Origin: Macrostomum lignano
Lineage: Eukaryota
Reading direction: 5' to 3'
Assembly: GCA_002269645.1 (NCBI GenBank)
Contig: NIVC01000292.1
Span: 372,001-436,000, forward strand
Length of the DNA: 64,000 nt
The notes under the pieces are model-generated. The model made no database searches. It had not been told where the DNA came from and was given only the letters and a program-made list of their open reading frames with translations. The number at the start of each line of letters is the position of its first letter. Positions within the stretch are counted from its first letter, which is position 1. The position numbers and the translations under genes are program-made. Below are positions 1 to 64,000 of the stretch, one piece after another.

Positions 1-370
<370 letters not shown>

Positions 371-391
371 TGATTGATTGATGCCAGTCAC

Positions 392-2088
392 CTGTAGGCC
401 TCCTCAGGCGCTGTTTGGCACAGAATGACGGCCTCCAGGAAGTCCATCAGGTAGGGCGGCAGCAGCTTGAAGGCCTGCTCGGTGCTCTCGGCCAGCACGT
501 CGGCGGCCAGGTCGTGGAAGTCGTGCTTGACGTACAGCAGCAGCAGGTTGCCCAGAGTCTCAGGCGGGAAGGACTCCTGCTGCATGAGGAACTGCAGCTT
601 CTGGAAACCAGCTGAAGCGTCCGTTTCCATGCCAACGAGGCCCAGGTTGTGCAGTGTGACGGCGTCCAGCTCCTGCTCAGAGCGCGGAGGCATGTCGGTG
701 AGGGCGTCCTGCGCCTGGGCGAAGTTGCGCCGGTTGAACTCGATGGCCGCCTTCAGGTTGAAGGCCTCCACCAGGGCGGTCTCGTGCAGCGTCAGGGAGT
801 TGCCGACGCTGCGCACCTCGATGCCTTCGGTTGCCATACCAACGCCGAGCTCCGGATGCTCGCGGATGCCCCTCTCGATGATGTCAGCGATGAGCTTCAG
901 GGCCTGGGCGTACTGGCGCAGTTGGTAATGGCAGACTGCCATGTTGTAGGCCAGGTCCGGGCGGAAGCTGGTCACCTGCGGCGGGAAAAGGCGGTGGTGG
1001 GGTGACCAGATTGGCTTACTGAAACTCTGGAGATAGTGAGGGAGGGCTTACTGAAACTCTGGAGATAGTGAGGGAGGGCTTAATGAAACTCTGGAGATAG
1101 TGAGGGAGAGCTTAATGAAACTCTGGAGATAGTGAGGGAGAGCTTAATGAAACTCTGGAGATAGTGAGGGAGGGCTTACTGAAACTCTGGAGATAGTGAG
1201 GGAGGGCTTACTGAAACTCTGGAGATAGTGAGGGAGGGCTTACTGAAACTCTGGAGATAGTGAGGGAGGGCTTACTGAAACTCTGGAGATAGTGAGGGAG
1301 GGCTTACTGAAACTCTGGAGATAGTGAGGGAGGGCTTACTGAAACTCTGGAGATAGTGAGGGAGGGCTTACTGAAACTCTGGAGATAGTGAGGGAGGGCT
1401 TACTGAAACTCTGGAGATAGTGAGGGAGGGCTTACTGAAACTCTGGAGATAGTGAGGGGCTTACTAAAACCCTGTAGATAAAGATAGTGATTGTTTACTC
1501 ACCTGCATAGCTTTGGTGAACTTGGCGCAGGCCTCCTGGTACTTGCCCTCCTTGAACAGCAGGCAGCCGAGGTTCACCTGCCTGTCCGGGTCGTCGGCCT
1601 GGCACTGGTCCACCAGCGCGCGGGCGCCGGTGAAGTCCTCCTCATCGTACTTGATTGCCGCCTCCAGCTTCAGCATCTGGCTTCGGTAGGCCGGCTCCTC
1701 GATCTGCGCCGCCACCTGCGGGATTCGAGTCGGTTGATTGACAGCAGCTATAATTAGCAGCTATAACTCATCTGCGCTGCATTGAAGATGAGGCGCTCAC
1801 CTTCATGGCCTGCTGGTAGAGACCGGCCTGATAGAGGCTCTGGGCAAAGTACAGCTGGTACTCCACGCAGTCGGGGCACAGCTGCGTGAGCCGCTCGTAG
1901 GAGTCGCTGGCGGAGACAAAGTCCTGCATCTGGTAGAAGCAATAGCCCAGCAGCGACAGCGCGGCCCGCGAGTCCGGGTACGTTGTGAGCTGCTGGTTGA
2001 CGGCGTTCACCGCCTCCTTGTAGCGGTGCTCCTTTATGTACGCATATATAGTGGACGTGAAATGTCCCTCTTTTATGCTGTGCGACAT
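392..2088 (-). CDS. TTC30: Tetratricopeptide repeat protein 30 / IFT70 (fleer, DYF-1), 5' part; gene continues off the left edge
   Basis: Exons 2088-1801, 1715-1503 and 975-392 with GT-AG boundaries (phases 0, 0, 2). Translation matches TTC30 motifs recalled from the human protein: [86 protein letters not shown]. Confidence 0.95.
1014..1465. repeat. 32-bp minisatellite, about 14 copies (TTC30 intron 2)
   Basis: Unit GAAACTCTGGAGATAGTGAGGGAGGGCTTACT in tandem. Confidence 0.95.
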
Positions 2089-3530
2089 TGACTGAAATGC
2101 AAATTAATATAAAATCAAGCAATTCTGCAGATGACTTACTTCCAGGTGTAATTACAATATTGCATTTTTTGTAATTTACCATATTAAGTTGGATGAAGAT
2201 TTCATAAGTATACTCAAACTGAAATACTCATTCATAAGTATGAGTAAATAAGTATATATAGTATATATATATGCATAACTTTATGCATAAAGCTCATGCA
2301 TAAAACATCAGATGAAATCGTATGTACTTATAAAGTGGGAAATGAGAAGGGAACTCAAAAATTATTTAAACATGTGTGATCAACTGAATAAATTAACTTC
2401 TGAATGATTTAAAACATACATTATTTTTTTTTTGGGTTTAGATAATGTGTTCAGAATAAATTTGTCCCTCCATTCGTAAAGCTGTCTGAATAAAAAATCC
2501 TGCTAAATTATTTCTATCGACAGATCAATAAAAATCTAGTGATTTGTAATCGATCTTGACTTGTAAAACTCCTCATGCAGATTGGTATAGCCAGACTGCC
2601 CAGACAGAAAGTATATTCTTGATTTTTTACTAATAATGTAATGAAAGAAATCCAACGATGATCAGAAGAAAATAATATGGTGAAATATTCACGAAAATTA
2701 CTTATACTTAGCAGTCTGTCGAGGCCAAGACCGCCCTACTTGTTCTCTGACAGCTGTTGTGTTAGTGTTTACAAATGAAACGCTGCCTGCAAGTACATTC
2801 TTGTTGGTTGTTAAAATATAAAATTGTGTAAAATTAAAATTATTTTCTAAAATACGTTATCATTTATTGCCATTTGTTATACTGAAGTTAATTTTAAGAA
2901 TAGATGAATGAGTAGAGCGCACAAATGGCACAGGCCATTTATTGAAAAAAGCCTCGAAATATTTGTGTTAAATTACCTATATCAAGCAAAACTTTCTCAT
3001 TTAAATATGGTTTTTAAGTAGTTTTTAAAATTAAAAACTTTTTTCTGACACTTAGTAGCACTTTTTGTTATACAATTTCACACCGATTTTTACTGCAAAT
3101 ATACTTTGATTAAACAGTACAAAACTTTAAAATTATCGTGAATGCGAATCAATTTTCTAAGAACTCGACTCTAGGCCCATGTTGCATATGAAAGACGTTC
3201 ATACGAAGACGTAGACACACACAAGCACAAGCTTCCTCCTTGTGCGTCATTCAGACGCGAATTCAGAAAAAAATTGAAAGGGTTACCTGAGTGTCAAACA
3301 CAAAACTTACAGGTCAGGTGTTTGATTCCTATGTGGTCGGTGGTGACCTCTCAGTCCTTGGACTAAACATCCATCCATATGCATCCTTTAGATGCCTTTT
3401 AATAGCTATAGGGGCCTAGCTAAGCTGTTAGTTACATATCTGGCCTAATTGGGGCATGTATTATAATCAATGATCAATAATAATTATTATTGTTTAATAA
3501 TTGTCTTAAGTTAGTAAACTATTATTTATA

Positions 3531-4359
3531 CGAGGGGTGTCCCAAAAGTTCCCGGAATGTCTAACGTAGCTCTTCAACAGAGCCATGAAATTTCACGCCC
3601 ATGGTGTCAAATGAAAGGAAATTTTGTCACAAAGAATACAAAGTTAAAATCATGTTGATATCTTTTTTTATTCAAGAGCTACAGCAAGAAACTTGCGCAA
3701 AGGTCAGGTGTAGTGTTACACAACCTCAACAATCTATGGCAATAATTTTTTCATCTCCATTTTTGGAGTTTTTCATTTTGAATTCATTCACAGCAGACTG
3801 GCCATCTCTAAAGCGTTCGATCCATCCGTAAATTGCAGTTTTTTTCAGGCTGTTCTCACCGTGGATAGAGAATAAGTGGTTAGAAATCTTGGCTCCACTC
3901 CATCACTACTGACCAAAGGGCAAAAACTTGACTTCGCTGACTTTCAAGGCTCTGAAAAGAACTCATTTTCGCAAAGAAATTTCAAGTTGAAAGCAAGCGC
4001 TTGGTACAAATTATTTGCACTCGCGCAAAAGCTCAGATTAGCTTTATGAGCATTTCTCCTTTTTCCATAGACACTACCATGTCTTTCTGACACGTCAGTA
4101 GCACAAATTCAAAATGAAAAACTCCAAAAATGGAGATGAAAAAATTATTGCCATAGATTGTTGAGGTTGTGTAACACTACCCCTGACCTTTGCGCAAGTT
4201 TCTTGCTGTAGCTCTTGAATAAAAAAAGATATCAACATGATTTTAACTTTGTATTCTTTGTGACAAAATTTCCTTTCATTTGACACCATGGGCGTGAAAT
4301 TTCATGGCTCTGTTGAAGAGCTACGTTAGACATTCCGGGAACTTTTGGGACACCCCTCG
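3531..4359. mobile_element. Tc1/mariner-type non-autonomous element (MITE), 829 bp, about 254-bp TIRs
   Basis: 3531-3784 is the near-perfect reverse complement of 4106-4359. Ends are CGAGGGGTGT...ACACCCCTCG, flanked by TA on both sides. No transposase ORF. Confidence 0.88.
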
Positions 4360-4741
4360 TAGTTGTAGCAAATATGATTTTTTTATTTGACTTGGTAAGA
4401 CTAGTCTAGACTATATATATATATTATAATTACTATTAGACCTAGTTGTAAGTTTTTGTTTGTTAGTTGTAATAAACATAATCTAAATTTATTTGCAAAT
4501 TTATATCCATCTATCCAGTTTTGGCAAATTGTTTATATACTTCTATTAATCCTAATACAGTTTTTATTATCAATTTTTCAAATATAATACCTAAGCCTTA
4601 GATAAGGTATAGATATTAAGGGCTATTAAAGCATTTAGGGTAAGGTTAAGAATTAGAATTTTTTTATTTAATTCTTTGGTTTTATTACAAGTATTTAAAG
4701 CTATACATATTTTATTCAAAGTTAAACTTACCTGTTTTGTA

Positions 4742-4900
4742 ATCTCTACATATAAAAATCAAAACTCTGTGTGTCTGTCTGTGTGTCTGTGGACAATTTT
4801 GATCGCTATGGACTCCCAAACTGCTTAACCAAATTACACCAAACTTTACACCCACCCTAAACTTACTATGGAGAATGTCTTAGGCTACTTTTAAATTTGT
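4742..4900 (+). mobile_element. Possible Helitron-like 5' terminal fragment
   Basis: A|TCTCTACATATAAAAA followed by a GTCT/GTGT microrepeat and ACTGCTTAACCAAATTACACCAAACTT resembles invertebrate non-autonomous Helitron 5' ends as I recall them. No 3' hairpin or CTAG end was found. Confidence 0.3.
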
Positions 4901-5959
4901 TAAATTTGAGTCTTCTCACCTAAGAGTGCAAAAAACTGCTCAAAATGCCCAATTTTTTCACTAAATCCTCCATAGCGCCGCTCCACTTCTATTGACCCTC
5001 TTCAAATTTGATATGAACAATCTTCAACTATTTTGACACAATCGTGTAAAATTTCCGAGTCTCAAAGTCAATCCTGAATGGCGCTATGCACTTTTAAAGT
5101 TAGTCTGCTTTTTTTAGCGAGACAGCCACCCCAACCTCCACCCGCTTGCCTCTCTTTCCCAATCTGGGCCCAGATGTGTAAAAGGGTTTAAAAATTAACT
5201 AACTTTCAGCTGCCATAAGTTTGCTCCACATAAAGCGATTAACTTCAAACTTGACACAATTCTTCATTGACCCATTCTCTATCTAAATGTAAAGTTTCAA
5301 CTCTGTAACTCAACCGAAAAAGAAACTGTAAGCATGTGAAGTTTGTCTGCTTTTTTTGTTGTTTGTGCCACTCACTCACTCATTCCCCCAGAGCCAGATG
5401 AAGGGTCAGGCGATAGGACTGAATGTACATAGCAAATGTACAGTGTTTTGGAATAACTTTATTTATAGCCTTCTCGCAATCTTGCACCCCGAGAGTGGAG
5501 AGGCTACATTTAGCCATAACAGTTTAGTGAGAAATTCTAACCACTGCCCTCCTCTCTGTATAGGCAAACTCTGTAGCAGTTTAACAGTGGATGGCAATTG
5601 GCAAATCGAGGCAATCCAGAATGGTTTGTAAAAGCGAAATATTTATGAAAAGGCAATGCAATGCAATGAAATACAACCCTACTAAATTAGGCACACCATG
5701 GAAATTTTAAGTTTCTCTTAAAAGTACTTTGAAATTTAAATGGCCTAAGAAATGCATATTTTCTTGGTTGTTAGACTGATGCAGACTGCAGTGGAGCTGA
5801 AGATACACAAATTCCTTTCAGGGCTGCAAATTGGCAAGAAAGATGATGTGATCAAAGCATGAGAATAACGATGAGAGTAGTACGTCCCACAAACTGGCTT
5901 TCGAAGCAGGGATCGGCAGACTTTTAGTTCAAAAGCCAGATAAAGAATCCAGCTTATGT

Positions 5960-7580
<1,621 letters not shown>

Positions 7581-8530
7581 AGAAATTTTAAAGGATCCAA
7601 GGGACCTAGGGTCCAGAGAGGCCAGAGTTTGCCAATACATGTTTTAGAGTCAGACAGACAGACATTGCCTGACATTCTGTGAAGTACCCCAGCCAACAAT
7701 ATCAATGTTTGCTTCAAATCCTAATTTTACACGAATGTGTCCATTTTATGTCTACCTCTATCCTACTAACTATTAACAAGTTTTTGTTTGTGTATGACCT
7801 TAGATTTCAGAATACATGCAAAAGTAGTTCCGGGGATTGGAATTCCCTGGGTTCAAAATCCGCGGGTTTCAACAGCTTGTTTATTATATAAATGTCTTAA
7901 ATTGACCAAAGCCAAGGACCTGTATATAAAAATATTAGGATAAATTATCCTATATTCTTTGCTAAACTTCTTATCAAACAACAGTTTTTAATTTAGTTAT
8001 TTTCTTATTTTATAATACCAATTGTTTTGTATCTAAAGTTTTTAATTTTGATATTCATTTTTTATATTTCAGCTTATTTGTTTTTATGTTTTTAGTTAGG
8101 GGACTAAGGTTATAAATAATAAGTATAAGAGAAATAACAAATGGTTGCCTTAGCAAATTAACTAGCAACTATCTATATCTAGAACTGGCTAGATCCAAGG
8201 TCACCTAGCCAAAACAAGTGTGCAGGAATCACATAATCATCAGAATCCCAGTGCCATTCACACCCTAGATCCAAATTTAAAAATTCTATATTTAAAACCT
8301 AGATGCTAGCTAAGACCAGTCATTAAGTTCAAAATCAAATTAAATACAAACATTTCTACTTTATATTTTATATTGCTGAGCCTCTGACCTACAAAGAAGT
8401 TTTAGAAGTATTCAAACTCCTTATTTACAGATTAATTGAATTTGACAATTGATAGATACAAGTCTTCAAATCCCTTTATTGGAGTTTTTATTGTATTGCT
8501 GAGCTGCATATGCCTTACAGAGCTGATGTC

Positions 8531-11024
8531 ATGGACTCGGCCGCCCTGCTGCCCATCGACATCCAGAGCAACAAGCTCACCGACTGGCTGGTCAGCCGCC
8601 GCATCTGCGACCGCCACTGGCTGCGGGACGCTGCCGAGGTTCGCCGGCGCATCGCCCAGCTGGCCGCCTCCGACAGCCTCGGCCAGGAGGGCGTCAGCGC
8701 CGAGCTGCAGGCCGCGCTGCGCCAGCCGCAGATTCACTACTGGCATTGCGACCGCATCGCCGAGGCGCTGAAGAAGCTCGATTCCGCCAACAAGTCCTTC
8801 CTGTTCGGCTACTCGTCTGCCGTCATCCGCGAGCTCGATGCCATTCTCAAAATATACAGGTCACTCAGTCAGTCAGTCAGTCAGTCAGTCAGTCAGTCAG
8901 TCAGTCAGTGAGTTAGTCAGTCAGTCAGTCAGTCAGTCAGTCAGTCAGTCAGTCAGTCAGTCAGTCAGTCAGCCAGTCAGTCAGTCAGTCAGTCAGTCAG
9001 TCAGTCAGTCAGTCAGCCAGTCAGTCAGTCAGTCAGTCAGTCAGTCAGTCAGCCAGTCAGTCAGTCAGCCAGTCAGTCAGTCAGCCAGTCAGTCAGTCAG
9101 TCAGTCAGTCAGCCCATGCATTCCAGACGAGGCAGCTGCTACGTGGCGGACGCCAGCCGGCTGCTCACCAAGCTGGTGCAGGAGGAGGCGCCGCTGTTGA
9201 AGCGCCAATCGGAGCGCACAAGGCGGCGCCAGGCGGAATGCGAGCGGCGCAAAGGTGAACTGGCCGCCTCTGGCGCCGAGGCCAGGTAAGGAGAGCCCTG
9301 GACGGGAGAGAAGAGAAGGAGATAGGACAGGGAGGGAGGGAGGGAGGAGAGGGGAGGGAGAGAGGAGAGGGGAGGGAGAGAGGAGAGGGGAGGGAGAGAG
9401 GAGAGGGGAGGGAGAGATGAGAGAGGAGAAGGGAAGCAGAAATGAGAGGAGAGGAGGCGGAACCAAATTTATCACTCAGTACGGTAAAGTTAAAGCTGTC
9501 TGGCCCGCGGGCCGGAGTTAACCGACTCGGAGCAACTTTTCAACTTAATAAATCGATCTGTGAGTTAAACAACAGGTTAACTAACAATGTGACTCTACTA
9601 GGAGAGCTCTGGAGTCACTGTTGACTGCACATCTCCCTTCCACAACACCGCAGGGCAAAGTTCGCGGCGCTCTGCCGCCAGTTCGGCTTGGCGAGCGCGG
9701 CGGACTCGGACAGCTCCGGTGGTCAGCAGCTGCCGCTGGCGCGGGTGCGCGCCGAGCTCATCGCGCAGGCGGAGGCGCTGCCCAACTGGTTCGATGGCGC
9801 CTGCATGGAGGCGGTCCGGGGCCTCGCCGACGCGCTGCGGCTGTACGCGGAGTTCCTGCGGCAGACGGGCGGCGCGCCGGAGTCGCCGCTGTGCCCGACG
9901 CTCGGCTACCTGCTGGCCAGCGGCAACACCACGCAGTACGAGTTCGCGCTGGGCCGGCCGCCGGCCAGGGTCGAGCCGTTCCGCATGGCGCTGCCCGCCG
10001 AGTTCGACTGCCCGGCCGCCGGGGACGCCGCCGGCGACGGCGACTCCACTGCCGGCGACGACTCGGGCGGCATCGACTTTGGCGACGATATCGACTTCTC
10101 CGCCGTTGACGAGGCTGCTGGCATCGACTTCTCCGGGATTGAGATTGCCGACTCGGAGGACCAGCTGGGCGCCGCGACCGCTGATGCCGGCGAAGGTCTC
10201 GAGGGAGACGGTGTGGCGCGGGGTGAACAGGTCAGTCTGCGATGATTTTCCGAGTCCAGTTAGCGGTTTTCTGATTCTCGCGCCACACGACCGCTGCTGG
10301 TTTGCGGGGGGGCCAAATTCAGTTCGGAACTTGTGTGCGCGAAAATTGGCCTGGAGTTGTCGTGAGATTCGCAGCCAACCCCCAAGGCACAGAGAGTGTA
10401 CAGTACTGTACAGTACAGTGTACTCTACAGTGTACAGAGAGTGTACAGTTGTTTAAATATTTCCCTGTTTGGCAACAATTCAAATTAAGAATTTAATTTC
10501 CCGCGCCCATCCGCCGCAATTCACAGGCGCGGTCGGTGCTGGACACTCTGGACCTTCGGGAGCGTCTGCTCGATGATCTGCACGAGCTGGACGCCTTCTA
10601 CAGCCGGCTGGGCCAGGAGCTCGCCGACCACTCCAACTGCGTCAGCCAGGCCGTGCTCTCCGCCTCCTCTGCCGTCGGTGAGATCGCAGCGGCCGAGCCG
10701 GGCAGCCGGGCCCGCGCCCTGATTGGTCAGCTGACGGAGCCCAGCCGGCAGCACCTCATGCTCACCAGGTCCTCGCCGGCCTACCTCAGCCGCCTGCTGC
10801 AGCGCTTCTCCAGCCTGCGCGATCAGGCCGACAAGGCGGCCGCGGCCTCCAAACTGCTGGAGCAGCGCCGGCGAGAGTCCGAGGACGAAGAGCGAGACTT
10901 GGAGCAGCAGCTGGCGGCGCTGCGAGCCCAGATCAAGGAGCTGAAGAAGCTGATTGAGTCCGAGATCTCGCAGCGCTGCGACAATCGGCGGGTAAACATC
11001 ATGGGCGAGGTGAATGCGGTGTGA
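8531..11024 (+). CDS. CDK5RAP3: CDK5 regulatory subunit-associated protein 3 (C53/LZAP; UFMylation adaptor), about 520 aa
   Basis: Exons 8531-8859, 9127-9285, 9654-10230 and 10527-11024 (1563 nt, in frame, phases 2, 2, 0). Motifs LPIDIQSNKLTDWLVSRR, IHYWHC, acidic IDFG/IDFS repeats and the C-terminal LIESEISQRCDNRRVNIMG match the family. Confidence 0.93.
8865..9111. repeat. (CAGT)n microsatellite filling CDK5RAP3 intron 1
   Basis: Tract starts 5 nt after the donor and ends about 15 nt before the acceptor. Confidence 0.97.
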
Positions 11025-12295
11025 CATTCAGTGCTAGACTGATGCACAGCTGCTTGGTGTGGACAATCTTAGTTGCTGTGTCATCAATCCCAGAAGAAGC
11101 TTGATTGAAAGAGACGTTTCTCATATTTATCATTCTGAGATTTCATGGTTATAAATTATTCTAATCTGCTTTGGTGTCGGGCAGCTTTAGTTTTTGTCTT
11201 CTGATGTTGCATGGTGGGTACAGATATTATCAAACAAAAATATGTTTATGCTTTGCTGTTTGTGCCGCCCCTGTGATCGGATTGTATTGTCAGCGTTAAA
11301 TATAGCATTCATTATTATTATAGTCTGTCTTTTGTGGGTGGTTTACGCGATAAAAGAAATTTTTATGTTTGCTTGAATGTTATGCGGTCTTTCTTGCATC
11401 AATTTAGAAATTATTTCTACTTCCTTTGTTGATGTAGCTGCTGCTTATGAAAATCGATATAAAGGTGTCATCTTCTACCGTATGAAGGGTATATACATGT
11501 ATCTTTATGCTTACTGAAATGGTTATTATTGAGGCTACCTGAAATTTGAAATCGAGAAAATTATAACGGCGATCTCAATGCTATGCAATTTTAGAATAGC
11601 ATATACACGTACAATAGCGGTATGCGAGTGTGCATGTAAAAATATGCAATCACCAGTCCGTAATAACTGGAACACTGGAGCTGCTTGTACATTATAAATT
11701 TTTAAGTGCACTCATATTTTTAGATCTGTTGAATAGCAAAAAAACTGATTAAATCTACGACTGTGCGTCACTACCACATGTACGCATCTATATCCACCAT
11801 GTACATGAGCCATGCAGGTTTTTGAGCTAGAAAACCAAGCTTAAGAACAATCAGTGGTAGAGAATTTAGTGATAGAAGAGGCCCCATAAAATTAGGAACA
11901 GTCTAAACAATAATTGATTCATATAGTACATAGATCAACATTGAGTTTTGTAAGTACGCTGCGTCGGTCCCGTGGGCCAGCACCAATTCAAAGTCAAGAC
12001 TCATCATTTGAAGGCTGGTACCGTGATTATTTGACGGCATATTTAATCCTTATTTGCCTTAATTTAGTGTTGACATGAGTTTTATCGATGAGATCCTATA
12101 TACTAAAAATGAAAATATGTTCTAAATGCTCGATATGTTTCTGTTTTGGTGAATTTTGCAGCGACTTCGTTATTTCGGTAAAACGTAATCAGGCCAGACG
12201 CCGTAAAAAACGTTCTTAGAAACGAAATACAAGTTAATCGCCAAAATTGGTTTTGCTTATACCTTAACGTGTTTTTTTCAGTACAGTAGTAACAC

Positions 12296-15200
12296 ATGAC
12301 AGATCAAGAGATGAAGCGAACAAAGAAAAATAAACTATCGATTAAAATATCTACATATGATGCTGATGTGGAATTTGATGTTAAGGTAAGGCTTCTGATG
12401 CCAATGATGTATAGTATGCACTTAAAATTTAAGTCCTTTAACCCAAGAATTTTTTTCCTAAAGAACAGTTTTAAATATACTCTTTTAAAGTTTGATTTTA
12501 GATTAGATTAGATTAATTTAAATTTCAGTTATGATAGTTTGCAAAATTTTTGACAATGATAAATAAATTTTATATTCTAGGATAGAACCTTGCCATTAAC
12601 TTTTAAATAAGGTTTTTTCTAGGATAAATGCTCATTTAATCAATTTTTACTGTATTTCCTTGTTGGTTTTCTAAAATCCTATATATCAATTAAGATCTAA
12701 TCATAATAGTAATAAAATATAATTTCTGGACACTATTTGTATTTATATTAGCTTAATTTTTACTTATGTATTTTATTTTTTTATTGAAGATAAATATTTT
12801 CCTAGTTTATATCATAGCATATTATAGCATATTAAATTTAAATTTGGTGATTTGATTTAGGCTTAGATACTAAATTGGTATCCCTATTGGAATAAGTTTC
12901 AAAAACCCATGGATGCCAACATGGGTGACAAAATTGTGCCCTCAAAAGCGCGACGCAACACCAAATTTTGTTGACTAGGGGGCAGCGACGCGTGACACAA
13001 CACCAGTGTCTGTTGACTGAATGACCGGGGGGGATGAAACAGCGTTCCTTTCAATTTCGCGGTAAAAGAAATGAAATTTAAAAACAATAAAAAGTAAAAC
13101 AACAAAGGTATAGCAGTTAGAAAAACAGCGCACATGTTGTAACTAACAAGTGACATTTCTAAAAATTATATTTGAAGTATTAGTTACTTCACCATCAAAA
13201 TAAAAAAAACAATTCAAAAACTAGTTACTATCAAACATGTTTGAAACATTTAAATACTGAGAAACAAGTCCATGAATAGATTACAATGAAATGCAGTTTG
13301 CAAGGTTTTGGCTGCAGATCCAGGCTGCAACGCGACACATGATGATTCCAGCTGCCAAGTTGCCACACTATCGCGTAACACGACACACCACTTGACACCA
13401 CTGTTGTGCGACACGACACCAGGAAAATCTGAAAATGCGACAAATGGTCATCTGCATTTTGTCAATTTATTCCAATAGGGATTGGCATCTAGTCTTTTAA
13501 AGCTTGATCAGTGACAGATCTAGGATATTTATAATAGGTTATAGTTCAGACTTACCTTTGAAAAAATATGACCAATATTTTGGTCAGTTGACCAAAAACA
13601 GTTGACCAATTTTTTAGTATATGCCAATGTATACTAAATACATTACCTTACATACAAATCTATACAAGCTGTCAATTTTGAAGTTTGACTATTTAGACTA
13701 ATGTTTTTAATATTTAATTTAAATTAGACAAAGTTAATATTAAAAATAATAATTTTATTTGTATAAAGTCCCTTGTCCAGAAGGTGGCCTTTTCTGGCAT
13801 ATTTTTGCTCTTGCTGACAATCTTGGCATACACTTGGCATATAGAATTTTCAGGTTCAACATAAAGTATACACAGTTGGCATACAAAAAATAGCCAAGTT
13901 CAAGGCTAATATAATTGTGCAGTTAAATATCAACCAACATCAAAATCTCTTTAAAAATAATCAGAAACTAAAATAGAAGATATTAATGCAATCATGAAGA
14001 AGTCAAAATTAAAACAAAAAATATCAGTTTTGAGCAAAAAATGGCTATTTTGAAGTTTAATAAAAGTTTTGAATTCCTAAAAATATATATTTCTGTTGGC
14101 ATAAAATTGAAAAAAACATGAATTTTCATTCCGGCATACACCTGCCATAATCTGGACTATGGTATAAAGTTTCATTTATTAGGGACTCTGACAAGCTAAA
14201 AAACAGCCAAAAGTTGTGGAAAAATGTAAAATAGTTCCTATCATAAAATTGAAATAGAGCCAGTGTGCAAACAAACCAGAAAAAAACTGAAATATACGCT
14301 GCAAACTAAACAAAAAGTGGAACACAATAGTTGTTAAACTATCTTAAAATATGCAACATAAGCCAAGTTATTTTAGATGGAAGTTTGGCTAGGCTTACTT
14401 TTTGGTAGAAAACCAAAGTGAGGATGCAAATTAAAAAAACCAATGTTTTGGAAAATTGAAATTTAGAGTAAATTAAGCCCATTTAAACACAAATAAAGAC
14501 CAGATATGAGTAGATTAGCAAATAAAGTGTGTTCTAAGACAAAACAGCAGCAAATTTTTTCCTAATATCCCTTTTTGGCTAGTGGAAATTTTGTTTTCTT
14601 TTTAAAAACCCTTCTAACAACAGCAAGGATTCAATGTGTTTGGTTTTAAACAGGGTCTTGTGGAGTGTATCGATTGCAATTAACACATCCAAAAAATGTG
14701 TTCTTGCAGAGCAGTTTCTCAGGTTGTCATTTTTGCACTACATGTAAATGTCCATAAGCAATTTAAAAAATAGCATTTTTCATTATGGAAAAGAAGCAAC
14801 AAAGTTTTGAGAAATCTGTCTCTAGCATAGACTTCATATCTAAATACAATGCAATAATCAGTTTGTGTGTAAAGTGTCTTGTATGGGTGTTTTTTGCATT
14901 TGAAGTTTTTTTAAGCTACTGACAGTAGAAAAATGAGCATTTTTACTATTTTTTGCAAGAGAGCAAGTGTTTATTTTTTTACTTTCTTTTTTCTTCTGTT
15001 TTATTATCCAAAATGGCATGCAAACAAGAGGAAACAATGATCTCATTGCCAGATCTTCCTACAACCCCAATAATGGTACTGATGGTTTGGGTAAATGGCA
15101 GGAGTAAATACCTCGTCATCTAATTAGTACTCCTTTACTAATTTAGAGTTCTAATTAGATGGGAATTTTTGCAACTTGCCAGACAGCTAGATAGGCTTGG

Positions 15201-18200
15201 TGTTGCACCTGGATGATCTATATAAGGATAAAAATGGAATAATTGTGGTCTGAGGATTAAAATTCCATTTATGGCACCTCATTATTTTGAGAATAGAAGA
15301 AAAAATATCAATTGCATGGACAACTATTGTGACTATTATTGACGATGGATTTTTTTTATTTTCAGTGCATGTTGCACACCAAAATTTTAAAATTATACAC
15401 CAAAAGCCCAAAATTACTTAAATTTGTACACATCAGTGAGATTGGCTTGTTTAATGTCTTTAAGTTTGCATGATGAATTTGCATTACTTATGTACAAAAA
15501 TTAGTATTGTCAGTGGTATTTATTGCACTTATATTTTACATCATACATGCGCAACAGTCGGCCGAGTCGGCCGATCCGGCCGACCGATTTGGCGGCCAAC
15601 CAAGGAAGTCACAAAAATGCCCATCCGAAAAAATACCAAAGTAGTAGTACTAAGTAGCTGACGAGGCATTTTGACTTAATAAGACAGTCAAGTTACTCCT
15701 GCCGTTTACCCAAAGTTGCGTTAATTTTGCGTTAGGGTTTTTTACATGCAAGTCGCATTTTTGGCCAAAAACTACGTCGCATTTTTGTTAAAACTAAGTC
15801 GCATGGCCGACCGAATTTTGGAGGTTGCGCATGTATGTTTTACATGCCTTTACTTTCTCGCTTAACCTGCAGCCCAAGTGCACTGGTCAGGATGTTTTCA
15901 ACCTCGCCTGTGTCACCTTTGGCATCCGCGAGACCTGGTACTTTGGTTTGCAGTTCAGTGAGCCAGGCTCGGACAGTGGCAGCGGCTCCTGGTGGCTTCG
16001 GCCAGACAGGCGACTGTCCGAAGTTGTCCGAAGCTTGCCGGCCGGCTGCCCGCTGCACTTTTTCTTTCACGTTCGCTTCTGGGTGGAGGACGTCGGCGAG
16101 GACCTGCTGCTGGAGGCCACTGTGCACCTCTTCTACCTGGAGGTGTGCAGAAAGGAATTTGGGATCAGAGTGGGATAGGATTGATGGGGATCAGAGTGGG
16201 ATAGAATTGATGGGGATCAGAGTGGGATAGTATTGATGGGATCAGAGTGGGATAGGATTGATGGGGATCAGAGTGGGATGGTGCTATGACAGTAGCAGCA
16301 TCAGCATTTTACCTGTAAAATGGCGATTAAGCAACGCAGTTTCGCATGCAATCCGCAGGTGAAGGACCTGGTGCTCACCCGGCAGCAGTGGGCAGCCTCC
16401 CCGGACCTCCTACCGTTGCTGGCCGCCTACGCAGCTCAGGCGGAGCTCGGCGACTTCGACCCGGCCGTCGGCTGCGACCACCTGCTGGGCCGCCTGCTGC
16501 CCGCCCAGGCCCAGCAGCCGGAGACCGCGGCCGCCTGCGCAGAGAAGCTGCGGGATCACTACAGAGATCTGGCCGGTCTGGGCCGCGTTGAAGCCCAGAT
16601 TGAGATGCTGCGGCTGTCACAGGACCTGGAGATGTTCGGCTTGGTGTACTTCCCCATCTACGCCAATGTGAGTCTTTGTTCTGCTTTTCTTGTTTTTGAG
16701 TCTTTGTTCTGCTTTTCTTGTTTTTGAAGTCTTTGTTCTGCTTTTCTTGTTTTTGAAGTCTTTGTTCTGATTTTCTTGTTTCAGGGCCTTTGTTCTGCCA
16801 ATATTGAAGGTCTTGGTCTAGTTCGATCGCTCCCCCACCGGCCACACCCGCAGGGCCCAGACTCCGACCCGCCCAGCTGGCTCGGCATCTCCTGCTTCGG
16901 CGTGAGCTTCTACGAGCAGGCCTCGCTAGTGAAGCCGCACCGCAGGCTGGCCTGGTCGGACATCCGGCGCATGTCCTGCCGAGACCGGAAGTTCACCCTG
17001 GTCGCCAATGAGGCGCCGTCGGCTTCCTCGGCTGGCTCGGACGAGCCACCGACCTGCTTCGGCGGCGAGCACCGCGGCGGGCGCGCGGTCAGCTTCTGGA
17101 CTGGCAGCCCAGCCGACAGCAAGCAGATCCTGCGCCTGTGCGTCGGCAACCACGAGCTGTACATGACCCGGCGGATGCCCGACACCATCGAGAGGCAGCA
17201 GATGCGCGCCACGGCCAGAGAGGAGCGCGCCAGGCGGCTGCTGGACAAGCAGCGTCTGGCCAAGGAGGTCGAAGGCCGGGCAGCCGCCGAGAGGCTTCGC
17301 GGCGCCGCTGAGGAGAAGGCGGGACAGCTCGGCCAGCAGCTGGCCAAGTCCGAGGCCATGCTGGGCCTGCTGAGTGAGAGGGCGCGCCTGGCCGAGGACG
17401 AGATGAAAATGCTTAGCGAGCAGCGGGACAGACAGCTCGCGCACATGCGGCATATTCATGCTCAGGTGCGCCAATCTCACTGTCTACCCTGCCAATCTCA
17501 CTGTCTACCCTGCCAATCTCACTGTCTACCCTGCCAATCTCACTGTCTACCCTGCCAATCTCACTGTCTACCCTGCCAATCTCACTGTCTACCCTGCCAA
17601 TCTCACTGTCTACCCTGCCAATCTCACTGTCTACCTTGCCAATCTCACTGTCTACCCTGCCAATATCACTGTCTACCTTGGCAATCTCACTGTCTACCCT
17701 GCCAATCTCACTGTCTACCCTGCCAATCTCACTGTCTACCCTGCCAATCTCACTGTCTACCCTGCCAATCTCACTGTCTACCCTGCCAATCTCACTGTCT
17801 ACCCTGCCAATCTCACTGTCTACCCTGCCAATCTCACTGTCTACCCTGCCAATCTCACTGTCTACCCTGCCAATCTCACTGTCTACCCTGCCAATCTCAC
17901 TGTCTACCCTGCCAATCTCACTGTCTACCCTGCCAATCTCACTGTCTACCCTGCCAATCTCACTGTCTACCCTGCCAATCTCACTGTCTACCCTGCCAAT
18001 CTCACTGTCTACCCTGCCAATATCACTGTCTACCTTACCAATCACCCCAGCTGCTAGCAGAGAAGCAGAGCCTGGCGGAGCGCGCCAGCCAGTTCGAGTC
18101 GCTGCTGCTGACGCTCTCGGAGGAGGCAAGCGTCACCGAGGCGGAGCGGGACTGCCTGCGGCAGCAGCTGGCCTACGCCAGGCAGGGCGAGAAGTCGCTG

Positions 18201-19137
18201 CTGGCCAAGCTGGAGAGCCTCCTGCGCTCTGTGAGCGTCTGGAGCTCTGCTGGCGCCAGCGACTCCAGCGCTGAGCTGCAGGGCTTCGGCGCGCTGGCCG
18301 CTGACGCTGAGACGGAGGAGACCTCCGGGCTGAGCACTGCCGAGCTGCTGGCCCGCCTGCAGGCCGAGCGCCAGCTGTTCACCGACGGCAGCGCCGCCTT
18401 CGAGGCCGACCTGCGCCAGCTGCGGAGTCGCGTGCAGGCCGCGCGCCTTGGGGGCGCCGATCCCGGCCGGCTGCGTGGCGCTGCCGCTGCCGCTCCCTCC
18501 TCTGCCGCCCCCTCCTCTGCCGCTGCCGATCCCTGCGTGGTGACGCACTCGACTGCCGTGTCCTGTCCGGTGAGGCTTCGGGGGTCTGTGGTTCTTCAGC
18601 CATTTTCTGTGGCGTGGTTTCTGATTTCAGAGGGGCGGATTCTGGCTTCGGGAGGGGCGGATTCTGGCTTCGGGAGGGGCGGATTCTGGCTTCGGGAGGG
18701 GCGGATTCTGGCTTCGGGATGGGGCGGATTCTGGCTTCAGGATGGGGCGGATTCTGGCTTTGGGAGGGGCAGATTCTGGCTTCGGGAGGGGCGGATTCTG
18801 GCTTTGGGAGGGGCGGATTCTGGCTTCGGGAGGGGCGGATTCTGGCTTCGGGAGGGGCGGATTCTGACTTCGGGAGGGGCGGATCCTGGCTTCGGGAGGG
18901 GCGGATTCTGACTTCGGGAGGGGCGGATTCCGGTTTCGTGGGGCTGCGGATTCTGCTTTTGGTGGGGGGGGGGTCGGATTTTGGTTTGAGTAAAGGCGGA
19001 TTTGCAGATTCTGCCATCCCTGGTTGAGCTTCAATGTCACTGAAATCTTTAATCCACAGCACTCGTCTCCCGGCATCAGAGCCGGTCGCCTTAGCAACGG
19101 ATCGCGAGCGGCCGTGACCTACTTTGACGAGCTGTGA
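12296..19137 (+). CDS. NF2: Merlin/NF2-like FERM-domain protein (divergent), about 625 aa
   Basis: Exons 12296-12385, 15873-16142, 16359-16667, 16854-17465, 18051-18569 and 19060-19137 (1878 nt; all five introns phase 0). FERM motifs ISTYDADVEF, GIRETWYFGLQF, LLAAYAAQAELGDF and ILRLCVGNHELYMTRR; a Merlin-like helical region (ARRLLDKQRLAKE); C-terminus AAVTYFDEL* resembles Merlin VAFFEEL rather than the ERM actin-binding tail. Confidence 0.8.
12882..13480. mobile_element. Non-autonomous DNA transposon (MITE) with CCC...GGG ends in Merlin intron 1
   Basis: TIR CCCTATTGGAATAA (12882-12895) and TTATTCCAATAGGG (13467-13480); AT on both flanks (possible 2-bp TSD). Superfamily uncertain (CMC/EnSpm-like is a guess). 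Confidence 0.6.
15542..15837. mobile_element. hAT-type MITE, 296 bp, with perfect 8-bp TSD
   Basis: 14-bp TIR CATACATGCGCAAC...GTTGCGCATGTATG; TTTTACAT duplicated at 15534-15541 and 15838-15845; subterminal GGCCGA repeats. Confidence 0.85.
16161..16280. repeat. About 26-bp minisatellite, about 4.5 copies (Merlin intron 2)
   Basis: Unit GGGATCAGAGTGGGATAGGATTGATG. Confidence 0.9.
16668..16795. repeat. 28-29-bp minisatellite, about 4 copies, starting at the donor of Merlin intron 3
   Basis: Unit GTCTTTGTTCTGCTTTTCTTGTTTTTGAA. Confidence 0.88.
17469..18043. repeat. 21-bp minisatellite, about 27 copies (Merlin intron 4)
   Basis: Unit GCCAATCTCACTGTCTACCCT, reading CQSHCLP in the Merlin frame. 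Confidence 0.97.
18630..18935. repeat. 22-bp G-rich minisatellite, about 14 copies (Merlin intron 5)
   Basis: Unit GGATTCTGGCTTCGGGAGGGGC. Confidence 0.93.
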
Positions 19138-19719
19138 AGGCGGGGACTTCTTCAATTAGAAAATGAAAATTTGCTGCAATCGCACATTGAGTTTTCAGAG
19201 CGCTTTTTTAGATAGGGAATGTCTTTCGGTTGCTGTGAGCCTGTTCTCATGCAAACTAGAGATCAAGATCAATCGCGCTAATTTTAAGCCTCATCAAAAT
19301 CAATGAAATAATTTTCTCACGGTTTTACAGCTGCTGGCACTGCAAGTAGTCTGCCATGGCAGCCGTTTACATCATTGTCGTCTTTATTTTTTGTAGATCG
19401 CTTGGATACTTTTCTTTGAATTTTTTGAAGCCTTTGTTTGCTGTTTTTTGTTGTTGTTGAATTCTCATTGACTTGTCTTGATTCTGATTGCTTCGCAGCT
19501 TTTCCTGTTGCAGTCTTCCGCATGCGGCTCAGCCTCTGCCCCCCCCCCCTTGGTCCCTGAACTTCCAAAGCTTCAGTTTTTGTTTTGTTGGTTTGTACTT
19601 TTTCGAATGCAGTATTACAGAGTGCAAATATACACCTCCTGATTGCTGCTTCTGGCTGAATTCTGTGCGCTGCCTTCTCCGGGCTTTCTTTTCCATTGTA
19701 TAGTTAACAGTCCTTGGCC

Positions 19720-20360
19720 AATATCCAGCAGTCCATAGCTACCAATATCCAGCAGTCCATGGCCAAATACCAGCAGACCATGGCAAATAACCAACAGTCC
19801 ATGGTCAATACCCAGCAGTCCATAGCCACTAGCCAACAGTCCATAACCAATATCTAACAGTCCATGGCCAATATCTAATAGTTCATGGCAAGTATCCAGC
19901 AGTCCATAGCCAGTATCCAGCAGTCCATAGCCAATTACTAGCAGTCCATAACTAATTACTACCAGTCCATGGCAAATATCCAGCAGTCCATGACAAATAT
20001 CCAGCAGTCCATGGCCAATATCCAGCAGTCCATGGCCAATATCCAGCAGTCCATGGCCAATATCCAGCAGTCCATAGCCAGTATCCAGCAGTCCATGGCC
20101 AATATCCAGTAGTCCATGGCCAATATCCAGCAGTCCATGGCCAATATCCAGCAGTCCATGGCCAATATCCAGCAGTCCATAACAATATCCAGCAGTCCAT
20201 AACAATATCCAGCAGTCCATGGCCAATATCCAGCAGTCCATGGCCAATATCCAGCAGTCCATGGCCAATATCCAGCAGTCCATGGCCAATATCCAGCAGT
20301 CCATAACAATATCCAGCAGTCCATAACAATACCCAGCAGTCCATAACAATATCCAGCAGT
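19720..20360. repeat. 21-bp minisatellite, about 30 copies, immediately upstream of the DPY19L start
   Basis: Unit CCAGCAGTCCATGGCCAATAT; more degenerate at the left, and the last copies are 20-bp variants. Confidence 0.95.
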
Positions 20361-20385
20361 CCTCGGCCTCATCTCACCGCAGCAC

Positions 20386-23300
20386 ATGGGCAAGTTCAGC
20401 AAGGCCAAGCGGCAGCGCTCCCTCTCCGGCGGGGCTTCGTCAGCGCTGGAGGCTCCCGGCGGACCGCCTAGCGGCGACTTGTCGGCTGCCGGCGACAGCG
20501 AAGGAGGCCTCCCCGGCTGGCTCGGCTGCCTAGCAACCGTGCTGGAGTGGACGGCCGGCATCGGCCTGATGCTCGGCTGCGCCTGGGGCTTCGCCTGGCT
20601 GACCAACGAGATTCACGAGTCCACGCTGTACTTCTCCAACATCAAGGAGGTGGAGCGGGAGATCTCGCTGCGCACTGAGCAGGGGCTGTACTACTCCTAC
20701 TACAAGCAGCTGGTGTGGGCGCCCAGCCTCCGGCAGGGCCTCTTCGAGCTGGTCAGGGACAACTCCACTGAGCACCCGGACACCATCAACGTGCTGAGCA
20801 GGATGAACATCTACCAGGAGGTGCTGCTCGCGCTGCTGTACCGGTACACCTGGTTCGGGGTGAGTGCGAAAATCTTGCACTGTTAAGTTCTTTTCTCTAC
20901 ATATCGGCAGCGCTCGCCTATCTCGCCAACCTTGTAGACATATTTGCAGCCAATCTACTTTTACATCTACTCGGTGCTCTTCCTCAACGGCCTGCTCATC
21001 TGCGGCCTGTTTGCCACCTCCTGGCAGCTCACCGGCACCCCGCTGGCCGGCTGTCTGGCCGCTGTCATGTACACTCTCAACAGGTAGGCGCTGGGGCTGC
21101 GGCTGGCCGCTGTCATGTACACTCTCAACATGTAGGCGCTGGGGCTGCGGCTGGCCGCTGTCATGTACACTCTCAACAGGTAGGCGCTGGGGCTGCGGCT
21201 TGGGCCTGCACAGTACCAAATTCCTTGCACACCCCTGAACCTGCCTCCCCCAACCACTTCTGAACCTGCCTCCCCCAACCACTTCTGAACCTGCCTCCCC
21301 CAACCACTTCTGAACCTGCCTCCCCCAACCACTTCTGAACCTGCCTCCCCCAACCACTTCTGAACCTGCCTCCCCCAACCACTTCTGAACCTGCCTCCCC
21401 CAACCACTCCTGAACCTGCCTGCCCACCCACCCTGATCCTGCCTCCCCAACCACTTCTGAACCTGCCTCCCCCAACCACTTCTGAACCTGCCTCCCCCAC
21501 CCACTTCTGAACCTGCCTCCCCCACCCACCCTGATCTTGCCTCCCCCAACCACTTCTGAACCTGCCTCCCCCACCCACCCTGATCCTGCCTCCCCCAACC
21601 ACTTCTGAACCTGCCTCCCCCACCCACCCTGATCCTGCCTCCCCCAACCACTTCTGAACCTGCCTCCCCCACCCACCCTGATCCTGCCTCCCCCAACCAC
21701 TTCTGAACCTGCCTCCCCCACCCACTTCTGAACCTGCCTCCCCCACCCACCCTGATCTTGCCTCCCCCAACCACTTCTGAACCTGCCTCCCCCACCCACC
21801 CTGATCCTGCCTCCCCCAACCACTTCTGAACCTGCCGCCCCCAACCACTTCTGAACCTGCCTGCCCACCCACCCTGATCCTGCCTCCCCCAACCACTTCT
21901 GAACCTGCCTCCCCCAACCACTTCTGAACCTGCCTCCCCCACCCACTCCTGAACCTGCCTGCCCACCCACCCTGATCTTGCCTCCCCCAACCACTTCTGA
22001 ACCTGCCTCCCCCAACCACTCCTGAACCTGCCTGCCCACCCACCCTGATCCTGCCTCCCCCAGATTCAGAGGTCTCAGAGTATTCAGAGATTTGTAAATC
22101 ATTCTACTAATAACCCCAATATAGTCAGTAGTCATGTGGCTTGAACTATTTTTTTAAATTGACCTTTACTACTGACAACGTGCATCCCGTTAGTAGCGCA
22201 TTTGGACATGAAAATTATGTTCCGCAGCATGCACACGACTCGGCTAAGCTCAACTCACGCCCTGCGCGAGCACTTCTCACTGCCATTCCTGTGGCTGCAG
22301 CTGTTCTGCCTCTCTGTCTATTTCTCCCGGGCCAGCGTTCGCGGCTCTGCACGAGAGGTGGGACAAATGTTGTGAGATTAGTGCGATTAATTGATTGATT
22401 GGTTTTAATTCGCACGGACTAATCCCATTCACGCGCGCATGCGGTCTTCAGAGAGTCTCACTGCTTGGCGCGCAGATCTGCTGCTTTCTGTTCACGCTGT
22501 TCTGGCAATTCAACCAGTTCGTACTGCTGCTACAGTCGCTGTCTGTGCTGACCGCCTCCGCCATTGGATTTGTGCAGTTCAGAAAGGTGCCTAATTTCAT
22601 TTTGCCTACTTATAGTAGGCGATATTGCGAATTTCTTTTTTTTCACTGCAGTTGATTATTTTAGCAAAATATGCTTTACTTTCTACTGGCAGTAGGTGAG
22701 GGGCATATATCTTACTTTTATTGAAAAAAAAATTTTCTGTTTTGTTTTTTCAGGCCTTTGCCTTCCTACTAACAGTTGCTGGCAGCCTTCTGCTGGTGTC
22801 CCTGCTGCAGTTCGGCAACCCCATGCTGCTGACGGCGCCCGCGCTCTCAGTCTGCCTGTCTGGCGCGCTGTCTGTCGCCGTTAGCCGGCGCTGGCTGCTG
22901 CCCGGCTTTGGCTCGGCCGGCCGTCTCGCCCGGCTAAGCCGCGTCGCCTGCCAGGCCTGGGTCTGCCTGCTGGCCTTCGCCGTCTGCCAGACTGTGCTTA
23001 AGGTCAGCCGATATGTTATGTAAATTACTATTTAGCATAGTAGCTTGACGCCATAGCCGATATATTGTGTAAACTACTAACTACTATTTAGCATAGTAGC
23101 TTGACTCCACAGCCGATATGTTGTGTAAATTACTATTTATCATATTAGCTTGACTCCACAGCCGATATGTTGTGTAAATTACTATTTAGCATAGTAGCTT
23201 GACTCCACAGCCGATATGTTGTGTAAATTACTATTTAGCATAGTAGCTTGACTCCACAGCCGATATGTTGTGTAAATTACTATTTAGCATAGTAGCTTGA

Positions 23301-25325
23301 CTCCACAGCGGATATGTTGTGTAAATTACTATTTAGCATAGTAGCTTGACTCCACAGCGGATATGTTGTGTAAATTACTATTTAGCATAGTAGCTTGACT
23401 CCACAGCGGATATGTTGTGTAAATTACTATTTATCATATTAGCTTGACTCCACAGCCGATATGTTGTGTAAATTACTATTTAGCATATTAGCTTGACTCC
23501 ACAGCCGATATGTTGTGTAAATTACTATTTATCATATTAGCTTGACTCCACAGCCGATATGTTGTGTAAATTACTATTTATCATATTAGCTTGACTCCAC
23601 AGCCGATATGTTGTGTAAATTACTATTTTGCATAGTAGCCTATATGTATAGGGGAATTCTTCTCCTTTGCAGCTGGTGATTCGCCACGATGCCGATAGCC
23701 ACATCTACAAGTTCGTTATGATGAAGCTGGGTTACGGCTACGATGAGTGAGCTGGTTCATTTATTTTGTTTTACATTTCTCAGGAGTTTACTCAATTTCG
23801 AATTGCCATGTCCTGACTACGCTACTTGCAGCGACTTTGACGTTCGCATGTACAACTGCGCTGGCGCATTCGTCTGGCTGCCTTGGTCCACCTTTACTGA
23901 CCTGGCCGCCACCTACCTGCTGCAGCCCTACCTGATCGTCCACGCCGCTCTCTTCCTGCTCACTCTGGCCGGCTTCCTCCACTCCCTGCTTCGCCCGCCC
24001 GACGCCGCCTCCGACGCTGACGAGGCCAACGGCGTGGCTGCCAGCGGGGACAGCGCACCCGACAGCGGCGGCAAGTTTGAGCGCCCCAGCGCCTGGCGCG
24101 AGGCTCTGGACGGCTTTGCACGGCATCCGGAGCTGGCCTACCATGCTGGTGAGGGGTGGGGTGGGATGGGATGGACTGGAGTGAGATGGATGGGGTGAGA
24201 TCAGAAGAAATGAGATGGGATTGGTGGTGGGTGGGATGGGATTGAATAGAGTGAAATGAGATGGGATGAGATGGAATGGGTGGAATAGGATAGGGTGAGA
24301 TGAGATGTGATAGAATTTGATGGGGTAGGATTATATGGGGTGAGATGGGATGGAATTTGATGGGATAGGATTATATGGGGTGAGATGGGATGGGATGGAA
24401 TTTGATGGGGTAGGATTATATGGGGTGAGATGGGATGGGATGGAATTTGATGGGGTAGGATTATATGGGGTGAGATGGGATGGGATGGAATTTGATGGGG
24501 TAGGATTATATGGGGTGAGATGGGATGGGATGGAATTTGATGGGGTAGGATTATATGGGGTGAGATGGGATGGGATGGAATTTGATGGGGTAGGATTATA
24601 TGGGGTGAGATGAGATGGGATGGAATTTGATGGGGTAGGATTATATGGGGTGAGATTAGATGGGATGAAATTTGATGGGGTAGGATTATATGGGGTGAGA
24701 TGGGATGGGATGGAATTTGATGGGATAGGATTATATGGGGTGAGATGGGATGGGATGGAAATTGATGGGATAGGATTATATGGGGTGAGATGGGATGGGA
24801 TGGCCGGGATTGGATAGGACGGGCTGCACTTGGGAGAAAATGTAATTGAGTTTTCTAAAGCATTTTACTGGTATGTTAGGCGTCTCTCCCACTGCTTCAT
24901 TTTCCTCATCCACGCAGTCCAGTGCACGGTGTTCGCCATTCTGGGCTACACAACTCTGCGCATGAAGTACTTCTGGACTCCCTACATGTGCGTCCTGATG
25001 CCCCTGGCGCTGGGCCACCGCCGCTGCTGGGATTGGCTGCTGCTCCGGCTGCTCGGACCGCGGCTCCGGCATGCCGGCTTCGCCTGGTCACAGATTCTCA
25101 CCCTGGCACTGCTGGTGTCCTCTGCCCGGACTGTAAGTGTCTGCCTGTCTGTCTGTCTGTCTGCCTGCCTGTCTGTCTGCCTGTCTGTCTGCCTGTCTGC
25201 CTGCCTGCCTGTCTGTCTGCCTGCCTGCCTGTCTGTCTGCCTGCCTGTCTGTCTGTCTGCCTGTCTGTCTGCCTGTCTGTCTGTCTGTCTGTCCGTCTGT
25301 CTGTCTGTCTGTGTGTCTGCCTGCC

Positions 25326-25376
<51 letters not shown>

Positions 25377-25395
25377 GTCTGTCTGTCTGTCTTAG

Positions 25396-25472
<77 letters not shown>

Positions 25473-25639
25473 GCCTGCCTGTCTGTCTGTCTGTCTGTCT
25501 GTTTGCCTGTCTGTCTGTCTGTCTGTTTGCCTGTCTGTCTGTCTGTTTGCCTTTCTGTCTGCCTGTCTGTCTGCCTGTCTGTCCGTCTGTCTGTCTGTCT
25601 GTCTGTGTGTCTGTCTGTCTGCCTGCCTGCCTGCCTGCC

Positions 25640-25670
<31 letters not shown>

Positions 25671-25693
25671 GTCTGTCTGTCTGTCTGTTTGCC

Positions 25694-25738
<45 letters not shown>

Positions 25739-25942
25739 GCCTGCCTGTCTGTCTGTCTGTCTGTCTGTTTGCCTGTCTGTCTGTCTGTCTGTTTGCCTGT
25801 CTGTCTGTCTGTTTGCCTTTCTGTCTGCCTGTCTGTCTGCCTGTCTGTCCGTCTGTCTGTCTGTCTGTCTGTCTGTGTGTCTGTCTGTCTGTCTGTCTGC
25901 CTGCCTGCCTGCCTGCCTGTCTGTCTGTCTGTCTGTCTGTCT

Positions 25943-25973
<31 letters not shown>

Positions 25974-26082
25974 CCTGTCTGTCTGTCTGTTTGCCTGTCT
26001 GTCTGTCTGTTTGCCTGTCTGTCTGTCTGTCTGTCTGTCTGTCTGCCTGTCTGTCTGTCTGTCTGTCTGTCTGTCTGCCTGC

Positions 26083-26170
<88 letters not shown>

Positions 26171-26185
26171 GTCTGTCTGTCTTAG

Positions 26186-26243
<58 letters not shown>

Positions 26244-27306
26244 CCTGTCTGTCTGTCTGTTTGTGTCTCTCCTATTCAAGTTCCGCCGCACTCAGCTGTC
26301 CCCAAACCCAAACCGGCTCCCCCAGTGCTACCGGGACAACCAGGCGGTCTGGCAGAACCTGCGCGAGTTCTGGGACCCGGACACGGTGCAGCTGATGGAG
26401 TGGATCAGCTCGGCCACCCCGCCGGACGCCGCCTTCACGGGCAGCATGCAGCTGCTGGCCGGGGTGAAGTGCTGCACGGGCCGGCGGATCACCAACCACC
26501 CGCACTACGAGGACCGCGCGCTGCGGGAGAAAACCAGACAGGTGAGCGAACCCAGGACCTCCCCACAGCTGAACCAATCACCCACCACCCCACAGCTGTA
26601 CCAATCATCCACCACCCCACAGCTGTACCAATCACCCACCACCCCACAGCTGTACCAATCACCCACCACCCCACAGCTGTACCAATCACCCGCCACCCCA
26701 CAGCTGTACCAATCACCCGCCACCCCACAGCTGTACCAATCACCCGCCACCCCACAGCTGTACCAATCACCCGCCACCCCACAGCTGTACCAATCACCCA
26801 CCACCCCACAGCTGTACCAATCACCCGCCACCCCACAGCTGTACCAATCACCCGCCACCCCACAGCTGTACCAATCACCCGCCACCCCACAGCTGTACCA
26901 ATCACCCACCACCCCACAGCTGTACCAATCACCCACCACCCCACAGCTGTACCAATCACCCACCACCCCACAGCTGTACCAAATCTACGGCCGGAAGCCG
27001 CCCCACGAGGTGCACCGGATTCTGCGCTCGCACGGCTCGGACTTCATCATCCTGGAGGACTCGATCTGCCTGCGGCCCGGCAACGGCTGCGGCACCACGG
27101 AGCTGGTGGACAACCTGAACGGCGAGCTGACGGATCTGCAGGCGCGCCAGCCGCAGGCGCCGCCGGGTCTCCGGCGCAGTTCGGCGCCCCGATTTTGTCA
27201 TGAAATTCGGCGCTCGCACGGAGCGTCACCCGAGGAGAATCCGTACGCCAGGCTGTTTCAGCTGGTGCTGGAGAACCGGACCTTCCGGGTGTACCGGCTG
27301 CTCTGA
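20386..27306 (+). CDS. DPY19L3: DPY19-family C-mannosyltransferase, most similar to DPY19L3, about 762 aa
   Basis: Exons 20386-20859, 20938-21083, 22228-22357, 22452-22586, 22754-23002, 23673-23746, 23832-24148, 24918-25132, 26326-26541 and 26974-27306 (2289 nt, phases consistent). Motifs FSNIKEVEREISLRTEQGLYYSYYKQ, RMNIYQEV, LREHFSLPF, WQFNQFVLLLQ, RMKYFWTP, DPDTVQLMEWI, GSMQLLAGVKCCTGRRITNHPHYED and FIILEDSIC. Confidence 0.92.
21055..21200 (+). repeat. 48-bp triplication spanning the exon 2 donor of DPY19L
   Basis: Copies start at 21055, 21103 and 21151; each holds the last 29 nt of the exon plus GTAGGCGCTGGGGCTGCGG. Confidence 0.92.
21228..22062. repeat. C-rich compound minisatellite (about 24-25-bp units), DPY19L intron 2
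   Basis: Alternating units AACCACTTCTGAACCTGCCTCCCCC and ACCCACCCTGATCCTGCCTCCCCC. Confidence 0.93.
23005..23640. repeat. 49-bp minisatellite, about 13 copies (DPY19L intron 5)
   Basis: Unit AGCCGATATGTTGTGTAAATTACTATTTAGCATAGTAGCTTGACTCCAC; starts at the donor. Confidence 0.95.
24150..24805. repeat. G-rich 45-bp minisatellite (about 11 copies) with degenerate lead-in (DPY19L intron 7)
   Basis: Unit TGGGATGGGATGGAATTTGATGGGGTAGGATTATATGGGGTGAGA from about 24300. Confidence 0.93.
25138..26265. repeat. (CTGT)n/(CTGC)n microsatellite filling DPY19L intron 8
   Basis: About 1.1-kb tetranucleotide tract; the long SVCL ORFs are artefacts. Confidence 0.97.
26563..26982 (+). repeat. 27-bp minisatellite (16 junction copies) made of the exon 10 acceptor of DPY19L
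   Basis: Unit CCACAG|CTGTACCAATCACCCACCACC; the last copy is the homology-predicted acceptor (26973|26974). Confidence 0.95.
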
Positions 27307-27881
27307 GGAGTCGGGGACTCAAGCTGCCGTTCTCAACTTTTTAGGCTCGTTTATCACTATTAAAAATTGTTGATTATTAAAAATTATCCTTTCATAATCC
27401 GACTATGCTACTTCATTCTGTTTGTTTTTTCTATAAGTAGCAACCAACGAACATGTTATTGTTTCTCTACACGTTCTGTTTATTTATTTTCTAGTCAATA
27501 ATTTTTGTTGTCAGCTTCTGATCTCAGTGTGTTTTTGTCAATCAGCAGCCTTATGGTCTCAAAACTGCAGCCAGTGCCACCATTTTCATTTAGGCCAAAA
27601 TTTCCTTGCTTTTTACTCAATCAGTAGTGCTCCAAGGATTTTCTTATTAAATTTTGGTTTCAAGCGGGGGAATTGGGCTTATTGGTTGAAATTTGCACTT
27701 TATCAAACCATAACGCTTGACTTTGCTTCAGACAAAGTTTGCTCTGTTCTTTCACTGGGTATGTCAACTATATACTGGCACCTCGGGATCGGTTTTGCAT
27801 GCTAGTTCGAGTATTTTCACCTGTGGTGAGCACTTCTTTACTTGAATATTAGTTTTTTGTTCCTTTGTTTCACGCTGTGCT

Positions 27882-28643
27882 GACTACAGCATCTGTGTCC
27901 TGACTGGTGCTGTCATGAGGGGAGACTACAGCATCTGTGTCCTGACTGGTGCTGTCATGAGGGGAGACTACAGCATCTGTGTCCTGACTGGTGCTGTCAT
28001 GAGGGGAGACTACAGCATCTGTGTCCTGACTGGTGCTGTCATTAGGGGAGACTACAGCATCTGTGTCCTGACTGGTGCTGTCATGAGGGGAGACTACAGC
28101 ATCTGTGTCCTGACTGGTGCTGTCATGAGGGGAGACTACAGCATCTGTGTCCTGACTGGTGCTGTCATGAGGGGAGACTACAGCATCTGTGTCATGACTG
28201 GTGCTGTCATGAGGGGAGACTACAGCATCTGTGTCCTGACTGGTGCTGTCATGAGGGGAGACTACAGCATCTGTGTCCTGACTGGTGCTGTCATGAGGGG
28301 AGACTACAGCATCTGTGTCATGACTGGTGCTGTCATGAGGGGAGACTACAGCATCTGTGTCCTGACTGGTGCTGTCATGAGGGGAGACTACAGCATCTGT
28401 GTCCTGACTGGTGCTGTCATGAGGGGAGACTACAGCATCTGTGTCCTGACTGGTGCTGTCATGAGGGGAGACTACAGCATCTGTGTCATGACTGGTGCTG
28501 TCATGAGGGGAGACTACAGCATCTGTGTCCTGACTGGTGCTGTCATGAGGGGAGACTACAGCATCTGTGTCATGACTGGTGCTGTCATGAGGGGAGACTA
28601 CAGCATCTGTGTCCTGACTGGTGCTGTCATGAGGGGAGACTAC
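27882..28643. repeat. 42-bp minisatellite, about 18 nearly identical copies (intergenic)
   Basis: Unit GACTACAGCATCTGTGTCCTGACTGGTGCTGTCATGAGGGGA; the MRGDYSICVLTGAV ORF is a by-product. Confidence 0.96.
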
Positions 28644-30889
28644 CCAAAGCCTTCGATCATGGATAAATCATGCATGATCCCTATGCAAAAAGCATGCATG
28701 TTTCATCGATGATCATGCATGATATCATGCGTGTTACATGCATGATGTCACATGCATGGGTATCCATGTGCTATCCGTGTGTTTCAAAAATCATGCATGC
28801 TTTATACATGTAGTCTGCATGGTCACGCATGATTCATCAATGTGCTTGTAGGCACATAAGCATGGATTATTCATGCATGTTTTTGTCCCATTACTTTCAA
28901 TTATGAATCATGCATGTTTTTGTCTATAATTGCTGATTCAAATCGTATTTTAATTATATTAATATATCAACAAAGCCATTCATCCTCATTAAAAACAATT
29001 GGGCAAATATAATGCAATAAGTCTCTGCCATATCATTTAACAATCTCACATAGGCCATAAACAATGCGTGGCATTAAAGCTAAACAATGAATTTTATATT
29101 GTACCATGACCTTTGTGCCCGCTGGGCACTTATTCTTGCTTGATTTTGCGGGCAAGACTGCTTAAGAAATGGCCCATTCTCTGCCCGATATCGGGCTGGG
29201 CCATAGACGAAGCCGAAACGATTGTATTTAAAACGTTAAAAGTGCAACATTACAAAGAGGACAACAGTAACGATTTAATATAGTCTTGTGGTGCAACCCA
29301 CGCCGTCTTTACAGTACATGGCGTTCAGAGGTACTCACTTATAGGAAAAATAGAACACGGGATTCAGGAAGATTCTCGGTGCGCAAAAACTTATTGAATT
29401 ACTCCACACACTGTCTTGTTTTTGCTTCGGTAGAGACGACGCGTGAGGCATTCTCCACATCCAAAATGGCGCTCACTTCATCACTTGTTAGCTCCCGGAG
29501 TTGATTGTCGCTGCTCGCTTCAGCAGAAAGATCGTTTACTAGATCATCCAACAGGCCGTTGTCGAGCGCCTTGCTGACTCCAATCCAGGCACAGGCAAGC
29601 CAGTGTACTGATTGAACATTCGCCCACGGCCACGGAGTTGGCATACAAAGTCGATTTCTTCGCGCTGCAACCCAGAAATCTCGCCTCCTTCTATACAGGA
29701 GTAGTCTATCATGTTCTCAGAACGCTCGGGTCAGGAGTTAATGAAATTCAGTTTTAATAAAAAGTTAGACTAATTACGAGCGTATTACTTTGTCAGTCGC
29801 TCTTTTAGGCTCAGCTGATGTAAAATGAAATACAGTTTGCATTTTGTGCCATAGACAAATTCCATTTTCTTGCGGGCCGAGAATCAGGACTTGCACTGAA
29901 CTTAGACTGAAGCAAATGCAGTTTGACTCGCGGGCCGAAGAATGTCGTTTCTCGGCCCGCCCGCAAAATCAAGAAGGAATACAAATCCAGCAGGTTATCT
30001 AGGGCAAAAAGTCGGAAATCCTCGTGCCGCTTCGCGGCCCTCGGATTCTCCTCTTTTCCGCCCTAGAAAGCCTGAAGGATTTATATATTCTTGCCTTTTA
30101 ATGCCATAGACTACATTTAAGCCCGCTTGCAGGAGTCAAACTTACTTTAATGCAAATTAGCGGGCAGTTAATGATATTTAACGCCCTATTGTCTATTTCA
30201 AACTTACTTCAATGCAAATTAGCGGGCAGTTAATAGTACATTAATACCCATGCTTTAAGGAGTATCGGTATTACTATTATTGTGCCATAGACATTTGTGT
30301 CCTTGACAAAGTGGATCAAAATTAGCGGGAAGTTAATGACATTAACTGCCCGCTAATTTGCATTAAAGTAAGTTTGAAATAGACAATAGGGCGTTAAATG
30401 TCATTAATGCCAATAAAGGCAACTTAAAGCGTATTCAAGCAAAATGAACAATTATTTATATAGAAGACGGTAAATTAAAAGACAGCAATCATATATAATA
30501 AGAGAATAAGATCGCAAAAATCAAAGCTGTGCAGGGGAACCGTGGAGAATTAGTGCAATAAAATACAAGAAACTGGGTGTAAAATAAGAACTACTGCGCA
30601 ATGCCTACCAGCCTGTTCAGAAGCGGACGGGACAGACATCAGCAAGTCAAAATGTACAGGTTTGAGGATAATAATCTGCGTGTGTTAGCAGCACCTACCT
30701 TTCCCACTAGCCTTTAAAACTTACTTTTACCGACAGTATTAAGTATCAGAAATAAAAACTGGCAGTAAATATGTACAAACAAAAATACGAGTAGTTGTGC
30801 CAGGTACGAGGCAAGTTGGAGCGGAGCGACTGCAATAGCAAGAGTATGCTGAGTTCGCACACTATTCTACTTGCGGTCCAGTAATTGGG

Positions 30890-31215
30890 AGCATTCGCGA
30901 GATCAGCGGCAGAAGCGGCTGATTTTCCAACTGCCCCGACCGCCGCCCGGCGCTGCGGGGCTTCCAGGCTGCCATCGGCGTCAATGCTGCGCCCGCTTGC
31001 CGCTTCTGTGGCGAGGACGAGGCGATGGCCGTCCTTGCTGACCAACTGTCCCGCCCTGACGTCCCACCGCTGCCGCCTCTAGGGGCCCATGCCCGGAGCC
31101 CACGGCGGTGGTCGCCAATTATTCTGCTGTGCTGGACTTCCTCAAAAAGGCGGGCGTCGTCTGAGCCCCAGTGACATGGCTGACTGCCCCAGAGCGCCCG
31201 AATCTGAAGAAGAGG
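30890..31215 (+). mobile_element. Degenerate 3' end of a non-LTR retrotransposon (LINE) ORF2
   Basis: Frameshifted translation ...AIGVNAAPACRFCGEDE / LLTNCPAL..R...*G / VLDFLKKAGVV* resembles the C-terminal CCHC knuckle of I/R1/Jockey-group ORF2; it is followed by a short 3' UTR and GAAGAAGAG. Confidence 0.55.
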
Positions 31216-32166
31216 ATTGCAGATCTGGTCGTTGTAATTTCTGAGCATATAGGACACAAACAAGAAAGAGGCAGGTAGAGCTAGATTATTACAATATTTT
31301 CTTACATGGCTATATTGGTATTACTGTACACGCCTGTTAAATTACTGAACATGTATTGAATAAAAATTAATGCATAGAAATCTTGGATAAAAAGTTTTAT
31401 TTCTTACTCGAATATTGACTATTGAGCAGTGATGAGCACATATTTTGAGTGACTAATAACCAAATAATACACAAAGCAATCAAGTTCATAGTTATAGTTC
31501 ATATATTCATATCTAGCTCTATGATATGATATAATAGGAAGTATCAATATTGACAAAAAGATTAATCCTATCATGTGCTATTTTAATAGCTTGCTTAGAC
31601 TACAACACACTCACAATGAATTTGGCAGTTGCCTCAGGAAAGTCCGCAGGCTCCGCAGTTTACTTTTTAAACGTGACGCAATGGATTCCAGCTGAAACCA
31701 ACTGCTTCCATGCCAGCCTTCAACCGGAGCCCAGAAATTCTGCCCTCTGGCCAGGCGCTGATAAGAAGGGCAGCAGTTTTTTAAAATGCCCGAGTCCCTA
31801 CTCAGGAGTGCTGCGGCCTGCGGAACACTGAACTTTGGCTCAGTGCAACCAGCTCGCATTGCACTCTGGACTGCTTGCGGCGGATGCCGTCACGTGTTCT
31901 CCGGCGCAGCGTGAAAGCGTTATCGGATCCAAAGGCCTTTTCTGACCCCCGGGTACAAAATAGGGCCGGGCGGCGGGTCGAACTTTCTCTGCTCTGCTCG
32001 CCCGGCTGTCTGACTGAAAAGTTTGCGGACTCGAACTCAACTGCCGACTGACTGAACCCGCCATCAGCCCAGCTGCATCTCGAATCTTCCGTCTGAGTGA
32101 GTTCGCGTTTTAGCTGTATTCCATTTCAGTATTGGCCTTTGGCAGTGTGCTCAGGACCACTTCTGT

Positions 32167-32552
32167 TGGATTGCTAATCTAGCCAACTTGGAGTGAGAAT
32201 AGAATGGATTGCTAATCTAGCCAACCGGAGTGAGAATAGAATGGATTGCTAATCTAGCCAACTTGGAGTAAGAATAGAATGGATTGCTAATCTAGCCAAC
32301 CGGAGTGAGAATAGAATGGATTGCTAATCTAGCCAACTTGGAGTAAGAATAGAATGGATTGCTAATCCAGCCAACCGGAGTGAGAATAGAATGGATTGCT
32401 AATCCAACAAACTGGAGTGAAAATAGAATGGATTGCTAATCTAGCCAACCAAAGTGAGAATAGAATGGATTGCTAATCTAGCCAACCGGAGTGAGAATAG
32501 AATGGATTGCTAATCTAGCCAACCGGAGTAAGAATAGAATGGATTGCTAATC
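32167..32552. repeat. 37/38-bp minisatellite, about 10 copies (probable 5'-UTR intron of ELOVL)
   Basis: Unit TGGATTGCTAATCTAGCCAAC(C/TT)GGAGTGAGAATAGAA; lies between a GTGAGT donor at 32097 and the acceptor at 32750. Confidence 0.92.
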
Positions 32553-32751
32553 TACACGAAGCTAGCCCATTTCCAGATCGCCAGTGCATGTAATTTATGC
32601 TAATTTTAGACATTTTTGAGTTCCGCCCTAGACTAAACTGAGATCCCGGTGCGATGGACACAAATTAAGCCAACATCATCGCCTCACCTCAGATTTCTCA
32701 CAGCCCCATCACCCCCTGCCCTCCCCACCCCAGCGCGCATCCTTCCGCAGA

Positions 32752-33573
32752 ATGGCCTCCACCCAGGCAGCCGGCATCGCTGAGTCCCTCCGCCAGTTCC
32801 GCCAGTGGCTGGACGACATGGCGGACCCGCGCACCAAGGACTGGTTCCTCTGCGGCGGCCCCGAGACCATCCTGGTCATCTGGCTGATCTACCTCGTCGG
32901 GGTGATCGCCGGGCCTCGGCTGATGCGCGACCGGCCGGCCATGAACCTGCGCGGCGTGGCGCTGGTGTACAACTTCGTGCTGGTGCTGCTGTCCGTGTAC
33001 ATGGCCCACGAGTTCTTCTGGTCCGCCTGGCTGGCGGGCTACAACCTGGCCTGCGACCCTGTGGACTACTCGGACTCGCCTCTGGCCATGCGCATGGCCT
33101 CCGTGTGCTGGTGGTTCTACGTCTCCAAGGTCATCGAGCTCATGGACACCGTGCTCATTGTCCTGCGCAAGAAGAACGAGCAGCTGAGCTTTCTGCACAT
33201 CTACCACCACGCCACCATGATCCTGCTGTGGTGGAGCGGCGCCCGCTACGTCCCCGGCGGTCACTCGTTCTTCTGCGCCCTGCTCAACAGCAGCGTCCAC
33301 GTGTTCATGTACCTGTACTACTTCCTGGCGCTGCTCGGCCCCCACATGCGCAAGTACCTCTGGTGGAAGCGCTACCTCACCCAGATGCAGCTGCTGCAGT
33401 TCCTGCTGTTCAGCGTGCACTCCTTCGTGAACATCATGCAGCCGAACTGCGGCTTCCCCCGCGGCTACAGCATCTCCGTGGTCATCTACGGCATCTCCCT
33501 CATGCTGCTGTTCGGCAACTTCTACAGGAATGCCTACAAGAGGACCAGCGGAGCTCGGAAGGTTGCCGACTGA
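32752..33573 (+). CDS. ELOVL: Elongation of very long chain fatty acids protein (ELOVL4/7-like), 273 aa, uninterrupted CDS
   Basis: ELO family motifs DPRTKDWFL, YNLACDPVDYS, SKVIELMDTVLIVLRKKNEQLSFLHIYHH (HxxHH), NSSVHVFMYLYY and KYLWWKRYLTQMQLLQF. Confidence 0.95.
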   Translation: MASTQAAGIAESLRQFRQWLDDMADPRTKDWFLCGGPETILVIWLIYLVGVIAGPRLMRDRPAMNLRGVALVYNFVLVLLSVYMAHEFFWSAWLAGYNLACDPVDYSDSPLAMRMASVCWWFYVSKVIELMDTVLIVLRKKNEQLSFLHIYHHATMILLWWSGARYVPGGHSFFCALLNSSVHVFMYLYYFLALLGPHMRKYLWWKRYLTQMQLLQFLLFSVHSFVNIMQPNCGFPRGYSISVVIYGISLMLLFGNFYRNAYKRTSGARKVAD

Positions 33574-34292
33574 AGCTGCACGCAACAGGTACACTGTACA
33601 TGATGTGTGCGCACCCAGCCAACAGGCCCCCCACTCGTGCTCAAAAAGCGCTCACAAAAGTTATTACCAGTATCGAAGATTTAAATATTATGCCTAAAAC
33701 TGTCGCACAGAATTCCACATAAAAGTACATTCACTTCGCTAACATCAGCTTTCTCTCTGATGAAGCGCCTGTCCTTAGCTTAAACCTCTGGCCGGATACT
33801 CAAATATAAACTGCGACCAGCCACTTCTTGTAACTAAAATGGCAACTATACATGTACTTGCTCGTCTGTGCAGACCGCATGGCATATCGCTTCATCATTT
33901 TTTCTGCACAGAATTTCCCAATTGTAGATTTATTTGAACTTTCACTTAATTTGCTTTCAAACGCCACTTGTTGAAATGTGAAGACGTGCATAACCAGCGC
34001 TAAAGCTTTGGCTCACACTGTATGGTGTAGCGTAGATAAGAATTAGCTAACTTTTAAGCGAGCAATGACGGGACCATTGAGTTTCATTGAGCTGTTAAAA
34101 TCAGTTTGGAAAAGTAATTCGCTGACAGATAATTCTGTTGCGTGAATTTACAATGTTAATTCCAAGCGCAAAAACGCGAAATGTCTATAAATTATAAAAT
34201 CACCAGTTTTATTGTATGAAACAATGTAATTTTCAGCCAATCAATAAGTAGTCCTTGATGCTAATAACAGTTTTAATTCGCGCTCTTATTTT

Positions 34293-35240
34293 TGTTACAG
34301 GGGTCTTGGGGGAGGGAAGTTTTCCTATTGCTGACACCAAATTGTTGTAGGGTAAGTTATGGGATTCTTGGGGATTTCTGATAGATGTGCTAGTTTTATT
34401 ACTAATAGGAGTAAGCCAATGGTTGCTCCTGGTGGCGTGAGTGTCCGAGCGGCAAGACACTGTCTAAATTAAACTTAACTAGTCCGAGGGAATAAAGATG
34501 GGAGAGGGGAATTAAGGGCTTCGCGATGGATCAGAGTTGCCTGGGAAAGCACACTAATGGGAACTTCTAAATACTAATAGGGAATGCTGACAGCATTAGA
34601 TAAGAAGGTAATCTGCCTAATGAATGTGGGAAATTTCTACTAGGAAGGGTCGGGAGCGGGGATGCTTGGGGGAGGATCAGACTGTAAGTCCGAGGGAATA
34701 AGGCTGTACACCTGTGCAGACAGAATGTCCACAAAGAGGGGAGAGGATTGAGGGGCGGGGCGTATATTCTCTGGGAAAGAGGAGGAAAGGGGAGCGGCTT
34801 GGGGTAGGACTGCACGTCCTGGGGAGAGTGGGGAAAGGAGGCCTGTACGCTTCTGGCTGTACGAAGCTCCGTGGGAGAGGGAAGGCGGAGCGCCTTTAAA
34901 TGACTAAGACCAATTCAGATCTATTTTTGGAACAATTACAACCGCTGGGGCCAAGACCGGAGTCTAAAATTGGCAGGCGGAGGAAACCAACGAGCGCAAG
35001 TTCTCCTTCGTTTATTTTTCTCTCTCTCTTTTATAGTATTACAGGCAAAAATGGCGTACGTATTAAAACTAATTAAACATACAGAATTAGGCTAAAAGCT
35101 ACTATTGATGCTATTTTACTACTTAACAATACTAAAAACATATATTTATTAGGCACAGAATTCTTCAATCGAATATAAAAAATAGTCGTATTTATAAGGC
35201 AATGTATAAGTATAGTAGGCAAGGAATAATGGCTCTTACA
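34293..35240 (-). repeat. 3' LTR (948 bp)
   Basis: Direct repeat of 42695-43642 at a constant offset of 8402; no mismatch seen by eye. Sense-strand TATAAAA at 35035-35029 and AATAAA at 34400-34395. Confidence 0.96.
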
Positions 35241-35405
35241 ATTGGCCTTCCTGGCTTGAAAAATTTGAATGAGTAATGAGTGAAAATTTTCAAAAAGTAC
35301 TAATAAAGCAATAGTGAACAATACACACAAAATTAAAACATAGATTATGGAAACAAAATGATGTACCTAAAAGTTTTACGCATGCAAAATGAATGTCAAA
35401 TGCTA

Positions 35406-36401
35406 CTAAAACATATTAAACTCGCTTGGCAGTTGATTACGATACGGCCAGCCGCACTCCTGGCCGAGCCAGCGAATTTCGAGGCCGAGGCTCTGCTCGT
35501 TGAAACGTCGAGGGCCGCGCCGAAGGTCCGATAGTGCGTAGTGCACAGCGCGCCTCCAAGCAGCGACTGCGTGCACGGGCTGCAGTTGGCGCAGATTATT
35601 TAAAACTGGCCGCAGAGTCTCGCGCTGTGGGAATTCGCGTCCGTCTCGAAATCTTCCAGCCTGAACCAAGTACAGCTTAATGGCCGTAATCAGGCGGCGG
35701 TAGCTGGCACGCTGAGCCTCCGGCAGGCTCTCGACAGCTTGTGTGAAGTTACCGCCGATTTCGCGCAGCGGCTGATCCTGCCTGACAAAGCCGGCCATCA
35801 GGGGCGGTATGCCAGAATCCAGTGGCTCCATTTTGATCGGCGGAACGGGGCGGGGACGCGGCTGGTTCATCGGCCGTACTCCATAATTCGGCGGCGGGGT
35901 GACAAGAGGTTTCACAGGCTGCTGCTTCGGCGGAGATCGGGAGCGGGGTCGAGACTCTTGTTGCGCTGATGAGGGACGGGGTCCAAGTCTCTTGCGGATG
36001 GGCGGCGGCGGGGCTTCACTCGTGCTCAAAACGATAGCCGACTTGGTGTTGGGGGGTTGGCGTTGAATGGCGGCCGGGGAGATAGCAACTGGCACGTCGG
36101 CGTGACGCTTGAGCAGTGCTACTCGAGCTTCCGAGATGGATGGCGACGGGCGGGCGTCTGAGGTGGATGGCGGCGGACGGGCGTCTGAGGCGGATGACGG
36201 TGGGCAGGCGTTTGAGGTGGATGGCGGAGGACGAGTCACAACCGAGGCGATGCGGGGCTTGGGACCGGGCTTACTTGGTCTCGTAGGCTGGCGCTCGGGG
36301 ACAGGCAAGTCGCTATCTGATTCGTCGTCGAACTCATCAGCGTCAGAATCGCTGAGGCGGAGGTCATCCTCTAATTGCCTAAGACTCTCCTCGGAGTACA
36401 T
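35406..36401 (-). CDS. Retrotransposon ORF3, 331 aa, unknown function (not env-like)
   Basis: ATG-initiated, intact ORF in the element's sense orientation between the pol tail and the 3' LTR. Acidic and Pro/Ser-rich N-terminal two-thirds, then an amphipathic-looking C-terminal ~125 aa. Confidence 0.7.
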   Translation of the reverse strand: MYSEESLRQLEDDLRLSDSDADEFDDESDSDLPVPERQPTRPSKPGPKPRIASVVTRPPPSTSNACPPSSASDARPPPSTSDARPSPSISEARVALLKRHADVPVAISPAAIQRQPPNTKSAIVLSTSEAPPPPIRKRLGPRPSSAQQESRPRSRSPPKQQPVKPLVTPPPNYGVRPMNQPRPRPVPPIKMEPLDSGIPPLMAGFVRQDQPLREIGGNFTQAVESLPEAQRASYRRLITAIKLYLVQAGRFRDGREFPQRETLRPVLNNLRQLQPVHAVAAWRRAVHYALSDLRRGPRRFNEQSLGLEIRWLGQECGWPYRNQLPSEFNMF

Positions 36402-36778
36402 GATTGGGGACTGATTGCTTGATCAGTATAGGGTCTTAAAAATCGCTTGGATAGTAGAAATTTTAAAAGTCGGGCTTGACAGTAGTGATTGCGGAGGATT
36501 CGGGAATTTCGGAGAGCAGGAGGCTTGGGATCTGATTGTGCAATGGCCTAAAAATGCTTATATTTACTGACTATTGTTCACAGACAAGGGAGGTCCTCTT
36601 GTTTTCGTGACCAACCTCATTTTTCTACGCTCTTTGGGCTCTAGTTTCTTTGTCGATCGATAATTTGAGGGGTCCTTTGTGCATAGCAAGGGTCTAGTCG
36701 AGGGCTCTCTTTGTCTAAAATTTGGGGTCTGTTGGGCGAATGGGGACGGCGAGGGAGGGGTAGGAAGGTGTAGACGGG

Positions 36779-37490
36779 CTAAAATTCTAAGTTGCGCAAG
36801 AGGTTTAGTGCTAATAGTAGTCTGTCTAGATGACAGTTGCAACGCTGTTTATTTTGGGGTGGGGGCCTTAAATTGTAGGGGTGACGACGCGGGGGTTCGG
36901 GATCTCGCGGGGCAGGAGAGGGGGGTTGGGGCTGAGGGATCTCTTCGTTTGGGGCCTCACTCTCTGACTCATCGGTCATTTCATTCTCTTCCTCTGTTTG
37001 GGCTTCACTCCATTCTTCTGGCTGGATTTCATTGTTTTCTTCTTCTAACTCTTCGTTCTCTGCTTCTCTAATTTGGCATCTCCAATTAATTTCTTCTTCA
37101 TCGGATTCTTCTTCAGATTCAACTGGTTCGGGCAAGATTAATTTTTGGGAATTTCGGCTGGGTTGGCCTTCCTTAATTACAGGTTGTCTCTTAGGTTTAG
37201 CGGAAGTGGGGATGGGAACAGGGGCGGAATCAGGGGCATCTCGCTGGCCTTCCTTAGTGATTTGTTCTGGGGTTGAGTTCGGGACTGGAGTTAGGTTATC
37301 TCGATGCACGAGCATTTCTTTCCCTACTAATTCTCCTTCTTCTTCTTTCTGGACTTTGAAAACCACTTCTGATAATTGGGCTAAAACTCTAAAGGCGGAT
37401 CTCTTCTTTCGGTGGAACTTGTGGGATTCTTCGCTATCTAGCTGGGGGTTATTAATCAGTGCAAGGCAACCTATAGGGATTCTAGGGGTA
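36779..37490 (-). CDS. Integrase C-terminal region (GPY/F-like motif plus acidic tail), in the -1 frame relative to pol
   Basis: The frame reads PIGCLALINNP..SHKFHRKKRSAFRVLAQLSEVVFKV, resembling the gypsy 'VGD.VL...KL...W.GPF.V.....V.Y.V' segment, and later HPYNLRP; it overlaps the pol stop at 37471. Confidence 0.65.
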
Positions 37491-40400
37491 ACTTGTTAGT
37501 TTCAGCGGCGACTTGTCTTTTCTCTACTACTTTTTCCAACTTCTTCTTGACTATCTTATGAGCTTCCTCTAATCTTTCGGCATGCTTAGTAATATAGGCG
37601 GGATAATCAGCGTGTTCTGCTGTACTTCTGATCTGAGTGTCTAGAGGTAAGGTGGCTTCTCTGCCAAATAATAGGAAGTGAGGGGAAAAACCTGTGGTTG
37701 AATTGGGGCTGGTGCGGACTGCTACTAGGGCTGCGGGAATTAGTAAGTCCCAATCACCATGATCCTTATTGATCAGACAGGTGATGATTGACTTGACTTG
37801 CTTATTAAATCTTTCTACTAGTCCGTTAGATTGGGCATGGTAGGGGGTAGTAAAAGTATGGCGAATGTTGTAGAGTTCGCAGAAAGCTCTAAATTGTTTA
37901 CTAGCAAAGGTTTTTCCATTGTCCGTGTGAATCCAGGTTGGCTGTCCATACTCTGCTACTATTCGCTCGAGTAGTATCTTAATAACTGTGTCTGACTTTT
38001 GGTTTCTAATGGGAAAAGCGAAGGGGTATCTAGTTGTACTATCAACAACTGTCAGGACATATTTATGACCTCGTTTGCTTTCTTTAGATATTGGGCCGAT
38101 AATGTCTATATGCAGGCGGCTAAATGCTTCGCCAATGGGGAATGACTGGACTGGGGCCTGGACAAAGTGTCCTTTCTTGCTCTCGAGACAGGGGATGCAC
38201 TCAGCAATCAACTGCTCAACTGAGGTACTCAATCCGGGTCGCCAAAATCTTTCTCGGATTCTCTGGAGCGTCTTATCTCTTCCTAGATGTCCTGCGAGGG
38301 GGCTGCAGTGAAGGTCAGTAAAGACTGCTTTATCTAGGGATGGGGGCAAAACAACTTTAATTTTTCCGTCTTCAGTAATTGTTAATAATTCGTTATCGAT
38401 TTTCATCAGCGCATAATGCTTACTGATCTTTTCTGGCACGTCCGGTGATTTGGGAAATTGGCTCAATTTCTGTTTCTTGGCTTCTAGCAGGGCTTTAATG
38501 ATGGGATCAGCAGCTTGGGCTTCTTCAATCTGTTCTTTCTTCAGGGGGTTGGGGAGGTAATCAGTTAATAGTTTCTCACACTTTCCTGTCTCTTCTTCTC
38601 TTTCATCTACTTCTCTTCCTGAGACATTCAGCTGTATCCTAGATTCGGGATATTCAAGCTGGGTCTCGCTTTCTGTCAGGGCTTCAGGTGACTGGGACAT
38701 GGGGTTGTCCTTAGTTTCAGCGGGAGCACTCTCATCTCTCAGGGGAACAGGGGTCAACTTCTCAACTTTCTCAGGGATTGGCTCAATTTTCTCAGGAATC
38801 GCTTCAGGTACTTCAGGGGTTTCAAGGATCGCTTCAGCAGGCTCAGTGGCTGCGTCAGGGACTTCGGAAACTTCAGGTGCTGTTTCAGCAAGTTCAGGGG
38901 CTGCTTCAGGGGATACTTCAGGGGCTTCAGCTATCTCAGCTGGTCTTCTCGACAATCCGTCGGCATTGGAATGCTTTGCGCCGCTTCTGTGTTCAATGTC
39001 GAACCTGAATTCGTTCAGACGCTCTATCCATCTTCCTAGGATTCCGGTTGCTTCAGTTTGTCTCATGAGCCAAATTATCGCTTTATGATCAGTTCGGGCT
39101 AAGAATTTCTTGCCGATCAGATAAAATCTGAAATGCCTCATAGCGTCGACAAGGGCTAACAATTCTTTCCGGGTAATGGGGTATCGCTTCTCTGATTCTT
39201 TCATTGCTCTACTAAAATAGGCTATTGGTCGCTCTATGCCATCACTCTGGATTTGGCCAAGGCATGCGCCAATCCTGTCGTCACTGGCATCTGTGTCGAG
39301 CACCATTTTCACATTTTCATCTTCGACATATTCGGGGTAGGCTAACACTTCAGTGGACATCATTCGCTGCTTCAGGGACTCAAAGGCTTCGTCATGCACT
39401 TTGCTCCACTTAGATTGGAAATTCTGAACTCCTTTTCGGGTCAATTGAAATAGGGGGTGAGCCACTTCGGCATAATTTTTCACGAATCGGCAATAATAAT
39501 TGCATAGGCCAAGAAAACTGCGTAATTCTTTTACGTCTTTGGGACGGGGCCAAGTTTGGATTGCTTCAATCTTCGTCTTGTCTGTTTGAATGCCTTGCCG
39601 GCCAATCACGTGTCCTAGATATTTCAACTCGTGATGGAAAAGGTTGCACTTTTTGGGTCTCAACTTCAGACCTGCGGCAATAAGTCGCTTAAATACTTCT
39701 CTTAAGTGCTCTAAATGGTCGGCAAAAGTTTGGGAGTAGGCTATTATGTCATCGATATAGGACATGGCGAACTTATGCTGAATTCCTAATAGGACTAAAT
39801 TCATCAGGCGTTGGAAGGTTCCGGGGGCATTGGAAAGTCCTTGGGCCATCACTTGGTATTCAAATTGGCCTCTAGTTAGGGTGGAGAAGGCGGTTCGATG
39901 TTTATCTTCTTCTTTGATGGGGACTTGCCAGTATCCTGAGTTAAGATCTAGGCTGCTAAAGTATTGGCTACCAGTCAGGTGGGAGAAGGTCTCTTGGATA
40001 TTGGGGAGGGGGTAGGGGTAATAATTAACTCTTGAGTTGAGCACTCGGAAATCGCTCACGATTCTGATAGAACCGTCTTTCTTGGGGACAATTACTAGGG
40101 GAGTGGAGTAAGTTGAATAACAGGGTCTAATTAAGTTTTTGGCTAACATATCGTCTAATTGGGCGTCAACTTGCTTTTGCAAGTGTGGGGGGATGCGTCT
40201 GGCTGGGATTCTAACGGGGGTGGGGTCTTTAATAGAGATTTCGTGGGTTACTAAGTGTGTCAGGCCCATGTCTAATTCATTCTGGGAAAAGGCTTCACGG
40301 TTTTCTTTCATTAAGTCGATGACTGCTTTTCGCTGTTCATCTGACAGTTCAGGGCCAAGGCTCACTTCATTAATCCAGGAATCTTCAGTACATTGAGTCT

Positions 40401-41607
40401 GGTTGACTTTCGCAGAGGGTTGGGGGTTGGGAGTTGGGGTTTGCCAATAGGTCAGGTCTTTAGCCTTCATGGGTCTGGCTAAGCCAATTAGGGAAGTTTT
40501 AGTTAGATTCACGTCTACTGGGTGGCGGTTAATAATTTCGACAATTCCTTTGCCTTCTTTCATTGTTACTAGGGTTGGAACCATTTCTAATGAAAAATCA
40601 CGGGTTCGGACAGTATCGCCAATGGCTTCAATGGTCATGGGGGTGCCATAATTTGATTCACAATTCTTGGCTAATTTCACGGGTATTCGGAGGGCACTAT
40701 TAGCTGGGATGATTGCTCTTTCTTGAGTATAAACTCGGCAAACTTTCACGGGTAGGCGGGTATACTGCATGGGTATACAGGTACCGTCATTAAGCACTAG
40801 CATTCCTTTGGCTAGCTGAATGCTTTCGCATTGGGACAAGAAAAATTCCATTCCTAATATATTATCGCAATCGTGTCGGCATAGGAGGAAATCGACTTCG
40901 ATTTGGATATCGCCAAACTTCACTTGGGCAGATACTTCTCCTTCTAATTGTACTGGTGTACCGTCAAATGTACTGATACTTTTGCTAGTGTCTCGGATTT
41001 GATCGGCACGGAATAGCTTAGACCAGGTTGAGCGGCTCAGGAAGTTATTTCTGGCGCCTGTGTCTAGCAAGAAATTAATCGATTCTTTCTGGATATCGCC
41101 GACAATTACAGCTTCATAGCCTTCTAGCTTGGTCAGGTCGATTCGAGATGGGGAATTGGTTTTTGGCTTTTGTCGCTTCTTTGAGCGGGTTTCAGCACTG
41201 GATAGAGCATTATTGGTTTCACTCGCATGGGGTACATGGGGTGCAAGCGCAGTGGGTACACGGGGTGCGGACGCATGATGTACATAAGCTTTGGTCGCAT
41301 TGGTTACATGAGAGGCGGTCGCATGGGGGGAATTGTACACATGAGGGTCATGGGGGGCATTTGGCATAGCATCGTCGGCATCATCAAAGGTAAGAAGTGA
41401 AAAATTATTGGGGGAGACAGATATCGCATTATTTACAGGCATTGGCTGTACATGGGAGGTTTTGCGGGGATAGCGGAAACCGTACTGGGGAGGTTGCCGG
41501 TATTTTGGTTGGGGGGCATTTTCGAATGATGGGGAGGCCGGAGAGTAAGCAAAATTTTGGCCTGAGGGGCGTGGCCTCTTAACTCGACCCTGGCTTCTCA
41601 GTTTCCC
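37471..41607 (-). CDS. pol: Pol polyprotein (protease, RT, RNase H, integrase), open from the frameshift site
   Basis: Protease FLLDTGA; RT LDLNSGYWQV and YIDDII; RNase H LDTDAS and TDHKAI; integrase HHCC (HCSPLAGH...CIPC) and D,D,E (HIDIIG, TDNG, NGLVERFN). The frame is stop-free from 41607 to 37471. Confidence 0.95.
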   Translation of the reverse strand, partial: GKLRSQGRVKRPRPSGQNFAYSPASPSFENAPQPKYRQPPQYGFRYPRKTSHVQPMPVNNAISVSPNNFSLLTFDDADDAMPNAPHDPHVYNSPHATASHVTNATKAYVHHASAPRVPTALAPHVPHASETNNALSSAETRSKKRQKPKTNSPSRIDLTKLEGYEAVIVGDIQKESINFLLDTGARNNFLSRSTWSKLFRADQIRDTSKSISTFDGTPVQLEGEVSAQVKFGDIQIEVDFLLCRHDCDNILGMEFFLSQCESIQLAKGMLVLNDGTCIPMQYTRLPVKVCRVYTQERAIIPANSALRIPVKLAKNCESNYGTPMTIEAIGDTVRTRDFSLEMVPTLVTMKEGKGIVEIINRHPVDVNLTKTSLIGLARPMKAKDLTYWQTPTPNPQPSAKVNQTQCTEDSWINEVSLGPELSDEQRKAVIDLMKENREAFSQNELDMGLTHLVTHEISIKDPTPVRIPARRIPPHLQKQVDAQLDDMLAKNLIRPCYSTYSTPLVIVPKKDGSIRIVSDFRVLNSRVNYYPYPLPNIQETFSHLTGSQYFSSLDLNSGYWQVPIKEEDKHRTAFSTLTRGQFEYQVMAQGLSNAPGTFQRLMNLVLLGIQHKFAMSYIDDIIAYSQTFADHLEHLREVFKRLIAAGLKLRPKKCNLFHHELKYLGHVIGRQGIQTDKTKIEAIQTWPRPKDVKELRSFLGLCNYYCRFVKNYAEVAHPLFQLTRKGVQNFQSKWSKVHDEAFESLKQRMMSTEVLAYPEYVEDENVKMVLDTDASDDRIGACLGQIQSDGIERPIAYFSRAMKESEKRYPITRKELLALVDAMRHFRFYLIGKKFLARTDHKAIIWLMRQTEATGILGRWIERLNEFRFDIEHRSGAKHSNADGLSRRPAEIAEAPEVSPEAAPELAETAPEVSEVPDAATEPAEAILETPEVPEAIPEKIEPIPEKVEKLTPVPLRDESAPAETKDNPMSQSPEALTESETQLEYPESRIQLNVSGREVDEREEETGKCEKLLTDYLPNPLKKEQIEEAQAADPIIKALLEAKKQKLSQFPKSPDVPEKISKHYALMKIDNELLTITEDGKIKVVLPPSLDKAVFTDLHCSPLAGHLGRDKTLQRIRERFWRPGLSTSVEQLIAECIPCLESKKGHFVQAPVQSFPIGEAFSRLHIDIIGPISKESKRGHKYVLTVVDSTTRYPFAFPIRNQKSDTVIKILLERIVAEYGQPTWIHTDNGKTFASKQFRAFCELYNIRHTFTTPYHAQSNGLVERFNKQVKSIITCLINKDHGDWDLLIPAALVAVRTSPNSTTGFSPHFLLFGREATLPLDTQIRSTAEHADYPAYITKHAERLEEAHKIVKKKLEKVVEKRQVAAETNKLPLESL

Positions 41608-42611
41608 GACTTCTGGGAGTCACGGGGGTTACGGAACTTCAGCGGCTCATATCTTGGGTTAGGGGGCTGACGCTCATTCCTTCTTGGGGGTTCACGTCTT
41701 GGCGGCTGGTTCATCAGCTGGGGCCTGTACTGCTGCTGAGGTTGCGGTCTGTACTGCTGCTGGGGTGGCTGTCTGTACTGCTGCTGGGGTGGTTGTCTGT
41801 ACTGCTGCTGGGGAGGCTGTCTGTACAGCTGAGGGTTTGGCTGTCTGTACTGTTGCTGGGGGAATACCTGAGATGGCGGGGCGCACTGCGCTGTTTCAGC
41901 CAGTTGCTTCTGCAGGTTCTGAATAAGCCTTTCTTGGCGATCAATCTTAGTCTGCTGGTCAATGATCAACTGATCGGTTCTGACCTTGTGCTCCTCTTTC
42001 TCATCCTTGGTCACTCTAATTCCTCCTTTGTGGGACATCTGATAAGCAGCTTCAATTCTGCGCAGCATTCTGCGGGCGGCTTGGAGACTAGCCGGTTGGG
42101 CAAAGATTAGCTTTTCACGGGTGTCGGGAGGGGTTCTCACACCTTTAATGAACTGCTCAACCAGTTCTTCCTCTCTCTGCTCAGCATCCATGTTCAGGAA
42201 TGCGCGGGAGGCTAATTCGATCAGGGCATCGGCAAAGCTGTCAGTGGATTCGTTTCTGCCTTGGCAGCGATTCCTAAACTCTTCGCGAAATTCGGCGGAG
42301 CTACCTACTTTTCCAAATCTTTCGATCAGTCTCTCTTTGAATTCTTCATAGGGGAGATTAGCTGGGAGGTTGAGGCGTTGAACTGCTGCAAACGCAGTGC
42401 TTAGATCTAAGTTGGTCAATAATTCCTGCTTTCGGTTTTCTTCTTCTATGCCTTCATTTTCACATCTTTGGTCAAATGCGGTAAGCCAGATTCTGATATC
42501 TTGGCTGGGGAGGTATTTCTGGATTTTCACATGTCTAAGGGGGCCTAATTCGAGTCGGTTGCGGAGCTCTTCGGCTAAGAGCGCAAGGGCTTCATTGATT
42601 CCTGCGGCCAT
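41598..42611 (-). CDS. gag: Gag, 337 aa
   Basis: First ORF after the PBS, with a retrotransposon gag/MHR-like segment (RCQGRNESTDSFADALIELA, EQFIKGV) and C-terminal QQYRQPP repeats. Confidence 0.88.
   Translation of the reverse strand: MAAGINEALALLAEELRNRLELGPLRHVKIQKYLPSQDIRIWLTAFDQRCENEGIEEENRKQELLTNLDLSTAFAAVQRLNLPANLPYEEFKERLIERFGKVGSSAEFREEFRNRCQGRNESTDSFADALIELASRAFLNMDAEQREEELVEQFIKGVRTPPDTREKLIFAQPASLQAARRMLRRIEAAYQMSHKGGIRVTKDEKEEHKVRTDQLIIDQQTKIDRQERLIQNLQKQLAETAQCAPPSQVFPQQQYRQPNPQLYRQPPQQQYRQPPQQQYRQPPQQQYRPQPQQQYRPQLMNQPPRREPPRRNERQPPNPRYEPLKFRNPRDSQKSGN
41601..41607 (-). promoter_or_regulatory. -1 ribosomal frameshift slippery heptamer G GGA AAC
   Basis: The X XXY YYZ heptamer is in the gag frame immediately before the gag TGA, and the -1 frame continues without a stop into pol. 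Confidence 0.85.
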
Positions 42612-42677
42612 TATACTTCAGGGATTGGGATGGGAAATTAGGCTGGGGTTGCGCGTTTCTCCAGATTCTGATCCTTT

Positions 42678-42690
42678 ACCGCTGCCACCA
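42678..42690 (-). promoter_or_regulatory. Primer-binding site, tRNA-Leu type
   Basis: Sense sequence TGGTGGCAGCGGT, 4 nt after the 5' LTR, is complementary to the tRNA-Leu 3' end ...ACCGCTGCCACCA. Confidence 0.8.
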
Positions 42691-42694
42691 AATT

Positions 42695-43642
42695 TGTTAC
42701 AGGGGTCTTGGGGGAGGGAAGTTTTCCTATTGCTGACACCAAATTGTTGTAGGGTAAGTTATGGGATTCTTGGGGATTTCTGATAGATGTGCTAGTTTTA
42801 TTACTAATAGGAGTAAGCCAATGGTTGCTCCTGGTGGCGTGAGTGTCCGAGCGGCAAGACACTGTCTAAATTAAACTTAACTAGTCCGAGGGAATAAAGA
42901 TGGGAGAGGGGAATTAAGGGCTTCGCGATGGATCAGAGTTGCCTGGGAAAGCACACTAATGGGAACTTCTAAATACTAATAGGGAATGCTGACAGCATTA
43001 GATAAGAAGGTAATCTGCCTAATGAATGTGGGAAATTTCTACTAGGAAGGGTCGGGAGCGGGGATGCTTGGGGGAGGATCAGACTGTAAGTCCGAGGGAA
43101 TAAGGCTGTACACCTGTGCAGACAGAATGTCCACAAAGAGGGGAGAGGATTGAGGGGCGGGGCGTATATTCTCTGGGAAAGAGGAGGAAAGGGGAGCGGC
43201 TTGGGGTAGGACTGCACGTCCTGGGGAGAGTGGGGAAAGGAGGCCTGTACGCTTCTGGCTGTACGAAGCTCCGTGGGAGAGGGAAGGCGGAGCGCCTTTA
43301 AATGACTAAGACCAATTCAGATCTATTTTTGGAACAATTACAACCGCTGGGGCCAAGACCGGAGTCTAAAATTGGCAGGCGGAGGAAACCAACGAGCGCA
43401 AGTTCTCCTTCGTTTATTTTTCTCTCTCTCTTTTATAGTATTACAGGCAAAAATGGCGTACGTATTAAAACTAATTAAACATACAGAATTAGGCTAAAAG
43501 CTACTATTGATGCTATTTTACTACTTAACAATACTAAAAACATATATTTATTAGGCACAGAATTCTTCAATCGAATATAAAAAATAGTCGTATTTATAAG
43601 GCAATGTATAAGTATAGTAGGCAAGGAATAATGGCTCTTACA
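42695..43642 (-). repeat. 5' LTR (948 bp)
   Basis: TG...CA ends; identical by eye to 34293-35240; followed in sense orientation by the PBS. Confidence 0.96.
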
Positions 43643-46139
43643 TTTTCTTTTTTACTAGGGCGTGTTACTGTGAAAAGGAGCCCAATTTTAAAGTTCCGGG
43701 CTTCCGGTAATTAGCTCATGCCGCTAATTGGTTTTTCGGTTGAGTTTTTTAAGGAAAATTATACCAAATCGCATAAATTCTTTAAATTCGTCATTATGCC
43801 TATTTTAAAGTAAATTTCATGTAAATGCTTGAAATCTATGCTCATTCATCCTGAAAGACCTCTGAATATTATACCCATTTTTATTACCTATTTAGAACAG
43901 TTTAAAGCAGACATCAGTCAGTCATGAAGTTGCTAGACACTTGCGAAGGTCCAATGATGGGTCAGACCACAGACACTAGAAATTAAGCAGACTTTTGCAG
44001 CTTTTAAAAAACTTAAAATTTCGTTTAAAAGTAGATAAATTTTCATTTCACTTTTGTAAAGGCAAAAAACGCAAATTTTGCTACTGAAAAAAAGTAGAAA
44101 AACGCATTTTTTGCGAGTGACACGTGATCTAGTTATTCTAGAGCCTCTTCACGGCAATCGGTTCTAGAACCAGAATAAATTCGAGTTCTAGAACCAGAAC
44201 CAGTATGAAATGAGGAGCTTCGAACCTATATTTTATGTTTGACAGTCTTTACAATTTAATTTTGTCGTTCTTTGACTTTGTTTCCTCTTGGATATGACAA
44301 AAAAGGAATAATTATATAACAATGTAGTGACCTTCGCGAAAGTTCGATGCATTTGAATTATTTAATTTCTAGAAATTTCCCCGTAGAGTACAAATTAAAT
44401 TCTCGAAATTTCTTCTCACAGTAACTAATTCTAATACTCGCATTTATAAATATTCAATGTATAATTTATTACAGTAAGGCAGTACTACAATTAATGCAAA
44501 TCTAATAGGAATCAATAATTAATATTTGTTTTGTTGTAATACTTAGAATTTTCTAGAAGTTTCCGGCGATGCTCCTGATGGCTATAAATATACGGTGCCC
44601 ACAGCGGATAATCTTTACTTCCTTACTTCTTCTCCATACTTCTTACTTTTGATTAAATAAAATAAGAACCACCGCCTAGCTCTTCCTTAATTTACATTAA
44701 ATCCTTACAACAACAATAAAAAATTGACGATTTCAAATATATTTTACTGTTAAAGTGTAAACATGACAACGGTTCGAGAAAATTTCTCGAACCATATTCT
44801 AGAACCAGAACCATGTTCCGGAACTGATTCTGTTTTTCGAACCATCGATATGAAGAGCATCGAACCGGTTCGGAACAGGTTCCGTTTTTCGAATCGGCGA
44901 TATGAAGCTAGGCTCCTAGTATCTATGGGGCAGACTCAAAAACGCCGAAAATTGAATCTTTTTTATATAGTACGTTGTCATCGACATTAATTTCTTAACT
45001 AAAACAAAATTGTTTTGTAAATATTCACTAAAACAGCAATTTGCTGACTGAAATGCACCCAGTTCGAAAAGTGAGATAATATTTTCGCGTGCAATAATTG
45101 AAATTCTATGGTACATTTAACTACTCGTTATTGATCGATTATGAATTGGCTGAATCATGGCATGTCACAACACGGCAGCATGTCGTGTCAACGTTGATAG
45201 CGTTATTTACAGCTTTTATACTGGTGAATAAGCATAATCGGTTCTAAACTTTTTATTTTGAATGTTCAGTTCCGCTTTCAATTGGGTTCCAAAACTTATG
45301 CTCGGAAGACTTCTTCTATAGCGATAGCTAGCCTTTTCACGCATCTTGGTTCCACTGTTTCAGCACCACTGGCACTACCAGGATTCTGGTATTATGCAGC
45401 ATTTTGGCACAATTTCTGTCTCAATTCTTTCCTATGTGGCCTATTAGTATTGTGCAATAAAAACTTGATGTTTATCTGATTTTAGCCTATGCTGTTGTAC
45501 TATTTGTCATAAATTTTATTATTTCTTAAGTTTAATAGATAATTTTAATTTTGACTGTTTGTCTGCCTAGGCCCAAGTAGACTTTCTCAGTCTCCCCTAA
45601 AAAGTATAGCTTAGCCTTAGGTTTTAAAAACAAATAAACCTAAGTATTTTGATTGTAAAATACTAAATAGGTCATAATCATTTCACATTTAAAAGTGAAA
45701 TGAATGAATTTAATTTTAATTAATAATAGATAAAAATGTTAATATAAAAAATGCACTTTAGCCTTTTTATGCCAATATAAGGCCTACCTCTTTCATTTTT
45801 TGTTTTAGATATTCTAGGCCTAGTAGTAATTCTATTATTAATTTTTATTCTTTCTCTTTTCTATTCTTCTCCTTGGCTTGCAATTAGAATTAGGCTAGGC
45901 CCTATATAGTACTAGATTCTATATTTGGCCTTTAAGTTAAAAACTTTTAAATCCCTAATTTAAATGATTAACATTATTATAAATTATAAATATTTGCTAT
46001 AGCATTTAATCAGGCCTAAAGCATCTAGATCAAGGGTTAGCAAACTCTGGCATAGGCCCCTATAGGTCACATGTAGCCTACAATGTCTTTTTGACTTTTG
46101 GCTCCTTTAAAAATCCTTTAACAATTTGTACTGCTCATA

Positions 46140-46445
46140 GTTTGTCTCTTAGCTTTCTTCTCTTTTTTTCTTTTTCATCTCTCCTTTCCAGTCTCTACTC
46201 CTCTCCTTTCCTTTCTACTCCTCTTTTTTCCTCTCCACTTCTCTCCTCTCCTATCTTTTCTCTTTTCTTTCCTCTTCTCTCCCCTTATCTCCCTTTTCCC
46301 TTCCTTTCCTCTCCTCTCCTCTCCACTCTTCTTCCTCTCTCTTCTATTCTCTCTATTATCTCTCCTTTCTTGTCGTCTCTCCTTTTCTTCCCTTAACTCT
46401 CCTTTCTTCTATTTGATCTTCTCTATTCCCTTTCCTCTCTCCTCC
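46140..46445. repeat. CT-rich low-complexity tract
   Basis: Pyrimidine-only stretch on the + strand. Confidence 0.85.
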
Positions 46446-46521
46446 ACAGTCATGTGCTGGGTTCTCTATCTGGCCCTAAAGGTAAAAATCTTGCCAACCC
46501 CCAATTTGGATATTGGAATTT

Positions 46522-47116
46522 CTCCATATAGGAAAAAGTTGTAAAACCGCGGACGGTGTCCGGCGCACTTTTGAAATTTTTCTAAAGCGCAGCGCGCGCA
46601 TAGGCGCAGCGCCTGCGCGCGCTGCCCTTTCTTACTGGCTGCTGCTCTAGCAAATACATATACATGGAAATGGGTATAATACCTCTGTTGAAGGGGCTTA
46701 TACACTCGTAATTTATTAAGCTTAGAGATGTTCCGAAAATTCAATTTCAATTTTCCAAAATTTGAAATTTTTTAGAGCAAATTTCAATTTCGAAATAAAA
46801 TTTAGAAGTGAAAATTTTGGTAGTGTCTAAAAAGTCGCTAAAAATCAACTACTTTCTACTACATATACATGTATTACTTTTTGCTTAAGCAGTAAATTGA
46901 AAGTAAAAAAGTGAGTGTTGATCATACTAAACTTTGTTTTTCTGAATTATGATTTCAGGAAATTTTAATTTTGATTTTGGAAAGTTAGCGAATTTTGATT
47001 TCGACGAAACTGCAGATCTTTCGGAACATCTCTAATAATCCTAAAGCGCGGTAAAATAGTTTGACTCTTTTCTAAAGCGCGCATCCGCGGGTTTTTAACA
47101 TTTATTCCAATAGGGG
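46522..47116. mobile_element. Older MITE of the CCCTATTGGAATAA family (host of the nested element below)
   Basis: The right end, reverse-complemented (CCCCTATTGGAATAAATGTTAAAAACCCGCGGATG), matches the end of the 12882 element; the left end (CTCCATATAGGAAAAAGTTGTAAAACCGCGGACG) is a degenerate inverse. Confidence 0.5.
46723..47034. mobile_element. hAT-like MITE, 312 bp
   Basis: Perfect 16-bp TIR TAGAGATGTTCCGAAA...TTTCGGAACATCTCTA; 8-bp flanks ATTAAGCT and ATAATCCT match 5/8 (decayed TSD); subterminal AATTTCAATTTC-type repeats. Confidence 0.65.
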
Positions 47117-47246
47117 AATTTCTTGATAGGAATATTGTTTTTCTGTTGCCAAATAGAGTGAAATAAGAATGTGTAGTAGAAAGTTACTAAGAAACCTGAT
47201 ATTTAAATGCATTTTGCAGTCACAGCTATCCAACCAGAGAGCTGCC

Positions 47247-47849
47247 ATGCCCAATATTAAGCTGCAGTCTAGTGACAATGAGATATTCGAAGTTGAACTG
47301 GAAATTGCCAAGCAGTCCAACACCATCAAGACCATGCTTGAGGACCTGTCAGTCTCTGATGACTCCGATGACCCAGTGCCGCTGCCCAATGTGAATGCAG
47401 CTATTCTCAAGAAGGTCATCGCCTGGTGCACTCACCACAAAGACGACCCGCCACCTGTGGAGGAGGATGAGTACAAAGAGCGCCGGACTGACGATATCCC
47501 CACCTGGGATCTGGAGTTTATGAAGGTTTGTCATCCTTTTATGGGCTGATCTGTGTATTTGAATGCAGCTGCTGTCCTTCAGTCCTTTGATGGGGCAAAC
47601 CCTAACATACTTCTAATCCCAACTTTTCCCGGCCAACAGGTGGACCAGGGCACCCTGTTCGAGATCATCTTGGCCTCCAACTACCTGGACATCAAGGGCC
47701 TGCTAGACGTGGCCTGCAAGACGGTGGCCAACATGATCAAAGGCAAGAGTCCCGAGGAAATTCGCAAGACCTTCAACATCAAATGCGACTTCACTGCCGA
47801 GGAGCTGGAGCAGGTGCGCAAGGAGAACGAGTGGTGCGAGGAGAAGTGA
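47247..47849 (+). CDS. SKP1: S-phase kinase-associated protein 1, 162 aa
   Basis: Exons 47247-47525 and 47640-47849; [16 protein letters not shown]...[26 protein letters not shown]...[36 protein letters not shown] is near-identical to SKP1. Confidence 0.97.
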
Positions 47850-48329
47850 AGTCAGCAGTCTGTTAGGGGCATGACTGTGTTAACCCTCTTTAATGAGTCG
47901 AGTATTGCAGACCTGCTCTAGTTTTATTCTCAACTTTCCCAATGAGTGCATTTCTTATCCAGCCAGCGCGAACTCGTGCTGTTCGAATACCGAATACCTG
48001 TAGTAGTCTTTTTGTATCGCCTCAGCTGTTCTCGAAAATAAATAAAAGCATATTTCAACTTTCGGTTGTTTCTATATGAATTTGCAAGTTTCGCACAGGT
48101 GCTAACTTCAAGTGCATTTTGTCAATTGTTAGGGAGTAGCATTGTTGTTGGGAATACATCTCAATCGGCAGGCTCTCGCAACGTCTTTAACGACTTTGTG
48201 CAGCCATGAGAGTCTTTGGGAACATTAAATTGTACAGGCTAAGTCCTACGTGTACTTTTATTTGATAGTCTGCTTTTGGTGGTTTGGGTGATGGCCGAGT
48301 GGCTCAATGGTCGCGAGTTGCGCCTCAGC

Positions 48330-49153
48330 TCAGCTGTCTCCCCCTGGCCGGCCGCTGCCGCTGCCGCTGCTGCTGCTGCCCCGCCGCTTGGACGGCACCA
48401 CGGTGACCGCCAGTCGGCTGTTGTGGATGACGTAATCGGACACCGAGCCCAGGAATGCCCGGCGGACGTCGCCAAGTCCGCGTGTGCCCATGACGATCAT
48501 GTGGCAGTTGGTGCGCCACGCGATGTCTACCAGAGCATCGCCCGGCCTCTTGCTGGGCTCCACGATGTAGTCCATCTTGGCGGGAGGCGGGTGTTACGGT
48601 TGCTGCTCTGGCTTATGAATAGCGGAGACTAAAACTAGACTCGGGATGCCACGGACTCGAGAAAATCAAATCTTGTTACTACCTGAGTGACTAGTCTACC
48701 GAGTGGTCTGCTGCTCTCGCTCTACTGAGTGATCTGCAAACTGTTCTCACTCTACTGAGTGATCTGCAAACTGTTCTCACTCTACTGAGTGATCTGCAAA
48801 CTGTTCTCACTCTACTGAGTGATCTGCAAACTGTTCTCACTCTACTGAGTGAGCTGCAGACTGTTTGCAACCCTTACCTTCATCTTCTTCTGCGCAGCCC
48901 TGTAGTGCACCTCCTCCTCCAAGGCAGCGGCCTTCTTGCTGCTCTCCATAATGATGTTGCGCCAGTCTTCCGTGGGCACATTGAAGCCGCTCTTGAGCGA
49001 GAAGGAAGGCAGAGAGGGCGGCTCCACGATGTGCGCGATGACCAGCTGGTCGCCATCCCTGCGGATGTTCTCCATGTAGAACTTGTAGGCCTCCTCGGCG
49101 TGGCTGGACCCGTCCAGTGGGATCATGATTTTACGTCCGCCTGTCGCTGCCAT
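48330..49153 (-). CDS. Universal stress protein A-like protein, about 173 aa
   Basis: Exons 49153-48878 and 48575-48330; N-terminal RKIMIPLDGS, LVIAHIVE, and the intact ATP-binding signature G-2x-G-9x-GS (MGTRGLGDVRRAFLGSVSDYVIHN). Confidence 0.9.
48721..48860. repeat. 30-bp minisatellite, about 4.5 copies (USP intron)
   Basis: Unit TCTACTGAGTGATCTGCAAACTGTTCTCAC. Confidence 0.92.
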
Positions 49154-52100
49154 GGCTGCTATGTGCTGTGAAGGACATGATGCGATTGGGAAATAATATG
49201 GGAGCTTTATCTGGGAATAGAAATTCATTCTTTATCCTTATCCCATGTTGTGAGGCAGAGCAGCTTCTTCGCCGTCTGCCTCTTGCGCCACACACCCTGG
49301 TTTGATAAGTTTCAAGCGCATCACTAAATGAGTTGTAGAATAGTAATAGTCGCAAAAAAGTCGCTGTAGTAGCGCTTAACATTCTACTAACTTAAGTAGA
49401 CTGAATAGAGTTGTTTTTATAATACTAATCGTAATGCGATTCTAATTGATAAGTGACAGGTGACGCAGATGCGCGCTTTAGACGCAACTCAGCAACTTGA
49501 GGCTGATACGACTGTACGGCCCAGAGTCATTAGAAGCGACCCCAGAGTCAGAGATAATAAAAACACACCTTGGCTCTTAGACGACTACCGTGACATCTCA
49601 TCGTTTGAGAGTCGTCTAGAGCCACTCCTTTCCTATTTTACCTGCGTTGCCACAAGTATAAACGATTCTGGAACGTTTCTTGGCCTGGGTACCGTTTTCA
49701 TCGGGTAAATGCCAAGTGTCTTTACTATAATTGTGCTCATTGGGCCGCCTCTAGCCAAGACAGTTACTATTTTTATACAGAATTATGAAGCTCATTTCTG
49801 CCAAAGTATTTCATTCACGTGACGCTGCACGGACGCCTGCCTGCCTCCCTATATATCGGGTCAGAAAGAAGCGGTTAGAAAATGATGCGGCTTCGTGCTC
49901 AAAAGTGTTCTCCGCTTCCAGGGGGTCTCTTACAGTGAACATTCTTGGGGGTGTGTGTGGAAGCACAACTGCAAGCAACGTACAGATACAAAAGCAGCGC
50001 CACCCTCCCGATCCTCTCCAGTGTCTGCCCCACCTTCACCCACCCCCTCAGAACTGGCTGGATGAGTTGGATGGTTTCCAAGGCCTGGCCCAGTGCTCGA
50101 AATTCTGCTATTTTCTACAAAGTATTCGGTTTCCATGCGTGTCTGTTTGGTGAGCGAGAGTTCCGGAATGCGAATGGGCTGATGAAAGCATGATGGATTC
50201 GTGTTGGTGGATGAAGTGGATGGTCGTCTAAGGCTTGACTCAATTGGACCAAAAGTCAATGACTTTGAGACAGATTCAAACCAAATTTTACCTTAAAATT
50301 ATTGAAAGTATATTTGAAATGTATTAGAAATTTACTCACCTAATGGATCAGATTAAGTTGATTTTAAATACGCGTTATAATTAGGCGCTCAGCTTTCTTG
50401 TCTAATTTCGCTAATTTAGCTGTGCAAAGTGGCTAGACGGGCCGACGGCAGTCTCTGAATGCCAAACAAAGCATGCAGGTGCAAAACTGCAAATTCTGCC
50501 TATTTATGCTGCATGGAAGCCGGTCTCGAGGGGGAGGGGCAGAAGGAGAGAGAGAGAGAGAGAGAGAGAGAATAAGAGAGAGAGAGAAGTGAAGAGTAAA
50601 GAAAACAGCGAGCAGTCACGGCCGTCATGTGCAGTCTCAAAGCTGCAGGATCGATCAGGCTGTGCAAATTATACGAGCAGTGAGACTGGCTGTCTCTGTA
50701 CCTGCAGGCAGGGTGGGGGCTACAATTTGGACGGGCATAAGAATAGATCTAATGAATGGTGCATCTCTGGCTTTGGGTGTGGGCAGCAATACCGGAGCTC
50801 CAGTGCAGATAGCTAGCACTAGCAGCATATGCACTCGCCAGAGCATCCATTCGGGTTGCGGTAGTCGGGTTGCTTTCTCGGGCGCCTTGCATGTTCATTG
50901 GAAAAAACGAAATGTCTTTCAATTATCGTCCATAGTCCACGCCTTGGATCGAAAAATTACCAAAAATTTCAGCAAAATGTCTCACTAAAACTTAACTGAA
51001 TATAAAAATTACATCTTATGATTTTTTTCTAAATCAGTCATTTTTGCCATTGATCAATCAATGGGGATACATCATAATCATAATAGTGCTGATAAAAAGA
51101 GGTTAGTTTCCTTTTTCAGGCCCGTGGCTTTAATATAACAATTTTCTGCGTCTTGATTTTAAAAAGTGAGGGCTATTTGTCTCTTTCCTAAAATTCAGGC
51201 TTTAGGCAACGCGACTGTTAATCTTTAAAATTAGGCATGATTATTGTTCTATATCTGGTTTCTGGAGTAATTATTGTTTTTTCATTTGTTTAAATGTGTT
51301 AAAAATCAGCTGTTTAACAACAAAAACCAGTTTTCCTTTTTTTATTATACCGGATTCGTCGTCGAAATTATAGAGATTTCTTTACCAGTCGTTACGGTCA
51401 TGCAAATTAATTCTGACAAGGGTTTTTGTTTAGATTTTCACACTCGCTCTTTAACCGCAAACTTTTTGCTTGAGCAAATAGATAGACATCGCCGGCTTAT
51501 GAAGTTATTTTGCACAAATTAACACTAGGCCTAGCCTATTATATAAATAGGATCTAGTTGGTAACTAACTTACTAACTAGACTTATAAACTTGTTAGTTA
51601 TTAACAAGTTTATAGATAGTTTATATGGCCATGTGGGAAATTAAAGAAGATTCATTTTTCTAAGTTGTTTGCAAGCCAAAGTGGGTCCTTCCTTTAGTTA
51701 GTCATTTTAGACATGACTCATAGGCCTGAATGTCTATTAGTATTAGACACTCAGTCATAGACATTAGACAACTGTCAAGTATGTGATAAGGGCACATGAC
51801 CAAGATGCCCACAGCTCCAAGTGTCTAAATAGATAATATTAAGCCTAGGTCTATTCATTTCACTCATTTCCTATAGGTAATAATTAGGGAAATCACAATA
51901 TACTAAATCTCTAAGATCTGTTTGTCTGTCTGACCGGTATTCCAGTCTACAGCCTGAATGCCTAAACCAATTTTTTTCAAACTTGCTTTATTCAATTGCA
52001 AATTCTTGTGAGATTGTGTGGGTGTAATTGCATTGAAAAATTCGAATGAGAAGTTGGTTAGGCGGGGTTAGGCCTAAATATTTGAAAAACGAGTTTTTTT

Positions 52101-53599
52101 AATGCTTTCAATGGGAGGCTAGAAAAGGTCAAAATCTCACTAACTGAATTTCAATTCCAATTAAGATTGCGCCACAACTTTTCTCTGTTCACTGTGTACG
52201 CCTCAATACTGGCTGCAATAAGGGAGAGGAAAATAATGCTCAGTGGCTGCGTGTATACATTCTGACCCTGGCTGACTGGCGGACTGCATAGCCTATTGCT
52301 ATTTATAGATTTCACTCAACTGTGCATTGGCTCTGCCTGTATACAACCTGTGCACACTGAGCAGCCTATCACTGCTATGTATTTGACTGCAGTGCCAAAG
52401 CATATATCGCTGATTTTTGTGCCCTCCGATCAGTAGGCGGAATAGCCGCAGTGTAGGCACTAGGACTAGGTTTAGGCTAGGTATAAGGTCCAAGGTTCAA
52501 GTCTGCCTCCCCAGCGGATAATTAAAATTAAATAAATTCATTCATTAGTAGCTTCTGCCTCAACTGTTTTGAACATTTTTTGATTAATTGTAATTAAAAA
52601 TTTTTTATTAATTACAATAATTTATTTTTGCTACTCGCACAAGCCTTTAAGCAAATTTGATTTGATTTGTAAAATCCTAAGATCCCATTAAAAGGGATAG
52701 CTAATTTCAGGTTTTTGTCGGGATAACTGCCGATTTCTGGGGGAGGCTGAGAAACGCTAACTTCGAACTGCTGAAGTTACTAAACTTGTTGAATTTGTAT
52801 AAGGTAAAGTATAAGGATTTTTGACCATCTGTCAATAGGCACAATAGCCAGGCTTAGCCTAGCTATGCCTGTTACTATAGAAGGCAATAACAGGCATAGG
52901 CTAAGCAGAAAGTTGCCAGTTCGAGTCTGCGTTGAAGCAGCGAATTTATCTTTGTGACCTGTGAGAATAATCATTGTCATGCAGGTATTGCTTTAATATT
53001 AAAAAAATTTAAAATTAAAAAATTAAAAAATAAAAAATAATATTAAAAATTTATTGTAAATTTAAGGATACTTTTGCTGAGGCTGCATTAAGCTTCTAGA
53101 GCAGTGCTAATCAGTGAGCCGTACAATGCAGTCATAGGCTGCTAAATTGCAGACGATGCTGCTAAACTCCTGAAGGTATTGCTAAATACTGAGTTGCACA
53201 AGACTGCCAATATGTATCAAAAATTGATTAGTGAGCCGTAGTAAATGCTGAGCAAATTTTTAAATCATTGAAAAGATCATTACAGTTTGCTGAGAATAAA
53301 GTACTGAGGGGCCAGCTGAGAGAACTGCAGACTGCTGAGGGGATAGATGAGAATTATTAAGGAAACACTTGCTGACTGCAAATGAATTGACTGCAGACTG
53401 CAAAGGGGACAAACTGCAAACTGCTGACATTAGTTAGTTTCTCGAGACTTATGAGCATATAAGCTGCAAACTGCCTAGGGGATAGCTGCAGACTGCTAGG
53501 ATAATAATGGCAGACTTCTGAGGAGGATATCTAACTGTGAATAATTGTAGCTTGCTGAGGGGACAATTCTGGGAGGTGGAAATAATCTGGGAAGCGGTG

Positions 53600-54015
53600 G
53601 TAATCTGTGGAGCAATGCTAATCTGGGCTGAGTGCTAATCTGGGCTGAGGGCTAATCTGTGCTGAGTGCTAATCTGGACTGAGTGCTAATCTGGACTGAG
53701 TGCTAATCTGGGCTGAGTGCTAATCTATCTGGGCTGAGTGCTAATCTGGGCTGAGTGCTAATCTGGGTGCAGTGCTAATCTGGGGGAAGTGGGGCTAATC
53801 TGGGAGTGCGGCTAATATGGGGGTGTGCAGCTAATATAGAGGTGTGCGGCTAATATGGGCATGTGCAGCTAATATGGGGGTGTGCTGCTAATATGGAGGT
53901 GAGTGGCTAATATGGGGCTGTGCGGCTAATATGGGGGGAGTAGTGCTAATCTGGGGGAAGTGGGGCTAATCTGGGGGTATAAGGCTAATGTGGGAGAATA
54001 GTGCTAATCTGGTGA
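53600..54015. repeat. Degenerate 17-20-bp minisatellite
   Basis: Core GCTAATCTGGGCTGAGT, drifting to GCTAATATGGGGG.. Confidence 0.85.
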
Positions 54016-54770
54016 GAATTTGAAAATAAGGAATAATCATTAAAAGAACTATAAATGAATTGACATTGCAAAGTTTTAAACATATGGAAATGTAACTTTT
54101 TAGAACTTTTTAGTCTCAGTAAAATTGGTATACAACTGCTTAGAGATTTGCTACTGCAGAACTGCTCGGAGATTAGTGAGATTTACTCAGCAACTGTGCA
54201 AAACTGCTTATAGACAAGCACTCAATTGCTAAGAAGCCACCTGGAGGGGGGCTAAATGGCTAGTATATATGCTACATTTGAATTATTATAATTCAAACCT
54301 TTTCAGCTTTTGGCCTTAGCTTTTATTATAGCCTGACCTATAGATATTCATTCATATAAAGCAAATACAGTAACCTAGTACAAAATAAATACCTTTAATT
54401 ATATATTTATCCCACTTTTTGCATAGCATTACAAGTACTAGTAGCAATGGTTTCCTGATAAACTGATAGTGATAGATAGTATTCCACCATAAGGAAGGTC
54501 CATGTACCATAGCTATAGCCATAAGAAAAACTATGGGTTATTCCAATATTCTATAGCCATAGGGACCCCAGTATTACCATATTCCCATAGTTCCCATGGG
54601 TCCTATCCATTTCGGCAACAAACCATTTTGTGACATCCATTTTGGCAATATATCAATTTAGTGACAACCATTTCAGCGACAATTCTTAAATAGAATTTTG
54701 AAAGTATTCTTATCTCAGCAACAAAAAATTTTAGAACTTACACAAATTTACAACCTTTGTTTAAATGTTG

Positions 54771-55800
54771 TTAAAACATTGTTAAAACTGCTGGCCTCAT
54801 TTCCTGAATGTTGGCACCCTGGCTGACCAATGCTGCATCAATCTCGACCAAGAGGGCCTCTTCATGCAGCAGCTTTAGAAGCTGGTAGAACTGCATGTTG
54901 GCCCTCATTGCATGGCGCTGCAGCTTATTGGGCCATCCCTGGGTGTCGTTGTTTGTTCTAATTGATAACTGGAAGACTGAGAGTTCATGCACTTGCCAGT
55001 TAGAGTTGCAGATCCATGTGCCCTGGACATAGTCACAGAGCTTGTTGAGCTCATTGTCTGTGACTGTGCTTCTAAGTGTGTAAAATGCATTTGCGATTTG
55101 GTTACCTGGCAGAAAAGGCAATGCCATGAGCTGTTGGCAGAAAACCTGTATACCGACATCATTCGAGTAAGCTTGTGAAAATCCAATGGTAACGATCCGG
55201 TGGTAAATTGCCTGTGAGTAGTGGAAGGCACAACCGCGACGCACTGCAATCGGAAATTCGGTGCGTACTGCTTGCCACACTGCAGCCTCGAAGTCCATCA
55301 TGCTTTCAGATGGCCGGCCATGGAGCACATCACATGCGGCAGAGAAGACCAAGCGGTAGTCCTGGTAGCCTCTGCTGGACATCAAGACCATGAGCACTGG
55401 TACCTACTTCAGGTGACCTTCAGGACCAGTAACAAATGATGACCATGCAGGACCATGCAAGTTCGATGCTGCCATCTGTGACATCCATCAAACTCCAGCC
55501 CTTGCTGCCTTTTTCAAACTCTGACATTGCACACAACACAACTAGACATGATTGGCTGACTGAGAAGTCAGCATATGACACCAACTGATTGCTTTTATAG
55601 CACCTCTTTCTCCCCATTCTTTCCCCATTTTGTAAGCTACAACGTGCTTCGTGTTCTTGTGATCTCCAATGAGCAATACATGTAAGCAACCAACTACGCA
55701 CGCTGCAAGGCTTGCTTTGAATTGTGCATGATGAACTTTGAGAGTAGCACAATGGTAGCGCACTCTCGTATTTGCGCCATTATTCCACTCTGCCACATAT
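54771..55800 (-). pseudogene. Decayed MULE (Mutator-like) transposase
   Basis: ORF 55397-54771 has DFEAAVWQAVRTEFP..RGCAFHYSQAIYHRI, LMALPFLP and RTNNDTQGW. Upstream homology is broken by a TAG (HLK*VPVLMVLMS) and frameshifts, and the expected catalytic Glu reads Gln. Confidence 0.78.
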
Positions 55801-58800
55801 GATCGTACTATACCAATCAGATGGGATTTGATTAGACAAGAGAGATGGGGTGGATGAACTGATATTCACTTGGGCAGAGCATGATGTACATGTGCATAAC
55901 ATTTGTGTACGTGTGCAGACAGAGGGATAGTGAAAATATCAATCAGATAATATAATAAGGCATCTGAAACTTAAGCATTCAATTCCTAAGAGTTTCCTTT
56001 TTTTCTATGAATACAATTGATTGAACAAAATAAGTAACATGACAATAGCTTATTATATTGCTAATTTATAGTAAAAAGAAAGCAGAGAGTTTCAATATTG
56101 TGGCCATCTTAGTGTGTGGCCATCTTAGTGTGTGGCCATCTTGGTCTTACACTGTGATAAAGCTTACTTATATTGTATCCATATCTACTCTATCCCTCTA
56201 AGCTATATTAGGCATTATATTATAAGTTATATTGATTTACACAATAAATAAGCATTATAAAGACCAACATTAGAAGTTTATATATATTATTATATTTGAC
56301 TATTATTAATCATCCATATTTATAAATAATATTTAATATATCATAACTAATAAAAAAATATCTAGCATAAGCTATTATTAACATTTTTATGAGTTATGTT
56401 ATATACATTGTTGGTAATATACTAATATTATTATGGTTGTCTATTATATTAGCAATAATTTCCAAAGTAATACACAAAAAGTTTGTGATCAATTGGTAAA
56501 GGCCTAGGCCTTTGCTTTATAATTTTTAATTTTATATATACCTATTATAATTTTTACCAAGGTAATATAGGCCTATATCTTAACATATGTTTTAATCAAT
56601 TAGTTATAAAAATCTATATATAATCAACTATACAAAATATATAAGTAAATTCAAAGTAAGGCTTTGACATATATTGGCATATATGAAAGTGATCAATTAG
56701 GCTTTTCACAAAGATTGGTTCTAGCCATAGTCAGGAAATGACCTTTTTCATGAAAAATTCCAGTACAAAAAAGGTTTTGACATATGCAGCGCTGGCACAT
56801 TCTAGCACAATAGCAGGCAAAGGAGAAAAATCTAACACAATATGGCACAAGACAAAAAATTGGCACAATTTGGTACAAGAGATAAGCTTATAACAAGACA
56901 ATATTTCTCTAATAGAAAATTAGCATGTAATTTCTTTTTATTAGCACTTTGTTTTCTAATGTATTGATGGATTTTTATATTAATTAATGTAAACATTGCA
57001 TTTTTATGAAACCGGTTCAAATACAAGTTTTACTGGTATTTTTCAAATAGAAAATTATTGATTTTTGCATTTTGTTTAAAAAGTTTTGCAGTATATGGTG
57101 CGAGCAAACTTTTTTGATAGGATTCGTTCTGGCACAGGTATGCCATGATTTTGACGCATTTTTGTATTTTTCTTTAATTATATTATTTCTCAAAAGATAA
57201 AAAAAATTTTATCTAAAATATGGCCTATACTTTTGAGTTTTGAGTATTCTTCTTGAAATATTTGAAATATGACAATAAATTGAGAAAATTTCTTAAACCA
57301 AATTCTAGAATCAGATAGCAGTTCTAGAACCAATTCTGCACATAGAACAGACAATATAAAAAGCTTTGAACCAATTCTAGTTCTAGAATCAGTAATGAGC
57401 CTAAGTGTAGATATCCTATAGATTGGTATATATCATATCATATGCTTGCTAATAAAAAATATAATTTTAAAAGAGCAACAATTCAAGTAATGTGATATTT
57501 ACTCATTTTGTTTATATTGATCTTATTTTTGTATAGCTTTTAGCATAGTATACATTTTTTTACAAAAAAGTTCTGGTATAGTTTTCTCAATACCACTTTT
57601 TTATTCTAGTATATATCTCATATCTTTGAGACTTTAGAACAAGCCTTTTAAAGAAAAAAATGATAGTATAGCTTAAAAGTTTTATGCATATAGGTTTGAT
57701 TTAGTAATCTATTTGTTGGCATTTAATATATATGATATATATAGCCATGTAGATATGTATATCTACATATGGTAGATATTATAAAACTTAATTTTTATTG
57801 TTCCATTATTATTTTGTAGCATAAAAGAATATATTGTTTCTAATAAAAATGTGTTATTTCTTAAGGCTAAGCAGTTTTGCTAAAAGTATGCAAAGAGTAC
57901 CAAAGATTATATTAGTAGTGAAACAATTTTTATAATATAGGGCCTACTAGTAGTATTTTACAAATGGGAAGGCATAAGTTACTAGATTAACTTCTATGCA
58001 TATATCATGTAAATTTACATGATAATATATATTTTCCATAGAAAAAATTTAAAAAATCAAACTCAATAAGGGGTTGGATACTTATGCAGCTCCCCCTTAA
58101 ATCTTTTACTAGTTTTTTATGTATATGCATTTTATCTCAAAAACATTAAAATATAGTAATAATAGAATAACTACTCAAAAATAAGGTCATTTTTATTAAA
58201 AGTTTAAAGCCTATTTCAAATTTGCATGTCTTAATTCTATATACTAAAATGGTTTATCCTAAATTGAAATAATCATATGTTTTAATAGTTTCTCTGTAAA
58301 GTTTGTTCATGACTCAGATAAATTGAATGTTCCTTAAATAAATAAAACAAAAGAAAACATACAAAAAAAGAATTTAAAGTTGATGTGGGCAATTAAAAAG
58401 AGAAAAGAGAATGAGTAAAAGTATTAAATAGTTAAAGCCAAAGAAAGAAAAGCTTTAAATTGCATGCACAACAAAGTAAATGTTGCAAACAGTGTATTTA
58501 AGTTCAGGTATACCAATTTTTATGAAAATATATTGCAATGGCTAGGTAAAATTTACAAAGTTGCATATTTATGAATATGTCAATACAAAAATGCTCTTAC
58601 AGCTTGTATGACCATGGACAGTCCTGAAAAGACACTCATATTGAATAGTCTTTGTTTTTCTGCAGCTATGAGTTTGCTTTATGGCAAAAAAACAGTCTTT
58701 ATTACACATGCTTGCACAACCTCCAGAATTACACCAGCTAGGCAACTTGGTTTTTTATATAACAAAAAAACAAAGTAAAAAATCTTCAATTTGTTATCAA

Positions 58801-59023
58801 ATTTTTAGTCAAAAATAGGTTTGTTGCATATAGATGCCATTATAGCAAAACACTGATAATTCTGTTATCTAAATTTCTGTTATTGTAATGTGTTACATGG
58901 AATTTGGCCTCAGATAGATCAAGCAAAGCAGATTTTAATTTGACCAACGATTGCCTAATTTCCTAATAAAAACAAGCCAGTTTTCAAAAACTGCATGCAA
59001 TTCACTTACTATACTACTACTAG

Positions 59024-60212
<1,189 letters not shown>

Positions 60213-60732
60213 GGCTGTTCGGGGCGTCAAAAAGCCATAGACTGCGGCTTGGCCTGGGGGGGGGGCGAATCGCCGATACACAGTATGCCTATCGTTTCAG
60301 ACCGAGCTGGAGACTATAACTATTCTATGCTTAGAGTACTATATTATAATTTATATAATAATTATTAATATTACTGCCCTGTTGCGCTTGTTTTTCAATC
60401 TCAAAGTGGTTTTCTTTGTTAAAAGCGTCAAATACGATCCGGCACATCCTTATAGTAGTCTGTTTATCCCCGCTTACCTGTAATCTGCGCGTAGTCTGGA
60501 TCAGTTAATGGCTTGTCTGTATTGGCACAGCTGTGGGTGAGATAGGTAATTAATTATTACTAATATAACTCAATGCGTCAGCGGGTTGACTGGTGAGTCG
60601 CAATAAATCTTGAAGGGCCTCCCTTACAAACTTAATATTATTTTCAGTAAAGGCTGTCTAAATTTTTTGTTCGCCTTTTAGTCTTCTTTATTTTCGGCTT
60701 CATGTTTATGCACTAATTTTTCTAGGGTTAAA

Positions 60733-61105
60733 ACTGTACTTTAAGAGAACTGGATGGACCTGTACTTTAAGGGAATTGGGTGGACCTGTACTTTAAAGGA
60801 GTTTGGTGGACCTGTACTTTAAGGGAATTGGGTGGACCTGAACTTAAATGGAGTTGGGTGGACCTTTACTTTAAGGGAATTGGGTGGACCTGTACTGTAA
60901 GGGAATTAGGTGGACCTGTACTTTAAGGGAATTGGATGGACCTGAACTTTAAGGGAATTAGGTGGACCTGTACTTTAAGGGAATTGGATGGACCTGTACT
61001 TTAAGGGAATTGGATGGACCTGAACTTAAATGGAGTTGGGTGGACCTGTACTTTAAGGGAATTGGGTCGACCTGCACTTTAAGGGAATTGGGTGGACCTG
61101 TACTT
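60733..61105. repeat. 26-bp minisatellite, about 13 copies
   Basis: Unit GGTGGACCTGTACTTTAAGGGAATTG. Confidence 0.93.
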
Positions 61106-61390
61106 TCGCAGTTTAGTAGGGTTAATTGGGACTTTGGCGGGTCTGCACTCTTTGGCAGTGATGAACCGTTGGTCATGCTAATACTGAGGCAGTGCAGCTG
61201 CCGATGCGTTCAGCAACAACTTCTCTGGACCGGCGGGGCCTCGTGACCTTCTTTGTCAGGGGGAGGCTGCGGGGTTGCCGTCGGTCTGGCTCTGAGCCAA
61301 AGGGTGTCTAGCAGAACCGAGATTATCCTAGCAGCCTACTGGCAGCATTAAAGCCCCCGAATCCCCCATCCTCAATTTCCCAAGTCCCAG

Positions 61391-62875
61391 CCAGCAGCAG
61401 CCGACGAACCTCCAGCGGAGGCGGCCACCGAGGCAGAGCAGCAGCAGCCGGCGGCGGCCGCTCCGCGACCGCAGCAAGGCAAGAAGCGGCGCCGGCGTCC
61501 GCAGCAGCGGGCATCAGCGGCCGCCGAGGCCCAGGCCGACGCCGACGAGCTTCGCGATCGGCTGCTCAGCCGCGGCAAGCGGGCCGGCCAGTCCGGCGAG
61601 GCCGTGAAATCCGAGGAGCGGCTCCTGCTGCCGCCCTTCCTGACGGCCTCCGGGAACCCCGGCGACGACTCCTCGGCCTGGTCCGTCACCAACCCCGCAG
61701 CCGCTGCCGCCGCGACAGCCGCCGCTGCCGCCGCCGCCTCCAGCGCCGCCGTGAAGCCGGACGTGCAGTTCCCGGCCGCAGACCGGCTCTGCCGCCAGTC
61801 CGCCTGGGTCTGCGCCCTGTGCGGTCGCGGCAACTCCTGCGTGCTCGGCCTGGGGCCGCTGTACGGCCCGTACTACCTGCCTGAGGAACTCGTCCAGGAG
61901 CGCCTCGTGCCGCTGGGCATCGTGTTCGGCAGCGGCGCCAAGCGCTCCGGCTCCGCCCAGCGGGCTGCTGCATCGGCGGCGGGCGTCAGCAGGCAGCGGG
62001 TGACGCGGAACGGCGAGGCCTGGCTGCACCTGGACTGCGCGCTCTGGGCTCCGGACCTGCACCTGTCCGCCTCTGCCGACCCGGCCGGCGGCGGTGGCGG
62101 CCTGAAGCTGCGGGGCCTCGCCGAATGCCTCGCTGGTGGCGCAGGCGGCGACTGCGCGGTCTGCGGCATGTGGGGCGCCCAGGTGGCCTGCGCCCACAGG
62201 CAGTGCCAGTCCGCTGCGCACCTGCCCTGCGCCATTGAGGCCGGTGCGTGCCGACTGCTTGCGTTGCTTTTAATTAGCTGGCTTCCAGGGCTTCTGTTGG
62301 TCCGCTCTGGTTTGGCTCTGCCCTCATATCTGTGGACCTTTAATCCTCAGCCTTTCCATCCCGATGAGCCCTTGAATCCCAATGGCTCCTAATCCCTAGG
62401 AGTCCTATAATCTCAGTGGCTCCTAACCCCCATCAGCCCCTTTAATCCCAATGGCTCCTAATCCCCATGGCCCCTTTAATCCCAATGGCTTCTAATCCCT
62501 ACTAAGAGTCCTATAATCTCAGTGGCTCCTAATCTCCATGACTACTAATCCCCATGAGCCCTTTTATTCCAATGGCTCCTAATCCCTATGAGCCCTTTAA
62601 GCCCAATGGCTCCTGATCCCCATGAACCCTTGAGTCTCAATGACTGCTAACCCACGTGGCCCTTAATCCCATCGTCTCTTTAATTTCCATAGCTCGTAGC
62701 TAAATAAGTCTGTTATTTACTCCCGACTGCTACTGTAAGTAGTATCCGGCACTCTAAGCCACAGCACTCCCCCTTTCCCGCAGGCTGCCTGCTGGATGAG
62801 GAGAAGCTGATCGCCTACTGCGCCCAGCACAGGCAGGGCGGCGGCAAGGCCGGCCCGAGGCCCCCGGCGAGCTGA
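61391..62875 (+). CDS. RAI1/TCF20-like extended PHD (ePHD) finger protein; 5' end unresolved
   Basis: Exon from about 61391 to 62243 plus 62784-62875 (phase 1). Motifs CALCGRG..LGPLYGPY, EAWLHLDCALWA, LRGL.E, CAVCGMWGAQVACAHRQC...HLPCAIEA|GCLLDEEKLIAYCAQH, plus a basic KKRRRRP stretch upstream. No in-frame ATG after the stop at 61349, so an upstream exon is required. Confidence 0.75.
62370..62680. repeat. Degenerate minisatellite in the ePHD gene intron
   Basis: Recurrent TCCCAATGGCTCCTAATCCC core. Confidence 0.8.
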
Positions 62876-64000
62876 ACTGGACTCAGACTGCCCTGCTCAA
62901 TCCATTTAGCTGTGTAAATAGAGCTGCATTTGTGCCTACCTGCAATATCCGGCATCTTTTGCGGAGTTTTCCTGCGCAAACTCTAAATTGGTATTTATTT
63001 TTTTAACTCATCTTCCTTCGTTTTTCATCTGCAGTGATGAGAAGTGCAGAAGCTTTTGTAACCTGCAGACAGCATTCTCTGCTTCTAGAAGCTGCTGCGA
63101 AGCAGGCCTGTGGGATTAGGGAATGTCAGGGGACTCAACCGCGCCTCTGAGCAAACAGCGCCTTCTGTGCTCTGCTTCACCTGGCTCTCCACATCTTGCT
63201 CTCTTGCAACCCAGCTCCCATTATCCCCACCTGTTTGCCTCTTCAATTGCCTAAGCTGAGTAACTATGCCGGAGCGGTTCCGGGTCCTCATCTGCGCACC
63301 TGCGCCGTCACGGCTGCCTGCTCAGCCAATTTTCAAGCAGCAGCCCTGAAGGGGGGCTCCCTGAGAGGCCTACGCTGACTTCCCGCCTGGGATGCTTTCT
63401 GCATTGTCAGCATTTTTTGTACTTTTTTTTAACACCAATGGCTGCCTCCCAGATGTCTCGCTAATGATCAAACTAATGAGGCTTTGGCCTGCTACCAAAC
63501 TGCCTAGCAGCCAGTGTAATGTTTGGCGACAATACGGTAACAACTGTGGCAGCCGGAGCTGAAGCAATTCGGCAACTCTGACTCCTGAAGTCGCAGGCAC
63601 GCACTGGTGCACACGCTCACACAAGGTATACAGCGGCCATGACTTTCTACTCTGCATCACCCCAGTGCGCTTATAATTGGAGTTTGCTTTGTAGCCTAGC
63701 TATCTTTTTACAGGTATTGCAAACAGAATCCCAGCGGATGCAGCAAGTGGAGGCTGTCGCCAATCAGTTTCTGTTCCGTCTCCTGCATGCCAAGCAACAG
63801 GCATTCATATTGCATTCCAAAGTCGCTCCGAAACGGTACTCAAATTCCATCGCTGAGGCATGCAGGCAATTTAGTAAAACAGAAGAGTAGAACAATTTTA
63901 ACAGTGAAAACTTGACCACCAGAGCCAGCATGCTTATCAACATACTCTGGTAGAAATTTGACAGAAAGCTTAAGTTTGGGTGGGATTGAATGTACTTAAT

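Follow-up and report, generated by a model that had tools for sequence, protein, structure and literature searches.

A conserved, non-env third gene of Gypsy elements in Macrostomum lignano, with a predicted internal promoter

What is an intact third open reading frame that does not resemble env doing in a young Gypsy retrotransposon, and how is it expressed? The question is raised by an element in the window analyzed here, a 64,000-nt stretch of the M. lignano genome. An earlier note on this DNA had read the frame, ORF3, as an accessory protein made from a spliced subgenomic RNA. The accessory protein has stood up, as ORF3 is non-env, is under purifying selection and has an anatomy like that of a nuclear factor; the spliced RNA has not.

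The element and its third open reading frame

The element is a 9.35-kb Ty3/Gypsy retrotransposon on the minus strand, the strand of all coordinates given for its parts, with LTRs, primer binding site (PBS), polypurine tract (35252-35241), gag and pol (order PR-RT-RH-IN) all present. Its LTRs had been noted to look identical, and they matched with 100% identity over a 950-nt hit. The 5′ LTR (43642-42695, 948 bp, TATA at 43437) and the 3′ LTR (35240-34293, the same sequence) are both bounded by TG..CA, the target duplication is 4 bp (AAAA), and the copy is young. The 5′ LTR contains the YY1-like motif CGCCATTTTT at 43458-43449, and the PBS (42690-42673) is presumably of the tRNA-Leu type. LTR ends in the window (42695-42760) and at many other loci carry stacked relics of older LTR-end/PBS junctions, and even near-identical elements can differ in having either the perfect complement of the tRNA or an A-rich variant as their PBS.

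The gag frame encodes 337 aa (42611-41598) and has near its 3′ end a GGGAAAC heptamer of the -1 frameshift type (41607-41601); with pol in the -1 frame, a programmed frameshift is likely from the sequence. The pol frame (41619-37471) departs from that of sister copies near 37,485, past the integrase core, so that the C-terminal tail of the integrase (37495-36779) is read in a different frame. In sister copies pol is uninterrupted at about 1,550 aa, and the change in the window copy may be peculiar to it or reflect an error in the assembly. Outside the element, the window holds an inverted repeat (3529-4361), likely a young MITE, whose 256-nt arms match perfectly and enclose a 321-nt spacer, and a single-exon host ORF on the plus strand (32752-33573), presumably elongase-like, which ends about 700 nt from the 3′ LTR. 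As a lead only, the long LTRs fit the Gmr1/Osvaldo clade traits given in an extract of PMC3286476.

ORF3 is a 331-aa frame with an ATG start (36401-35406), lying in the element's sense orientation between pol and the 3′ LTR, exactly as the earlier note had described it. An open frame of this length appeared in 0 of 2000 base shuffles. The acidic start, the basic clusters IRKRLGPRP and RPRSRSPPK and the helical C-terminal part that had been read from the translation are all present. Residues 1-30 (36401-36312) form an acidic amphipathic helix with a net charge of -7 to -11 in 28/28 ORF3 types; it is activation-domain-like, and a leucine-rich export-signal pattern fits it too (17 of the 28 types, where 3.1 would be expected). 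The likeness to acidic activation domains and to classes of export signal rests on general consensus patterns. The linker is basic in the same 28 types and rich in Pro, Gln and Ser, with short conserved motifs. Residues 211-331 (35771-35409) make up a conserved domain, net basic in 28/28 types, in which K/R and W/Y positions are conserved; AlphaFold2 run on 27 sequences predicted it confidently as all-helical (pLDDT 84.5, pTM 0.80), and outside it the protein is predicted to be disordered except for short helices.

There is nothing in this protein to suggest an envelope. The claim that it has no signal peptide, transmembrane segment or furin-like site was confirmed by a hydropathy scan and a motif search: the window ORF3 has no hydrophobic segment (maximum Kyte-Doolittle 19-mer 1.01) and no R-x-K/R-R furin site, and a hydropathy scan of 28 types found no transmembrane segment or hydrophobic signal peptide, the maximum 19-mer being 0.27-1.11 and the N-terminus acidic. 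The types have 1-5 Cys and 0-3 sequons and no Cys-rich glycosylated ectodomain. We therefore rejected an env or env-like fusion glycoprotein on the missing hydrophobic segment, the missing furin site and the few Cys and sequons, and also a fusogen of the sORF2/FAST kind, a short single-pass membrane protein, on the missing hydrophobic segment. Searches of Pfam, PDB sequences, Foldseek, VIA and the ESM Atlas returned no match to ORF3 above background, which does not exclude a known fold. No known DNA-binding domain matched the fold. Nor is ORF3 a J-domain protein: the HPD motif is absent from the window ORF3 and six sister proteins, and a DnaJ match was found in 0/27 members. We conclude that ORF3 is a genuine non-env accessory protein without a match to any known family.

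Spread, selection and exchange of ORF3

When the C-terminal 134 aa were searched against the M. lignano genome, with the best 150 of 229 candidates scored, at least 151 matches were found, down to 24% identity. Among 77 long loci with the domain that we fetched, a sample biased because it was picked through ORF3 matches, gag/pol or an LTR pair is also present in 70, and the full domain lies in a frame of at least 280 aa in 56. An unbiased count started from the integrase: ORF3 or a remnant of it lies downstream in 90 of the best 92 integrase matches (at least 74% identity; one more, at a contig end, was dropped), and the remaining two are broken inside the integrase tail. ORF3 is thus a conserved, near-universal, non-env gene of the whole Gypsy clade in this Macrostomum genome.

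That it is a neutral passenger or an env remnant is scarcely credible. Only 7/23 of the closest DNA matches have an intact ORF3, which could favor such a reading but is as expected of ageing copies, and copies with a broken ORF3 have a broken pol too. Compared with the types nearest to it, the window type gave a domain dN/dS of 0.02-0.13, with dS from 0.7 to saturation; across distant types it was 0.15-0.46 with dS saturated. Residues 1-200 gave 0.07-0.19 between types, and residues 1-30 gave 0.03-0.18. Such strong purifying selection at saturated synonymous sites, with values far below 1, refutes neutrality, and the gene's near-universal presence in the clade and its lack of any env hallmark also speak against a remnant. 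Among the findings that the earlier note had named as fatal to its reading, we observed neither neutral breakage in most sister copies nor dN/dS near 1 nor a known env.

A profile search of 1.84 billion proteins returned six matches. Five are clusters named M. lignano, three of which are GenBank gene models; according to an extract of PMC5730564, these models were derived from RNA-seq transcripts, and they are indirect evidence that members of the family are transcribed. The sixth cluster (P0007) has the same architecture and at most 44% identity to anything in the M. lignano genome (scored over the best 150 of 256 candidates); to judge from the sequences, another genome probably has the family too. 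Our literature search found no description of this ORF3 family. In PMC12801592, on M. lignano LTR elements, 'ORF' and 'splic' are absent from the main text; its supplements or an earlier classification paper may show ORF3.

ORF3 does not descend in step with the rest of the element. Among elements whose Gag and RT agree at 97-100%, the identity of the ORF3 domain ranges from only 44% to 100%, and between types an RT dS of 0.09-0.26 stands against a domain dS of at least 1.2, which points to recombination of old alleles and not to fast positive selection. In 12 elements, mean identity was 0.94-0.97 for gag, RT and RH, 0.63 for the ORF3 domain and 0.60 for U3. The domain correlated with U3, R and U5 in these elements (Mantel r 0.34-0.53, p ≤0.015) and also tracked the 3′ UTR; it showed no correlation with gag, RT or RH. 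ORF3 is swapped together with the 3′/LTR module between near-identical gag-pol backbones. The pairing with the LTR is not strict, since the window element and another (L090) have R and U5 at an identity of 1.00 and most of U3 in common (0.86), yet their domains differ at a dS of 2.0; the correlation may be due to nothing more than linkage.

The gene is also kept by elements that lack pol. All 17 pol-less elements examined (L074, L075, L077, L078, L082, L120, L121, L123, L131, L133, L134, L138, L139, L142, L143, L145 and L146), about 5 kb long with LTRs mostly 98-100% identical, keep the frame of the ORF3 domain, and most also have a conserved mini-Gag of about 195 aa. Both ORF3 and mini-Gag are under purifying selection in these elements; for ORF3, pooled within-family changes were 14 synonymous versus 10 non-synonymous (P 0.0005). 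The mini-Gag has a capsid-N-like part and a C-x2-C..H..C knuckle-like end, with dN/dS mostly 0.1-0.2. The pol-less lineage is old and still mobile, and has ORF3 types in common with autonomous elements. One pol-less element (L134) carries an inserted transposase-like ORF of 701 aa.

Expression of ORF3

Conservation upstream of ORF3 predicts an internal promoter at 36661-36532, with conserved blocks at 36661-36655, 36609-36602 and 36543-36532 and a TATA-like block at 36566-36557. The predicted start site lies at about 36535, and the sequence from there to 36401 is free of ATG. Outside the subclade of the window element, 11/19 types have a canonical TATA box 72-151 nt 5′ of the ATG with no ATG between, where 0.18 would be expected; a twelfth was left out because an ATG lies inside the box, and the types are related, so the P-value is inflated. 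Within the window's own subclade a canonical TATA is found in 0/10 types, which have an AT-rich block of conserved position followed by a conserved block about 25 nt on. CCAAT boxes occur upstream of ORF3 in several types, and 15 of 16 clade-B elements have a GGTCCAG block 104-135 nt 5′ of the ATG. One RNA-derived gene model (P0001) begins farther 5′ than the start site predicted here.

The strongest independent hint of such a promoter, again from sequence, is a stand-alone gene that we found in three near-identical host contexts (L127:7400-8160, L129 and L130, on contigs C846, C3012 and C2203 of genome G000). No LTR pair, gag or pol lies within 7.6 kb upstream of the three copies, nor, for L127, within 8 kb downstream. 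About 200 nt of the ORF3 promoter, TATA included, are present at 69-71% identity; the coding part gave no blastn match. It is a 118-aa ORF that corresponds to the C-terminal domain alone, followed by an AATAAA, and it is annotated as an RNA-seq-derived gene model (P0005/P0008). All three copies are intact, with four synonymous and two conservative differences.

The earlier note had proposed a splice from a donor overlapping the PBS into 36410. Its motifs are where it placed them: TACTGAT at 36428-36422, CAG at 36413-36411, 9 nt 5′ of the ATG, and GGTAAAG overlapping the PBS (42690-42674). The branch-like heptamer with its CAG (36428-36411) is conserved in the closest relatives only, the CAG being kept in 4/4 closest types, and the donor is not conserved: 16 of 54 PBSs of ORF3-bearing elements have no GT at all. 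In the window it lacks a G at +5, and GT[G/A]AG is given as the top donor motif of the host in an extract of PMC8629364. Acceptors are at chance level: 18/29 types have a YAG within 30 nt of the ATG (17.1 expected) and 9 a YTNCAG (10.4 expected). Branch and acceptor are found together in 5/29, and no pyrimidine tract precedes the window acceptor. Contigs of X1-X5 span the acceptor and cross 36410 unspliced, and no joint to a leader and no loose end at 36410 is among the contig matches listed; this is weak evidence, since these are only presumed RNA runs and contigs drop rare forms. A subgenomic RNA could also arise by spliced-leader (SL) trans-splicing to the CAG at 36411, as 30% of host genes are SL trans-spliced (extract of PMC8629364), and one sister lineage has a pyrimidine-rich YTNCAG just 5′ of its third ORF, though within pol coding sequence. 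Splicing from the PBS donor to 36410 is not supported by these comparisons, and a spliced origin of either kind, cis or trans, seems to us quite improbable.

An internal promoter, as predicted, fits the comparative data better than splicing, with motif evidence that is strong in the relatives and weak in the window's own subclade. We consider it probable that Pol II starts between pol and ORF3, giving a short mRNA that is not spliced and that terminates in the 3′ LTR. Such a promoter is not universal among related elements. Those with 57-66% integrase identity (loci L158-L165 and L167-L245) have other orphan third ORFs under purifying selection, families D, E and F, none of which matched Pfam, and these lie close behind pol or in frame with it. 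Family D, a borderline ORF3 homologue, starts 4-9 nt past the pol stop. Family F is in frame with pol in several copies, with open frames of 681-1798 aa in 5/14 full matches. Family E is related to family F, and no homology of either to ORF3 was demonstrated (for F, by profile comparison).

Possible function and related systems

We think it rather likely that the ORF3 protein acts in the nucleus on its own element. More tentatively, and with less than even confidence, we propose that ORF3 is an own-promoter gene for a nuclear activator or anti-silencer of the element's LTR. The internal promoter would give the short mRNA and this the protein, whose acidic N-terminal helix would recruit co-activators, whose Pro/Gln/Arg linker would supply import signals and whose basic helical domain would bind the cognate LTR or its chromatin; this division of labor, modelled on the logic of Tas, is possible but somewhat short of probable. 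Counting against an activator, the internal promoter and the cognate U3 have no excess of 8-10-mers in common, and the domain's fold resembles no known DNA-binding domain.

A shuttling adaptor of the Rev/Rex/CERV kind is a possible but clearly less probable alternative. The leucine-rich N-terminal helix would then be a CRM1 export signal, and the Arg/Ser/Pro linker and the domain would bind the genomic RNA of the element, either to export it or to shield it, for instance from SL trans-splicing. The excess of export-signal patterns would suit this, but the pattern is missing in 11/28 types while acidity is kept in all; a scan of the element's LTR, leader and 3′ region, 150 nt at a time, gave a best z of -2.7 and no response element with a strong fold, and we found no resemblance to the CERV domains. 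That pol-less elements retain ORF3 suggests a protein that prefers to act in cis or is specific to its type, as the activator and the adaptor would both allow. This retention, together with mini-Gag, would also suit a protein that assists the integration complex or the particle, acting in nuclear import, chromatin targeting or chaperoning and not as a regulator of expression, as would the family F frame joined to pol in one sister lineage. We regard this as improbable: a tight Gag/Pol partner would be expected to follow gag and RT, which the ORF3 types do not, and homology of family F to the ORF3 domain is unsupported by profile comparison.

Under either the activator or the adaptor, a host copy of the domain alone would be expected to act as a dominant negative, and the stand-alone gene is a candidate domesticated inhibitor. 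The activator proposal can be extended to a lock-and-key system, with activator-LTR modules traded between backbones and adopted by old pol-less satellites with mini-Gag, and with the host copy of promoter and domain as a dominant-negative restriction factor; as a whole we hold this extended form to be unlikely. If ORF3 is a self-encoded activator or export factor, simple retrotransposons evolved the regulation of complex retroviruses independently; this would explain why pol-less elements retain the gene and would offer a candidate host-domesticated inhibitor. M. lignano is a transgenic model flatworm, so promoter, localization and knock-down tests are directly feasible.

Several known systems resemble ORF3 in part, as far as extracts of the papers cited here describe them. 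Foamy-virus Tas/Bel1 is made from an internal promoter (PMC7828637, PMC4929722) and, like ORF3, is an accessory ORF 5′ of the 3′ LTR; the internal promoter, the acidic activation region and the nucleic-acid-binding domain are predictions in our case. ORF3, however, belongs to a Gypsy retrotransposon without env, and we found no sequence or fold match to Tas/Bel1 and no common promoter/LTR site. CERV of the C. elegans element Cer1 is a spliced product with gag exons and M and G domains (PMC10309623). Both are orphan, putatively nuclear accessory proteins of animal Gypsy elements with candidate NLS/NES and disordered linkers, but ORF3 is a single exon placed behind pol and has just one helical domain, a small one. 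Grande gene23 of plants has its own promoter and a nuclear product and is antisense (PMC7264820); ORF3 is likewise a family-wide conserved orphan with a putative promoter and nuclear product, but is sense, animal and swapped as a module.

In Oikopleura, the env of the Gypsy-like elements Tor3b/4b is a third ORF expressed from an internal promoter (PMC4402516), as is predicted here, and those elements too have similar Pol and otherwise divergent genes; their product, unlike ORF3, is a membrane glycoprotein. The non-env ORF3s of bdelloid rotifers (PMC5408684) and sORF2 (10.1101/2025.03.14.642691) are also non-env cargo at the env position that is exchanged as a module, but they are recognizable enzymes or transmembrane fusogens, and ORF3 is neither. 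Non-env third ORFs were already known, few of them with a function in animals (CERV, sORF2); here a protein family with neither a name nor an assigned fold occurs in almost all members of a large and recently active Gypsy clade of M. lignano.
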